From: a virus
IMG/VR virus record: IMGVR_UViG_3300021368_000004
Coordinates: 1-64,000 of that record
Length of the DNA stretch: 64,000 bases
Reading direction: 5' to 3' (one strand)
Made by a program: the position numbers and the translations under genes. How positions within the stretch are numbered: the stretch's first letter is position 1; every line of letters starts with the position of its first letter. Positions 1 to 64,000 of the stretch are shown here, piece by piece. The notes under the pieces are model-generated. The model worked only from the letters and a program-made list of their open reading frames with translations. It did not search any database and was not told where the DNA came from.

Positions 1-798
1 GTCCATAGAGGCATTACCACTAGAACCGCTTATTGCCCACATCTCATTACCTGATACGGTCATACGAATAAGATCAGAATTATCAGAGGTTTGTACATGT
101 AGAGGTGCAGTTGGTGTATTAATACCGATACCTACTTTACCATCGTTTAATATTGTAACTTTTTGATTCCAAGAAATATTGTTACCAGCTGTATCAGACC
201 CCGCTGTATAGAAACGAAATCCGCCACTAGATTGTGTAAACAAAGTAGCAAAATTAGTAGTTATATATTTCCAAGCACTATCAAAAGTAGCATTCGATGC
301 AATGTTTGCTTGGTGAGTAGTCCAATTTAAAGTTGATGCACCCTTTAGTGTTAAATTACCATTATCACTTGACGCAGGAGGTGCGCCATCTAATGAAACA
401 TTTTCGTTAGTATCAATATGAATAGTTGTTGCATCAGCATTGTCATCAATACCTTTTGATGTAAAGGCACCACCAAAAGTTACATCTCCAGTAAATGTAC
501 CGCCTGTTGTTGGCATAACTCCTGAATATGCTACATCTTCGAATGCAAGAATATTTACTTCTGCACCTACTGTTGCTCCAGATGCAAGAACAACTGAAGT
601 ACCATTAGTTGCAGTATATTCAGATACACTTTCTAAAATTATACCGTTATATGTTACGATAATTGAGTTAGGATCATATGCTAATGTTGCACCATTTCCA
701 TCAGCTCCAGTAAATGTAGTTTGATTGGCCGTGGCAGTATATTTAAATACTGTCATCTTATTATTAACGGCTCTTGCTAAATCTCTTGCTCTAGTCAT
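1..798 (-). CDS. Tail fibre / receptor-binding protein, N-terminal part (runs off the left edge)
   Basis: Not in the ORF track. Read manually from ATG at 798: MTRARDLARAVNNKMTVFKYTATANQTTFTGADGNG...YTATNGTSVVL...GKVGIGINTPTAPLHV, open to position 1. GIGxxxP fibre motif; YTATNGT module shared with 6588..7427 and 11930..15388. Confidence 0.8.
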   Translation of the reverse strand, partial: MTRARDLARAVNNKMTVFKYTATANQTTFTGADGNGATLAYDPNSIIVTYNGIILESVSEYTATNGTSVVLASGATVGAEVNILAFEDVAYSGVMPTTGGTFTGDVTFGGAFTSKGIDDNADATTIHIDTNENVSLDGAPPASSDNGNLTLKGASTLNWTTHQANIASNATFDSAWKYITTNFATLFTQSSGGFRFYTAGSDTAGNNISWNQKVTILNDGKVGIGINTPTAPLHVQTSDNSDLIRMTVSGNEMWAISGSSGNASMD

Positions 799-806
799 CC
801 CTTATC

Positions 807-1178
807 CTAACTTGGCTTAGTAGGCCATACCACATCTGCTGTTGATGATGCAGTAGTAATATCTCTTAAAGCCTGTCTATAAGTTGCCCAAGGGTCTTTT
901 ATACTTGATGGTACATCAGCTCCTTGTGTCCAATCAGACTCAACAAGTAATCTGTTTCTATGCTTTCTCATTTGCGCCCAAGTTTCTAGTTCTTTGTTTT
1001 CGGTTATCATAGCATTAGTGATTACATCACTACCTATTATTTGCTGCACAGTTTTTCCAAAATCTTCATGATCTTCTGGCACTGGTACTTGCAATGATGG
1101 ATCATAATCATATATGACACCATCAATAACTATGGGGTGAGAAGACCAAGTTGGACTGTATTCAAAAACGTCTGACAT
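807..1178 (-). CDS. Tail fibre assembly chaperone
   Basis: C-terminal RNRLLVESDWTQ..D.P...W..YRQALRDI...WPTKPS motif typical of phage tail assembly chaperones. Confidence 0.8.
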   Translation of the reverse strand: MSDVFEYSPTWSSHPIVIDGVIYDYDPSLQVPVPEDHEDFGKTVQQIIGSDVITNAMITENKELETWAQMRKHRNRLLVESDWTQGADVPSSIKDPWATYRQALRDITTASSTADVVWPTKPS

Positions 1179-1187
1179 TTTTAATCC

Positions 1188-2333
1188 TTAAAATAATGCA
1201 AATGAATTTGCTCCACTCATATTATTCACATTAGTATAATATTCACTATGTGCAACATAAGCAGTAACATAAAATTGAGTATAAGCTGGTACATATATTT
1301 GAACATCTACATAATTAGCAACAGCATCTCCGGGCGAAGACGAACCTCCGCTATTATCTAAAGAAAGCCTACCAGAACTGCTATTGATGTTTCCAGTGTG
1401 TCCTAATGAATAATTTGGGTTATAGCTAGCGTCGTTTCTACCGTAACCTGTTAACCAAAATGTGTTATCTTCTGTAGTAACATAGTATGTTTGTCGAACA
1501 TCAAAACGTACACTACCAGATCCCCAATAATGTCTTTTAAATCTCAAAACATCTTGAGTAGATGCACTTGATCCTGTACTAAACCTTTTTCGACATTGAT
1601 ACTCGTAAGTACCGCCTGTTAAATCATAAGCATTTACCGTCCAACCGTTTACGTTTTGATAGTATATATGATCTCTGTCACTTGTAATTCTAGATGCAAT
1701 AACAGGCCCACTTCCTGGTCCTATACCAGCGTGTTTAGTATAAAAATCTAATCTACCAGGAGCACTACTACCACTATGAGCTCCGTCTGCTACGCCTTCA
1801 ATTTTAGCATCTGCGGCAGCATTTGTATTACCACTAGCATATCCTTTAAATCCTATTGCACCCATTTTTTGGCCGCTTGTAGCCGTGCCAGTATCATATG
1901 TTGCTTGAAGTATACCCCCACCGTTGCCAACAATTGCAACTACTTTATCAACAGGAGCACCTGTTCCAATACCTACACCATTATCTGATACTCTCATACG
2001 TTCATCACTACCGGTTGCAAACCTTATGTCTTCTGCCCTAAAACCCATTGGCTTTAATGCACTTCCTGCTGTGTTTTGTGATTGAAAAGCTAAATTTCCA
2101 CTACCTACTTCACCTATTTCATCGCTAATTGATAACATAGCGTCAGCACTATTTGTAAGTTTTAGATCCCCAACAACATCTAATGCAACCGCAGGAGTAT
2201 CAGTACCAATACCAACATTATTTGTTGCTGCATCTACTTTTAGTGTATTAGTATCAACTGTTAAATTATTTGATAGAATAAGATTTCCATCAGAATCAGA
2301 ATGTAATCTAGCTAAATCTCTTGTTAATGACAT
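1188..2333 (-). CDS. Tail fibre / receptor-binding protein
   Basis: Repeated NVGIGTxxP and ERMRV fibre motifs; N-terminus MSLTRDLA. Confidence 0.75.
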   Translation of the reverse strand: MSLTRDLARLHSDSDGNLILSNNLTVDTNTLKVDAATNNVGIGTDTPAVALDVVGDLKLTNSADAMLSISDEIGEVGSGNLAFQSQNTAGSALKPMGFRAEDIRFATGSDERMRVSDNGVGIGTGAPVDKVVAIVGNGGGILQATYDTGTATSGQKMGAIGFKGYASGNTNAAADAKIEGVADGAHSGSSAPGRLDFYTKHAGIGPGSGPVIASRITSDRDHIYYQNVNGWTVNAYDLTGGTYEYQCRKRFSTGSSASTQDVLRFKRHYWGSGSVRFDVRQTYYVTTEDNTFWLTGYGRNDASYNPNYSLGHTGNINSSSGRLSLDNSGGSSSPGDAVANYVDVQIYVPAYTQFYVTAYVAHSEYYTNVNNMSGANSFALF

Positions 2334-3434
2334 TTAAAACTCCGCATCTGCTTTCCACATCCACGCATCTCCGTTAGTGTTTAAGTGAGTTGCTGTACCT
2401 GCTGTCAAAGACTGCGTGGTAAGATAAAACTCACCACTATTTTCACTAAGTTGACTTATACCAATTGCTGTTAAAGTTCTAGAAGCATTAGTATTGTATA
2501 TATTATAATTAGGTAAAGATTGAACAGTAATTGTAGGAGAAGTTCTCATTGGCTTCCACCATCTCATATTAGAGTATGCGTTTGTTGTTGTATATTGATT
2601 AAAACATATTCCATATGTTCTACCTGAACCCTGAGATGAACGCTGATAATAACGTTGACATTTTTCTAATGTGATATCATAATTTTCATGTTCGAATTCA
2701 GTCGCTGTATCTCCTAATTCTAACTGAACACCAGTGACCTGCCATGTCGCACCGTTAGTTCCAGCAAAGTTTACTTGGCTAGTGCCAGCCATTTTGAAAC
2801 TTGCATCCCAAGCATTAAGAGTACTAGTTTGAAAATTTGTACCTGTTCCTAATGACCAACCTATATACATGCCAACGCCAGTTGTTTTATCCCAAGTTCC
2901 ACCCTGATCTCCAGGAATTGTAACAGTTTTCTTTTCCCATGTATTAGCTGCAGATATTGTGTAAGTACTGACAAATGAGCGATTAGCCGCACTATTGAAT
3001 ATAAAAGTAGAAAACGTACCAGTCAGACTTGATTTTACATAAAATGAAAATGTTACCGTTTGAGCAAAACCCCAACCATAGTTTAAATGACTAATATTAT
3101 AACCTTCAATAGGTTGTATAAATCTTTGATATTGAGTAGTACCTAAAGACGTATCTGTTCCAGTTACCGTTAGCTTAGCAGATCTATGGAAACCTTGAGG
3201 TGCGTCAGAAACGTGTTGACTAGTAAAAGTTGCGTCGCTATAGTCTTGTATCTTAAAACGGTCTACAACATAGTGGTCAGAAGGAGCAACCGTAACTTGA
3301 GCTTGTAAATGTCTTTGCGAAACTTGCATAGCACCATTGATAATCAGATTTCTATTACCAGCCGCTCCTGTAACAGGAGTAGCGAATCCACCAGCTGGTG
3401 GAAGATTATCTGCTAAATTTCGAGCGTTGCCCAT
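2334..3434 (-). CDS. Tail fibre protein with carbohydrate-binding-like domain
   Basis: NRNLIINGAMQVSQR...DRF...GVQLELG..AT.FEH...L.KCQRYY module; paralogue of 10158..11450. Confidence 0.75.
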   Translation of the reverse strand: MGNARNLADNLPPAGGFATPVTGAAGNRNLIINGAMQVSQRHLQAQVTVAPSDHYVVDRFKIQDYSDATFTSQHVSDAPQGFHRSAKLTVTGTDTSLGTTQYQRFIQPIEGYNISHLNYGWGFAQTVTFSFYVKSSLTGTFSTFIFNSAANRSFVSTYTISAANTWEKKTVTIPGDQGGTWDKTTGVGMYIGWSLGTGTNFQTSTLNAWDASFKMAGTSQVNFAGTNGATWQVTGVQLELGDTATEFEHENYDITLEKCQRYYQRSSQGSGRTYGICFNQYTTTNAYSNMRWWKPMRTSPTITVQSLPNYNIYNTNASRTLTAIGISQLSENSGEFYLTTQSLTAGTATHLNTNGDAWMWKADAEF

Positions 3435-3446
3435 TTTTAATTCCAG

Positions 3447-3626
3447 TTATTCTGCTGTTGCTATTGTAAGATTACCATCATTTACTTGTTTCATAATTTC
3501 ATCATAATGTCTATTTCCAGCAACTAATGGTACATGAGATTCTTCACCATCAATAGTAGCTTTAATGCACACATTTTCATTAGAATCCATCAATGACCTC
3601 ACGTATTGTGCTTCAGTTATATTCAT
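3447..3626 (-). CDS. Small tail-associated protein (59 aa)
   Basis: Below the track cutoff. MNITEAQYVRSLMDSNENVCIKATIDGEESHVPLVAGNRHYDEIMKQVNDGNLTIATAE; AGGAG RBS and TATAAATA upstream. Confidence 0.75.
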   Translation of the reverse strand: MNITEAQYVRSLMDSNENVCIKATIDGEESHVPLVAGNRHYDEIMKQVNDGNLTIATAE

Positions 3627-3648
3627 TACTTTCTCCTAGTTTTTTATA

Positions 3649-3656
3649 TATTTATA
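3649..3656 (-). promoter_or_regulatory. T4-type late promoter TATAAATA
   Basis: Exact consensus, intergenic, about 22 nt upstream of ATG 3626. Confidence 0.7.
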
Positions 3657-3658
3657 TC

Positions 3659-3946
3659 CTAGCTAGGCTTAGTAGGATATTGAATGCTTTGTCTTGTCAC
3701 ACCATGCTTTTGTTCATAGCTCATTGAATCATATAACGTTTCATAAGATGCAGGAAAATCTCTTAGTTGTTGTCTATATGTAAGTAAAGATGCTTTACTA
3801 TCGCTATCTATTGTAACATCTGGCAAGTGTATATAATCAGTATCAGATATAAGTTTATCTCTACCTTCTCGGCACCATGCCATGCAAACATCTTTCCATT
3901 GCTGATCTAATTCTTCTGCTGATAATGGATTTTGATCAGAGTCCAT
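3659..3946 (-). CDS. Tail fibre assembly chaperone (second paralogue)
   Basis: R..LISDTDY..LPD...YRQQLRDFP...YPTKPS. Confidence 0.75.
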   Translation of the reverse strand: MDSDQNPLSAEELDQQWKDVCMAWCREGRDKLISDTDYIHLPDVTIDSDSKASLLTYRQQLRDFPASYETLYDSMSYEQKHGVTRQSIQYPTKPS

Positions 3947-3947
3947 A

Positions 3948-4358
3948 TTACCATCCTTGTGTACTTAATTTAGTAGCATATACTTTTGTAGTATGTGAAC
4001 TACTACCGCCACTATGCCATAATTGTAATGCATGGGTATAATTATTACCACCAAATCTTTTAGTTCTCGCATATACGACATGAGCATTAGGTGCATGACC
4101 CATACTATTTAAATAAATATCACTCGCATCATTACTATTTGTGCTACCATTATACCATTGCATAATGCCTGACCATTGTTCTGAATAATAAGGAGATCCA
4201 GTTATTTGAATCGTAATTAGATATGGCCCAGTTTCTAATAAGTTACCAGTTGCTGCATATACGCTTTGAGCAGAGTTTGTCCAAGAAAAACTACCGTTGT
4301 ATAGTTCTATTCCATGACCGCGCATACCATCTCGATATAAATGTACACTACCCGCCAT
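3948..4358 (-). CDS. Small fibre-tip / adhesin-like protein
   Basis: G/S/N/Y/W-rich beta-type sequence within the fibre cluster, overlapping the upstream gene. Confidence 0.5.
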   Translation of the reverse strand: MAGSVHLYRDGMRGHGIELYNGSFSWTNSAQSVYAATGNLLETGPYLITIQITGSPYYSEQWSGIMQWYNGSTNSNDASDIYLNSMGHAPNAHVVYARTKRFGGNNYTHALQLWHSGGSSSHTTKVYATKLSTQGW

Positions 4359-5220
4359 TAGTATTCTCCATATTTTCTATTTTTTCTTTAAGTTCTTTTA
4401 TTTCTTTAAGGGCATCTTGTAGCGCAGCTACAATGACCGGTGTAATTCTACCATAATCCATATTCATCATTTCATCATCATTTTCTGGTTTACTTACACT
4501 CTCAGGTATGATATCAATCATCTCTTGTGCTATGAATCCATCAACAGCTGGCAGGGCTGTATTTGATTTCCATTTATGATTAATAGGATTCATATTCATT
4601 ATTTTATCAGTGGCATTTTCAATTGGTTTAATATCAGTCTTTAATCTTTCATCAGAAGTAGTACCATAAATAGTTCCACTGCCATCGGTTGCTACATGGC
4701 CTACCTGACCATTTGAGTTGTGTATATACCAGTGTAAACTATTAGAGCTTGTTGCTCTTGATGTATAGAGTGTTCCAGCATCGCTCATGTAAGCACCGCT
4801 ATGTGAACCTGCATTTATGTTAGATGTACTAAAGCCACCACCATTCCAAACTGTGTTTCCAGAACCATCTATTACCATTCTAGTAGCCGCTGACCCAGAG
4901 TTGTTCCTAGTTTGAAAACCTAATCTATGTTCATTATTAGCACCAGTTCTTTGTCCGTATATAGTAACACCTTGATTACCGTTAGAACCTAAACTAATTC
5001 CAACACCTGTACTAAGAGTTGCACTATTATTTTTAAACGTATGATAAATGCCAAGATCTGCATCTTGATTAGTTGCCTCATTTCCACTTGCAGTAGAAAT
5101 AGTTCCATTAACAGTTATGTTACCTGTTATAGATGTATCTCTAGCAGATATATCACCATCAGAATCAATTGTATAATTATCTGATGTTATTTGTCCGTTG
5201 CCTTTAAGTGTTAATGCCAT
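4348..5220 (-). CDS. Tail fibre with C-terminal intramolecular chaperone (peptidase S74-like)
   Basis: TSDERLKTDI...GFIAQEM...MDYGRITPVIVAALQD followed by a coiled coil. Confidence 0.85.
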   Translation of the reverse strand: MALTLKGNGQITSDNYTIDSDGDISARDTSITGNITVNGTISTASGNEATNQDADLGIYHTFKNNSATLSTGVGISLGSNGNQGVTIYGQRTGANNEHRLGFQTRNNSGSAATRMVIDGSGNTVWNGGGFSTSNINAGSHSGAYMSDAGTLYTSRATSSNSLHWYIHNSNGQVGHVATDGSGTIYGTTSDERLKTDIKPIENATDKIMNMNPINHKWKSNTALPAVDGFIAQEMIDIIPESVSKPENDDEMMNMDYGRITPVIVAALQDALKEIKELKEKIENMENTNGG

Positions 5221-5229
5221 TCTTCTTAC

Positions 5230-6018
5230 CTAACCTAGTAAAAATGCTTGTAAATTTGTATGAGGATAACCACCGTAAATATCTGAATTTACTCGATATT
5301 CAATATAGTCACTTGCAGCCATATCAACTATATCAGCAGTTACTATAACGTGGTCAGTGTTTGAACCATTACCAAGATTAGCATAATCAGAATGATACTC
5401 CGCAATAGGATTTCCATTTTTTCTAGTTATGACATTTTGATTTGTAGCATTATCTATCCACTGATAAAACTTACCTAAAAAGATATATTTTCCTGCAACA
5501 GGAACAGTTATTCTTCCAGTTGAACTATTCCAAGTCATACCTCCAGTAGACGCTTGCAAACCAAAATGTGTCCATACCACGGGTGTTCCATGATTAGTTA
5601 TCCTAGAAGGCTGATTACCATGCAATTCTATAAAAGGCTGATTAGGCATTGTTACACGACCATCACCGCTTATATTCATACGAGTTACATCTTGTGTAGC
5701 TAATTTTATATTTTTATTACCACGTTGAGTTATATAAGTATCCGTTGCATCTTCACCTATTACAACACCATTATCACCCAATGACGTGCCAGGAGCGGCA
5801 ATAGATATGTAAGTTTGAGTTCCTGCTGATGCTTGAAAATCAGCTACATAACCAAAATTAGTTTGTGGATAGGCTTGTGTTATAGAGCTATTGCCGACTT
5901 GTAATCGGGTATCAGCCTTTAGTGTTCCGGTTGTCCTTGTACTACCATCACTATCCATCACCATATTATTAGTAGATGAATTTTCGTGCTTTATATTTTC
6001 TAATTTTAAAGTACTCAT
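5230..6018 (-). CDS. Fibre protein with C1q-like C-terminal domain
   Basis: RMNISGDGRVTMPNQP..WNSSTGRITVPVAGKYIF...DMAASDYIE...FLLG. Confidence 0.7.
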   Translation of the reverse strand: MSTLKLENIKHENSSTNNMVMDSDGSTRTTGTLKADTRLQVGNSSITQAYPQTNFGYVADFQASAGTQTYISIAAPGTSLGDNGVVIGEDATDTYITQRGNKNIKLATQDVTRMNISGDGRVTMPNQPFIELHGNQPSRITNHGTPVVWTHFGLQASTGGMTWNSSTGRITVPVAGKYIFLGKFYQWIDNATNQNVITRKNGNPIAEYHSDYANLGNGSNTDHVIVTADIVDMAASDYIEYRVNSDIYGGYPHTNLQAFLLG

Positions 6019-6587
6019 ACAGCTATCTCCTGTAATGTAATAGTAGATAAACTATCTCCATTGAGAAGATTATAATTGTTTATCCCAATTGTCGCTGCGT
6101 CAGAGCTTCTCCAATAAAGAGTATATGTTGTCGCACTAGTTGTAGCCGGTGAATCTTCATGTTGATAAACATTACTGTGTATGCCATAATTTATTTCATC
6201 GTTAGCTGTATTATAACCAACGCTTGTGTCTAAAACAGCAATACTACTTGAACCTCTATATAGACTTAAAGGTATAAACTGCGCGCTATTGTTTTTAAAC
6301 AAACCATTTACAATTAAAGTAATTAATATTTTACTATTAGAAAATTTAGGTGTTATACTAGCTGTTAAACCAGTTGCAGCAAATGAAGAAGAAGACATAG
6401 TAGTATACGTTCTATATTCAGCTCTTATCGTTTGAATGAAATGACCTGGAATATGCGTAGAATTACCTGTTACAGATAAATTACCAGTTGTTGATAGGTT
6501 ACCTGTTACAGATAGATCACTACCTGTTGCGTTGGTTTCTAAATCAATGTATCCACTCGTATCGCCTTTTATTCTTATCTTAGACAT
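6015..6587 (-). CDS. Short fibre/adhesin protein (TPKFSNSKIL...EIA family)
   Basis: Paralogue of 8202, 8675 and 9606 ORFs; DSPATTSATTY motif. Confidence 0.65.
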   Translation of the reverse strand: MSKIRIKGDTSGYIDLETNATGSDLSVTGNLSTTGNLSVTGNSTHIPGHFIQTIRAEYRTYTTMSSSSFAATGLTASITPKFSNSKILITLIVNGLFKNNSAQFIPLSLYRGSSSIAVLDTSVGYNTANDEINYGIHSNVYQHEDSPATTSATTYTLYWRSSDAATIGINNYNLLNGDSLSTITLQEIAV

Positions 6588-7427
6588 TTATACTATTACC
6601 CATCTTGTTCCGGCTTGCAATGTTATTGTTTTGCCTGTATTTATAGTAACTGGCCCTGCTGCCATTGCGCTATTACCTGCTGAAAGCGTAAAATCTTCTG
6701 TTACAGTCTGACTATTAATATGAAATGGTTGTGAAGCTGTAATAGTTTTTGCTGTGATATTACCGGTAAATGTACCACCATTCGTAGCTGATACGGTATC
6801 TGCAACAGTAAGTGTATTATATGTTCGTATGAGAACTTCGTCGCCTGAATCAAATGGAACAGTAAAATTTATTTTATCTGCAGAAGGAATTGTATAATCA
6901 ACAGTAGGTCGCATTGTAAGACCATTTATTGTAACTATAGTACCTAGAGCATTTACGTTTAGTATATTACCATTGTTATCACTATCTTGTATAACACTTG
7001 GTGTGCCTGTTATATTATATTTAAAATCTTGTTCAACCGCTTGACCGAATGCGACATTACCAGTATTAAATGCTGATACAACAATTGCATCACCTGAGTC
7101 AGCAGCTTCTGTAAGAGTGATTGTACTACCATTTGTTGCTGTATAATCTACGCCCGAAACTTGAATAACACCATTGATTTGTACAAGAATATTACCTGCT
7201 GTATAACTCAATATAGATGAGTTATTATCAGCACCTGTGAAAGCTGATTGTCCAGAATCTGCTGTGTAAATGAATGTATTAGATAATAGTGGGCCAACAG
7301 CAGAATCAACTATTCCAAGAATAGCTGCACTGTCGACACTAGATAAAGTCTCGATATTGACAGAAGCACTATCAATAGTAGCTTTTCTACCAAGTTGTCC
7401 TAGTTCTAATGCCTTAGTTGTTGCCAT
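6588..7427 (-). CDS. Virion fibre/adaptor protein
   Basis: Two V.ING...DYT...I....DSGD modules; C-terminal AGPVTI...W.IV. Confidence 0.65.
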   Translation of the reverse strand: MATTKALELGQLGRKATIDSASVNIETLSSVDSAAILGIVDSAVGPLLSNTFIYTADSGQSAFTGADNNSSILSYTAGNILVQINGVIQVSGVDYTATNGSTITLTEAADSGDAIVVSAFNTGNVAFGQAVEQDFKYNITGTPSVIQDSDNNGNILNVNALGTIVTINGLTMRPTVDYTIPSADKINFTVPFDSGDEVLIRTYNTLTVADTVSATNGGTFTGNITAKTITASQPFHINSQTVTEDFTLSAGNSAMAAGPVTINTGKTITLQAGTRWVIV

Positions 7428-7431
7428 CTTT

Positions 7432-8205
7432 CTATCCTAATAAGTATCCGTAAAACTGTGTCCACATAGAGCTATCCCAGTACAAATAAGGTCCGGAGCT
7501 AAAAGTTATAGCGTCATTAGTAGCACATTCTATTATTATACATCCTTGAATTTGATGCCATGAAGAGTTAGGTTCGTCAGAATTATAATAAATTGCCATT
7601 CTACTACCATTTTTCATTATTTGAGCATAAGCAGAGCCAGCCTGACTGCTACCAACATCTCTTACATTCCCATGAATACCAAAAAACCATGTGCCTGAAG
7701 TTGGAACTGTATAAGTTCCGTTACTACTATTATAACCGTTTCCTACGTTATGTTGTACATTAGGTAAAACTACTGTTGTAGGACTAGAACTAGTTGCATA
7801 TCCACTAGTAGATCCTGCTCTAAATGATGGCTGATTAAACTTTCTTATATAGCCATTTTCATTTATTCGCATTTGCTCTGTATATGATCCAGAAGCATTA
7901 TCTGTATAAAACTCAAGTTGACCACCATGACTTGTATCTACTTGTTTAAATCTTAGACCAGCACCATAACTTTGATCAGATGCTGAATATGCCCATTTTA
8001 TATCACTATAAGTCCCAGCAACATTATGACCGTTAGTAAGTAATATACCTTCGCCAGCAGCTACACTTTCATGAACATGAATTTTTTTAGCTGGAGTAGT
8101 TGTACCTATACCTACTCTATTATCAGTTTCATCGGCATGTAGAGTATTAGTATCTACTGTTAATTTATTTGCCGCTGATAAATCTTTTACTCTGGTTAAA
8201 CTCAT
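7432..8205 (-). CDS. Fibre protein with C1q-like domain (start revised to 8205)
   Basis: ATG at 8205 overlaps the upstream TGA and has a GGAG RBS; VGIGTTTP; QPSFRA...NVGNGYNSSNGTYTVPTSGTWFF. Confidence 0.75.
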   Translation of the reverse strand: MSLTRVKDLSAANKLTVDTNTLHADETDNRVGIGTTTPAKKIHVHESVAAGEGILLTNGHNVAGTYSDIKWAYSASDQSYGAGLRFKQVDTSHGGQLEFYTDNASGSYTEQMRINENGYIRKFNQPSFRAGSTSGYATSSSPTTVVLPNVQHNVGNGYNSSNGTYTVPTSGTWFFGIHGNVRDVGSSQAGSAYAQIMKNGSRMAIYYNSDEPNSSWHQIQGCIIIECATNDAITFSSGPYLYWDSSMWTQFYGYLLG

Positions 8206-8678
8206 TGCGCTATCTCCATAACTGTCATACTTGTAGTAGCGCCCTGATATGACACAACCCAATTAGAACCAGTTGAACCCACATAACAATTCAAAGCTAT
8301 AGCTTTAGTGCCGCTCCAAGCTGCTATTTTTCCTTCAATGGTAAGTGTATATCTATGGTCATTAAATGTTTCTGGATAACCAAAAGTACCATTTATGTTT
8401 CCTTGTTGAACACCATCTAAAAAAATTCGTGCGTTCATCCAAGTAGAAACGCCAGCACCAGTAGTCTTTCTTACATTAAAAAGACTAGAAGAAATATGAA
8501 GTAAACTATTGCTAAATTTTGGTGTAAAGTTTATTGTCAAAATGGTTGCACTTGCATTAGCAGATATAGTAGTAGCCGTGTTAGTTTCAGTTTGTGCATA
8601 CTGAATAACATGACCAGGAACATGAACACCATTATTAAGTGTCTTTTCTCTAAGATTATCAACATACATAGTACTCAT
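8202..8678 (-). CDS. Short fibre/adhesin protein (...MEIAQ family)
   Basis: HVPGHVIQ...FTPKFSNS...TVMEIAQ. Confidence 0.65.
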   Translation of the reverse strand: MSTMYVDNLREKTLNNGVHVPGHVIQYAQTETNTATTISANASATILTINFTPKFSNSLLHISSSLFNVRKTTGAGVSTWMNARIFLDGVQQGNINGTFGYPETFNDHRYTLTIEGKIAAWSGTKAIALNCYVGSTGSNWVVSYQGATTSMTVMEIAQ

Positions 8679-9145
8679 TGTGCTATCTCCATTAATATAA
8701 AATGGTTTTGAGTATTGTCGCCGTTAATATGGACACTATTACCATTACTAGATTTAAACTGCATTTTATATTCAGTAGCAGAAGTTGTACTAGGTTCATC
8801 GACATATACTATATGAACATTTTGATATCCATTAGCATTAGTATAATCTTGAGTTGATCCTTGATGATCACCTATTATAGTTCCCGCTCTATTGATAGCA
8901 AACATAGCAGAAGTATTAGATGATGCCTTATAAACTTCATACATATTTGCAATAACCATTATTTTACTAGAAGTTGATTTTGGAGTAATTGTCAAAGTCA
9001 TATCTGTATCAACTAAAGAAGTTGATGTTGTGCTTCTACCGTTATCTGTTCTCATTGATAATACTTGAATAACATGACCCGGAATATGTACAGTATTAGC
9101 TGTTGTCTTTCCTACTAAATTATCTACTGTTAATATTGAAGCCAT
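8675..9145 (-). CDS. Short fibre/adhesin protein (...MEIAQ family)
   Basis: HIPGHVIQ...ITPKSTSSKI...DEPSTTSATEY...LMEIAQ. Confidence 0.65.
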   Translation of the reverse strand: MASILTVDNLVGKTTANTVHIPGHVIQVLSMRTDNGRSTTSTSLVDTDMTLTITPKSTSSKIMVIANMYEVYKASSNTSAMFAINRAGTIIGDHQGSTQDYTNANGYQNVHIVYVDEPSTTSATEYKMQFKSSNGNSVHINGDNTQNHFILMEIAQ

Positions 9146-9609
9146 TATACCACCGTGAATGTTCCATTGACAACTATGCTAGCGTTGACAGTTATTGGTC
9201 CTGCAACCATAGCATTTTTATTTGCGTCTATTGTTAAATTTGCATCTATGCTGTTTGTATTTATACGCACAGGTGTACTTGTCAATCCTAGAGTAGGAGC
9301 AAGTTTTTCAGGTGATATAGAATTATCTGATACCGTAGCAACGGCGTGTGATTCACTAAGAACATTTATAAAATCTATAGTATCAGCTGAATCTAATGCT
9401 TCAGCAAATGTTATAGTAGATCCATTAACTGTATATGCTGAATTAGGATTTTGTACAACACCGTTAACGGAAACAATCATTGTCTCGGCTATAAGAGTAG
9501 TTTGATTAGCACCATTATATTGTAATGTATAAGAAGTAGAACCATCTGTAAAAATAGTATCTAATTTATATGCCTTTGCGAATTGTGGTGAATTACCTAA
9601 AGTGCTCAT
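9145..9609 (-). CDS. Virion fibre/adaptor protein (start revised to 9609)
   Basis: MSTLGNSP start overlaps the upstream TGA; VSVNGVVQNP..AYTVNGSTITF module; C-terminal AGPITV. Confidence 0.65.
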   Translation of the reverse strand: MSTLGNSPQFAKAYKLDTIFTDGSTSYTLQYNGANQTTLIAETMIVSVNGVVQNPNSAYTVNGSTITFAEALDSADTIDFINVLSESHAVATVSDNSISPEKLAPTLGLTSTPVRINTNSIDANLTIDANKNAMVAGPITVNASIVVNGTFTVV

Positions 9610-10154
9610 TGTGCTATCTCCATTAATGTAATTGTACATCCACCTGTATTATAAAAATTATAATTACCAGCCCAGGCTGAAGTAGTACCTCTATTAATAT
9701 AGTAAGTTGTAGTTTCACCGCCTTGAAAACCTAATATATATGTTGTCGCGTTAGTTGTGGCAGGACTATCTAAATAATGAAATGATAATGTAGCCACATT
9801 TTCATTGCCGGTTGTTGATGCAGTACCCGTACCACCACTTGCATGAGTGTTCCCAGAACGACCAGCATCGTTACCACCAATCCATGAACTGCCTCGTTTT
9901 AAATGCCAAGAATATTCATTCGCTGTGCCAAGGCCTGAAGCTGTACCATTACAATGTACAAGTATTTTACTACTAGAAAATTTAGGTGTGATAGTAGCTT
10001 GCGCTGTAGTCATAGGTGCAAATGAACTATTATTAAAAGCTGCTGTACTAGACGTATGATACTCTCCGAATGCAACCTGAAGAACACTTCCGGCAGGCAT
10101 TTCTGTACTTGTTAGTGCAGCTTGCATATTATTTGGTATTTTACTTAATGGCAT
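9606..10154 (-). CDS. Short fibre/adhesin protein (...MEIAQ family)
   Basis: PAGSVLQV...ITPKFSSSKIL...DSPATTNATTY...ITLMEIAQ. Confidence 0.65.
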   Translation of the reverse strand: MPLSKIPNNMQAALTSTEMPAGSVLQVAFGEYHTSSTAAFNNSSFAPMTTAQATITPKFSSSKILVHCNGTASGLGTANEYSWHLKRGSSWIGGNDAGRSGNTHASGGTGTASTTGNENVATLSFHYLDSPATTNATTYILGFQGGETTTYYINRGTTSAWAGNYNFYNTGGCTITLMEIAQ

Positions 10155-10157
10155 TTT

Positions 10158-11450
10158 CTATAACTCCGCATCAAACGCTAACCAAGCGCTATATGTTCCA
10201 TTGTATCCAAACATTCTTGTTCCATTGCCAGAATTATTACTTCCTGCTTGTATGGAAAGCATAGGATTCTTTGTATCATTATATCCGATACCAAGCGATG
10301 TAACAGCGTTAGTATTACTATGCTGTAATGTAATTCTAAAATCCCCAACTGCAGAATATGTAACTGTAGGACTAGTTCTCATTCTAGTTGGAAGATCTAT
10401 TATAACATACCAAGCTGAGTTTGTAGCAAAGGCAGGCGCTACTCCACAATAATCTGCCAATGTATTAACATCAGTTTTACCTATTCTATAATAGTAATAA
10501 TAACATCTTTGCAATTCTTCTTCATATGATCTATGCTCAAACGCTGTTGCTATTTCTCCTCTTTCAAATTGAGGTAAAGCACATTCAAGGTATTCGCCAG
10601 TAGAAAAGTCACCAGATCCACCACTCGCAAATCCTGGTTGTATTTGCATTGGAGAATTTACATTAAGAGAAGGCCCTGCAGTAAATGTATGAGTCATATA
10701 ATGCCATTGCCCATCAGCTGGTACTGATTCACCTGATAAGAAACAAGAAGTAGAATCACAAAATCTTAATTGCTGTCCTGATTTATTTGTTCTAATCCAT
10801 GCAGACATAGTAAACTTTTGATTTTCATATTCAGTCTTTGTTTGAACTTTTTGGTATGGATGTAAAAAACCAGCAGTACCACCAGCTACTGTTTTTAGAC
10901 TCTTACATTTCACACCATTAGGAAGCGTTACATCATTAATGCTAATAGTAGCAGTTGCACCATTAGCATAACTAAGCCACCCATCTCTAATAAATGTTGC
11001 TGAAGACGCAGATGACGTAACAGTTGTTAGACCACGCTGATTTACTTCAAATGATGCGTTTCGTAACATATTTCTGTTACCAAACATAACACCACCTATT
11101 TTTGCCTCTGTTATAGCTTTAGCCGCAATTTTAGGAGTAGTTACAGCATCGCCTTGTAACATTGCTGTAGTAACACTAGTATCTGCCGGTACTGCTTTTG
11201 TAAATGATCGACTCTGATAAATTACGTAAAAACTATCTGTATTGGCAATAGCCCCAGACATGACAATATTTTGACCAGAAAGCGTATATGCAGTAGTAGG
11301 TTCTTGTCGTACATTATTGACAAAAACTTCTAAATCATTTACATTTGTTACCGCATGATCGAGTGCATAGCTAGTACCACCATTTCCGGTAATAGTTTGC
11401 TTTTCAATCGATTGAAAACCTGCTGGTGGTTTATTGCCAAGCGTTCCCAT
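10158..11450 (-). CDS. Tail fibre protein with carbohydrate-binding-like domain
   Basis: N-terminal VFVNNVRQEP module; GNRNMLRNASFEVNQRG...QFERG..AT.FEHRSY.EEL.RC. Confidence 0.75.
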   Translation of the reverse strand: MGTLGNKPPAGFQSIEKQTITGNGGTSYALDHAVTNVNDLEVFVNNVRQEPTTAYTLSGQNIVMSGAIANTDSFYVIYQSRSFTKAVPADTSVTTAMLQGDAVTTPKIAAKAITEAKIGGVMFGNRNMLRNASFEVNQRGLTTVTSSASSATFIRDGWLSYANGATATISINDVTLPNGVKCKSLKTVAGGTAGFLHPYQKVQTKTEYENQKFTMSAWIRTNKSGQQLRFCDSTSCFLSGESVPADGQWHYMTHTFTAGPSLNVNSPMQIQPGFASGGSGDFSTGEYLECALPQFERGEIATAFEHRSYEEELQRCYYYYYRIGKTDVNTLADYCGVAPAFATNSAWYVIIDLPTRMRTSPTVTYSAVGDFRITLQHSNTNAVTSLGIGYNDTKNPMLSIQAGSNNSGNGTRMFGYNGTYSAWLAFDAEL

Positions 11451-11451
11451 T

Positions 11452-11781
11452 TTATGTTTGCTCCACTATAGACATAATAACATCTACAGAAGTTGCTGCA
11501 GTGCTTTTTGCTTTTACTATATCTCCGGGTTCTAGTATTACTTTTTGCTCTCCACCCATGGGTACAAGCGTACCACCCGGAGCAATTGTACCATTCTTAA
11601 TGATATGATAATCATTGCTCGAAGATGTAATGTAGATATCTAAATTTACATTAGCGTTCGATAAAACATTTGCGGCAGTCATTCCAATAATGATTGTCTT
11701 TGTAGCTGCTGGACACGTGTATAGTGTAACAGCGGAAGTCCCTACGTTTTGTGCAAGTTCGTTTTTAAGTGTATTGGGCAT
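11452..11781 (-). CDS. Small virion structural protein
   Basis: Intact ORF, beta-rich, embedded in the fibre operon. Confidence 0.6.
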   Translation of the reverse strand: MPNTLKNELAQNVGTSAVTLYTCPAATKTIIIGMTAANVLSNANVNLDIYITSSSNDYHIIKNGTIAPGGTLVPMGGEQKVILEPGDIVKAKSTAATSVDVIMSIVEQT

Positions 11782-11783
11782 TT

Positions 11784-11927
11784 TTAACCCCCAAAGATAA
11801 GTGCGTTGAGAAGACTTTCATCTCCAATTTTTACTTCCAGACCTGCTTCTTCCGAATCCCTCAAATTGTCTATATGTTGTTCAGCATGGGTATGGAAGTT
11901 AGTTCCTCTAATTTGCGTAAGTGGCAT
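11784..11927 (-). CDS. Small protein (47 aa)
   Basis: Below the track cutoff. MPLTQIRGTNFHTHAEQHIDNLRDSEEAGLEVKIGDESLLNALIFGG fills the gap exactly; GGAG RBS. Confidence 0.65.
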   Translation of the reverse strand: MPLTQIRGTNFHTHAEQHIDNLRDSEEAGLEVKIGDESLLNALIFGG

Positions 11928-11929
11928 TT

Positions 11930-14900
11930 CTAAGCTCCAATTGTTATTCTTTGTGTTTTTATAGTTGTGTTATTTAGACTCGGTGTTACAAGTAATCTTA
12001 CATTTCCTGAATTTATATCAGCATCAAATTCACCAAGTGAGGAATCTGATGTTACATGATTATATTGTGTCATGAAAACAGTTGTGCCATTATGAGTTAA
12101 CAGTACTTCTGTTGCATGATATTTATTATCTGAATCGATTGCAAGCTCGATAAGATATTTAGATGTTCTATGAGTTGTTGCGCTATATGTATCTGCTACA
12201 TATTGAGTGGATGCTGTACCAATACTCGCTGATCCTGGAGTTAATCCTACGTCAACTAGAGATGCTTTACTAAATGATGATATAACAATCGTATCGTTTG
12301 AGTCGGCATTGTAATCTGCTAGTACTGTTACCGATGTACCATTTGTTGCCGTAAAGTCAAGTCCAGGAGTTAATCTAGAACCGTTAAAGAATACTTCTAG
12401 TTTATCGACATCATAAGAAAGTACATCTCCATTTATATCAGAACCTGAAAATACCAGAGATTCAGGATTTGGCTGATAGATATAATCTTTATGATCTCTT
12501 AATTCTACATTAGTAGATCGTACTACTCTTGTTTCAATAACGTCACCATTTTCAGGTGCGGCAGATAAAGTAAGAACTGAACCAGCTACTGAATATGCAT
12601 CAACATGCTGTGATACACCATTTATCGTTACAAATACATTCTGATCTGCTGTAGGTTCACTAGATAAAGTAAAGGCAGTTGTTGAACTATCACCATTAAA
12701 AGTATTTACTACAACATCAGTGTTTACATTGGAGCTACCACCTCCGCCTCCGCCACCAGAAATTGTAATAGTCTTAGTTCCACCAGTACCGCTTGCCGTT
12801 ACACCCGAACCAACAAAGTTAAGCGTTGTTGCAGCCGTTGAGAGTGAGCTGCCTTCGTCTTGAACTGTAATAGCTGAACCGCCACCACCAGCTCCTTCAC
12901 GAGCTTGAACATATGCTGAGTCTACGGTGTTTTGTATAAGAGTTATTGTTGCGGCTGAATCAACTGTACCGCCACCGCCACCGCCACCTGTAATATCAGT
13001 AAGTAGTGCAATAGTTCCACTAGAATCTGGCAAGTTTATTACATTATCCTTAGTTGGATTAACTGCCTGAATTTTAGTTTCATTGTTATTTGCCGAATCA
13101 CCTTCAAAAGCAATACTAGTAATACTATTAATGTTTTGATCAAGTTCTAAGGTAACATTATTTGCTGCAATGCCAGCATTGATTTGACCAGTAGTTCCTA
13201 AGAAAGTTAATGTTTCTGTTGTAGGATTAAATGTATGTGAACCAGTATTACCGGCTAATCCAAATGTTCCATCACCTTCTCTTGCTTGAACATATGCACT
13301 ATCAACTAGCTGAGTTATTAGAGCAGAATCCATAAATGTATCTGTAATACCATAACCAGCTAATGTAGTTGGTTTACCGGTAATATCTGCCCATGCACCA
13401 CTAAATAATTCACTTTGATTTGCTAGTGGTATCCAGTTACCACCATGAGCAAAATAACCTCTACCAGTTGCGTGAACGTGTGCAAACATACCATGATATG
13501 TCGAGGCACTTGGTAAATCACCGGTTGTAGCATAAACATTAGAGTATGTAATTGTCTTTGAGCCAAAGTCTATATTGTCTAGGCCGATACGTGTTCGAGC
13601 TTGAATATAAGCCGAGTCAATCATATTAGTTGCTTCGGCAGAATCTAGTAACTGATCAAAGTTAAGTTGTCGTGCTTGAACATATGCAGAGTCAATTAAA
13701 GATATTGCCTCGGCCGAATCAAGAAAGGATGTCGTATCTAATCGTGCATTGACCCATGCAGAGTCGACTGTATTACCCGCTAATGTAAGTGAACCATCAA
13801 CGCTTAATCCAACGCCATTTAATAATTGTAATTCATTTGATTTTTGTCTACTAACAATAGTAAACGAACCGTTACCCTTGATGGCAGTTTCTATTAAACC
13901 ATCTTCAGTACCATTTGTAGCATCACTAATTTTACCAGTGACTTTTGCGTATACCTCATCACCTGGTCCGTCTTGCCTACCTTTAAACTGAATCTGACCT
14001 ATATAATCTGCATCAGCAGGAGAAGCACTGTTACGATATAAAATTAATTCTGGACCAGCTGCTGAACCTGCATCTGTTGAAGTAATTGTAAGAGTATTTT
14101 CAAGCTCTTTAGCTCTTAGTACAACGTGAGCACTATCAATCAGATTTATAGCTTCTGCGGAATCTAAGAATAAAGCAGAATTTAATCTAGCATTGACGTA
14201 TGCGGAGTCAATTAGATCTATCGCTTCTGCAGAATCTAAGAATGAAGTTGTATCTAATCTAGCATTTACCCAAGCCGAATCAACAAGTTCGTTATTCAGT
14301 CTTAATTTAGTAACCGACGCAGAATCTGCAATCAAACTACCAGTTACAGTTACACCTAATGCAGTGGTTGCTAATTTTGCTGAGTTCTCAAATAAAAGTG
14401 TAGCAATACCGTTTGAGGCAGAAAAGGCTGTCTGTGACGATCCAGCATCTTGTATTCTAACAGTGCTACCTTGTAACACGAGACTGCCTGTGGTGCTTTT
14501 GACCAAACCGTTTGTGCCACTGTGACTAATCTCCATATCATTGTCAGTACCAAATATCGCTTTTTCATTATCTAGATATTGTACAGTCTTAACATAATTT
14601 GAATCAGCTACATCTAATATAACCGAAGAGTCTATTAGATGTGTATTAACATTAGAAACATCTACCTTTACTTCAGCACCTGTTGTGTGATTTGTAAACC
14701 TAGCAGCACCGTTGTGCTCAGACATAACAATGTTACCAAAAGTAACTGAAGTACCTGAAAGATATAGATCTCTAAATCGTCTTGTTGAGTCACCTAAATC
14801 ATATATTTCAGTTGTAATAGGTATTAGATGCTGGTCTAGATTACCAAACATTGAGTCTAGTATGTTATGAGCTTCAGCAGAATCTAAGAATAATGTATCG

Positions 14901-15388
14901 TCTAATCGTGCATTTACGTATGCGCTATCAACTAAGTTAATTACTTCAGCTGAATCCATGAATAGAGTATCATCTAGTCGTGCATTTACATAGGCCGAAT
15001 CTACTAATTGAATAGCTTCAGCCGAATCTAAAAATAAACTAGTATCCAATCTGGCATTAACATACGCAGAGTCTACTAAGTTAATCGCTTCTGATGAGTC
15101 TAAGAATAACGATCGATCTAATCTAGCGTTGACATAAGCCGAGTCAACGAGATTGATTGCTTCTGCAGAATCTAAATAATCACTATTAATCCTATCATTA
15201 ATATAAGCACTATCGATCATGCTTACGGTTTGACCGGAATCTAAAAATTGTGCTATAGCATTAGAAGAATTTTTATAATATAATTTACCATCAGCAAAGT
15301 TAATTGCCAATTCGCCGTGTTCTAAATCACTCGGTGAAGGATCACTACCTCCGACACCTTTCCTTTTTAGCTTAATTATAGTCGTCAT
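11930..15388 (-). CDS. Long tail fibre protein with DS-rich 24-aa repeats
   Basis: N-terminal IKLKR...L..GELAIN..DGKLYYK fibre anchor; YDLGDSTRRFRDLYLSG; poly-Gly linkers; HVH motif. Confidence 0.85.
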   Translation of the reverse strand: MTTIIKLKRKGVGGSDPSPSDLEHGELAINFADGKLYYKNSSNAIAQFLDSGQTVSMIDSAYINDRINSDYLDSAEAINLVDSAYVNARLDRSLFLDSSEAINLVDSAYVNARLDTSLFLDSAEAIQLVDSAYVNARLDDTLFMDSAEVINLVDSAYVNARLDDTLFLDSAEAHNILDSMFGNLDQHLIPITTEIYDLGDSTRRFRDLYLSGTSVTFGNIVMSEHNGAARFTNHTTGAEVKVDVSNVNTHLIDSSVILDVADSNYVKTVQYLDNEKAIFGTDNDMEISHSGTNGLVKSTTGSLVLQGSTVRIQDAGSSQTAFSASNGIATLLFENSAKLATTALGVTVTGSLIADSASVTKLRLNNELVDSAWVNARLDTTSFLDSAEAIDLIDSAYVNARLNSALFLDSAEAINLIDSAHVVLRAKELENTLTITSTDAGSAAGPELILYRNSASPADADYIGQIQFKGRQDGPGDEVYAKVTGKISDATNGTEDGLIETAIKGNGSFTIVSRQKSNELQLLNGVGLSVDGSLTLAGNTVDSAWVNARLDTTSFLDSAEAISLIDSAYVQARQLNFDQLLDSAEATNMIDSAYIQARTRIGLDNIDFGSKTITYSNVYATTGDLPSASTYHGMFAHVHATGRGYFAHGGNWIPLANQSELFSGAWADITGKPTTLAGYGITDTFMDSALITQLVDSAYVQAREGDGTFGLAGNTGSHTFNPTTETLTFLGTTGQINAGIAANNVTLELDQNINSITSIAFEGDSANNNETKIQAVNPTKDNVINLPDSSGTIALLTDITGGGGGGGTVDSAATITLIQNTVDSAYVQAREGAGGGGSAITVQDEGSSLSTAATTLNFVGSGVTASGTGGTKTITISGGGGGGGSSNVNTDVVVNTFNGDSSTTAFTLSSEPTADQNVFVTINGVSQHVDAYSVAGSVLTLSAAPENGDVIETRVVRSTNVELRDHKDYIYQPNPESLVFSGSDINGDVLSYDVDKLEVFFNGSRLTPGLDFTATNGTSVTVLADYNADSNDTIVISSFSKASLVDVGLTPGSASIGTASTQYVADTYSATTHRTSKYLIELAIDSDNKYHATEVLLTHNGTTVFMTQYNHVTSDSSLGEFDADINSGNVRLLVTPSLNNTTIKTQRITIGA
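14845..15247 (-). repeat. 72-bp (24-aa) tandem repeat, about 5.5 units, FLDSAEAINLVDSAYVNARLDxxL
   Basis: Visible in the translation; further dispersed copies at about 14130-14290, 13600-13770, 13290-13340 and 12900-12970. Confidence 0.85.
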
Positions 15389-15412
15389 AATTCTTCCTTA
15401 AAACACTATTTA

Positions 15413-18400
15413 TTAGTACGTTCCGCCGTCTAAAACCGTAACGGCGACGTGCCCAGCAGTGACAGAGAAGTTAGCGGAATCAAATGATGATACACCAACT
15501 TGACTTTTTGTTGCGTTTATTGCTTTCCATGTCATTGAATTTTGTACATCATCATATGTTAATGTCAATGCAGCATTCGAGTCAACACCGAAAAAGTTAT
15601 CTAAATGATCTTCTACGACTTCTCTTAATGCAACTCCGTTTAAGAATACGGCACTATCAAGTGATGAAAACGGAATATCTAATGGTAAGTTCGGATCCCA
15701 TCTATCTGTAGCAGCGTCAAATATAAATTTTGGTTTTGTACCAGAATATTGTGCACCACCAACCGTAATACCTGCACCGTCTGCGACTGATGAATTAGCT
15801 GCTGAATCTGCAAGAACAAGGTTCTTATCATTTAAAGATACAACTGAGCTATTAACAACTGTCTCAGTACCTTGTACGATAAGATTACCGCGTACAACTA
15901 AATCACCTGAATCACCGACTGGAAATGGATCAATGAATAATTGATTTGAACTATCAGTTGATGATATTGTATTACCGTCGATCTTAACATTATCTACTGT
16001 AAGTGAAGTTAAACCTAATACATCTGAATCTAAATGAACTGTGACTACATTATCTTCAACTCTTGTATTAACGTTAAATCCACCTGCAACTTGTATAGAT
16101 GAATCAAGAAGAGCAACATCACCCGTACCCGCATCAGCACCTATATTCAACGTTGTTGCTAATGGTACAGTACCAACAGAATCAATAAGACCAGATGTAT
16201 TAATTGTAAGAACAGGTATTGCAGTTTGTGATCCGTATACAGCAGAATCTACAACTTGTGGCCTATTGAAATGACCAGCATAAACTGTACCAAATCTAGC
16301 AGTTGATGCACCTAGATCTCTTCGATATCCCTGATTATATAAACTATTTCCACGGCCAAGTGCAGGTACAACATTACCGTCTAAACTAATATTACCAACA
16401 CCTGATAATCCACCAAAGCCACTTCTAAAATCATATGCAGGATCATAAGCAATAAGTGTAATATTTTTTGCAGCAAATTCTGCTTCTGTCGTATGACTGT
16501 CCGCAAGCATCTCAAAATAATGGTCAGTAGTATCATGACGCATTGTTGTTCTACCAGGAACAGGATTACCGTTCCATGTATAACCATTACCAAATACTAA
16601 GTTCTCATTATTATAAAATATTACGCTATCTTCAACATCAATACCATGGCCTGATTTACTGGATAGTTTATCAAACTTTGCAGAGTCAGCTGATAATCCA
16701 CCAGACGTTGCTTGAATATTATTAGCATGCAACGTACCAGAAAAATATCCATCTCTAAATGTATAATAATTAGTAGCAGGTACTAACCCAAGAGAATCAC
16801 CAATATCAAATAATTCGCCAGGAACATATCTAGGTACTACACTACCTTGTACAGCAATTTGTTTAAATCCAGCATTAGCAGTTGAGTTTAACCATATATT
16901 AGTTGAAGTTAAACTAATACCCGTACCAAAGTTGCTTAGTATCATCCAATTGTCAGTTGACTCTTTACCAATGAGTGCATGCGCTGGACTATCGCCAAAA
17001 TAGATAAATTTATCTTTTGGCATCCTTTGGTCGACTTCAACATGTATCTGACTATCTGCGGTATTGAACCGCATCATATCAGCAGTCGCAGCACCTAAGC
17101 TTGTCATAGCGGTAACTGTTAATGCGCTATCAGCGTTATCTCTAATATTAATATGGCTTTGTCCACCAAAAAATCCAAGATCATTGTATAAATTAGTTGA
17201 CTGAAATGGTATAGCCCAACTACCAAAAGATGTAGTACCAACCGTTTCGCCTTTAATTAAACCAGCCTTAAGACCGACATTAGTTAGATCTAATTTGTGA
17301 TTTCCTTGAGCCGAACTGTAACCGTATCTTGTACCGATTGTAATAGTACCGCCGCTATCAGTATTCGGCGCAATAGTCATATTCTGACCAGTACGGCTGT
17401 ATATTGCATCAAATCGTGCAGAGTCAGCTTTTAAAGTACCATAAGTACCAGAATCAGCTTCTACAATTTCAGCTACAACAGTTCCACCTGAATCAACTGA
17501 AATTTCAAATAAGCCGTCCGTATAATCTGCAACACCTAGTTGACTATGAGTTGGCCCTGTCATAGTAACTTTTATACCAGCACCACCTTTTATTACTAAA
17601 TCATTTTGCTCTGTAAATAGTTTATGTTCTGTAGGGCTATTACCTGTTATATCATCTTTAATAGTTAATTCAGCTACATTATTTGTTTGATCAATATGTT
17701 TAACAATACCAAAATCATCTACTGAAATACGAGCATTTGAAGTACCGCCGCCGTAAGTATATAAACCAGGATGACTAGCACCTTTACTAGCAAGATGAGT
17801 AACTTGATGAGTACTATCTAATCGTATATCGATTCCGCTGTCTACTACTTTTGTAATAATACTATTTGAACCAGAAAAGTTAAATACATCACTTAGTAAA
17901 TTTACTGAATCTGCTAATCCACTATCAGCACTTATATTAAGTGTGACTGATGCCGGAGCTGTACCGATACTGTCTATTCTACCAAAGTCATCTACTGTTA
18001 TTATAGGAACAGCAGTTGTAGCACCGTACGTACCGGCTACAACTCCAGACGAATCTAGACTGATTAATAAATTGTTGTTTGTAATTTTTGTGTGAATCTC
18101 ACCGGCTTGACCTTGAAAGTTTAAACCAGAGTCTGCAAGGTTCACTGAGTCTGAACCAGAATCACCTGTAAAGAGAATACCTTGTAATTGATTTAAATTA
18201 TCTACGTATCTCTTTGTTGCCACACCCGAAGAATCGGTAGGATCAACAAGACCAGAAATTTTGTTTGTTGCACCATCTATTACGATATTACCTGATAAAA
18301 GCTGGTCTATCTTTTTATCAGAATCTACAAGGATTGCACTAGAAGCTGTAAGCGTACCCTTGACGTGATCCATCATATCTGTAAAATATGAACCACCGAT

Positions 18401-18571
18401 AACTGTAATAGCAGTTGCACCACCGACACCGTTATCACCTGTACCAATGAATAATCTATCACCCGCGTTACCTTGGGTGCCTGTACCGTAAGCGTATGCT
18501 AATTCTGCTGTTTTAAGTGATGATGGAGCTAAAATACCAGAGGAACGTTTAATTCTAATAATACTTGCCAT
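15413..18571 (-). CDS. Long tail fibre protein
   Basis: IIRIKRS..AELAY..DRLFIG anchor; ATKRYVD; GTYG...VP.ITVD..GRI; GNLIVQGT..VNS...DK..VL; C-terminal LDGGTY. Confidence 0.85.
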   Translation of the reverse strand: MASIIRIKRSSGILAPSSLKTAELAYAYGTGTQGNAGDRLFIGTGDNGVGGATAITVIGGSYFTDMMDHVKGTLTASSAILVDSDKKIDQLLSGNIVIDGATNKISGLVDPTDSSGVATKRYVDNLNQLQGILFTGDSGSDSVNLADSGLNFQGQAGEIHTKITNNNLLISLDSSGVVAGTYGATTAVPIITVDDFGRIDSIGTAPASVTLNISADSGLADSVNLLSDVFNFSGSNSIITKVVDSGIDIRLDSTHQVTHLASKGASHPGLYTYGGGTSNARISVDDFGIVKHIDQTNNVAELTIKDDITGNSPTEHKLFTEQNDLVIKGGAGIKVTMTGPTHSQLGVADYTDGLFEISVDSGGTVVAEIVEADSGTYGTLKADSARFDAIYSRTGQNMTIAPNTDSGGTITIGTRYGYSSAQGNHKLDLTNVGLKAGLIKGETVGTTSFGSWAIPFQSTNLYNDLGFFGGQSHINIRDNADSALTVTAMTSLGAATADMMRFNTADSQIHVEVDQRMPKDKFIYFGDSPAHALIGKESTDNWMILSNFGTGISLTSTNIWLNSTANAGFKQIAVQGSVVPRYVPGELFDIGDSLGLVPATNYYTFRDGYFSGTLHANNIQATSGGLSADSAKFDKLSSKSGHGIDVEDSVIFYNNENLVFGNGYTWNGNPVPGRTTMRHDTTDHYFEMLADSHTTEAEFAAKNITLIAYDPAYDFRSGFGGLSGVGNISLDGNVVPALGRGNSLYNQGYRRDLGASTARFGTVYAGHFNRPQVVDSAVYGSQTAIPVLTINTSGLIDSVGTVPLATTLNIGADAGTGDVALLDSSIQVAGGFNVNTRVEDNVVTVHLDSDVLGLTSLTVDNVKIDGNTISSTDSSNQLFIDPFPVGDSGDLVVRGNLIVQGTETVVNSSVVSLNDKNLVLADSAANSSVADGAGITVGGAQYSGTKPKFIFDAATDRWDPNLPLDIPFSSLDSAVFLNGVALREVVEDHLDNFFGVDSNAALTLTYDDVQNSMTWKAINATKSQVGVSSFDSANFSVTAGHVAVTVLDGGTY

Positions 18572-18789
18572 TAGAAATCACCTCCGTTTAGAGTTATACC
18601 GTTTAATTCTAAAGAGGCTACAAATTTTCCTTGGTCAGAATCGAATACTAATAGCATATTGTCAGCGAGACCTGTTAAGTCTACGTCTGCAAGATTAGTC
18701 ATATTAAGCGCACCCTTAACTCTTTTTATGGGTGTACCAATTACTACTTTAGAAACGTAGTTTCCGCCGCTTACAATTTTAATAGCCAT
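18571..18789 (-). CDS. Small virion protein
   Basis: L.DVD..GL...LLV.D....KF...LNGGDF motif; coupled to both neighbours. Confidence 0.6.
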   Translation of the reverse strand: MAIKIVSGGNYVSKVVIGTPIKRVKGALNMTNLADVDLTGLADNMLLVFDSDQGKFVASLELNGITLNGGDF

Positions 18790-18791
18790 TA

Positions 18792-19142
18792 CTACCTCGT
18801 TACGCTAGGAGACACAATCATTTGTCCCTGTAAAACACGTTCTATGATGGTATCACCGCCGCTATCGACGTATTGCATTTCAACATCATATAAGTATTTT
18901 CCCTTGCGTAACAAATCTGTTTGAGTATTTGTAAGCGAAGCTGTCATGATACCTTTGTCGGCATCACTAACAATAGTGGCCCAATCTATAGTATCTGCGG
19001 AGTCACTATTATAACTCCTTTTCATTTTCATATTAAAAGCGTGACTAGCAATGTTTCTTGGATTGCCATCTTTTTGTACGATATGCATTTCTATCGCAAC
19101 ATCTGACCCTTGATCAATAGTAAAAATTTCTTCTTGTGCCAT
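18792..19142 (-). CDS. BppU-like fibre attachment / structural protein
   Basis: IDQG...MKRSY...LT..QT..L..GKY.YDVE...RVLQG...VSPSVT. Confidence 0.6.
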   Translation of the reverse strand: MAQEEIFTIDQGSDVAIEMHIVQKDGNPRNIASHAFNMKMKRSYNSDSADTIDWATIVSDADKGIMTASLTNTQTDLLRKGKYLYDVEMQYVDSGGDTIIERVLQGQMIVSPSVTR

Positions 19143-19167
19143 GGGGCCCTCTCGTGATATATGGTCT

Positions 19168-19184
19168 TATTTATACTATTTATA
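19168..19184 (-). promoter_or_regulatory. Tandem T4-type late promoters (TATAAATA x2)
   Basis: tatttata at 19168-19175 and 19177-19184, upstream of the fibre operon. Confidence 0.75.
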
Positions 19185-19856
19185 CTTCCAATCTGTCGGC
19201 TTGTTTTGCGAATGTGTGAAATGAATAAACTTAATATCGGGATGCCAGTCACCCATCCAGACATAATCATTGCCAGAAACTTCTTTATATTTTTTTGTTA
19301 TATTCCATTGCCACTTTTTATTTGTTGTATCAGTGTCATCATAACCAGACTTCCATCGTGTAAACCACGCTGCTGGTAATATCTCTAAATCTAATCTCTT
19401 ATTGACCTGATCGAATACAAAATACTGCTCACCATTTACAGGTCCTTTTGTCACTCCATTTTTTATATAATATTGTTGCCAATAATCTACATTTGACATA
19501 AACTCATCGTAAATATATTTACAATCTTTTGGATAGTATTTAAAGAAACCACCATTTAATGTATATTCTGCATAACTATCTCTCCACCAACCAGGCATGG
19601 CGAGAAATTGACCCGGCTGCACCGGATATTCGAATATCTTTTTATAATCATTTTCGAGTAATACATCAATGTCCATAACACATATAGGTTCATCGATATC
19701 TAGTGACATACCATACATTTTATTCCATTGCAATGTTACATCGTCACGGATAGGTTCGCGTACCCAAATAAACTCATATTCAGGTAATTTAGATTCTAAA
19801 TACTTTTCGTATTCAGGACCGTACTTGTCACCAATTCTAACTGTTACTATTTTCAT
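19176..19856 (-). CDS. GT-A fold glycosyltransferase
   Basis: IVTVRIGDKYGPEY, DID (DxD) motif, NGGFFKY, GEQYFV, FIHFTH. Confidence 0.75.
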   Translation of the reverse strand: MKIVTVRIGDKYGPEYEKYLESKLPEYEFIWVREPIRDDVTLQWNKMYGMSLDIDEPICVMDIDVLLENDYKKIFEYPVQPGQFLAMPGWWRDSYAEYTLNGGFFKYYPKDCKYIYDEFMSNVDYWQQYYIKNGVTKGPVNGEQYFVFDQVNKRLDLEILPAAWFTRWKSGYDDTDTTNKKWQWNITKKYKEVSGNDYVWMGDWHPDIKFIHFTHSQNKPTDWKYK

Positions 19857-21024
19857 AATAATGTTTCCATTCTGGTAATATATTTAAAAGATTAGTTCCT
19901 CTATGTTCATCACGCCTTTTTATATGTGCTAACATTTTCCACATGTCATCTTCATTATATTCTTGTGTATCTAATAGCACAGTTAGCTTTTCTATTAATT
20001 TATATTTTTTTTCATTTGGTTTAGTCCACAATCTATCTAAATAAATTTCTTTTATATCAGGCGGAATGCTTGCTAAGCTATAAAAATTATTTGTAACTAA
20101 AGAATCACATACTGATTCCTCAACGACGCTATCATCAATTTGTGTTAAAAATGATATATTTAGTGCATTGATTGTAGAAACATAGTATACACGAAAATTT
20201 TCCATTGCATTCATTATACTCAGATTTTTTTGTATAACATCCCATTTAGAAGGATATCTTATATAATTATTAATGTGTTCTGGACCTTCTATAGATAAGT
20301 TTATTGTTACTTTATCAAATTTTTTAAAAAGCTTCCACCTTTTAGGTAATATTGAAACTGCTCCATTTGTAATAATTCTACAAATTTTAGCATTTGTTTT
20401 TTCAATAAAGTCCCATGTGTATTTCATCATGAATGGTTCACCACCAGTAAATTTTATTTCTAATAAATTAAGGTTTTCCACATCTGGAAAATTTTTTTTA
20501 TCAGGCATTTTATATTCTTTAAGATTTCTAGCATCTCCTAGCTTTATAGCTTCTTTATGGTATGTACTAGAACTTCCTTCATTGCACATACTACATGCAA
20601 GATTACATGTATACCCACCTGCAGCTAAATATTCCATAGAATGATAAAAAGTAGGCTCTAGATCATTATCTACTATTTTTTCAAACTCTTCAATATAATT
20701 TTTAAAGTCTCCAGTATCATCGTAAAACCTATTTAAATACCAATGGCGTATTGAGTTTATTCCTTTATCTTCTCTTAGCTTGCATTTTGAACATACAGAA
20801 AATAAAAAATCATCGTCTCCACCATCGCGCATAGCCTTCCTCAATCTTTTCATATTATCAGTATTCCAATAATCTTCATGAGACATTTGATTTACACTTT
20901 TTATACCATCATATTGTGCAAGTTCTCTCATGTTAATTACACAACACGGTGAATATCTACCAGTAGTAGTAGTGTATATGTTAGTAAATGGTTCAGGACA
21001 CATCCAGTGATATTTTTTAGTCAT
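19837..21024 (-). CDS. Radical SAM protein with N-terminal Cys-rich (twitch/SPASM-like) domain
   Basis: CNLACSMC (CxxxCxxC), FTGGEPF, ITNG, SIEG...YIRYPSKW; N-terminal CP.PF..PCC..C..C. Confidence 0.9.
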   Translation of the reverse strand: MTKKYHWMCPEPFTNIYTTTTGRYSPCCVINMRELAQYDGIKSVNQMSHEDYWNTDNMKRLRKAMRDGGDDDFLFSVCSKCKLREDKGINSIRHWYLNRFYDDTGDFKNYIEEFEKIVDNDLEPTFYHSMEYLAAGGYTCNLACSMCNEGSSSTYHKEAIKLGDARNLKEYKMPDKKNFPDVENLNLLEIKFTGGEPFMMKYTWDFIEKTNAKICRIITNGAVSILPKRWKLFKKFDKVTINLSIEGPEHINNYIRYPSKWDVIQKNLSIMNAMENFRVYYVSTINALNISFLTQIDDSVVEESVCDSLVTNNFYSLASIPPDIKEIYLDRLWTKPNEKKYKLIEKLTVLLDTQEYNEDDMWKMLAHIKRRDEHRGTNLLNILPEWKHYYENSNS

Positions 21025-21520
21025 ATTGCCCCATCAATATATCTGCTTCCTTACGACCATTAATCCAAATATTAAACGTGTCTGGATCTATTAAATAAAC
21101 TTTATTTGTTTTTTCTTCTACCATAAAATTTCTAGCTGCCATATCATGATGAAACCAAAATCCCATAGCATTTGAATGTTCACTATATGTAAGATTTTCT
21201 TTAGCATAAATAGCTAAGTTTTTCATTATATCACAAGCTTCTAAAAAAGCATCTAAACATAAATTATGCCTTAGTGTATCTCCATGTATGTATTGCATTA
21301 AAATTCTTCTATCAGCATAGCCATATACTTCAACTAATCTAGGTTCATATTCTCTTATTTTTCTGTATTCATCAAGCCAACGATCATCTATATCATATGG
21401 TATTTTTTTACAAAACATATCTCCTACAATACTAAATTCACTAACTTGTTTTTTTCCAGGCCATATATCGTTATATCTAGGTAACTTAAAATTCATTTGT
21501 AAAAACCGTGTTGAGGCCAT
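21017..21520 (-). CDS. Minimal protein-kinase-like enzyme
   Basis: ILMQYIHG.TL, HHDMAARNFMV (HxD..xN catalytic loop), VYLIDPD. Confidence 0.7.
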   Translation of the reverse strand: MASTRFLQMNFKLPRYNDIWPGKKQVSEFSIVGDMFCKKIPYDIDDRWLDEYRKIREYEPRLVEVYGYADRRILMQYIHGDTLRHNLCLDAFLEACDIMKNLAIYAKENLTYSEHSNAMGFWFHHDMAARNFMVEEKTNKVYLIDPDTFNIWINGRKEADILMGQYD

Positions 21521-22833
21521 AAATCATAAGATTTTGACAAGCTTAAAATTTTATTTAATAGATTATATTGTTTTTTTATTTGTGGATAATCGTATGCTAA
21601 ATTTACTTTTACATATCTAAATATGTTAGAAGTATAAAATAAAACATTCTTATTTTTTATATATTTTTTTATTTGATTAAAGTCTGATTCTAATAAATTT
21701 AATTTCATATAATCTATATTACATAAGCTAAGTTTTTCTCTTATTTCATCGACATTGTAATCTAAATTTTCATTATATTCTATAGCAGGACTTTGATTGG
21801 GTGTTCTATTAGTAGAGAACAAATATATTGGATCACATGTATTGGACAAATATTCCATGTAATTAATTAAATCATTACCAGTTAAACACATATCTAAGAT
21901 TGTTTTTTTAACTTTTAAAAACAATTCATCATAATCATAAACTATAACCTTAGTATTTTTATGACCACATTTTTCATAAAAATATTCAGCAGTTATTCCA
22001 GCCGTAGGTGCAAATATAACATCATACTTTTTATTAGGATTTCGCTGTCTTTCATTATTCTCATAATAAAATCTATTTCTTTGGCTTCTATATAAAGCAT
22101 CGATTATTTTATTACTTGATTCGTATGGAGCAGTATTAATAGTAGTATTAGTCTTTATATAATTATAAAGATTTTCTTCATTTATATCATAATTTCTATG
22201 CGGATAGGTAAACCACTTTTGACGTCTTTGATCATGTGAAAAATTTTCTATCTTAGGCAAATGAGAAGACTTAATCCATAAGGGTGTATAATCATCATGA
22301 ATATTTTCGTCTGATCTTTCATACTCTTTACCGATGTTTATAAAATCTTCACCATTCCATTTAGTTAAATTAACTTCAAAATGCTGTTTGTGCAATTTAG
22401 CATCTACATTAGCTCGAGCTAATATATGGCCTCTAACATAACTGTCTGTCTCTGACCATTCATAAAAATTTTGTACAGGAGTTTTTAAATTTATCTGATC
22501 TCCATAACCACATAAAATCATACCAATCTGGCAAACCATTGCGTGTGTTTTGCCTTCTTTTTTAATTTTACTTAGAGTTCTTAAAACAGTTTCTTCTTTT
22601 GCAAAATATAAACTATGGCCCGTGCCAGCTCCAGTTACGCCGCCCTGCATATTCCATAATAGTAATTGCAACATTTTTTCTTTATACCACGACCATGGTA
22701 TATTATTATTTTCTAGTACTACAAAAGCTAAATCTTGTTTTCTATGCAATCTTCTATTACGAAAAAAATCTAAAATATAATCATCTATTGTATTAAAGTT
22801 CGACTTTACCATGATCTCTTTCATAGCTTTCAA
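21493..22833 (-). CDS. Hypothetical protein in the modification island
   Basis: Long intact ORF overlapping both neighbours; no motif recognised with confidence. Confidence 0.6.
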   Translation of the reverse strand: MKAMKEIMVKSNFNTIDDYILDFFRNRRLHRKQDLAFVVLENNNIPWSWYKEKMLQLLLWNMQGGVTGAGTGHSLYFAKEETVLRTLSKIKKEGKTHAMVCQIGMILCGYGDQINLKTPVQNFYEWSETDSYVRGHILARANVDAKLHKQHFEVNLTKWNGEDFINIGKEYERSDENIHDDYTPLWIKSSHLPKIENFSHDQRRQKWFTYPHRNYDINEENLYNYIKTNTTINTAPYESSNKIIDALYRSQRNRFYYENNERQRNPNKKYDVIFAPTAGITAEYFYEKCGHKNTKVIVYDYDELFLKVKKTILDMCLTGNDLINYMEYLSNTCDPIYLFSTNRTPNQSPAIEYNENLDYNVDEIREKLSLCNIDYMKLNLLESDFNQIKKYIKNKNVLFYTSNIFRYVKVNLAYDYPQIKKQYNLLNKILSLSKSYDLWPQHGFYK

Positions 22834-23458
22834 TAATATTTTGCTTCGTTATATCAGATGCATAGCCATGTATGATAAAGTGAAATCTATTTTCTTTAGA
22901 ATTATTAGCTGCTTCATGCATAATTCTATTATCATAATAAAACATTTTTGTAGGTTCGAAAGGTACTTCTTCTTTTGTATCACTGCGCCTTAAATAACAA
23001 TCTTTTGGTTGAGTCAAACAAACATTAATTGCAGATCTAATATTTCTTCCTTCACCATCACTATGTGACGTTATAAATCCACCTGGTTCTAATAACATAA
23101 ACCGAGATCTACGCATTACAGAACAATCAAAATTATCCATTAAAAATTCTTTTGTTCTAGGTGCTATTTCTTCTAATTCTGTCCAACCATAGGTAGCTTC
23201 TTCTTCTGTAAATCCGTAACCACTTGGATTCATAGTTCGATAATATTCTGCCCTATCACCTATTCCCCATCCATGCAGAGCACACGAATGCCAACCCTGG
23301 CTATCACCGCCTCTATGAGGTACAAAGAAACCTTCTTCATGTACTTGATGTACTTCATCTATTGATTCTTTAGGAAATGTCAAAGTACTTTCTAAATACC
23401 ATATATCTTTTTCTGCGCATTCTTTTTGAACTTGTATTACTTTTTTATTGATTGTCAT
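22793..23458 (-). CDS. Aspartyl/asparaginyl beta-hydroxylase-like 2OG-Fe(II) dioxygenase
   Basis: RRSRFMLLEPGGFITSHSD (HxD)...DNRIMHEAANNSKENRFHFIIHG (distal His, Arg). Confidence 0.8.
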   Translation of the reverse strand: MTINKKVIQVQKECAEKDIWYLESTLTFPKESIDEVHQVHEEGFFVPHRGGDSQGWHSCALHGWGIGDRAEYYRTMNPSGYGFTEEEATYGWTELEEIAPRTKEFLMDNFDCSVMRRSRFMLLEPGGFITSHSDGEGRNIRSAINVCLTQPKDCYLRRSDTKEEVPFEPTKMFYYDNRIMHEAANNSKENRFHFIIHGYASDITKQNIIESYERDHGKVEL

Positions 23459-24082
23459 CTATTTACCTATAACCATAAATCTCTTCATGCCATTATTTAA
23501 AACTTTAGTTCCCATATAATATGCATTATTTATTCCAGCTTGTTCGGCCAATTCTTCTGGACTTTTTACACAATTGATATGATCTTCGTATTTGTCTTCG
23601 TCTGTTGATTGTAACACACATAGGGGTACATCTAGTATTTGCTCTAATATTTTTTGTCTCATGTGTTTCATCGGAAACATATGCTCACAAGAAGTATTTA
23701 CTATTAATTCTATATGACCTTTTTTTAAATGATGAGAACAAAGCTTTTCTATATTTAAGTCTTTTTTAGATGCATCAAATTTTTCACTTTGGTATCTATT
23801 AAATGTTTTAGATATTTGAACAGCATCTGGATCTATTTCATAGTTACACATATAATCAGTATGTTCTGATAAAGCGTAAGCTAAATATTGACAAAACCAT
23901 CCACCTACAATAGCAGTATTTTCAAAATGCATACCTAAATCATATAGTTTTTCTTTAATCCAAAGCTTGCCTTCTGCGTGCTGTAATGTTAAAGACACAT
24001 CTAATCTATCTGCTATGTAAGGATATCTTTCTTTACATAGAGAAAGGCTGTTAAACCAGCATGCTAAACGTTCTGCTTCCAT
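23459..24082 (-). CDS. Class I SAM-dependent methyltransferase-like protein
   Basis: K.W; AIVGGWF (motif I-like); YEIDP; IVNTSCEHM; LQS; DHINCV. Confidence 0.65.
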   Translation of the reverse strand: MEAERLACWFNSLSLCKERYPYIADRLDVSLTLQHAEGKLWIKEKLYDLGMHFENTAIVGGWFCQYLAYALSEHTDYMCNYEIDPDAVQISKTFNRYQSEKFDASKKDLNIEKLCSHHLKKGHIELIVNTSCEHMFPMKHMRQKILEQILDVPLCVLQSTDEDKYEDHINCVKSPEELAEQAGINNAYYMGTKVLNNGMKRFMVIGK

Positions 24083-24792
24083 ACTTCTTCAATCGCTTTA
24101 TCATCTTCAATAGTATTATTATTAAATAAACAAACTATATGGTCTTTTCTTAATATGTTAGTTTCCATATCATCTGGAAATATATTGCCTTTATACCAAG
24201 AATATATTTTATTCTTTTCAAATAAATTAAACGTTTTTGATTGATCATTTTGAATATCATACCATACTCTATTAAGATAATTATCTATTGTTTTATAAGT
24301 AAAGAAAATATATTCTGCATTATTTTTTATATGATTATATACATCTAATAGCTGGCCTCTATTCCATCTTATCACTGAAGAATTTATCAAAGGCGAAACA
24401 CCTTTATTATAATTTTTTTTACACACTTCTATATCGTTCCACCAACCTCTAACGATCCATGGTTTGCTCATTTCTAATTCAAAAAAATAATCTATGCTAT
24501 TATGAAAAATTACATCTAGATCGAAAAATAAAAACTCGTCACCTTTTATATTAGGAAATAATTCTTCATTGAACATATATAATTTTCTATATGCCCAAAA
24601 ATGATTTTTATCTGGAATAAAATGTTTATTCCATTTCATCGGCAAAGGTATATCGTATTCTTTTTCGGGATTAGTTGTTAAACAATAAAAATTAAAATCG
24701 TACGAACAGCGTTTTTCTAGTTGTTGTTTTAATTTTTCTACATATTCTGTAGAGTATTTATTGCCCCACTTGACACATAATATATTTTTCAT
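24064..24792 (-). CDS. GT-A fold glycosyltransferase
   Basis: ILCVKWGNKYSTEYV, FFDLDVIF (DxD), INSSVIRW. Confidence 0.8.
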   Translation of the reverse strand: MKNILCVKWGNKYSTEYVEKLKQQLEKRCSYDFNFYCLTTNPEKEYDIPLPMKWNKHFIPDKNHFWAYRKLYMFNEELFPNIKGDEFLFFDLDVIFHNSIDYFFELEMSKPWIVRGWWNDIEVCKKNYNKGVSPLINSSVIRWNRGQLLDVYNHIKNNAEYIFFTYKTIDNYLNRVWYDIQNDQSKTFNLFEKNKIYSWYKGNIFPDDMETNILRKDHIVCLFNNNTIEDDKAIEEVWKQNV

Positions 24793-25309
24793 TCATTTGT
24801 AGCTTTTCATAAAGTTGTTTATAATTTTTTACCTGTTTTTTATTGTTTTCAAAATTTGCCAGACTTGTTTTATTATAAAGTTTATCAAAATTATAACGTA
24901 TATCGATACGCCAGTCAAGCATATTTTCTTTAGTAGGCTTCATGCGTTTAAAATATTTATCAACAAGGTTGATGTCTATATTTGAAGGTATGTCTTCTTT
25001 ACAAAAATCTATGTTTCCAGTAGCCATAGTAATTATAGAACTTAAAAATATGTGTTCCTCATCTCTATCAATATGCACAATTTTGTAATTTTCTTCGATA
25101 TGTTTCTTATATTCTTGTTTTAACAAATGAACTGTGTGCCAATGAGCATGTAATATCCAATCATTTTCAGTCAATTCTTGATATGTTAAACAATAACTTG
25201 GTACACTTTTTGCATGATGCAAATAACCAATTGGCAATCCTGTTGTTTCACTATATTTTTGAGCTAATGCTCTTGAGCCAGATCGTGGATAAGATATTAC
25301 AGCATACAC
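24758..25309 (-). CDS. Sulfotransferase-like protein
   Basis: N-terminal VISYPRSGS matches the PAPS 5'-phosphosulfate-binding loop; later HIDRD...LS 3'-PB-like motif. Confidence 0.65.
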   Translation of the reverse strand: MYAVISYPRSGSRALAQKYSETTGLPIGYLHHAKSVPSYCLTYQELTENDWILHAHWHTVHLLKQEYKKHIEENYKIVHIDRDEEHIFLSSIITMATGNIDFCKEDIPSNIDINLVDKYFKRMKPTKENMLDWRIDIRYNFDKLYNKTSLANFENNKKQVKNYKQLYEKLQMNEKYIMCQVGQ

Positions 25310-25809
25310 TAGAAGTCCAAGAATTTTTTAAATGCTTCTTTTAATGTTTTAGCTTTTCGAAGATCAGCTTTTTTCTTTCTATTAGTACTTTTCTGAACAG
25401 CTTCATTTTCAAATAAACCCAATTTAAATGTAAATAATTCTTGTTCATTAAAATCTTTATTTAAAAATTTCTGTACTACATTAATTATATTTTTAGCACT
25501 TGTTTCAGCAGATATTGTAGTTAATTCATTATTTTGTTCTGCAATTTTAACTACAGCTTTTTCAAATGCCTTTCTTTCTTCTCTAAATTTATTTACAGTT
25601 CTTTCATGTAATTCGTCTTCACTCACTTTTTTCAAAAGAGCTTTATAATCTGGATTTTTTTTATCTGCAGGAATTGTATATAAAAATACATTTAATGTAG
25701 ATTCAGGTGTTTCGTGATCGTCTGGACTCACTAACTCAACTGTTATAGTATCTCTTTCTTCATTAGTAAAATATGCTTCATATACTTCGTGATCTTTAAT
25801 TATACTCAT
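25309..25809 (-). CDS. Hypothetical protein
   Basis: Intact charged helical ORF, first gene of the island. Confidence 0.6.
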   Translation of the reverse strand: MSIIKDHEVYEAYFTNEERDTITVELVSPDDHETPESTLNVFLYTIPADKKNPDYKALLKKVSEDELHERTVNKFREERKAFEKAVVKIAEQNNELTTISAETSAKNIINVVQKFLNKDFNEQELFTFKLGLFENEAVQKSTNRKKKADLRKAKTLKEAFKKFLDF

Positions 25810-26733
25810 TTAAGCCTCAAACATTCTTAAGTAATAGGTATTTTGTGTGACAGCAGAACCATTTGGAAAATTTTGTGATCGATAGTCATCACCACCTGCT
25901 TGAAAGGTATTGTATGATCCGCCGCCATTCAAGATGGTATTATTTATACCAGATCCTAATATGACTGCAGATGACGATGTACCTAATGAATATCGAATTT
26001 TAGAACCTGCTTCTTCACTTGCTACGTGTCTCATACAATTTTCTAATATAGCATCGATTGCAGTCTGACTATATTCTTGTAAGTTTTTATCAGAGTTTCT
26101 TACAAATAGCATTTCTTCCATTGTTGGTGCTGAAATATTATTTGCTTGTAATAGATAGTAATTAGTTATAGTAGTCGGTTGATCTTGTGTTTCTGGTATA
26201 TCAGCTGCAGCATATGCACCAGCATTAGCTCTTGTATCAGAAAAGACCACGCTACTACTAACTGCTGAGTAACCAGATAACGATGTACCTGTATGAATAC
26301 GATAAGTACCTGGCTGACCAACAGCACTTAATATTGTATCAATTGCTGGAAAAATAAACGTATCATACATATCTTGTAATGACATAGTTTGAATATTAGA
26401 ACCATTATAATATATAGGAAATGCAATAGCGTTTGTATCTACTGATGCTGTTGTATTAGCAGCTGATTCTGTTATTGTGGCATAGTTAACTGTTATTGTA
26501 GAAATATTAGGTGCTGTTTGAAAACTACTTACATGAGTTGTAGATGCACCAGCTTGTTTACGAGTATCTGATATTGTGCCTAAATTACCACCACTAGATA
26601 CTCGTGATAATGTAACAGATGGATTAGCACCATACAAATATCTACATCTATCTTTAACAGCATCAATTTGTGCATCAGTCATTTCTATCAGGTCGTTACT
26701 ACCTGTTAGAATTAAAGGTCGTACTACTGCCAT
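25810..26733 (-). CDS. Virion structural protein
   Basis: T/S/A/G-rich composition with an internal duplication (SDTR..AG twice); in the structural operon. Confidence 0.6.
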   Translation of the reverse strand: MAVVRPLILTGSNDLIEMTDAQIDAVKDRCRYLYGANPSVTLSRVSSGGNLGTISDTRKQAGASTTHVSSFQTAPNISTITVNYATITESAANTTASVDTNAIAFPIYYNGSNIQTMSLQDMYDTFIFPAIDTILSAVGQPGTYRIHTGTSLSGYSAVSSSVVFSDTRANAGAYAAADIPETQDQPTTITNYYLLQANNISAPTMEEMLFVRNSDKNLQEYSQTAIDAILENCMRHVASEEAGSKIRYSLGTSSSAVILGSGINNTILNGGGSYNTFQAGGDDYRSQNFPNGSAVTQNTYYLRMFEA

Positions 26734-26736
26734 AAT

Positions 26737-27258
26737 TTATACCCACGGGTTAGTTGCGAATGTTGCTGCGCTATCGTGATCAAAAATTGCTGGTCCGTAT
26801 ATTTTTCTTATTTCATCACCAACTGAATTATGTATTTTTAAAACAGTCATAGCTTCAAATTTAGCACCAAAGATTGCTGAGTCTTTTAAATGATCAGAGT
26901 CAATTGATCCTACTATAATATGATCTGAATCAACTTGATTATCTGCAATCATATGATTTAAAACTGAATCAGAATCTAATGCTATACCTGGAATCATAGC
27001 TGAGTCAATATTACCATCGCTATCTACGATTCTGTTAATAGCATCTACAAGAGTTAAGAATGTACCGGCCGATTCTTTATAATGTAGATCTGCTTGGCGA
27101 CCCATGTCACTGTCAAGAGAATTTATAGATGATACTGTATTACTATCACCACCTGATGTATCGAGTAATGCTGTATCTCCTACTTGTAACGCTAACGTGT
27201 TTGTCTTTACACGAAAACTGTTAATCGTATCTGTAAGATTTACCTGAATAATAGCCAT
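26737..27258 (-). CDS. Virion fibre-like protein (very DS-rich)
   Basis: V.LTDT..SFR.KTN N-terminus, LVDAIN motif; 10 DS dipeptides in 173 aa. Confidence 0.6.
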   Translation of the reverse strand: MAIIQVNLTDTINSFRVKTNTLALQVGDTALLDTSGGDSNTVSSINSLDSDMGRQADLHYKESAGTFLTLVDAINRIVDSDGNIDSAMIPGIALDSDSVLNHMIADNQVDSDHIIVGSIDSDHLKDSAIFGAKFEAMTVLKIHNSVGDEIRKIYGPAIFDHDSAATFATNPWV

Positions 27259-27259
27259 T

Positions 27260-27478
27260 TTATAACTTCTCTTTTATGGTTAATAGCAACTCTTTAATAT
27301 CTGACATATCTTCTTTTAACATTTCAACGTCAGCTATTAGTTGCTTTTTTCTTTCTTCCTCTTGGGCCATCGCGATCTTACGTGCCTTAGCAGCACGTAT
27401 CTCAGCCCTATTTATATTCAATATTGCACCTGACCTTGGATCACGTGCTAGTCCAGGTTTTCCTTCTACTGGTATCAT
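27260..27478 (-). CDS. Small conserved T4-like protein with coiled coil
   Basis: IPVEG..GL.RD..SGAILN, then a coiled coil; follows the large structural gene. Confidence 0.65.
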   Translation of the reverse strand: MIPVEGKPGLARDPRSGAILNINRAEIRAAKARKIAMAQEEERKKQLIADVEMLKEDMSDIKELLLTIKEKL

Positions 27479-30400
27479 GTAGCCATCGCTATAGCTCGTA
27501 TATCTCTAATAACTGGCACTTTACATGAGTTAGTGGATCTAAATACGATCTTAAGTTGGAATGCAGTAAACGCATCGCTTGTACCACCTGTGCCACCAGG
27601 TAAATATGAATATTCTCTAAATACATCTGGATTATCATCAGTTGGTATTTGCTCTTCTTTAGTCAATGGTGAATATTGAGCTGTTAATACAGAATCTGTA
27701 GCACCGTCGTGTACCCGCATTAACACATCAAAGTCTGTACCTGATGGACGATTGGCTGCAATAAGTATTTTCATTCCGACAGCTTCTTCGGCAAGTGTTA
27801 CAGGTATTGTTATATGTTTTGATAACATAGATCCATTACCTAATGGATCAGTTTCTGCAACATAATTCAATGGTACGTTTTTACCTGTTGTTAAGACTGA
27901 AGCCTGATCATCAACCATATTATGAGTCAGTACAAGAGATGTTCTTTGTGTATCAACAATAGGTGATACTTTTGTAGATGAAGTATCTAGCTTGACTCTA
28001 TAAGTAGTCGACTTTGTTCCTGCCGCTAAGTTTACTACTTCGTTTGCACTATTTGCAACCATCTTAGGAAATTCAAAACCAGTCAATGCATTGTTAGTCA
28101 TTGGAATCCAATTAGCATCTTTACCGTATGTGGTTTCTGTTCCTGCTAATGAATTACCAGATATGAATTTTGCTTGATGGGTTGTTAATGTTTTTGGCGG
28201 TACTAGAGTTTCAACAATAGGATAAACAGCATCGAACATATAGTTTGGAATGATTGATACGGCATCGCCTCCACCAAATACAGTTGATGTTGCCGCTGCA
28301 CCTGCCGTAAATCTAAATCCATAACCGTCAACTGCAGTAATAGTTCTATTACCATTTATGTTATTAGCTGTGATACCACCAGTATCTACTGCTCCACTAA
28401 TCATCACTAGATCGCCAACTCTAAGTCCATGGCCTAATGCTTGAGCTTCAACAGTTGTAGATGTGTTTGTAGTTAACAATCCATCAGTATCTAAAATAAA
28501 CTTAGGTACTTCTCTGTTTTCAAGAACTACATATGATGTAGCAGTTGAAAACTCTGCTCTTTGAATTGTAAATGTCAAATCACGTTCTTGATCTGGTGTC
28601 CATGTACGTGCGTTTTGTGATAAGAACAATGAACCAAGTGAAGGTTGTTTTGCAACCCTTGCTTCAGTTGAATTAATCTGTAATCCACCTGCACGTGCAA
28701 CATACACATTATATGCGGTTGTATCAGCAAGTAGAACAATTGCATATTCTGTATTGCCATTCAAATATACTGGCTCATCAAATTCAAAATTAGTAATCGC
28801 TGTTGCATCTGTACTAGTAGTTACACTTGATGGTGATAATACTTTTGTACCATTTGGCACAAGATCATCAGATGATGGTATACCATTTACTGTTGGTCGA
28901 ATCTGACATGCGACTGGTACGACAGAATCTTTAGATTGAAATCTTACACCAATCTTCGTGATGAATACACCTTCTTCGTCGTCTACCATGAATGACTGCG
29001 CTAGTGGGTCTACCCTACGACGACGTCTGCGGTTTTCTGTACCACCAATAGTTACCACTCGAGTATTATTATATTCACGTTGCCGTGTCTCTAAAATACC
29101 TGTACTTGTAAATGGTGCAGTCGCAATCGACGTTGAGTTCTCATCATTCGGTAAACTAATATCAAGAAGTTTAAACTCACGTGTACCAGTTCTAAATCTT
29201 TCTGTAGATGTAGATGGTATGAAGAATGAACCAGAAACATATCCTTCAGTATTTGTAGTCAGTGTTGAACTACCTGATGGATGTGATGTTGCTCGAGCAT
29301 GTTCAGTACCAATATCAGTACTTTCATTTGCTATACGTTGAAACGTTTCTGCTCTTACCCAATTTGCAACTGGTTTATTATCGAAGAATGCAAACACTTG
29401 AGTTGATGGTTTTAGACCAAATGCACGGAAGTAAACCTTACGTGAACGCATATATGGAATAAAGACCTGATCGATCAAATGATCACGTACTAATACACGA
29501 TCTGAACGATCACCGATAACACGGTCTGTTTGTGTTACTCTATCTCTACCCTGATCAAATGTTCGTGTTCCAACTTCTTGGCCCATTCGAAGATTTACTT
29601 GTTGACCAGTCCAGTTAAAAATAAAATCATTAAACAGTAACGGTCGTTGTGTAGTTGAAGGAATAACCCGTGTTTGTTGTGGATTATCTTTATCTGCAAG
29701 ATATCGTCGTTCTACCCAGCTATCATTTGTTGGTGATAATTCTAATAGACCTTCATTTATAACAACAGCAAATGGGTTAATATTTTCTGTTTCTGTTGCA
29801 AATGGCTGCTCAATATAATTTACATGGCTATATGTCTTATATACTGTATCGCCTTTGAGAATTGTGTTTGTAGATTTATCTGAATCATACTTAAGGTTAA
29901 TATTATTTTGTGCCTGCCATGGACGTACAACTTTTTCTACTAAGTCAATACCAGCCTGATAATTCTCATCTTCTACAAATGAACGCGATTGATCTGTAAA
30001 GTTATCAACAAAGAAACCAGCTTTGAGTCTGTTATTATTGTTTGCATCAAGAACTGCTAAAGTTTCTGTTGATACTTCAAGTAAGTTAAGAGCTGTAGTC
30101 TCTTCGAGATTATCAATACGGCTTTCTAACTTACCGATATCTGCCATTGTAAATCGTTTAGCAGGTATACGTTCTTTACTTAAATCAGAATCATGGATAG
30201 TATATGGATTCATCTCAACTCTATATAGTTCCATTGAGTTTGCAGGAACAGGTGGGAATTGAGGATTCAGATCTGGCTCTGATTCTAGTACGCTTACATT
30301 ATTGAATCGGTCAATAACAACTCGTGCATTCTTACCCTGATAGTATGACACATCAAACTGAGTTGTATCTCTATCGCGTGGTAGTTCATTAATACGTGCA

Positions 30401-40187: not shown

Positions 40188-41647
40188 GTCACTCTCGCTC
40201 TCGCAGCTTCTAATTGTGCTGATGATAATGCTGATGCTGATTGTTTACCATTTGTATAAATGTTTTCTTTATTGAATTTATTATATACGTATTGTTGTAC
40301 GTCAAAGCCAGGATCTACTTTACCTTGATTTGATGTATCATTATGTCCCCATGCCTGGCCACCCGGCCATACAGTATAGAATGATTCAACAAACATTGCG
40401 AATGTATTCCATTGTTCTTCAGTAAAGCTATCAGCTGATGCTAATTTATCAGTATTTGCGTTTTTCATACCTGATGGAGTATTGAATCCACCTACAAAAC
40501 AAACACCTATCGAATATCTATTATGGCCATATGCTTTTGAGTGTGCACCCACTAAGTTAAGTGGTCGACCCCGTTGTAACTTACCATCTCTTTGTATTAC
40601 ATAATGATAACCACAACCACTAAATTCCCTATCTAAATGCCATCTATGAATATCTTCAGCAGTGATATTTTGATTTGTATATGTAGCAGACCAATGTGTG
40701 ACAAATTCTGTTATATCACGAGGTGATTCTCTAAATTCAGTTATCAATTCTTCTTTTGATCCTACTATGTCAAATGTATATGCATTGCCATTTGTAGGCG
40801 TATCGCTACCTTCCCAAGACAATTCTTGTTTAGTTAAGTCATAGTCTTGAGTAGTCTTTTTACCAATAGCTTTTTCTGTTGCTGCGTCAAGAACGTTTTT
40901 CTGGCTAATATCTACTGTATTAACTTTTTCTTCAATCTCTGATGCACTAAAGTTTTTAGAATTTTTTTCTAATAATTGAGAAGCTTCTCTCTTTCTATCT
41001 GCTAATAATAATCTTACTGTCTCATCTTTATCACTTTGAGATATGTTAGGCGCTACTTCATCTATGATAGGAAATATGCCTGTTTGTATATTCAGAATAC
41101 AATTAGCAAGTAGCGAGTTAGTAGGTGTGCCTATAATATTATTAAATGAACTATTAAAAGTTGATATTGAACTTGACAAACCAACGTGTTCATCAACACC
41201 TTTATCGATTATCTTATCAATATCATTGACTGATGATTTAGCATCTTCAACTGCAATAGTTTTTAATTCATTTCTATATGTACTTGCACTAGTACTTGTC
41301 ACTGTTGCAAGAGATTGACCGACGGCTTGTGGTGACCCTGATCCGATTACAGTATTCAATCGACCGGCCACTGATCTTGTACCAGTGATAAGATTAATAT
41401 CAGAATCATCTGAATCATTTACACTAGTTGCTGGCAGTATTGTGTCAAGTTGTGCAATAGACGGAGCAACGTTAATATTAGATATGCTCTTGATACCACT
41501 AATAGTCTGATCACTCTCTAGTAATGACTCGGACTGTAGCTTTGTGGTATTAGCAGCCTGTAATGCTTTCTCTCCTACTATAAGAAAATTAGAGTTCTTA
41601 AATGCAGTCAGTAGAGTTAAGTTTATTTCTCGAATATCTACACTCAT
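40184..41647 (-). CDS. N-acetylmuramoyl-L-alanine amidase (Amidase_2, T7 lysozyme-like) with long N-terminal extension
   Basis: VTHWSAT...I..WH..R.FSGCGYHYVI.RDG...GRP...GAH...N..SIGVCFVGG...GHND...K.DPGFDV. Confidence 0.85.
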   Translation of the reverse strand: MSVDIREINLTLLTAFKNSNFLIVGEKALQAANTTKLQSESLLESDQTISGIKSISNINVAPSIAQLDTILPATSVNDSDDSDINLITGTRSVAGRLNTVIGSGSPQAVGQSLATVTSTSASTYRNELKTIAVEDAKSSVNDIDKIIDKGVDEHVGLSSSISTFNSSFNNIIGTPTNSLLANCILNIQTGIFPIIDEVAPNISQSDKDETVRLLLADRKREASQLLEKNSKNFSASEIEEKVNTVDISQKNVLDAATEKAIGKKTTQDYDLTKQELSWEGSDTPTNGNAYTFDIVGSKEELITEFRESPRDITEFVTHWSATYTNQNITAEDIHRWHLDREFSGCGYHYVIQRDGKLQRGRPLNLVGAHSKAYGHNRYSIGVCFVGGFNTPSGMKNANTDKLASADSFTEEQWNTFAMFVESFYTVWPGGQAWGHNDTSNQGKVDPGFDVQQYVYNKFNKENIYTNGKQSASALSSAQLEAARARVT

Positions 41648-42501
41648 CCATAAGTCTCCAATACTCTTTTAGCGGCTGCAATACGTCTATCCAGATGCGG
41701 AACACCTGGCTTTTCATATTTATTGCATATATGTGTAGTCGCTTTATCTACATTAGTCATGGCTTTAAATGTATTATAACCATAATAGTTACCCTCTGTA
41801 GTAAACTCGTAATGAAAGAATTGTAATTGTGTTTCTAATTTACGATAATTTAATTCTCTATCATCAGCATATGCTTGTAGTCTTTGCAATCTACCGGCTG
41901 CAGGGTTCCATTGTGCAATACCAAATGATGCTTCACCCGGAACATTAGATGTAACTTCGGGATCCATACCTGATTCTATTATAAAATTACCACATATCGC
42001 AGAGGCCTGTATTTTTGAGTATCCATTACCTACAAGAAAGTTAAAGGCTTTTTCTGTATTACTATTGCCAATTAAAGTTTGACTTAATCCGTCGACACCT
42101 TTAGGTGGAACATCTCTAGATTCTGTTTCATTCGGTACTTCTGATGCTTCTAGTGCTGGTGCATCAAAATCATCGGGTGGGTATATGTCGTCTGGTCTAA
42201 CTTCAATGCGTGGAATCGATCCCATAATAACTGGCTGTTGTGATAATTGACCATCCATAAAGAATCCGAATACCATTGCACCGGGCTTAAGACCTGGACT
42301 TCGCCCTAATCCACTTACACCATCTTCTGTTGTAGGTACAAGGCACGACGCCCATGGTAATGCAGACTCGGGTACTGCATCAACGTCGTCATTGTGCACA
42401 CCATATATTCTAACTCTGCATCTACCTACATGTAATGGATCGGAATTGCTTTCAACAATACCAATAAACCATCTTAGTGTATCTCCGTAAAATGTATTCA
42501 T
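41644..42501 (-). CDS. gp5: gp5 N-terminal OB-fold fused to a phage tail lysozyme domain
   Basis: WFIGIVE...DPL..GR.RVRI.G.H...LPWA...VFGFF.DG...Q.P.IMGSI; C-terminal A.AI.GN...ESG.DP...GIAQWN..RL...LETQL.F. Confidence 0.85.
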   Translation of the reverse strand: MNTFYGDTLRWFIGIVESNSDPLHVGRCRVRIYGVHNDDVDAVPESALPWASCLVPTTEDGVSGLGRSPGLKPGAMVFGFFMDGQLSQQPVIMGSIPRIEVRPDDIYPPDDFDAPALEASEVPNETESRDVPPKGVDGLSQTLIGNSNTEKAFNFLVGNGYSKIQASAICGNFIIESGMDPEVTSNVPGEASFGIAQWNPAAGRLQRLQAYADDRELNYRKLETQLQFFHYEFTTEGNYYGYNTFKAMTNVDKATTHICNKYEKPGVPHLDRRIAAAKRVLETYG

Positions 42502-43790
42502 AAACTAGTATATCCCTTAGGTCCAACAGCTAGGGTTTTATCTGTGCTATTTGTTAATTTACTACATGTCATTGCTTGGCTGTATTTATTTTCACTAAAC
42601 TTATGCTTTACTTCTAATACGACAAAAGGACCACTTGTAACTTTATCTAAAATATTACCCGGCCGTGGTAAGTTAATCATTATCTGTTCGCCTACAAATA
42701 CTGTATCTTTATAAAAATTCAATACGCCAGGTAATATTATATTAATTTTCTTTTTATCAAGAGCTTTATGCAATGCATTAGATTTCATTTTGTTAACATG
42801 CATTTCTAAATCTTGTTCATCATGATAACCTAATTCATCCATTGTAGTATGATTGACTATTCGATATAATACATTAGGATCATATTGATCTAAAGTTTTT
42901 TCTCTTATTTTAAAATCTTTATTGTATATAGAATCATCTTTTGCATCTAATACTTCTGTAATATTGAATCTATTATTTCTATTACGTCTATTAGTACTTA
43001 AGTTTAAAACATTATATTGATTTTGTACTGCACCATTCATTAACATTTCTGCTGTGTCATTCGTACCAATATCACGCATGTATTCTATATTAGTAAGTTG
43101 AGTTTTTCTATCTGGACTATAGTTTTGTGCATTGCTAAATGTAAAAGGTATTTTATTAATAGGATCAGTCTCTATCATATCTGATAGACTTTTCATTCTA
43201 ATGCTATCTTCTTTAAGTGTTGCATATACAAAGAATGGATAACCATTTCTATCTGACGCTCTTTTACGAATCGTTTCTACAACTGCTAGCGGAGATATAA
43301 ACGGAGATATGTAAGTGAATGCAGACTGTGCAGATGTTTTACCTATCAAGTTTAATTCTTTATCAAACTCTGATGATAATACATTTTTAATAATCTGACT
43401 AGGCGTACCTTGATATGCATTGGATACTTTCTTTAGAACATCTAAAAAGAATATTTCTTCTGCAATGTAAAAATTGTATGCATAACCGGTTTCATCCATT
43501 TTAGTTTTACCGACTGTGCGTGTGATAATAAAATTCTTTTTAAACGTATAGTCATATTCTTGTGCAACTATAGAAAGCTCTAAACGTTCAGTACCATCCA
43601 TTTTCAATTCTTCAAATGCAAATTGTGTATCTACACAAACCATATTGCCTGTAATATATGGAATATTTACTGATTCGTATAATGTTAATTCCATTATAGT
43701 CGCGCTTATATCAAGTTCGATACCTTTTTCGGGTATACTCAATATAACATTATGAAACTGAAATTCACTTTCTGAGGAAACTTGTGACAT
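42498..43790 (-). CDS. Baseplate hub protein (gp27-like)
   Basis: Position between gp53 and gp5; LYES...PYITG..V.D...G.ERL, SG...V..VKH.F. Confidence 0.6.
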   Translation of the reverse strand: MSQVSSESEFQFHNVILSIPEKGIELDISATIMELTLYESVNIPYITGNMVCVDTQFAFEELKMDGTERLELSIVAQEYDYTFKKNFIITRTVGKTKMDETGYAYNFYIAEEIFFLDVLKKVSNAYQGTPSQIIKNVLSSEFDKELNLIGKTSAQSAFTYISPFISPLAVVETIRKRASDRNGYPFFVYATLKEDSIRMKSLSDMIETDPINKIPFTFSNAQNYSPDRKTQLTNIEYMRDIGTNDTAEMLMNGAVQNQYNVLNLSTNRRNRNNRFNITEVLDAKDDSIYNKDFKIREKTLDQYDPNVLYRIVNHTTMDELGYHDEQDLEMHVNKMKSNALHKALDKKKINIILPGVLNFYKDTVFVGEQIMINLPRPGNILDKVTSGPFVVLEVKHKFSENKYSQAMTCSKLTNSTDKTLAVGPKGYTSL

Positions 43791-43791
43791 A

Positions 43792-44523
43792 TTATCTCAA
43801 TGCTTTGTTAAATTCTGAATATATTTGTCCTATAACATCAGGTCTAATTATTTTAATTCTTTTGCGATTCTCATTTTCTGCAATAAATCGTTCTGAAAAT
43901 GTAACAGGAGTTACGACAGACGGTGCAGCTTGTAATGGATCTATATCTACATAATTTCCATTTGCATCTTCATAATGATGCACTGCATTATATTGCTTAC
44001 CAGCGAATTGTACGTTAATAGTATCAGGATTAAAGAAACCAAATCCAGCTTCAACAACCTCAGCAGCTTGAAAATCAAATGAATTTTCTACATCAACTAT
44101 AATTTGTCCTAAGTCAGGATGTGTTTGTACAATATTTCCAAATGCGCCACTCTTTTTACCAGTAGCACGGTTACCTATTTTAAAATCACCCTTGAACCAA
44201 TTATCAAATGTACGAATAAATTGGTGAGGATAATACTTACCCATCTGTTCAAATACTTCTTGAGCAGTTAAAGGCCATCCTTCTTCTTTTATTTTATCGT
44301 TAATATAATAAAATAACCAGTAATATCTAATATCTCCGTAAAGACGGTATGAAAGAATATCAGGTCTGTCTCCGTCTAATATAGTATAATCTGTATAAAT
44401 CGTGATATCATCTTTTACTTGATCGATTATATCTACATATGTACCAAGGTTTTGTGCAACAACTGGATCTAATTCGTTGCCGAATCTATATAATACTTTA
44501 GGATAATTTCTGAAATGTGGCAT
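43792..44523 (-). CDS. gp53: Baseplate wedge subunit gp53
   Basis: F.NYP...Y, Y.I.DGDRPD.LS..LYGD..YYW....N...WPL, ENE.RKRIKIIRP. Confidence 0.85.
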   Translation of the reverse strand: MPHFRNYPKVLYRFGNELDPVVAQNLGTYVDIIDQVKDDITIYTDYTILDGDRPDILSYRLYGDIRYYWLFYYINDKIKEEGWPLTAQEVFEQMGKYYPHQFIRTFDNWFKGDFKIGNRATGKKSGAFGNIVQTHPDLGQIIVDVENSFDFQAAEVVEAGFGFFNPDTINVQFAGKQYNAVHHYEDANGNYVDIDPLQAAPSVVTPVTFSERFIAENENRKRIKIIRPDVIGQIYSEFNKALR

Positions 44524-45647
44524 TATTCAAAATCTCCCATTATATCATCAGATGCTAATGCTGATGTTTTATTTAAATAATCTCTTTCTATTAATATGTC
44601 ATGTTTGTTAAGTGGTCTATATTCGATAAACTTTAAAGACATTGTAGCATCGTGATATTTACCATTATCATAAAACGACATTGCAGTTGTATTATATGTT
44701 ACATCGACCGCCTGCAAATATGCTGGCAAAAATCTAGTTATAATCGGTAATATACGACCATCTTCAGATGTATATGTTGCTTCAATAGTCATTAGATTAG
44801 GAAATCTATATGCTAAAGAAACTCCAGTATCACCTGCTCCTAATTCAACAGGTAATTGTTCCATTCTAAAAAAGTCAATTATGTTTTCTATAGCTATAGA
44901 TTCTTCTTCACTAGTAGGGATCATTTGAAATGTAAATGACCATTCTCTAATATTCACTTGTTTAAATATAGATCTTGTATTTGGACTCACCTGAATACGT
45001 GTAGCATTAGTTACACCTAATCCTGCAGACGTATTAAGTTTACTCACTAATCGATTAGCAAGAAGAGATCCAAACTCTCCACTTACATTACCTGCCATCA
45101 TATCTCCAATACCACCTAATCCAGCAGATAATGCAGAACCCGCAATACTTGCTAAACTGCCAGTTCCACCCATAATTGCAGCAGACACTGCACCGCCTAT
45201 AGGACCAAGATTTTCTGGTCCGACAGCTACGTTTTCCATTTGTTGTACATTCATAGGTAAAAATAAAGATACGTGTCTATCTTCTAAATCACCAAAATAA
45301 TCACTATTCTTACCTGTTCTTATAATAGGTTCTAAACCACGAACAGGATTTGCTTCACCTGCATTAGGTCCATCTGGCGATAAATCTGGAGTTTGTTCAT
45401 CAGTTTTTTTCTTTATAGCTGTAAAATCTTTAAGATTATCGACTAATGCAGTACCTACATTTTCTAATATTTCAGATAAATCTGTATCACCTAGAAAACT
45501 ACTAACAGTTTGGCCATTTACTTTCATTGGTTGAAAATGCAATGAAGCTCTATAATTAGATTCATTAAGCATTCCTAGTGATACGTTCGGCGGAAACTCG
45601 TACCAATACTTTGCACCTTCAGTTATTTTTTCTCTGTGTGGAGGCAT
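44523..45647 (-). CDS. gp48: Baseplate tail-tube cap gp48-like
   Basis: LFLP, PN...IFK.V..R.W.FTF.M.P.S.EE...I..II.FFR...P, L..VDV.Y, LKF.E. Confidence 0.75.
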   Translation of the reverse strand: MPPHREKITEGAKYWYEFPPNVSLGMLNESNYRASLHFQPMKVNGQTVSSFLGDTDLSEILENVGTALVDNLKDFTAIKKKTDEQTPDLSPDGPNAGEANPVRGLEPIIRTGKNSDYFGDLEDRHVSLFLPMNVQQMENVAVGPENLGPIGGAVSAAIMGGTGSLASIAGSALSAGLGGIGDMMAGNVSGEFGSLLANRLVSKLNTSAGLGVTNATRIQVSPNTRSIFKQVNIREWSFTFQMIPTSEEESIAIENIIDFFRMEQLPVELGAGDTGVSLAYRFPNLMTIEATYTSEDGRILPIITRFLPAYLQAVDVTYNTTAMSFYDNGKYHDATMSLKFIEYRPLNKHDILIERDYLNKTSALASDDIMGDFE

Positions 45648-45657
45648 ACTAATATCC

Positions 45658-45665
45658 TATAAATA
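45658..45665 (+). promoter_or_regulatory. T4-type late promoter for gp4
   Basis: TATAAATA on + upstream of ATG 45694. Confidence 0.75.
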
Positions 45666-45676
45666 AACATTTACAC

Positions 45677-45684
45677 TATTTATA
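45677..45684 (-). promoter_or_regulatory. T4-type late promoter for the gp48 operon
   Basis: TATAAATA on - upstream of ATG 45647. Confidence 0.75.
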
Positions 45685-45693
45685 ACAATTTTC

Positions 45694-46176
45694 ATGGCGT
45701 ACTCTGGAAAATTCAAACCTAAAAATCCTAAGAAGTATAAAGGCGACTTCACTAACATTGTTTTTAGATCGATGTGGGAGAAATATTGTTTTAAATGGTG
45801 TGATGAGAATGCAGATGTGAAATCATGGTCTAGTGAAGAGACTGTGATACCATACCTATATGAAGTAGATAAGAAGTATCATCGGTACTTCATGGACCTT
45901 AAGATTACATTTAAATCAGGCCAAACAATCCTTGTAGAAATTAAACCATCAAATCAGACCGTACCGCCCGTGTACCCGGGTAGGAAGACAAAGAGATATA
46001 TCAGTGAAGGTCTAACATATGTGAAGAATCAAAACAAATGGAAAGCTGCACAACGATATGCAAAAGACCGTGGTTATGGTTTTCAGATATGGACTGAACA
46101 TACTCTTGAAAAGATGGGAATCATGCCAAAGTCTAGTAAACCACTTAAACCATATACACGCAAAAAACGTGTATAA
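45694..46176 (+). CDS. gp4: Head completion nuclease gp4
   Basis: MAYSGKFKPKNPKKYKGD..NI..RS.WE, WSSEE..IPY...D.K.HRYF.D, LVEIKP, NQ.KWKAA. Confidence 0.92.
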   Translation: MAYSGKFKPKNPKKYKGDFTNIVFRSMWEKYCFKWCDENADVKSWSSEETVIPYLYEVDKKYHRYFMDLKITFKSGQTILVEIKPSNQTVPPVYPGRKTKRYISEGLTYVKNQNKWKAAQRYAKDRGYGFQIWTEHTLEKMGIMPKSSKPLKPYTRKKRV

Positions 46177-46179
46177 ATA
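46172..46179 (+). promoter_or_regulatory. T4-type late promoter TATAAATA ahead of gp2
   Basis: Exact consensus overlapping the gp4 stop codon. Confidence 0.6.
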
Positions 46180-46184
46180 GATGC

Positions 46185-46730
46185 ATGGCGACAAGTAATT
46201 TATTTTCAGATTTAGAGATTGCAGCATTCCGTGCAGGTATAACACCACGGACAAAAGAATCTATTGCATGGTTTAGAAAGAAAGCTACTCAATTAGGTAC
46301 AGTAACTGGCGGTTCTATCTTTAGAGATGAACAAGTAAAGATGCGAGCTTCTCTAAGAAATCCAGTAGGTAACATGTATATGTTCTATTATAATGCAAAA
46401 TATAGAAATACATTGCCATACTTTGATGCGTTTCCACTTGTTGTAATAACATCGCTTGCCGAAGGTGGTTTCTATGGTTTAAACTTACATTATCTACCAC
46501 CTGTTATGAGAGCTAAAGCACTCAATGGATTGTTGGGTAGTGACGGTTTACCAGCAAAATATTACAAACCTACTATACATAGATACTTAACATCACAAGT
46601 ACGTAGTAAGTTTGCATTAATTGATAAACCAGAATGGGAAATAGCCACGTTTTTACCAGCAGCACAATGGAGAGGTGCAGGTGTTGGTAAAGTATATCAA
46701 GATTCAAGGAGCAAAGTAAGAAATGGCTAG
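46185..46730 (+). CDS. gp2: DNA end protector gp2
   Basis: G.MYMFYY..KY..TLPYFD.FPLV...GF.GLNLHYLPP..R...YL...VRS. Confidence 0.9.
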   Translation: MATSNLFSDLEIAAFRAGITPRTKESIAWFRKKATQLGTVTGGSIFRDEQVKMRASLRNPVGNMYMFYYNAKYRNTLPYFDAFPLVVITSLAEGGFYGLNLHYLPPVMRAKALNGLLGSDGLPAKYYKPTIHRYLTSQVRSKFALIDKPEWEIATFLPAAQWRGAGVGKVYQDSRSKVRNG

Positions 46731-47367
46731 CATAAATGAAATTAAAGCGTTAGCATCTCGTAAGGGTGGTTTCGCGCAATCAAGTCAATTTTTAGTAAAG
46801 CTTCCAGATATTGGTTTCTATAACACAAGAGATTTGAATATACTTTGTAAAAATGTAGTTCTGCCAGGTAGACAGATATTAACAAGTGACAGAGTCATAG
46901 GTGTTAAGCAAACTAAAGTTGCATATGGATTTGCAACAGGACCCGTAAGTATGACATTTCAAGTGTTAAATGATTATGGTGTAAAAGAATATTTTGAACT
47001 ATGGCAAAATAGAATAATTAATAATGGAAATTATGCACCAACATATAAAAATACATATGCACGAGATATGCAAATCGTACAATTAAAAAAAGGTGTGGGA
47101 TTTGATACAGACTTACAACTGGGTCCATTCAGACTAGACATAGATTTATTCAAGAGCGCTAATGTTGTATATGAATGTACACTTTTAAATGCATTTCCAA
47201 CTTCTATGGTTGATATAGCATTATCTAATGAAAATGGATTAGTCGAATTAACAATGGAATTTGAATATGATAATTGGAAGAGTGCTAGGTTCTACAATGA
47301 TGCTAGTACTCAAAACTTAAGACTATTAGGAACCCTAATAAATACGGTTAATAATATTGTAAATTAA
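46723..47367 (+). CDS. gp54: Tail tube-like baseplate junction protein (gp54/gp19 family)
   Basis: GG.A....F.V, LC..V.LPGR, YG...V.MTF, YF..WQ, L.NAFP, F.Y..W. Confidence 0.65.
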   Translation: MASINEIKALASRKGGFAQSSQFLVKLPDIGFYNTRDLNILCKNVVLPGRQILTSDRVIGVKQTKVAYGFATGPVSMTFQVLNDYGVKEYFELWQNRIINNGNYAPTYKNTYARDMQIVQLKKGVGFDTDLQLGPFRLDIDLFKSANVVYECTLLNAFPTSMVDIALSNENGLVELTMEFEYDNWKSARFYNDASTQNLRLLGTLINTVNNIVN

Positions 47368-47379
47368 TGAGGTTATATT

Positions 47380-48084
47380 ATGGCACTGCCAAAACTGAAT
47401 GATACGCCTAAGTATAGCGTAGATATACCATCAATGAAGAAAACGGTTAAGTTCAGACCGTTCTTAGTGAAAGAAGAAAAAGTTTTATTATTGGCAATGG
47501 AATCTGATGAAGAAGATCAGGTACTCGGAGCAATAATGGATACTATTGAATCATGTATTATGGACGATATCAATATCACTCAACTAACTACATATGATAT
47601 TGAATATTTGTTTACAAAGATACGTGGTAAATCAGTAGGTGAAACAACTAGAGTTAAACTTAAATGCGAGACTTGTGAAACAGAGAACGAGGTTGTGATC
47701 CCACTAGATGAAATTAAAGTAATTGGAGATGATGTAGATCCAATTATTGAACTACAACCTGGTATGCAACTTGAAATGAGACATCCAGCTTATTATGAAT
47801 TAAAGAATGACGAACATATTCAATCAGGTGAAACAGCTGCGGCTACATTCGCTATGATTAGGCATTGTCTAAAGGCTATAAAAACTGAAGATAGTATTAT
47901 AAACTTGAAGGATGAGCCAACTAAAGATGTGGATGATTTTATTGAGAGTATGAATACAGAACAATTTGAAAAGGTCAGAGAGTTTGTAGAAACAATACCG
48001 GCCATGAAACATGATGTAGAATTTAATTGCTCATGCGGGCATCATAATAAAATAGAATTGAAAGGAATGCAATCTTTTTTCTAG
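47380..48084 (+). CDS. gp26: Baseplate hub assembly chaperone gp26
   Basis: MALPKL..P.Y...IPS....KFRPFLVKEEK.LL.A.ES, DIEYLF.KIRGKSVGE, two Cys pairs, C-terminal G.QSFF. Confidence 0.9.
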   Translation: MALPKLNDTPKYSVDIPSMKKTVKFRPFLVKEEKVLLLAMESDEEDQVLGAIMDTIESCIMDDINITQLTTYDIEYLFTKIRGKSVGETTRVKLKCETCETENEVVIPLDEIKVIGDDVDPIIELQPGMQLEMRHPAYYELKNDEHIQSGETAAATFAMIRHCLKAIKTEDSIINLKDEPTKDVDDFIESMNTEQFEKVREFVETIPAMKHDVEFNCSCGHHNKIELKGMQSFF

Positions 48085-48272
48085 TGTGTCTATCTCACAC
48101 GAGCCTGTTAGATTACTACAACACGGTATTTCAACTAATGCAACATCATAAGTATTCGTTGAGTGAGATAGACGGAATGATACCATGGGAAAAAGATGTG
48201 TACATTAGTATGTTAGCTGAATTTATAAGAGAACAAAAAGAAGAAATGAATAGGCAAAAATACAATGGTTAA
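48084..48272 (+). CDS. gp51: Baseplate hub assembly protein gp51
   Basis: L..YY...FQLMQHHKYSL.EI..MIPWE.D.Y..ML; weak GTG start (see frameshift finding). Confidence 0.85.
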   Translation: MCLSHTSLLDYYNTVFQLMQHHKYSLSEIDGMIPWEKDVYISMLAEFIREQKEEMNRQKYNG

Positions 48273-49908
48273 AACAACATCACAAGGACCTGAAACAAGA
48301 TTTGGCACTCTGTCAAATGTTGTAGATCAGCTAAAACAAACTAATCAGCTTTTAGATAAACAAGGTTCAGCTCTCATTAATTTTATAAAAAGTCAGGAAA
48401 AAACAAAAGCTTTAGCTTCTAAAGATGCTTTAGAATCTGGTAGAGAAGGAAGAGCCGGTGGTGGAAGAATGATGGGTGCAGGCCGAGCTATTTTAAGAGG
48501 CGGGGCCGAAATGACAGGTCTACCTGCATTAGGCAGAGGCTTAGGTATGTTACTAGCTCCTATCACAGCTGGTATCGGATTCATATTAAAGCCATTAAAA
48601 TTTTTAGGTAAACTTTTAATAAAAGGTGGACCTATAGGATTATTAATAACTGGTATGTATCTATTTTTTAAAGATATAGCAGAAAATCCTACGTTTAATA
48701 AAGTCATAGAAAATCTAAAAACAACTTGGAATGACAGTATTGTTCCAACATTTACAAGTATAAAAGAATCTGTAGATGCAATATTAAGTAATGACGGCGT
48801 AAAAGATGCATTTGAATCTATAAAAAAATGGTTTGTTAATTTTAAAACACAGATTCAAGACTGGGTTTTAGTTAACCTTGAAATCATTACAAATACTATA
48901 GCAGGTGTTCTAAAAGGCGTAGATGATCTATTAAAAGGTGATTGGAAAGCCGGAATCAGTAAAATAGGTAAATCACTATTTAACGGCATCAAAAATTTCT
49001 TCGATAATGCTATGACTAACATATTAGAATTATTTGGCATAGACTTTGGGGAGGGAGGATCTTTCCTAACTAGTGCAGAGGGTATTATCAATACATTACT
49101 TATTAATATGCTTTCTAAATTTAATGATTTTAAACAAGGCATTAAAGATAGTTTTGCTTCTATGATTAATTTCTTTGTAGGAGAAAACGGTTATGTAATG
49201 ACTACTATTACTAGTATGAAGCTTAGTATTACTAATAAGTGGAATTCATTTAAAGAAACTGTCGTATCTACATGGCAAAGAATGGTAGAAGACGTAAAGA
49301 CTGCATTCACGGATGCAGTAGATAATATAATCTTAAAAAACGTGGCTAAAATTGTAGGTTTAAAAGATGGTATGATTGAGAAGTGGGGTGAAATAAAAGA
49401 TAGTTTAATGGAATCTATAGGTGCCGTAGCTATGTGGTTTAAATTTAAACCAAGAGAATTAGGTCTTTTATTAGAAGAAAAATGGGTTGAGACTAAAGGT
49501 GTATTTTTAGAAAAACTAGCTTCATTTGCTGGCACAATCCAAGCAATTCCTTCTCAATTAAAATTAGCGTTATTAGAAAATCTCAAAGAAACTCCATTAC
49601 TAGGAGGATTAGTAACTGATAATATGTTAGCTAATGCTCGAGCAAATGTTGATAGTGGAAAAGGTTTTGCTGAAATGCTTATAGCAGATCAAAGGTCTAA
49701 AACCCAAGAGGAATTGAAAAGAATACAAAAAGATCGTATTGCTTTAGGAATGGAAAAGATAAGAGCTGAAAGAGCTATGACGACTGTTTTACAACAAAAT
49801 ACTGGTGGAACAACAGTTAATACAACTAATTTAAATCCTAATTCAGGATCGGTAGCTGACCCATACGCATCAAGCTATATGGGTCATGCATTACCTGGAG
49901 CTTTTTAG
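48265..49908 (+). CDS. Probable tape measure protein (gp29-like)
   Basis: Helical with a hydrophobic G/L/P stretch and periodic W/F; immediately after gp26/gp51. Confidence 0.65.
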   Translation: MVKTTSQGPETRFGTLSNVVDQLKQTNQLLDKQGSALINFIKSQEKTKALASKDALESGREGRAGGGRMMGAGRAILRGGAEMTGLPALGRGLGMLLAPITAGIGFILKPLKFLGKLLIKGGPIGLLITGMYLFFKDIAENPTFNKVIENLKTTWNDSIVPTFTSIKESVDAILSNDGVKDAFESIKKWFVNFKTQIQDWVLVNLEIITNTIAGVLKGVDDLLKGDWKAGISKIGKSLFNGIKNFFDNAMTNILELFGIDFGEGGSFLTSAEGIINTLLINMLSKFNDFKQGIKDSFASMINFFVGENGYVMTTITSMKLSITNKWNSFKETVVSTWQRMVEDVKTAFTDAVDNIILKNVAKIVGLKDGMIEKWGEIKDSLMESIGAVAMWFKFKPRELGLLLEEKWVETKGVFLEKLASFAGTIQAIPSQLKLALLENLKETPLLGGLVTDNMLANARANVDSGKGFAEMLIADQRSKTQEELKRIQKDRIALGMEKIRAERAMTTVLQQNTGGTTVNTTNLNPNSGSVADPYASSYMGHALPGAF

Positions 49909-50822
49909 TCAGCGTTTGCTAACCGAGCGAAGTAGCTCATAGTATCTTCTTCGTTTTCTTCCGATACTTGCTCAGCAGTTACCGGTTCTTGTGGGATGTG
50001 AGGATTCACAGCCGCTGCTGGTTCTTTAGGTGGCGCAACCTCATCTAGTGATACGGCTGCGGCAACTGTTTGTGGTGCAGTCATTCCAAGAATAGTATTC
50101 AACTTAGTCTTTAGTTCATCATATGATTTATAATTCTTTGGATCTGTCCACTCAGATAGATCATGCATCTGATTATAGATTGTTTCTAAAGCTGCATCAT
50201 CATCTGCTATTGCACTTTTCGATGCAAATTCAGATTTATCATAGTTACGATACCCTTCAACCTGACGAATCTTCAGTTTAAAGTTAGCACCTTCCCACAT
50301 GTCGAACGGATTCACCGGTTCTTCATCTTGGAATTGTGGTTGCATCATATCCATAATCTTATCGAAGATCTTCTTACCATACTGATACATGAATATCTTG
50401 CCTTCGTTGGCAGGATTACCTGGATCAGATACAACAAGAATGTTTGAGACATAATGAAGTCGACGCTTTTGTGTACGTGCTTTATCTTTGTCTGCTTCGA
50501 TACCAGAATTCCATAGTAGAGAGTTCATCTCACCGACTGGATCATTCAATCCAATAGATGTTAGTGACTTTTCAATATACCATTGACCTTGTGGACCTTT
50601 AAATCCATGATCCCAATATCGGGCCCATGGAACATCTTGTCCTTCTCCGGCTGGTAGAAAACGAATGACTGCGTAACCATTACCGGCTTTATCAACCGTT
50701 GGCTTCCACATTCTTTCGTCTACATAGGATTTTTTTTCTGTATTACCGCCACCGACTGCTTCGGCTGCTTGTAATAAATTTGATATTTGATCGCGATTGC
50801 GTTTTAAGTTTGCAAAACTCAT
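49905..50822 (-). CDS. gp32: Single-stranded DNA-binding protein gp32
   Basis: D.R.WKP..DKAGNGYAVIRFLP, HGFKGP.G.WYIE.SL, YGKKIFDKI, GANFKLKIR.VEGY.NYDKSEF; acidic tail. Confidence 0.95.
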   Translation of the reverse strand: MSFANLKRNRDQISNLLQAAEAVGGGNTEKKSYVDERMWKPTVDKAGNGYAVIRFLPAGEGQDVPWARYWDHGFKGPQGQWYIEKSLTSIGLNDPVGEMNSLLWNSGIEADKDKARTQKRRLHYVSNILVVSDPGNPANEGKIFMYQYGKKIFDKIMDMMQPQFQDEEPVNPFDMWEGANFKLKIRQVEGYRNYDKSEFASKSAIADDDAALETIYNQMHDLSEWTDPKNYKSYDELKTKLNTILGMTAPQTVAAAVSLDEVAPPKEPAAAVNPHIPQEPVTAEQVSEENEEDTMSYFARLANAD

Positions 50823-50856
50823 ATGTTACCTCATATTGCTGAAATGTTACTGAAAT

Positions 50857-50885
50857 ATTATACACTGGATAATTCATAATGTACA
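50857..50885 (-). promoter_or_regulatory. Sigma70-like early promoter TGTACA-N17-TATAAT (gp32)
   Basis: One of five copies with exact 17-bp spacing. Confidence 0.75.
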
Positions 50886-50892
50886 TGTATAT

Positions 50893-51129
50893 TTATTCAA
50901 AAAAACTATCATCCAGTGAATTTGTTTTAGGCAATAAATTAAGAGACATTGCCTCAGCCTCAAGTTTGTCCTTGATAATAGGACTCACAAACTTTCGAAC
51001 ATCTTCTGGTTCGATGTTGTTCTTTTCGCAGATGTCGAGGATTGCATCCATATAGGATAGCTTCTTCTGTACAACAGCCTCCTCGATCATCTTGCCAAAT
51101 TTAGATTTAGTTAGAAACTCTTCGCTCAT
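50893..51129 (-). CDS. gp33: Late transcription co-activator gp33
   Basis: F...IE..V......YMDAI..ICE.N.IE.EDV.K.VS..IK.KLE.EA..LN.LP. Confidence 0.85.
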   Translation of the reverse strand: MSEEFLTKSKFGKMIEEAVVQKKLSYMDAILDICEKNNIEPEDVRKFVSPIIKDKLEAEAMSLNLLPKTNSLDDSFFE

Positions 51130-51603
51130 TTAATCTCCCATAGTTAAGTCATCCCAAACAGTTCCGATGTCTGAGTAGAATACACCATGCGTACGTTTTG
51201 CCATACCGTCTTTATCATAGGCAGGCACAACACTACGCCATTTAATTTTATTCTGTTGATACTCACCATAGCAATCATCAACATAGTCACCATCACGTAA
51301 GTACTTCTCAAGATTACGAATGTAAGCCTGATGATTAGCTACACGTGCAGGTGCACCTTTTGTATTTGCTCGTAGATCTTTACGAGCGAGTGCTAACTCT
51401 TCACGCTGAGTCTTAATCCAACCTTGTATCTTTCGAAAGTGAAAGGGATCATCCTCAGTCCGTGCAAGCACAGTCTCGTGGATGTATTTGTATTGAGGTG
51501 GATTAGCCGCCTGTCTTTTTGCTCTAGCTTTTGCTAGACGTTCACCAGCTGCTTTGCGCTGTTCTTCTGACATAGGCTTGCGTTTTTTACGAATTTTAAC
51601 CAT
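51130..51603 (-). CDS. Hypothetical protein with basic N-terminus
   Basis: AAGGAG RBS, promoter upstream. Confidence 0.7.
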   Translation of the reverse strand: MVKIRKKRKPMSEEQRKAAGERLAKARAKRQAANPPQYKYIHETVLARTEDDPFHFRKIQGWIKTQREELALARKDLRANTKGAPARVANHQAYIRNLEKYLRDGDYVDDCYGEYQQNKIKWRSVVPAYDKDGMAKRTHGVFYSDIGTVWDDLTMGD

Positions 51604-51625
51604 ACTATTTCTCCTTCATAATAGT

Positions 51626-51697
51626 ATTCTATCACAGTTTTACGCAATTGTACACAGTTAAATTTATTTTTTTATGAGGTGTGATAATTATGTTACA
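51626..51697 (-). promoter_or_regulatory. Early promoter TGTACA-N17-TAGAAT plus upstream palindrome (51680-51697)
   Basis: -35 at 51649-51654, -10 at 51626-51631. Confidence 0.7.
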
Positions 51698-51902
51698 CCT
51701 CTGAATCAGGATGTAAGATAATTTGCTCACCATCCTGATCAATTCCTGTTTTTAGAAAACCTTTATCAATGAGAATTGTAATAGTCGTATCTATTATTTC
51801 GTCAGTCTGACGTTGTGCATATGACTTACCGATCATATACGCAACACCTGATGCAACGAATAATAGTATCCACATTAATATCTGATAATCAATACCTGTC
51901 AT
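51693..51902 (-). CDS. Small membrane protein
   Basis: N-terminal TM helix, ATGA coupling. Confidence 0.65.
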   Translation of the reverse strand: MTGIDYQILMWILLFVASGVAYMIGKSYAQRQTDEIIDTTITILIDKGFLKTGIDQDGEQIILHPDSEV

Positions 51903-52153
51903 TCACATACAAAGCTCACTACATTAGAAATCCTAAATGATCTCCAACCTTCTTTATTTACATCCCATACAGCAAGAACCTCTTCGTTCAAATCACGAAC
52001 TTTCTTTTGTGTAATAGGATCTTTAGTCGCTTTTGGAATTACATCTTCCCTAAGCGTACAAATCATATTACGTTCCTCGCCGTTTAGTTTTGTAAATATC
52101 ACTCGACACTGTGATGTTTGCAGCATCTCCATCATCTCGTTTCTTGTAAGCAT
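51899..52153 (-). CDS. WYL/SH3-fold-like small phage protein
   Basis: V.FTK.NGEER.M.CTL...VWDV.K.GWRSFR. Confidence 0.75.
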   Translation of the reverse strand: MLTRNEMMEMLQTSQCRVIFTKLNGEERNMICTLREDVIPKATKDPITQKKVRDLNEEVLAVWDVNKEGWRSFRISNVVSFVCE

Positions 52154-52376
52154 CTTTCACCTCCAATGTGTATGTGCCTTCAGGTAATGTCCAAGCTTTC
52201 ATTAGCTTGTAATACATTGTTGCAGTCATAGTTATAACGTCAAAGAACTGTATTTTTTCATTCCATTGTCGTATATAAACTAAGTCGTCATATATGAGCA
52301 CAGAAACATCCTCACCACCTAAGTCATTTAAAATGGTGATCAGTGTTTCATCCATATCATTTTCGATAGTAAACAT
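52068..52376 (-). CDS. Hypothetical protein
   Basis: TAATG-coupled start; VYIRQW...LPEG.Y. Confidence 0.6.
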   Translation of the reverse strand: MFTIENDMDETLITILNDLGGEDVSVLIYDDLVYIRQWNEKIQFFDVITMTATMYYKLMKAWTLPEGTYTLEVKDAYKKRDDGDAANITVSSDIYKTKRRGT

Positions 52377-52537
52377 TAGTCTATCATAATCTCTTCTTCC
52401 GGTTCATATTCGATAAACATCTTTAATGTTCCGCCGTCATCTTGTAAATCAAATTGTACAGCAGTTACATTATTTCTTACAAGCTGTCTACCATTATTAT
52501 CTATAACTTCAATTCGTTCAATCTTTTCCCAGTCCAT
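52376..52537 (-). CDS. Small hypothetical protein (53 aa)
   Basis: Below the track cutoff. MDWEKIERIEVIDNNGRQLVRNNVTAVQFDLQDDGGTLKMFIEYEPEEEIMID; stop overlaps the next ATG. Confidence 0.7.
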   Translation of the reverse strand: MDWEKIERIEVIDNNGRQLVRNNVTAVQFDLQDDGGTLKMFIEYEPEEEIMID

Positions 52538-52862
52538 ACTCAAATCCAATCACTATACCAGGTTCAATATTACCATTTACATCTTCAGCTGCTGGACTAA
52601 TAAAAAAGTTTTTATATGTTGCTCTCATAAAAGGAACAACATCATTGAGTTCGTCGTATCCAGTAGAGATTCCTATCTCAGCACCAAAGTCTTTATATTC
52701 ATATCTATAGCCGGCATACAGACTCATTCTGTCCATACTATTATAATATGCACCAGCAATTTTACCGTCATCTTGCCATCTCACGTGTGGGTGTATCTGA
52801 TTATAATCGCCTTCTAATCCTACGTGAAGTGATAAGCCTATGGCAAGTGCGAGACTACTCAT
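52518..52862 (-). CDS. Putative small outer-membrane beta-barrel protein (PagP-like pattern)
   Basis: SLH...YN..HP...AGAYYNS..R.S.YAG...G..TGY...P; alternating amphipathic strands. Confidence 0.45.
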   Translation of the reverse strand: MSSLALAIGLSLHVGLEGDYNQIHPHVRWQDDGKIAGAYYNSMDRMSLYAGYRYEYKDFGAEIGISTGYDELNDVVPFMRATYKNFFISPAAEDVNGNIEPGIVIGFEYGLGKD

Positions 52863-53200
52863 CGCCTCATCTTTGCCATAGCTTCTGCATCTTTCTTACG
52901 TGTAACAGGTACACTATTAGATTTATGCATAGTGCCTATACCAATGATATAGTCACCTGTGTATTGATTTGCCTTGCCCTTTGGACAAGTGCCAGGTATG
53001 GCATCAGAAGTCTTAACGCCTGAATCTCCATCATTTCTATATGTAGGTATTTCTGATCTAACATCTGATGCCTTACCCTTTACGCCCATCTTCTTTAGAA
53101 AGGCTTCGTGATGTGCCATGGCTTCTTTCCATCCAGGTTTACGTTTAACCTTACGACGGCTACCATGAACTTGTACACCACGAATCATATGCATACTCAT
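52859..53200 (-). CDS. Conserved T4-like hypothetical protein (start revised to 53200)
   Basis: AGGAG RBS before MSMHM; YTG..I.GI.TMHKSN.VPV. Confidence 0.7.
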   Translation of the reverse strand: MSMHMIRGVQVHGSRRKVKRKPGWKEAMAHHEAFLKKMGVKGKASDVRSEIPTYRNDGDSGVKTSDAIPGTCPKGKANQYTGDYIIGIGTMHKSNSVPVTRKKDAEAMAKMRR

Positions 53201-53217
53201 AATAATCTCCTTGTCAA

Positions 53218-53246
53218 TTGGAGGGGCTTCTCGAGTGCCCCTCCAA
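53218..53246. other. Strong GC-rich hairpin (10-bp stem) in a structured intergenic region
   Basis: ttggaggggc-N9-gcccctccaa. Confidence 0.7.
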
Positions 53247-53395
53247 CCTATCTGCATTTAACGTATGCAGCAACCGACTGAGTTTATCGGTACCAGTGAC
53301 TAAACCGACCTAAATGCCCTGTACAGGAACTTTCAATTACATCTAGGCTTTTTTGGGTACGTTTGGCGTAATTGCCAGGCTTTCCCCTTTGCCTA

Positions 53396-53659
53396 TTAGT
53401 CCCAATCGTTATCGTAACGAGTGGTTTCGTACATGGTTTCACCATAGTACTCTTTTGCATAACTAGATGCATCTGTGTATTGATAGATGTTAGTCTCTTT
53501 AGGCAAAGGCATGTCTTTCAGATTCTTAGACTTTTTAATCTGAGGTTTAAGAGCACGTGTTTTACGCTTGATAGCGTCCATTCTCTTTTTACGATTAAGA
53601 TGATCAGCTGCTTTTTTGATAAGAGCCATACGTTCGTCATAAGTAGTTGCTATAGTCAT
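53396..53659 (-). CDS. Hypothetical early protein
   Basis: GGAGG RBS, promoter upstream. Confidence 0.7.
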   Translation of the reverse strand: MTIATTYDERMALIKKAADHLNRKKRMDAIKRKTRALKPQIKKSKNLKDMPLPKETNIYQYTDASSYAKEYYGETMYETTRYDNDWD

Positions 53660-53681
53660 GTGACCTCCATAATATAATTTG

Positions 53682-53727
53682 ATCCTACACTATTGGTAGG
53701 TATTTGTACATGTGACAGGATGTCACA
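53682..53727 (-). promoter_or_regulatory. Early promoter TGTACA-N17-TAGGAT with abutting palindrome TGTGACA-N3-TGTCACA
   Basis: -35 at 53705-53710, -10 at 53682-53687, palindrome at 53711-53727. Confidence 0.7.
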
Positions 53728-53728
53728 C

Positions 53729-54256
53729 CTAATCGTAGCACATCCTGCCATCATGCATTCTGAATACATCAGTCAACTGATCATCGAGATATTCTAGATC
53801 ATCTTTGTTGCACTGAAACCTAATGCCGATTCCACCTGCATTTTCCCATGCAATGATGTTTGAAGGCTTATCATCAATTAAGATGTTAGGTTTACCAGAC
53901 AATCGACTGATTGCATACTTATGCTTATTAGAAGTAAAGATAAGCTTCTCAAGATCATCAGGCATAAAACCGTGAATTGTAAGCCACTTACGTTTCCAAA
54001 AAGCAGAGTTGTAATGATCATCTCGTAGAGGTGAAGAACAGATTCCCCAATCTCCATCTGAATGTTCTTTTACAATCTCAACGATATCGGCAGCTTCAGC
54101 AAAAGCAGGAATCTGATAAAAGAAATCTGTATTGCGAATCTCATTCAAGCATCGCTCGATATTCTTTATATCTTTCCAGTGATCAGCACCGAAATCATCT
54201 TCTAGTTTTCCAAAGAAGTCAGCAATGACTCCATCCATATCTAAATATACTGTCAT
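53729..54256 (-). CDS. 5'(3')-deoxyribonucleotidase-like HAD phosphatase
   Basis: YLDMDGVIADF (DxD), ICSSP, K..WL, NILIDD...NI..W..AGGIGI. Confidence 0.85.
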   Translation of the reverse strand: MTVYLDMDGVIADFFGKLEDDFGADHWKDIKNIERCLNEIRNTDFFYQIPAFAEAADIVEIVKEHSDGDWGICSSPLRDDHYNSAFWKRKWLTIHGFMPDDLEKLIFTSNKHKYAISRLSGKPNILIDDKPSNIIAWENAGGIGIRFQCNKDDLEYLDDQLTDVFRMHDGRMCYD

Positions 54257-54495
54257 TACACACCAAACCTATCTGCTATTTCATCTAGCGCTTCTTGTCC
54301 GCCTGATGATAGCCTATCCCAATCGAAATATAAATCTTCGATTAATTTTTTCACAAGAGTAGCACTCCATCCTTCAACAGTCAAAGCCTTTATATCAGCT
54401 ATGTAGTCTAGAGTTGCTTTTCCACTAGATGACATTCGATAATAATCGAAATATAAGTCATCAATTAATTCTTTATTTTTTTCAGAAACACCCAT
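54256..54495 (-). CDS. Small protein made of a duplicated motif
   Basis: LIDDLYFDYYRMSSSGKATLDYIAD / LIEDLYFDWDRLSSGGQEALDEIAD. Confidence 0.7.
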   Translation of the reverse strand: MGVSEKNKELIDDLYFDYYRMSSSGKATLDYIADIKALTVEGWSATLVKKLIEDLYFDWDRLSSGGQEALDEIADRFGV

Positions 54496-54893
54496 TAAGC
54501 AGCCTCCTCTTCCATCGCTTTTGCAATGATCATGTTTGAGCGATAATGAATACCGAACTGCTCAACCGCTGCTAACTTAATAATCCTACGAAACTCAGGA
54601 GCTATTGTGTCTTCACAATATTCCCAGTTGATTTTTGCATCAAAAGCAAGTTGACTACGAACAGTAGGAACAGGTACCTCAGCATAGTTCATGCCAAAGA
54701 TAGAAGCAAATTCTTTACGACGATTTGCTAAACCATTGTTGAAGCAGTCATACACAGCATTCTGAGCTTTACGAAATCTCTCAAGATACTTGTTAGCTGA
54801 ACGAGGTGATTCTACTGAACCTTCAAGAGGAATTAATTCATTCAACTTGTCAATTACTGTCTCTAGATCGCCAAGACTTTTTTGCATAAACAT
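54495..54893 (-). CDS. Hypothetical early protein (start revised to 54893)
   Basis: AAGGAG RBS; LERFRKAQN..YD.FNNGL.N. Confidence 0.7.
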   Translation of the reverse strand: MFMQKSLGDLETVIDKLNELIPLEGSVESPRSANKYLERFRKAQNAVYDCFNNGLANRRKEFASIFGMNYAEVPVPTVRSQLAFDAKINWEYCEDTIAPEFRRIIKLAAVEQFGIHYRSNMIIAKAMEEEAA

Positions 54894-54919
54894 AATAATC
54901 TCCTTCATGTTATATTAAT

Positions 54920-54948
54920 AATCTAACATGTTTCATATCAAATGTACA
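54920..54948 (-). promoter_or_regulatory. Early promoter TGTACA-N17-TAGATT
   Basis: 17-bp spacing; palindrome at 54995-55012 upstream. Confidence 0.65.
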
Positions 54949-54949
54949 T

Positions 54950-54978
54950 AAAAAAATGCGCATAAAGCGCACTTTTTT
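54950..54978 (-). terminator. Probable intrinsic (bidirectional) terminator
   Basis: A7-tgcgc-ataaa-gcgca-c-T6, downstream of the 55013-58577 operon. Confidence 0.6.
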
Positions 54979-54994
54979 CATTTTATTTAGTTAT

Positions 54995-55012
54995 TGTGAC
55001 ATTTATGTCACA
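54995..55012. promoter_or_regulatory. Palindromic operator-like site TGTGACATTTATGTCACA
   Basis: Perfect 8-bp inverted repeat; related sites at 51680, 53711 and 61097. Confidence 0.6.
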
Positions 55013-55675
55013 CTATTGTGATAATGGATTATCTAATGCTTCTTGTAGTCTTTCGAATATTTCTTTATCTAATGCCTTCATATCAGTTCGTATATCTTTA
55101 TCTAATAGCCTTGCACTAGCTTCTATTTCACGTATAGATGCGGTAACATCTTTCTGTTGTTCATTCATATCATTTCGTATAGATTCTAATGTATTACCTA
55201 TACTAGCTTGTGTAGCTTTAATTCGTGCTTCTGATTCCTCAAGGTTGGTACTGATCTTATCTCTCAGATCTGCCATCGTGTCTTGATTATCTTTCAGAGT
55301 AATTCTAAATCTCTCTTCAAATGTATCAAGCTTTGTATATACGTCATTACGTAGTTTACGTACAGTTGCTTCTGCTCTTTGTACTTGTTCTTCTAAAAGG
55401 ACTATTTGTCCTTCTAGTCGTGAAACATCATTGGCTAAGTCTTGTCTGATCTCTGTCGTATATGCTATAGCATCGTTTAGTTTTTGTAATTGTAAATCAT
55501 TAGCGGCCGCTATCTCATCTACATCGACATTCTGAACAATCTCTCTCATGTCCATATAGTCTTTGTAGAATTCGAATCCTCCCCATGCAGCACCACCTAA
55601 TGTAGATAATGCAGTAAGAATCACCATCATCTTACCGCCTCTAAAAGTCATGCCTCCGAATTCCATCTCAGCCAT
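55013..55675 (-). CDS. Membrane-anchored coiled-coil protein
   Basis: N-terminal hydrophobic helix (VILTALSTLGGAAWGGF), long heptad region, C-terminal ALDNPL. Confidence 0.7.
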   Translation of the reverse strand: MAEMEFGGMTFRGGKMMVILTALSTLGGAAWGGFEFYKDYMDMREIVQNVDVDEIAAANDLQLQKLNDAIAYTTEIRQDLANDVSRLEGQIVLLEEQVQRAEATVRKLRNDVYTKLDTFEERFRITLKDNQDTMADLRDKISTNLEESEARIKATQASIGNTLESIRNDMNEQQKDVTASIREIEASARLLDKDIRTDMKALDKEIFERLQEALDNPLSQ

Positions 55676-55856
55676 TGATCAGTCCTTGTAGTTGTGGACC
55701 AAAACTACCAACAGCCCATAGCATGATAACTAAAGCGATTACTCCGATTAATACCCATTTCATCTTGAAATCATCTACTGTCATTTTAAATGCAAACAAT
55801 TCGTTACCTAACACACGAATTGCCATTTCTAATTTGCCTTCTGGTTCATCTGCCAT
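55668..55856 (-). CDS. Small membrane protein
   Basis: C-terminal TM helix WVLIGVIALVIMLWAV. Confidence 0.65.
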   Translation of the reverse strand: MADEPEGKLEMAIRVLGNELFAFKMTVDDFKMKWVLIGVIALVIMLWAVGSFGPQLQGLING

Positions 55857-55858
55857 AT

Positions 55859-56260
55859 CTATTCCTCAAATTGTAATTCTTTGAGAGATTGAATTTCTTT
55901 TCTTAGTTGTTCCAACTCTAAAGATTTCTTTTGCAATTCTAATTCATATAATCTATTACAGTCAATTCTTTTCTTTGGTTTAGATCCGAGTGGTATTACT
56001 ATCCGACTATAAACACCGATACTGCCAACATCTTTCTCATTTATCCAATTGTTCATCGAATCATATCTACCACCATCTATGAGTCCGGTTACACCAAACT
56101 CTAATGTGGTTGCAGAACCGATTGCATTCGAACAATCCATTTGACCTGATTTAAATTTATCTGATTGATAACTACCAGGTGCACTTGGTAATTGTAGGTT
56201 TAGAGATTCTGCATAAGCAGAACCAGCCATCATACAAATAACCAAAATAATATATCGCAT
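55859..56260 (-). CDS. Exported protein with beta-hairpin and C-terminal coiled coil
   Basis: Signal peptide AYA|ES; LEFGVTG and IGVYSRIVIPLG amphipathic strands; two Cys in the mature part. Confidence 0.65.
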   Translation of the reverse strand: MRYIILVICMMAGSAYAESLNLQLPSAPGSYQSDKFKSGQMDCSNAIGSATTLEFGVTGLIDGGRYDSMNNWINEKDVGSIGVYSRIVIPLGSKPKKRIDCNRLYELELQKKSLELEQLRKEIQSLKELQFEE

Positions 56261-56267
56261 TATAATC

Positions 56268-56639
56268 TCACTTAACTCTGGAGCAAATCCTCGATCTAAC
56301 TCCCGTACCTGTCACTTCAGATTTTAAATGCTTTGATGTAGTGCAAATAAACTCTATTCGTTCAAGGTCTTGTTTTCTGATATTGACGTCAAAATCTGCA
56401 TGTTCTAGATGCTCTAGTTTCATTATCTTATTTTTCGAATGAAATGGTATTTTATTCCATTCCTCATCATGTACAGATACTTCATAATATTTTACATCCT
56501 CACGTCTGTTCCACATATGTAACTTAGCAAAGTATACACCATCAACAATATGTGGTTTAAACTCAGGATATGTCGGCGTCAGTTCATGGGCTGCAGCGCT
56601 ACTCGTAAATAACACCGCAGCCATTAATAATTTCCACAT
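56268..56639 (-). CDS. Exported protein, pilus-chaperone-like Ig domain (tentative)
   Basis: Signal peptide AAA|HE; LTPTY start; beta-rich; ICTTSK...SRICS. Confidence 0.5.
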   Translation of the reverse strand: MWKLLMAAVLFTSSAAAHELTPTYPEFKPHIVDGVYFAKLHMWNRREDVKYYEVSVHDEEWNKIPFHSKNKIMKLEHLEHADFDVNIRKQDLERIEFICTTSKHLKSEVTGTGVRSRICSRVK

Positions 56640-56663
56640 CGCGTGTCTCCCTTTTAGAGGGTA

Positions 56664-57158
56664 TTAGTCGGCAACACACGTAGCTGTAACCATAGCTTTG
56701 TACTCGCCACCTGGAAATGGTTTACCTTCACCATATGTGACTTCTGATTCAATTTTAAACCATGCACTTCCGGCTTGTGATAGTGCAAATTCTGTCCACT
56801 CGTTGTATTCAGTTTTTGCATCTTCATAACCTGACATAGCTGTAACTGTACCAGATGAATATGTTGTTTCACCATCCCAATTCACAGCATCAGTTAAATT
56901 AGGTGATGTTGTAAACTCAGTTGGCCAACCAATCTTAGCGGTATAAGCATCTGCAAGAGTCACGTCGTAACGTACCATCGCGTCAATACCACCATCTGCA
57001 GCTTTAGTACTCAACTCATCGGCTGTTGGGTTACCATATACACCTGCAGTAGATGTGTAAACGGAACACTTAGACGATACGGTACCAGATATCTCAGTCG
57101 CCCAAGCACCAGTAGTCGCAAGTCCAATTGCTCCAAGGGTTAAAATAGTTCTGAACAT
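56664..57158 (-). CDS. Exported fimbrial/pilin-like protein (tentative; start 57158 or 57170)
   Basis: Signal peptide AWA|TE; ISGTVSSKCSV N-terminus; PGGEYKAMVTATC C-terminus, as in Csu/SCPU-type pilins. Confidence 0.55.
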   Translation of the reverse strand: MFRTILTLGAIGLATTGAWATEISGTVSSKCSVYTSTAGVYGNPTADELSTKAADGGIDAMVRYDVTLADAYTAKIGWPTEFTTSPNLTDAVNWDGETTYSSGTVTAMSGYEDAKTEYNEWTEFALSQAGSAWFKIESEVTYGEGKPFPGGEYKAMVTATCVAD

Positions 57159-57169
57159 TTGTTTCTCCA

Positions 57170-58075
57170 TTATCGTTCATACTGTGAGCGAACCATAGTT
57201 CTGTGATTAGCATCAGATGCTAAATTTCTCAACGCTCGTCTATTATCTGGATAATCTGTAGTCGGTAACTTAACTGTTTCCTCATACACACCACCCGGCA
57301 ATGATGTAGCATAATATTGATTGAGTTTCGGCACTTGCGCTAATTCTGCAAGTATCGAGGCCTGCTCACTTGTATCAACCATGGCTTCCAAACTGTTGTC
57401 AGCTCCTAGTTGTTCCTCCAGGCTTTCTTCTTCTCTTTCCTCTTCTTCAACTTCAAGTTCTTCTTCTTCTTTTGGCTTCTCAGCTTCTTCTGCAAGATTA
57501 GCTTGAACCCATTCATCATAAAAAGGATCATCGACTTCAGGTGCTTCAAGATTAGCAATGTAATCTGATAAAGCAGCTTCATAACCAGGACATATTGGAT
57601 CTGCAAGAGGTGTTAAATAACACTTTTCCAATGTCTCATCAATGACCATTTTATAATTATATATTACAAACGGATCTTCTATAGATCCTTCACCTTCAAC
57701 TTGTAATGAACCATCTCCCCATCGATTCGCATTTGTATATCCAAATCTAAAAAACTTTTGTATCGTGCCACCGTACTGATTACTCCAATCATCTGTATGC
57801 TCAAATACTTTTTCACCAGGATTTGCAAGATCTTCATGTGACAAAGTTACAGTTGCATCGTCCTCTTGTTCTTTCACCATTGTATATCTATAATACAAAC
57901 CATTAATCTCAACAGTCATAAATGGCTGAGAGAAATCAGGCAATATATTTTTCATAGCCCAAGCAAGTCCATCTCGAGCTGCATTATTAGTTGATGCGTA
58001 GGTAGTGTCAGAGTAGCAGTAAGAGTAAGAGGCCACCCACAAAACCGCCGCCCATGAGAGTCGACTTAGTTTCAT
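57170..58075 (-). CDS. Exported protein with Cys motif and acidic linker (start revised to 58075)
   Basis: Signal-like MKLSRLSWAAVLWVASYSYCYS; CYLTPLADPICPGY; Glu-rich tract. Confidence 0.65.
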   Translation of the reverse strand: MKLSRLSWAAVLWVASYSYCYSDTTYASTNNAARDGLAWAMKNILPDFSQPFMTVEINGLYYRYTMVKEQEDDATVTLSHEDLANPGEKVFEHTDDWSNQYGGTIQKFFRFGYTNANRWGDGSLQVEGEGSIEDPFVIYNYKMVIDETLEKCYLTPLADPICPGYEAALSDYIANLEAPEVDDPFYDEWVQANLAEEAEKPKEEEELEVEEEEREEESLEEQLGADNSLEAMVDTSEQASILAELAQVPKLNQYYATSLPGGVYEETVKLPTTDYPDNRRALRNLASDANHRTMVRSQYER

Positions 58076-58577
58076 CGTCCATATCCCTAATAATATTCTT
58101 CTGTGGTTCTTCAGGCTGACGTTCACTATCTGCCAACCAAGCAGCTTTTGCTGCATCACCTATCATACCATCATAAGGACAAGGTGTACCTGCATCCATC
58201 ATCGCATCAAATACGCGAGGATCTTGACACATAACTGAAACCGCTGCTACTTTCATACCCATATCATATAAGGTCTTTGCGTTCTTCAGTTTCTCACAAT
58301 TCATATCCCGTACTGTCTTGCCAGCCGAGATACCTAAAATCTGTGTTTGTACTGCACCAGAAACTCCAACTGTACATAAATCTGAATTTGCTGAATTGAT
58401 TGATGGTGCAATAGCGGAAGGGGGCGGTGATTTAACCGTTGTAGTAGATGTGCTTGTACTATCAACTGTAGATGTGTTAATGTTATCAGTTTTGATTACA
58501 TCTTCGGGGGCTTCTTGGCCTAAAGATGCCGTGGCGATAAAAATCATAACCACTAGTAAACCTAGTTGTCTGAGCAT
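58008..58577 (-). CDS. Exported Cys-rich protein with C-terminal membrane anchor
   Basis: Signal peptide SLG|QE; SPPPSAIAP...DLC.VGVSGAVQTQ.LG.S.G...NCE...MCQD...GTPCP; C-terminal GGLLLLLLL. Confidence 0.7.
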   Translation of the reverse strand: MLRQLGLLVVMIFIATASLGQEAPEDVIKTDNINTSTVDSTSTSTTTVKSPPPSAIAPSINSANSDLCTVGVSGAVQTQILGISAGKTVRDMNCEKLKNAKTLYDMGMKVAAVSVMCQDPRVFDAMMDAGTPCPYDGMIGDAAKAAWLADSERQPEEPQKNIIRDMDDETKSTLMGGGFVGGLLLLLLL

Positions 58578-58607
58578 ATTAAAATCCAAAATAATTTATA
58601 TATGCTG

Positions 58608-58615
58608 TATTTATA
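58608..58615 (-). promoter_or_regulatory. T4-type late promoter TATAAATA driving the envelope-protein operon
   Basis: Exact consensus in the intergenic gap before 58577. Confidence 0.75.
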
Positions 58616-58849
58616 CTAAAGTTTACTTTCAGCGCCTAGCCATGCAAAACATTTTGCGTCAATTGGTTCATATTTTAAACCTAATTGAGTTTCTGTTAAT
58701 AGCTGTGCCATTTGAGCATTGATTGTTGCCCAACATTGTTCTTCTGTCATAAACTTCATTCTAGAATTTGCAATCTCACATGAAGTAAAACTATGTGGCT
58801 GTCCTATAAGGCACCACATTACGGCTGCCGTAAATATTCCAGAGCCCAT
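58616..58849 (-). CDS. Small Cys-containing, probably exported protein (start revised)
   Basis: AAGGA RBS; four Cys; hydrophobic N-terminus. Confidence 0.6.
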   Translation of the reverse strand: MGSGIFTAAVMWCLIGQPHSFTSCEIANSRMKFMTEEQCWATINAQMAQLLTETQLGLKYEPIDAKCFAWLGAESKL

Positions 58850-58850
58850 A

Positions 58851-59117
58851 TTATTTTCCTTTATAAATTTTTTGTAGATGAGTTTCAAACTCTTCTACTT
58901 TTGCAAGTCTATTAGGCCACAGAATATATTCTTTCTGTGGATTCTTCTTAAGGTTATTTAATAATGGTACTATCGCATTATATAAGTCGTCTAATTGCTT
59001 TTGATTAGACTTAGCAGTCTCACCAATTGTGGCTGCCTTCTCTTGTTCTTTTTGTACTGCTTCAAGTTCGTTTTCATCAACTGCTGTGAAACCGAAATCA
59101 AATAAATCCTGGCTCAT
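58851..59117 (-). CDS. Conserved T4-like hypothetical protein (start revised)
   Basis: GGAG RBS; FDFGFTAVDE.EL...LYNAI.PLL.NLK.NP.KEYILWPNR. Confidence 0.7.
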   Translation of the reverse strand: MSQDLFDFGFTAVDENELEAVQKEQEKAATIGETAKSNQKQLDDLYNAIVPLLNNLKKNPQKEYILWPNRLAKVEEFETHLQKIYKGK

Positions 59118-59748
59118 TTCTATCTCCGTAAACAAATGGTGTCATTACACCATCTTTAAAATGCGAGTACATATTACCTTCTTCTGTTGGTGGTCCAAAA
59201 TTAAAACGCTGTGCCAACAATTGTCTTTGTCTTGTTCCCTCTTCCACTGACGATGTAGTCCATGTCTTCCAGTCTTTATCGCCATATGGATATACTACTA
59301 TTGTGGCTTCACCCTCTTCACTCAAACCACCATATGTACTATTCTCTATATCGTTCCGTGTCTTTTTCATCCATTTATAGAGAGACTTTAATCTTGTTGT
59401 GATTGCAATCTCATGAATAGGAGTAGGACATCTAAACTGAAAACCTAACTCGTAGACCGGTGTGTTATGTTCAAACTTGATATCTTTCATCAGTTCATAC
59501 ATATTTATCTTTAATTCAGGCAGTTTAACGCCTTGTTCTATGTCATCTTGAAATGCCGTATAGACATAGCTATCTTTGTTTTTATACGGCGTTATAAATT
59601 GAATATAGTCCGCCGAAAAGTTACCTGATACTATTGTATCAAGTTTTTCGACAGACTCAGGAGAAAATTCTAAGGGCTCTTCCCTATTAATATTTACATC
59701 TTTTAAATAATCATAAAAGATACTAGCGTACTTCGGATTCTTTTTCAC
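59098..59748 (-). CDS. Hypothetical protein
   Basis: Intact 216-aa ORF in the operon. Confidence 0.55.
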   Translation of the reverse strand: MKKNPKYASIFYDYLKDVNINREEPLEFSPESVEKLDTIVSGNFSADYIQFITPYKNKDSYVYTAFQDDIEQGVKLPELKINMYELMKDIKFEHNTPVYELGFQFRCPTPIHEIAITTRLKSLYKWMKKTRNDIENSTYGGLSEEGEATIVVYPYGDKDWKTWTTSSVEEGTRQRQLLAQRFNFGPPTEEGNMYSHFKDGVMTPFVYGDRNEPGFI

Positions 59749-59821
59749 GTTCTTTCTTTAGCTTCCATAACATCCATTCGTAGTATCGAATAGGTTCATC
59801 ATCTTCAGTCGAGTGTGACAT
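59723..59821 (-). CDS. Small peptide (32 aa)
   Basis: MSHSTEDDEPIRYYEWMLWKLKKEREKESEVR; GAGGG RBS; bridges the gap between neighbours. Confidence 0.45.
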   Translation of the reverse strand: MSHSTEDDEPIRYYEWMLWKLKKEREKESEVR

Positions 59822-60134
59822 ATTCCCTCAAATTAATTAATTGCTCTCTTAGACTGTTATTTTGAATTTGCAATTTTCGTACTTGTTCTTCAAGTACTGC
59901 AATACGTCCACCATCACCAGCTTGAATAGTACCTAATTCTATACGAATGTCTTGATCCATTGCAGCTGCTTCGGCAAAGCCTTCTAATGTTGCTGATTCA
60001 AGATCGTTCATCTGATATTCTAATGACATGATTTCAGTTTGAGCATATACAAGATCGTCTTGTACAGTTTCAATCTGATCAGCAGTATGACCATTCATTA
60101 ATGCACCTATAATAAGTGCAATTATAGTTTCCAT
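59805..60134 (-). CDS. Membrane-anchored coiled-coil protein
   Basis: AGGAG RBS; hydrophobic N-terminus; heptads. Confidence 0.65.
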   Translation of the reverse strand: METIIALIIGALMNGHTADQIETVQDDLVYAQTEIMSLEYQMNDLESATLEGFAEAAAMDQDIRIELGTIQAGDGGRIAVLEEQVRKLQIQNNSLREQLINLREYVTLD

Positions 60135-60143
60135 TTTTTTCTC

Positions 60144-60623
60144 CTACTTTTCAAATCTTAATACATATCGTTTGCCATCAACATAGAATCGAATTGTAGA
60201 ATGACTATAAACATCTACTAACTGACTACTAACCGAAGTAACATCATTACATACTAATTTCTTCTCATAACCAACAATAGTCTGAGTTTGCTTAGGTTGT
60301 GCACCCTTATCAGCGCCTACTAAGCCACCCATTATTGCACCAATAGCTGCACCTTTGTCATCGCCTGTTACAGCTTTGCCACCTGCGGCACCTAATAGCA
60401 TACCTATCAAAGCTCCGCCTGATGCATTGCCTTGACGAGTTGTTGTACCATAAATTGGTACATTCATATTTTCACAGACTCGTTGAGTAGTCGGTGTGTC
60501 TACACGCATAGTCTTTGTATGATCATAGACTCTTACGTCTTTTACCTCAGCAGCAGCGGCCGTCGCAATTCCCATTGCAAGGATCGCCCCACTCGCAGAG
60601 GCACTTAGGCTTCTTAGATTCAT
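60144..60623 (-). CDS. Glycine-zipper 2TM exported protein
   Basis: Signal peptide; GALIGMLLGAAGG...GAAIGAIMGGLVG; flanking Cys pair. Confidence 0.75.
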   Translation of the reverse strand: MNLRSLSASASGAILAMGIATAAAAEVKDVRVYDHTKTMRVDTPTTQRVCENMNVPIYGTTTRQGNASGGALIGMLLGAAGGKAVTGDDKGAAIGAIMGGLVGADKGAQPKQTQTIVGYEKKLVCNDVTSVSSQLVDVYSHSTIRFYVDGKRYVLRFEK

Positions 60624-60629
60624 GTCTCA

Positions 60630-60752
60630 TTAATCTCCAATCCAAATGTTAATAATAGCTAAATTTCCGTCAATACTATTTATTGACCACTCAAAGCCGC
60701 TACTTCTCAATAGCGACTTTAATTCTTCTAATCTACTAGCTTCGACTATCAT
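60630..60752 (-). CDS. Small hypothetical protein (40 aa)
   Basis: MIVEASRLEELKSLLRSSGFEWSINSIDGNLAIINIWIGD; ATGA-coupled to the upstream gene. Confidence 0.55.
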   Translation of the reverse strand: MIVEASRLEELKSLLRSSGFEWSINSIDGNLAIINIWIGD

Positions 60753-61003
60753 ATCCGGCCTGCTGTATGCAAGATGGTATTCCACATTTTGCGTGCACCA
60801 TCGTCGTCAGCAAATCCTTCATCACTAGCAAAATCCATGCTTGAAGATCCGTAAACTACATTAGCAATGCCATACTTTTCGATTAGCTCAACGCCATCTA
60901 CAATTGTATCAGCTCGTCTGCCAATTTCACCTTCAGGTGTACCAATAGTAAAACTAATTCCACCTTCACTTGCACTTAAATAATTAATTCCTAAAGTAGC
61001 CAT
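60749..61003 (-). CDS. Hypothetical early protein
   Basis: GGAG RBS, promoter upstream; SSSMDFA..EGF. Confidence 0.65.
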   Translation of the reverse strand: MATLGINYLSASEGGISFTIGTPEGEIGRRADTIVDGVELIEKYGIANVVYGSSSMDFASDEGFADDDGARKMWNTILHTAGRI

Positions 61004-61032
61004 ATCTCACTCCATTCATTTTCTATAATACT

Positions 61033-61114
61033 AATATAATACTTTTCACATGGAATGTACATAGTTATTTCACATTTTTTTAAAAAAAGTTAAATGTGTT
61101 ACTTTTTTGTCACA
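61033..61114 (-). promoter_or_regulatory. Early promoter TGTACA-N17-TATATT plus upstream imperfect palindrome (61097-61114)
   Basis: -35 at 61056-61061, -10 at 61033-61038. Confidence 0.65.
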
Positions 61115-61392
61115 GCTGTCTGTCTTATATTATCTACTGCATCAGCTACGCGTGACGGATATTCTCCTAAAAAGGTTCCTGCTTTTAGATCATCTATTTT
61201 GATGTGATCCTTGTGGAAATGCTCTATTGTGTCCCAACTTTCAATCATCTTCTTTGAAAGACGATCGAATACCCCATCCGACACCAGTGGATCATCTTCC
61301 ACGTAATACGCGTAAGATGTCATAAGATACCACGGAACCATCATGTTCGGATTCCGGTCTGTCACTTCTAGCATTATTTTCTCTATCATCAT
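61099..61392 (-). CDS. Stand-alone NAD-dependent DNA ligase subdomain Ia-like protein
   Basis: YL..SYAYYVEDDPLVSDGVFDRL resembles the LigA N-terminal YY...P..SD..YD.L motif. Confidence 0.6.
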   Translation of the reverse strand: MMIEKIMLEVTDRNPNMMVPWYLMTSYAYYVEDDPLVSDGVFDRLSKKMIESWDTIEHFHKDHIKIDDLKAGTFLGEYPSRVADAVDNIRQTAVTKK

Positions 61393-61495
61393 TCGATCTT
61401 TTTCTTGTTGTCGTGGGGAGGTTGTGGACATTGCTTGACCAATCATCACACGGATCATCACCTGCATGAGCTTGACGCTCATCAGATAATACCAT
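61292..61495 (-). CDS. Small hypothetical protein
   Basis: AAAGGA RBS and late promoter upstream; DDPCDDWS motif. Confidence 0.45.
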   Translation of the reverse strand: MVLSDERQAHAGDDPCDDWSSNVHNLPTTTRKRSNDDRENNARSDRPESEHDGSVVSYDILRVLRGR

Positions 61496-61526
61496 ATGTC
61501 TGTCCTTTAATTGTTATCTCATATAA

Positions 61527-61534
61527 TATTTATA
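61527..61534 (-). promoter_or_regulatory. T4-type late promoter TATAAATA
   Basis: Exact consensus, intergenic. Confidence 0.65.
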
Positions 61535-62134
61535 TTAATAGACCTTTATGTCGACATTTTTTCCTTTATTAAATTTTAAATTGTCGTGTTTGTCCATGTG
61601 TAATACTATCTGCACATCTGAAAATTCTTCAAACATTTTTTCCCAGATTTTACGCCAATTATTTGTGAGACGAGTATTGTTATTATCGCCTCGGTCTGAT
61701 TGTAAATAAAAGTCTGTGGCTGAAGATAAATCAAAGTTAAACATAGAATCGAATCCATATAGATGTGCAGTTTTAGGTTTAAACTTTGTAATGCCATAAT
61801 GAGTTGCTACGTGTCCACAATTAAAATCTGTATATCCGGCAACATACTTAGGTAGGTGTGTATAAAATTCTCTAATAATAGGTGCTTTTTTCATATAGAA
61901 TGATTGGTGCTTTTGCATATATTGCTTTGGTCTCCAACCTAATACCCATGGCTGAGGCGGAATTACACCATCTTTATTGATTGCATTCATCATTTTAAAA
62001 TCAACCATAACAGTTGCATATGCATCAGGTATTGGAAGATGTGGAATATTACAAGTTAATTTTCTACCAGGCGAACCTTGCTTATAAAGTGTAGCTGATG
62101 GTCCATTACCAATCACATGAAGTATATCATTCAT
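61535..62134 (-). CDS. Glycosyltransferase-like protein (GT29/MAF-like Rossmann motif)
   Basis: LHVIGNGPS, TCN, VD..M, N.GH.A, HLYGFD. Confidence 0.6.
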   Translation of the reverse strand: MNDILHVIGNGPSATLYKQGSPGRKLTCNIPHLPIPDAYATVMVDFKMMNAINKDGVIPPQPWVLGWRPKQYMQKHQSFYMKKAPIIREFYTHLPKYVAGYTDFNCGHVATHYGITKFKPKTAHLYGFDSMFNFDLSSATDFYLQSDRGDNNNTRLTNNWRKIWEKMFEEFSDVQIVLHMDKHDNLKFNKGKNVDIKVY

Positions 62135-62754
62135 TTCATCATCTCTCGTATTTTATCTTTGCCTTTTGCTCCAGTCCAGTGAATAATCTTTGGATTTGGT
62201 GGTGCTGTATTATCTAGAAGATCAAGTCTTAATGTATTATATATTCTAGGTAATTCATTAATATGCGTGAGCTCACGTAGAGGATCGCCGCCTAACATCC
62301 AATTTAAAACTTCTTGATCTCCAACTTCTTTGTGTTTCTTTTCCCATATGATCCGAGCCCATTCACGTAAGACTGCTGGTCTTCCTGTATATGCAACTAC
62401 ACCTGAGTTAAACCATCTACCCCGCTCGGGCCTACGTGTGGACCATGGTTGATCAACCGCAATAGTAATCTTACCTTCTTGTACATAATCAAATATGCCA
62501 TTTAGATTACCACGAATCTCACAATCAGTATCAATCCAACATACTTTATCTGCCCATTGAGATGCTTCTAGCATAATCTGTGGTTTTTTAAACCAACCAT
62601 CTAGCTCAGGATAACCTTGATCAAAGTCTACAATGTATAAATCATTTTCGTCGCCATGATACTTTTCAAAGTTTTCTATAATCCATGGTAACATCCATTT
62701 ATTTTTCTCATCACAACCAGTTACAAATATATTAGATGATTTCATATTCGTCAC
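62131..62754 (-). CDS. GT-A glycosyltransferase (GT8-like)
   Basis: WFKKP, CWIDTDC (DxD), FNSGVV, GDQEVLN, IIHWTG.KGK. Confidence 0.8.
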   Translation of the reverse strand: MTNMKSSNIFVTGCDEKNKWMLPWIIENFEKYHGDENDLYIVDFDQGYPELDGWFKKPQIMLEASQWADKVCWIDTDCEIRGNLNGIFDYVQEGKITIAVDQPWSTRRPERGRWFNSGVVAYTGRPAVLREWARIIWEKKHKEVGDQEVLNWMLGGDPLRELTHINELPRIYNTLRLDLLDNTAPPNPKIIHWTGAKGKDKIREMMK

Positions 62755-63376
62755 TCCAGTTATGTTTAGCTAAGCAACCTGCTTCTTTTTGTATTGTAGT
62801 AAATGAGTCTTTACATGTGACAGGCCATGGATGATATTCTTCTAACCATGGAAACCAATGCTTATTTAAATATACATCAGTCGGTTTTGCATTCTTAATT
62901 CCGTTGATGAGTAAGTCAGCTCCTTGTTTATTCAAACGATAAGCATGAGCACCAGGAAAATATGGTTTTGATATAAGAGGACCAATGCCTCCATATAGAG
63001 GCTGAACCCATTTTCCATACGATGGTTCACCAAGATTTACACAACCAAAATAAAAGAGTGGATCTGGAATAGGACCTAAAACATATGCATCATGCTCAAA
63101 GACTGTGACTTCTATATTTTCTTTTGATGCAATTTCCCAGCAACTATAATGTGATAGGAAAGCTGCCATACAATTTTCTAATCGAGAATACTTTTCTACG
63201 AATCCCTCTTCAGGAATCCCACGTTCGACAAATGCTTTTTTGATATCTGTATTTTCTGGTGTACATGCTGGAAAATGTTCTATTTCTAATCCATGTGCTT
63301 TACCAGATAATATGCAACGTTTAGCTGCTTCAACGGACTTCTCGTTGTCCATAATAGTAATTACATAATTTTTCAT
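62732..63376 (-). CDS. GT25-like glycosyltransferase
   Basis: YVIT, AAFLSHYSCW, VFEHDA, GAHAY.L...GA..L, P.D. Confidence 0.8.
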   Translation of the reverse strand: MKNYVITIMDNEKSVEAAKRCILSGKAHGLEIEHFPACTPENTDIKKAFVERGIPEEGFVEKYSRLENCMAAFLSHYSCWEIASKENIEVTVFEHDAYVLGPIPDPLFYFGCVNLGEPSYGKWVQPLYGGIGPLISKPYFPGAHAYRLNKQGADLLINGIKNAKPTDVYLNKHWFPWLEEYHPWPVTCKDSFTTIQKEAGCLAKHNWSDEYEII

Positions 63377-64000
63377 GTTGTAGTGCTGGGTAAACCTTGT
63401 ACTCTTGTATAGTGATGTTTAGTTACACCCATTCCTCTCACTAGTTGTTTACACATTATTGCGTCGTTTGGCCAAAGACCATATTTAAATACGGCTGACA
63501 TGCATCTCTCTGCACCCTCTGGTGTTATTATATATGCTGAGTTTCCGGCTATGCCTTGTGGTATATTGAACTCATCGATAGATGGTACATTCTGTACAAA
63601 GTTAGGATCTAATTCGATTAGTCTCTTAAACTCTCGTGCTTTTCTTGTAGCTCCGAGTGGATCGTTTATACCAATAATCTGATAATCCCATTCTAAAATT
63701 ACATCAATAGGAATCTGTTTAATAAAATATGCATCGTGTTCTAATATAAGAAATGTTTCTTTTGTCTCAAAGCATTCTGCCCATAATCTAAAATGACTCA
63801 TAGCACAAGCGATTCTTGCCTTAGGATCTCTACCAACATATGCGCGCTTTATCAGTCCAGTTGCGAAGTCACTAACTTGGCCTTCCCATGGATAATTCCA
63901 TGTGATATCAAAATCTACCATTTCTGATTCTGCTGTCCACGGGGTAGAAGCTTCGAAGTTACCGATAGAAAACTCTTGCTCAGTATCTTTATAGCTTTTT
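63373..64000 (-). CDS. GT25-like glycosyltransferase (5'-truncated by the window edge)
   Basis: ACAMSHFRLW, LILEHDAYF, GNSAYIITP.GA, PND; frame stays open upstream of 63921 to the window end. Confidence 0.8.
   Translation of the reverse strand, partial: KSYKDTEQEFSIGNFEASTPWTAESEMVDFDITWNYPWEGQVSDFATGLIKRAYVGRDPKARIACAMSHFRLWAECFETKETFLILEHDAYFIKQIPIDVILEWDYQIIGINDPLGATRKAREFKRLIELDPNFVQNVPSIDEFNIPQGIAGNSAYIITPEGAERCMSAVFKYGLWPNDAIMCKQLVRGMGVTKHHYTRVQGLPSTTT

What the first reader, a model, noticed from the sequence alone, without database searches (positions are those of the whole stretch)
54950..58615. Self-contained late operon of seven exported/membrane proteins resembling a minimal phage-encoded pilus or secretion apparatus
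Seen: a late promoter (58608) and a terminator (54950) bracket seven tightly coupled genes, all with a signal peptide or TM segment and five with paired Cys. They are: a Cys-rich anchored protein; an acidic-linker exported protein; a pilin-like protein (ISGTVSSKC...PGGEYKAMVTATC, like Csu/SCPU chaperone-usher pilins); a 123-aa chaperone-like beta protein; a 133-aa protein with two amphipathic strands and a coiled coil; a small TM protein; and a TM coiled-coil protein. No roughly 800-aa usher is present. Established: some pelagimyophages carry curli secretion genes, so phage-borne surface-fibre machinery has precedent, but this set is different. Inference: late in infection the phage builds a structure in the host envelope (an oligomeric pore plus fibre) for aggregation, superinfection blocking, or non-canonical lysis or outer-membrane disruption.
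Basis: partly seen in the sequence, partly recalled or inferred. Interest (0 to 1): 0.85.

Follow-up and report, generated by a model that had tools for sequence, protein, structure and literature searches.

The report
Phage usher-less pilin/half-chaperone envelope operon
A marine T4-like phage switches on, late in infection, seven tightly packed genes for proteins sent to the host cell envelope; two of them fold and are predicted to dock like a pilus subunit and the front half of its chaperone, yet there is no pilus pore, and what this very common, undescribed gene set does is still untested.

Summary
A T4-type late promoter (58608-58615, minus strand) and a hairpin terminator (54958-54972) bracket seven overlapping or abutting genes. 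All seven have a signal-peptide-like or transmembrane segment, and five have conserved Cys pairs.

- g4 (123 aa) models at pLDDT 94. Its best structural neighbours in two independent aligners are the N-domains of chaperone-usher chaperones (SafB, FimC, Caf1M, PapD).
- g4 also has the invariant F-G strand disulfide typical of FGL chaperones.
- g4 and g3 are predicted to dock (ipSAE 0.67, best control 0.00). g4's first and last strands meet g3's first and last strands, in parallel register, as in donor-strand complementation.
- g4 has only one domain. Neither protein matches the Pfam families. The g3 model is a generic beta-sandwich. No usher, SCPU or CsgG gene is in the 86.7 kb record.

The operon is a composite of two parts.
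- g3-g4-g5 recur, in order, in 179 cultured Vibrio phages (four genome types examined). There they follow a large tail-fibre-like gene and, in one phage, precede holin and endolysin.
- Proteins built like g1, g2 and g7 sit together in Pelagibacter phages.

Function is unknown. Earlier follow-ups of this scan reported this cassette in related phage contigs.

The parts
58608..58615 (-). T4-type late promoter motif TATAAATA
   Evidence: The motif is conserved 33-41 nt upstream of g1 in 10 of 14 distinct related loci.
58008..58577 (-). g1, 189 aa. Signal peptide, Ser/Thr-rich linker, very conserved four-Cys domain (residues about 66-147), acidic linker and C-terminal hydrophobic tail.
   Evidence: The Cys domain is 50-54% identical to proteins of Pelagibacter podophages and of the myophage Mosig, and 37-43% identical to Roseobacter phage proteins. 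It matches PHROG 20531 (unknown function). No Pfam match.
57170..58075 (-). g2, 301 aa. Signal peptide, N-terminal beta-rich domain with one Cys pair, acidic low-complexity linker and a conserved C-terminal motif (PDN..A.R..A.D..H..MV.SQY).
   Evidence: No Pfam match. Its start overlaps the end of g1. A protein of the same build with a similar C-terminal end follows the g1-like gene in Pelagibacter phage HTVC115P.
56664..57170 (-). g3, 164-168 aa. Exported beta-sandwich, the 'pilin-like' subunit. Conserved N-terminal I-x-G-x-V-x-S-x-C, C-terminal PGG-x-Y-x-A-x-V-x-A-x-C-[VI]-A, and Cys31/Cys161.
   Evidence: Alignment A1. AF2 model pLDDT 72 with generic Ig-like matches. Predicted docking with g4. 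1746 clusters (90% identity) in metagenome proteins, none named. PHROG 25895.
56268..56639 (-). g4, 123 aa. Exported one-domain PapD-like (MSP-fold) protein, a 'half chaperone'. The mature N-terminus is H-E-x-T-P-T-Y-P. Cys99 (F strand) and Cys119 (G strand) are invariant.
   Evidence: AF2 pLDDT 93.9. Foldseek E 3.6e-4 to 1e-3 to FimC, SafB, Caf1M, PapD, DraB, SfaE and FaeE. VIA-align Z 11.0 SafB, 10.8 FimC, 9.6 PapD, 9.1 CsuC. 158 clusters (50% identity), nearly all under 160 aa. PHROG 25455.
55859..56260 (-). g5, 133 aa. Signal peptide, conserved SLNL.LPS.PG.YQSD, two short strand-like segments, one Cys pair and a C-terminal charged coiled coil.
   Evidence: Alignment A3. No Pfam or PDB match. 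PHROG 37374. Homologue adjacent to the g4-like gene in Vibrio phages.
55668..55856 (-). g6, 62 aa. Small protein with one membrane segment (residues 35-53).
   Evidence: Conserved, but it sits at different places in relatives. One RNA-library contig lacks it (joint 55663>55849).
55013..55675 (-). g7, 220 aa. N-terminal membrane segment, then a long coiled coil, then an invariant C-terminal Q..LDNPL.
   Evidence: Built like the TM-plus-coiled-coil proteins that follow the g1/g2-like pairs in Pelagibacter phages Mosig and HTVC115P. Sequence similarity to them is not significant.
54958..54972 (-). Intrinsic-terminator-like hairpin with T-run

Best explanation
This is a late-transcribed envelope operon assembled from two mobile modules.

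Module B (g3-g4-g5) is the core of the finding. g4 is an exported, single-domain PapD-like protein. It acts on g3 as the N-domain of a chaperone-usher chaperone acts on a pilus subunit: its first (A) and last (G) edge strands, held by an F-G disulfide as in FGL chaperones, pair with the first and last strands of the g3 beta-sandwich in the periplasm. The G strand runs parallel to g3's C-terminal strand. The conserved N-terminal I-x-G-x-V stretch of g3 stays free.

No usher is encoded. The product is therefore most likely not a classical pilus. It is more likely a g3 complex or short polymer held in the periplasm or at the inner face of the outer membrane, with g5 as the third constant partner (plus a small lipoprotein in Vibrio phages).

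Module A (g1, g2, and loosely g7 and g6) is a separate set of inner-membrane-anchored or periplasmic proteins shared with Pelagibacter phages.

Shown here: the genes, their conservation and synteny, the late promoter motif, the g4 fold, and the predicted g3-g4 docking.

Inferred: export, disulfides, actual binding, and any polymer.

Physiological role is my guess, not tested: remodelling of the envelope at the end of infection. My odds are receptor masking or protection of progeny (as T5 Llp or Cor do) about 35%, a step in outer-membrane disruption at lysis about 25%, an adhesive surface fibre about 15%, and something else for the rest.
For: - g4 fold: pLDDT 93.9 from a 69-sequence alignment. 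The top 14 Foldseek hits with E below 1e-3 are all chaperone-usher chaperones. An independent VIA-align search of 48,161 chains puts SafB (Z 11.0, 104 aligned, rmsd 3.2) and FimC (Z 10.8) first. YadV, CfaA, PapD, FaeE, CsuC, CupB2 and EcpB follow at Z 8.4-10.3, among MSP domains.
- Docking: ipSAE 0.63/0.67/0.67 against 0.00 for the best of 3 controls. The runs share at least 96% of contacts and the partner pLDDT is 87-88. The mark was reached by 58 of 80 solved complexes and 2 of 110 mismatched pairs; these counts hold only roughly because my own alignments were used.
- Interface: g4 residues 18-24 and 110-121 meet g3 residues 28-35 and 154-164. The contact pairs 115-158, 117-160 and 119-162 imply a parallel register.
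- Conservation: the predicted g4 interface is more conserved than the rest of the protein (mean column entropy 1.62 against 2.36, Mann-Whitney p 0.002).
- FGL hallmarks: Cys99 and Cys119 are invariant and lie in the F and G strands. An F1-G1 disulfide is the FGL hallmark (PMC4133393, Table 2). Basic residues are conserved at positions 117 (81%), 121 (96%) and 46 (94%).
- Coupling of g3 and g4: the two genes overlap or abut in most relatives.
- Synteny: g1-g5 keep the same order in 20 IMG/VR loci.
- Vibrio phages: g3, g4 and g5 homologues are adjacent and in the same order in all four genome types examined, out of 179 records that hold g3.
- ESM Atlas lead: the nearest named cluster to g4 is PapD_N, at score 0.83.
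- Late promoter motif conserved in relatives.
Against: - Sequence families: no match to PF00345, PF05229 or PF00419. Profile-profile comparison of g4 with eleven E. coli PapD_N domains gives only E 0.0033 and probability 9.6%.
- Missing parts of a chaperone: g4 lacks the second chaperone domain and has no A-strand arginine.
- Fold is not specific: the PapD-like/MSP fold also occurs in proteins that are not chaperones. MSP, FixG-C, WxLIP and a chitosanase Ig domain score Z 9-10.7 in the same list.
- g3 is not clearly a pilin: the monomer model is only moderately confident, and its best matches are MSCRAMM and CBM sandwiches with Z of 7.5 or less.
- Donor face is weakly hydrophobic: the G-strand face that would point into g3 alternates V-S-I-S-V.
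- Docking may be memory: a pass for a pair that resembles solved chaperone-subunit complexes may come from the model's memory of those structures. It shows likeness, not binding.
- No usher in the 86.7 kb record. The record is only about 42% complete.
Confidence: 0.55

Rival explanations
1. A true extracellular pilus or fibre. g4 hands g3 to an outer-membrane exporter, either a host usher or a pore made by g5 oligomers. g3 then polymerises by donor-strand exchange on the cell surface, for aggregation ('sibling capture') or adhesion.
For: - The chaperone-like fold and docking geometry.
- A conserved, free N-terminal I-x-G-x-V stretch in g3 and a C-terminal G-x-Y-x-A-x-V motif, as in pilins.
- Precedent of curli secretion genes in pelagiphages (PMC7029224, PMC9599517).
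- The closest chaperones (FGL type) build thin polyadhesin fibres (PMC4133393).
Against: - No usher, secretin-like or CsgG gene was found in the record.
- g5 is small, has a charged C-terminal helix and has no known fold match by sequence.
- The host is unknown, so a host usher cannot be assumed.
- The g3 fold was not shown to be an incomplete Ig.
Confidence: 0.13
2. A lysis accessory. The exported proteins, with the TM-plus-coiled-coil protein g7 and the small TM protein g6, act at the last step of lysis to breach or detach the outer membrane. This would be a non-canonical equivalent of spanins.
For: - Late promoter.
- g7 is built like an i-spanin, with an N-terminal TM segment and a periplasmic coiled coil.
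- In Vibrio phage Achelous the g3-g4-g5 cassette is followed by an overlapping small lipoprotein gene and then by holin and an M15 endolysin.
- In phage D79 an endolysin lies about 2.5 kb downstream.
- No canonical spanin pair was seen next to the operon.
Against: - No lipobox protein in the window's operon.
- g5 appears to have a cleavable signal peptide rather than a membrane anchor.
- No PHROG or Pfam spanin or holin match, apart from a marginal hit (E 0.0037) of g7 to 'hol-like chemotaxis'.
- A chaperone-plus-subunit pair is not part of any known lysis system.
Confidence: 0.15
3. These are just a set of unrelated small Ig-like and coiled-coil periplasmic proteins (morons). The likeness to chaperone-usher proteins is convergent or generic, and the predicted docking is a modelling artefact.
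For: - No sequence-level membership in any chaperone-usher family.
- The PapD/MSP fold is widespread.
- The g3 matches are generic.
- The predictor may recall solved chaperone-subunit complexes.
Against: - Strict co-occurrence and order of g3-g4-g5 across T4-like myophages and all four Vibrio phage genome types examined, at 22-35% identity.
- Overlapping g3 and g4 genes in most relatives.
- g4's most conserved motifs map to the predicted interface.
- All three controls scored 0.00.
Confidence: 0.14
4. Virion or virion-assembly proteins.
For: Late promoter. In Vibrio phages the cassette follows tail genes.
Against: - All five core proteins carry signal-peptide-like N-termini and conserved Cys pairs, which point to the periplasm.
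- In the window the operon lies outside the structural gene block.
Confidence: 0.03

Closest known systems
FGL-type chaperone-usher systems (Caf1M-Caf1 of Yersinia pestis, SafB-SafA of Salmonella, DraB-DraE of E. coli)
   Same: - g4 superposes best on the N-domains of these chaperones.
- It has an invariant F-G strand disulfide, the FGL hallmark (PMC4133393).
- Both its N-terminal strand and its G strand take part in the predicted subunit interface, with parallel pairing to the subunit's last strand.
- The genes are adjacent and exported.
   Different: - g4 has one domain of about 105 residues instead of two (about 200-215 residues).
- It has no conserved A-strand arginine and no detectable sequence homology.
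- No usher is present.
- It is carried by lytic phages.
- The subunit fold is not confirmed as an incomplete Ig.
Archaic (sigma) chaperone-usher pili: CsuC-CsuA/B and SCPU-domain subunits
   Same: - g3's N-terminal Cys after a short alternating stretch and its C-terminal G-x-Y-x-A-x-V motif resemble Csu/SCPU subunits. This rests on inspection and my recollection, not a test.
- CsuC gives Z 9.1 to g4.
- CsuA/B chains appear among weak Foldseek matches of g3 (E about 0.03).
   Different: PF05229 does not match. There is no usher and no two-domain chaperone.
Curli (type VIII secretion) gene clusters of pelagiphages
   Same: Phage-borne genes for exported envelope or surface-fibre machinery in marine phages, of unknown role (PMC7029224, PMC9599517).
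   Different: The proteins are unrelated. No CsgG is in the record. This set has no identified outer-membrane channel.
Receptor-blocking lytic-conversion proteins (T5 Llp, Cor of lambdoid and T1-like phages)
   Same: By position only. In four Vibrio phage types the g3-g4-g5 cassette sits directly after a large tail-fibre-like gene and travels with it. From general knowledge, that is where Llp and Cor genes lie.
   Different: There is no sequence or fold relation. Llp and Cor are single small proteins. The function here is untested.
Two-component spanins (lambda Rz/Rz1, T4 PseT.3/PseT.2)
   Same: g7 is a TM-plus-coiled-coil protein. In Vibrio phages g5 overlaps a small lipoprotein gene next to holin and endolysin.
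   Different: There is no lipoprotein in this operon and no family match. g5 seems to have a cleavable signal peptide.

Membership tests
Chaperone-usher periplasmic chaperone (PapD family; Pfam PF00345 + PF02753) | N-terminal Ig-like PapD_N fold | tested here: met
   g4 model pLDDT 93.9. Foldseek E 3.6e-4 and TM 0.54-0.63 to FimC, SafB, Caf1M and PapD. VIA-align Z 11.0 to SafB, 10.8 to FimC and 9.6 to PapD. MSP and other PapD-like folds score almost as high.
Chaperone-usher periplasmic chaperone (PapD family; Pfam PF00345 + PF02753) | Sequence membership (HMM match to PapD_N) | tested here: not met
   - No PF00345 match in the protein or in the whole record at E up to 1.
- One of 69 relatives matched, at E 0.0096.
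- hhalign against eleven E. coli K-12 PapD_N domains gave E 0.0033, probability 9.6%.
Chaperone-usher periplasmic chaperone (PapD family; Pfam PF00345 + PF02753) | Second (C-terminal) domain forming the subunit-binding cleft | tested here: not met
   g4 is 123 aa, about 105 when mature. All but one of the 150 listed relatives, found in a library of 1.84 billion representatives, are under 185 aa. The one long hit is a 993-aa repeat protein.
Chaperone-usher periplasmic chaperone (PapD family; Pfam PF00345 + PF02753) | Conserved basic anchors (Arg8/Arg20 in strand A1, Lys112/Lys139 in strand G1) | tested here: inconclusive
   Basic residues are conserved in the G strand at 117 (81%) and 121 (96%), and at R46 (94%). 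No basic residue lies in the A strand, which carries H18 and P22 instead. Equivalence cannot be judged without coordinates.
Chaperone-usher periplasmic chaperone (PapD family; Pfam PF00345 + PF02753) | F1-G1 disulfide (FGL subfamily hallmark) | tested here: met
   Cys99 and Cys119 are invariant in 69 sequences and lie in strands 97-103 and 117-121 of the model. The hallmark is as listed in PMC4133393, Table 2. The bond itself is inferred.
Chaperone-usher periplasmic chaperone (PapD family; Pfam PF00345 + PF02753) | Binds its subunit by donor-strand complementation (G1 parallel to the subunit's F strand) | tested here: inconclusive
   The predicted complex scores ipSAE 0.67 against 0.00 for the best control. 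The mark was reached by 58 of 80 solved complexes and 2 of 110 mismatched pairs. Pairs 115-158, 117-160 and 119-162 imply parallel pairing. This is a prediction only and may reflect likeness to solved complexes.
Chaperone-usher pilin (Pfam PF00419 Fimbrial / PF05229 SCPU) | Sequence membership | tested here: not met
   No Pfam match for g3 at E up to 1. PF05229 is not found in the record. No sequence match in the PDB.
Chaperone-usher pilin (Pfam PF00419 Fimbrial / PF05229 SCPU) | Incomplete Ig fold lacking the seventh strand | tested here: inconclusive
   The AF2 monomer has pLDDT 72. Its best matches are MSCRAMM or CBM sandwiches at Z 6-7.5. Chaperone-usher pilins appear only at Foldseek E 0.02-0.05. 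Confidence rose to pLDDT 87-88 in the complex, but with a different predictor.
Chaperone-usher pilin (Pfam PF00419 Fimbrial / PF05229 SCPU) | N-terminal extension with alternating hydrophobic residues, and a C-terminal G-x-Y...-type F strand | tested here: inconclusive
   The motifs I23-x-G25-x-V27 and G151-x-Y153-x-A155-x-V-x-A159 are conserved in the 14-sequence alignment A1. Residues 21-27 lie outside the predicted chaperone interface. No strand-exchange test was possible.
Chaperone-usher pathway as a system | Outer-membrane usher (PF00577) encoded with the chaperone and subunits | tested here: not met
   No PF00577 match in the 86.7 kb record at E up to 1. The 800-860-aa gene upstream of the cassette in Vibrio phages has no signal peptide and belongs to PHROG 10818, not to the ushers.
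Curli / type VIII secretion | CsgG channel (PF03783) | tested here: not met
   No match in the record. No Pfam curli family matches any of the seven proteins.
Two-component spanin | An inner-membrane TM-plus-coiled-coil protein paired with an adjacent outer-membrane lipoprotein | tested here: not met
   g7 fits the first half. No ORF with a lipobox was found on the minus strand between 50 and 64 kb.

The most novel reading that the evidence does not exclude
Phages carry a previously unknown, usher-independent donor-strand assembly pathway. A one-domain 'half chaperone' (g4) primes an Ig-like subunit (g3). The subunit then polymerises at or under the outer membrane with the help of g5 (plus a small lipoprotein in Vibrio phages), which would be a new kind of anchor or exporter. 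The resulting layer or fibre changes the surface of the dying cell to control adsorption of progeny and rival phages.
Probability: 0.22. Interest if true: 0.9.

Novelty: new variant of a known kind. Interest (0 to 1): 0.7.

Why it matters
- Chaperone-usher assembly is a textbook bacterial pathway defined by a two-domain chaperone and an usher. A minimal version with a one-domain chaperone and no usher, carried by lytic phages, would show that its core trick (edge-strand complementation) can work outside the pathway.
- The gene set is abundant in the ocean. g3 alone has 1746 clusters at 90% identity in metagenome proteins. Near-identical DNA of the operon is held by marine runs of about 15 studies. 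None of these genes has a name.
- Homologues sit in 179 cultured Vibrio phages with tractable hosts (V. campbellii BB120, V. harveyi BAA-1116). The function can therefore be tested directly at the bench.
- The finding bears on how phages remodel the envelope of the infected cell: exclusion, lysis or aggregation.

Tried and rejected
- **Sequence families.** Pfam gave nothing for any of the seven proteins or their relatives. PHROGs gave only families of unknown function.
- **PDB by sequence.** Profile searches for g3, g4 and g5 found nothing below E 0.18.
- **Phage DNA.** Megablast of the operon against 50,697 phage records found no match. tblastn of g3 at E 1e-3 found none; homologues appeared only at E up to 10 and by adjacency.
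- **CsgG, usher, SCPU and PapD_N HMMs** on the whole record found nothing.
- **ESM Atlas for g5.** Only unnamed viral clusters.
- **BFVD fold search with g4.** Only unnamed or uncharacterised phage proteins.
- **hhalign of g2 against g3 and g4.** Nothing significant. The only overlap is an 11-column PGG-x-Y stretch, E 0.049.
- **hhalign of g7 against the TM-plus-coiled-coil proteins of Mosig and HTVC115P.** Not significant.
- **Nearest cultured relative.** Phage C48C1 (39.7% identity in the gp6-like protein) and Mosig lack a convincing g4.
- **Bacterial genomes.** The GTDB contig scan found g3 only on short contigs of three MAG bins of inconsistent taxonomy, probably mis-binned phage DNA. 400 sampled Gammaproteobacteria had no g4 match. 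That sample hardly covers Vibrio, so it says little.
- **Lipobox scan** around the operon found nothing.
- **RNA libraries.** Contigs from four RNA libraries cover 55.0-58.7 kb, but the runs were chosen with this stretch. Uncovered flanks and depth therefore prove nothing, and DNA carry-over is possible.

Full report
**Where the window comes from.** The window is the first 64 kb of an 86.7 kb IMG/VR virus record, about 42% complete. It encodes T4-type baseplate, tail-fibre and tail-lysozyme proteins. Its gp6-like protein is at most 39.7% identical to any cultured phage: Phage C48C1 is nearest, followed by OM43 phage Melnitz, Pelagibacter phage HTVC008M and cyanophages. It is therefore an uncultured marine T4-like myophage with an unknown host.

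**Checking the observation.**
- On the minus strand, TATAAATA lies at 58615-58608, 31 nt before the ATG of the first gene. The octamer is not over-represented in the window (14 found, 13.6 expected). However, 12 of the 14 copies are on the coding strand.
- The motif is kept 33-41 nt upstream of the first gene in 10 of 14 distinct related loci whose surrounding sequence has diverged.
- A hairpin with a T-run lies at 54972-54958.
- Between these signals lie seven genes with overlaps or gaps of at most 24 nt.
- A hydropathy and cleavage-site heuristic gives g1-g5 signal-peptide-like N-termini, g1 a C-terminal hydrophobic tail, and g6 and g7 one membrane segment each. SignalP was not available.
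- The mature parts of g1-g5 hold conserved even numbers of Cys: 4, 2, 2, 2 and 2.

**Conservation and synteny.**
- A scan of IMG/VR with g3 returned 20 loci. Wherever the contig reaches, g1-g2-g3-g4-g5 are present in that order, at 33-97% identity.
- g6 and g7 are nearby but movable. In some loci they are separated from g5 by a staphylococcal-nuclease-like gene and a small EF-hand-like membrane protein.
- g3 has 1746 clusters at 90% identity among 5.8 billion metagenome proteins. All of those listed are about 165 aa and none has a name.
- g4 has 158 clusters at 50% identity among 1.84 billion representatives, nearly all under 160 aa.
- Near-identical DNA occurs in marine metagenomes of about 15 studies.
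- Contigs from four RNA libraries cover the operon, including one 1228-nt contig across g4-g3-g2. Because the runs were selected with this stretch, this is only a weak hint of expression.

**What the proteins are.** None matches Pfam or any PDB sequence.
- *g4.* Modelled from a 69-sequence alignment that goes down to 21% identity, g4 gives pLDDT 93.9.
  - All 14 Foldseek hits in the PDB below E 1e-3 are chaperone-usher chaperones: FimC, SafB, Caf1M, PapD, DraB, SfaE and FaeE (TM 0.54-0.63). MSP domains come next.
  - VIA-align against 48,161 representative chains, which does not depend on Foldseek, ranks SafB (Z 11.0) and FimC (Z 10.8) first. YadV, CfaA, PapD, FaeE, CsuC, CupB2 and EcpB follow at Z 8.4-10.3.
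  - Non-chaperone members of the same fold (MSP, FixG-C, WxLIP, one Ig domain of a chitosanase) score Z 9-10.7 in the same list.
  - So g4 has the PapD-like fold, and chaperones are its nearest but not its exclusive neighbours.
- *g3.* Modelled from 14 sequences, g3 gives pLDDT 72 and a beta-sandwich. Its best matches (MSCRAMM adhesin domains, CBMs) have Z of 7.5 or less, which is background. Chaperone-usher pilins appear only at Foldseek E 0.02-0.05.

**The g3-g4 pair.**
- The mature proteins were co-folded with controls. ipSAE was 0.63, 0.67 and 0.67, against 0.00 for the best of three controls. The runs share at least 96% of contacts, and the partner pLDDT is 87-88.
- The mark was reached by 58 of 80 solved complexes and 2 of 110 mismatched pairs. 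These counts hold only roughly, because my own alignments were used.
- The interface joins g4 residues 18-24 (first strand) and 110-121 (last strand) to g3 residues 28-35 and 154-164. The listed pairs 115-158, 117-160 and 119-162 imply a parallel register.
- This is the geometry of donor-strand complementation. The use of both chaperone edge strands is what FGL chaperones do (PMC4133393).
- Two observations independent of the predictor agree.
  - The predicted g4 interface is more conserved than the rest of the protein (entropy 1.62 against 2.36, p 0.002).
  - g4's invariant Cys99 and Cys119 fall in the F and G strands. That matches the F1-G1 disulfide that PMC4133393 (Table 2) lists as present only in FGL chaperones.
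- The conserved I-x-G-x-V stretch at the mature N-terminus of g3 lies outside the interface. That is what one would expect of a free N-terminal extension, but this is inference.

**Evidence against family membership.**
- g4 has one domain, not two.
- HMMs for PapD_N, SCPU and usher find nothing in the record.
- A profile-profile comparison of the g4 family with the eleven PapD_N domains of E. coli K-12 aligns the right strands, but only at E 0.0033 and probability 9.6%.
- The pass of the complex test may owe something to the model's memory of solved chaperone-subunit complexes. It shows likeness, not binding.

**The operon is composite.**
- *Module B (g3-g4-g5) in Vibrio phages.*
  - Relaxed tblastn found weak full-length matches of g4 (E 0.09) and g5 (E 0.008) next to each other in Vibrio phages.
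  - In Achelous (T5-like, Thalassavirus) the ORFs are a 156-aa g3-like, a 135-aa g4-like and a 125-aa g5-like protein. These are the founding members of PHROGs 25895, 25455 and 37374, the same families the window's proteins hit.
  - Reciprocal tblastn confirms the relation, with E about 1e-5 for g3 and g4 and down to 6e-12 for g5.
  - The g3-like gene occurs in 179 Vibrio phage records. In all four genome types examined (about 121, 85, 79 and 60 kb) the trio directly follows an 800-860-aa PHROG 10818 protein without a signal peptide, which is probably a tail fibre.
  - In at least three of the four types (Achelous, D79, D82) the trio is followed by a small lipoprotein gene (PHROG 16916 in Achelous and D82). 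In Achelous, holin and an M15 endolysin come next.
- *Module A (g1, g2, g7) in Pelagibacter phages.*
  - g1's four-Cys domain is 50-54% identical to proteins of Pelagibacter podophages and of the myophage Mosig.
  - In HTVC115P, the g1-like gene is followed by an overlapping gene for a protein with an acidic linker, whose C-terminal end resembles g2's (hhalign E 0.0085, the last 33 residues of both proteins). A TM-plus-coiled-coil protein like g7 follows. The Mosig neighbour also has an acidic linker, but its sequence shows no match to g2 (hhalign E 0.6).
  - The g7 likeness is architectural only.

**What it most likely does.**
- The structural reading is a one-domain PapD-like chaperone that caps an Ig-like subunit by edge-strand pairing in the periplasm, without an usher. 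I hold this at about 0.55.
- The physiological role is open. Three facts bear on it: the late promoter, the position behind a tail-fibre-like gene in four Vibrio phage types, and the proximity to lysis genes in Achelous.
- These fit receptor masking or protection of progeny (as Llp or Cor do), or a step in outer-membrane disruption. A surface fibre needs an exporter that I could not find.

**Comparison with earlier notes and the literature.**
- Earlier follow-ups of this scan, on other related phage contigs, reached the same reading. I arrived at the fold, the docking, the Vibrio phage homologues and the two-module structure before reading them.
- One of those notes reports chromosomal copies in Vibrio and sphingomonads. 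I could not test this.
- I found no paper describing the cassette. The only phage precedent for exported fibre machinery is the unrelated curli cluster of pelagiphages (PMC7029224, PMC9599517).

Noticed in passing
window 59805-60623 (minus strand): Two more envelope-type genes lie just upstream of the operon and outside the late promoter. One is a 159-aa protein with a signal peptide, two Cys and a glycine-zipper-like G/A-rich stretch. The other is a 109-aa protein with a hydrophobic N-terminus and a coiled coil. Both are conserved in the closest relatives (L004, L005).
   Followed up: partly
window 58616-58849 (minus strand): A 77-aa ORF with a hydrophobic N-terminus and four Cys ends right at the late promoter. 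It is conserved in L004 and L005 at 57-79% identity.
   Followed up: no
L011 4634-5077 and 5318-5647; L014 4758-5108 and 5424-5675; L016 7429-7779 and 8086-8334: In more distant relatives, two genes sit between g5 and g6/g7: a staphylococcal-nuclease-like gene (motif GIDTPE) and a small membrane protein with an EF-hand-like DxDxDG stretch.
   Followed up: no
window 55663-55849: One RNA-library contig (run X15) joins 55663 to 55849 with four other letters, so it lacks g6. This matches the g5-g7 arrangement of relatives L003 and L007. It is a natural variant without g6.
   Followed up: partly
L034 (Vibrio phage Achelous MK796244.1) 4989-5689: The deposited annotation (gp146, gp147) misses the full g4-like ORF (4989-5396, with signal peptide) and the g5-like ORF (5312-5689). 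In PS14A.1 the g5-like gene is annotated without its signal peptide, and in D79 it is not annotated at all.
   Followed up: partly
L034 5637-5840; L036 5089-5256; L037 4885-5286: A small lipoprotein (lipobox ISGC or VSSC, then T-[FI]-N-[FL]-x-IDTDYA) overlaps the end of the g5-like gene in Achelous and D79. It matches PHROG 16916 in Achelous and D82. The gene layout resembles overlapped spanin pairs.
   Followed up: partly
L014 696-1076; L018 226-675: Lipoproteins of 126 and 149 aa with proline-rich mature parts are encoded a few kb upstream of the cassette in two relatives. They are possible spanin candidates.
   Followed up: no
G004 contigs C64, C76, C105, C121 (loci L051, L053, L055, L056) and L028: A MAG labelled Rhodobacteraceae holds four different contigs with the g4 gene, and a MAG labelled Melainabacteria holds three. 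These bins evidently contain several T4-like phage contigs, so they say nothing about the host.
   Followed up: partly
window 57170-57300 (g2 C-terminal region): g2 carries L-P-G-G-V-Y-E-E-T-V-K-L. This resembles the F-P-G-G-E-Y-K-A-M-V-T-A stretch that precedes g3's last strand (hhalign, 11 columns, E 0.049). It could be a second client strand for g4, or chance.
   Followed up: partly
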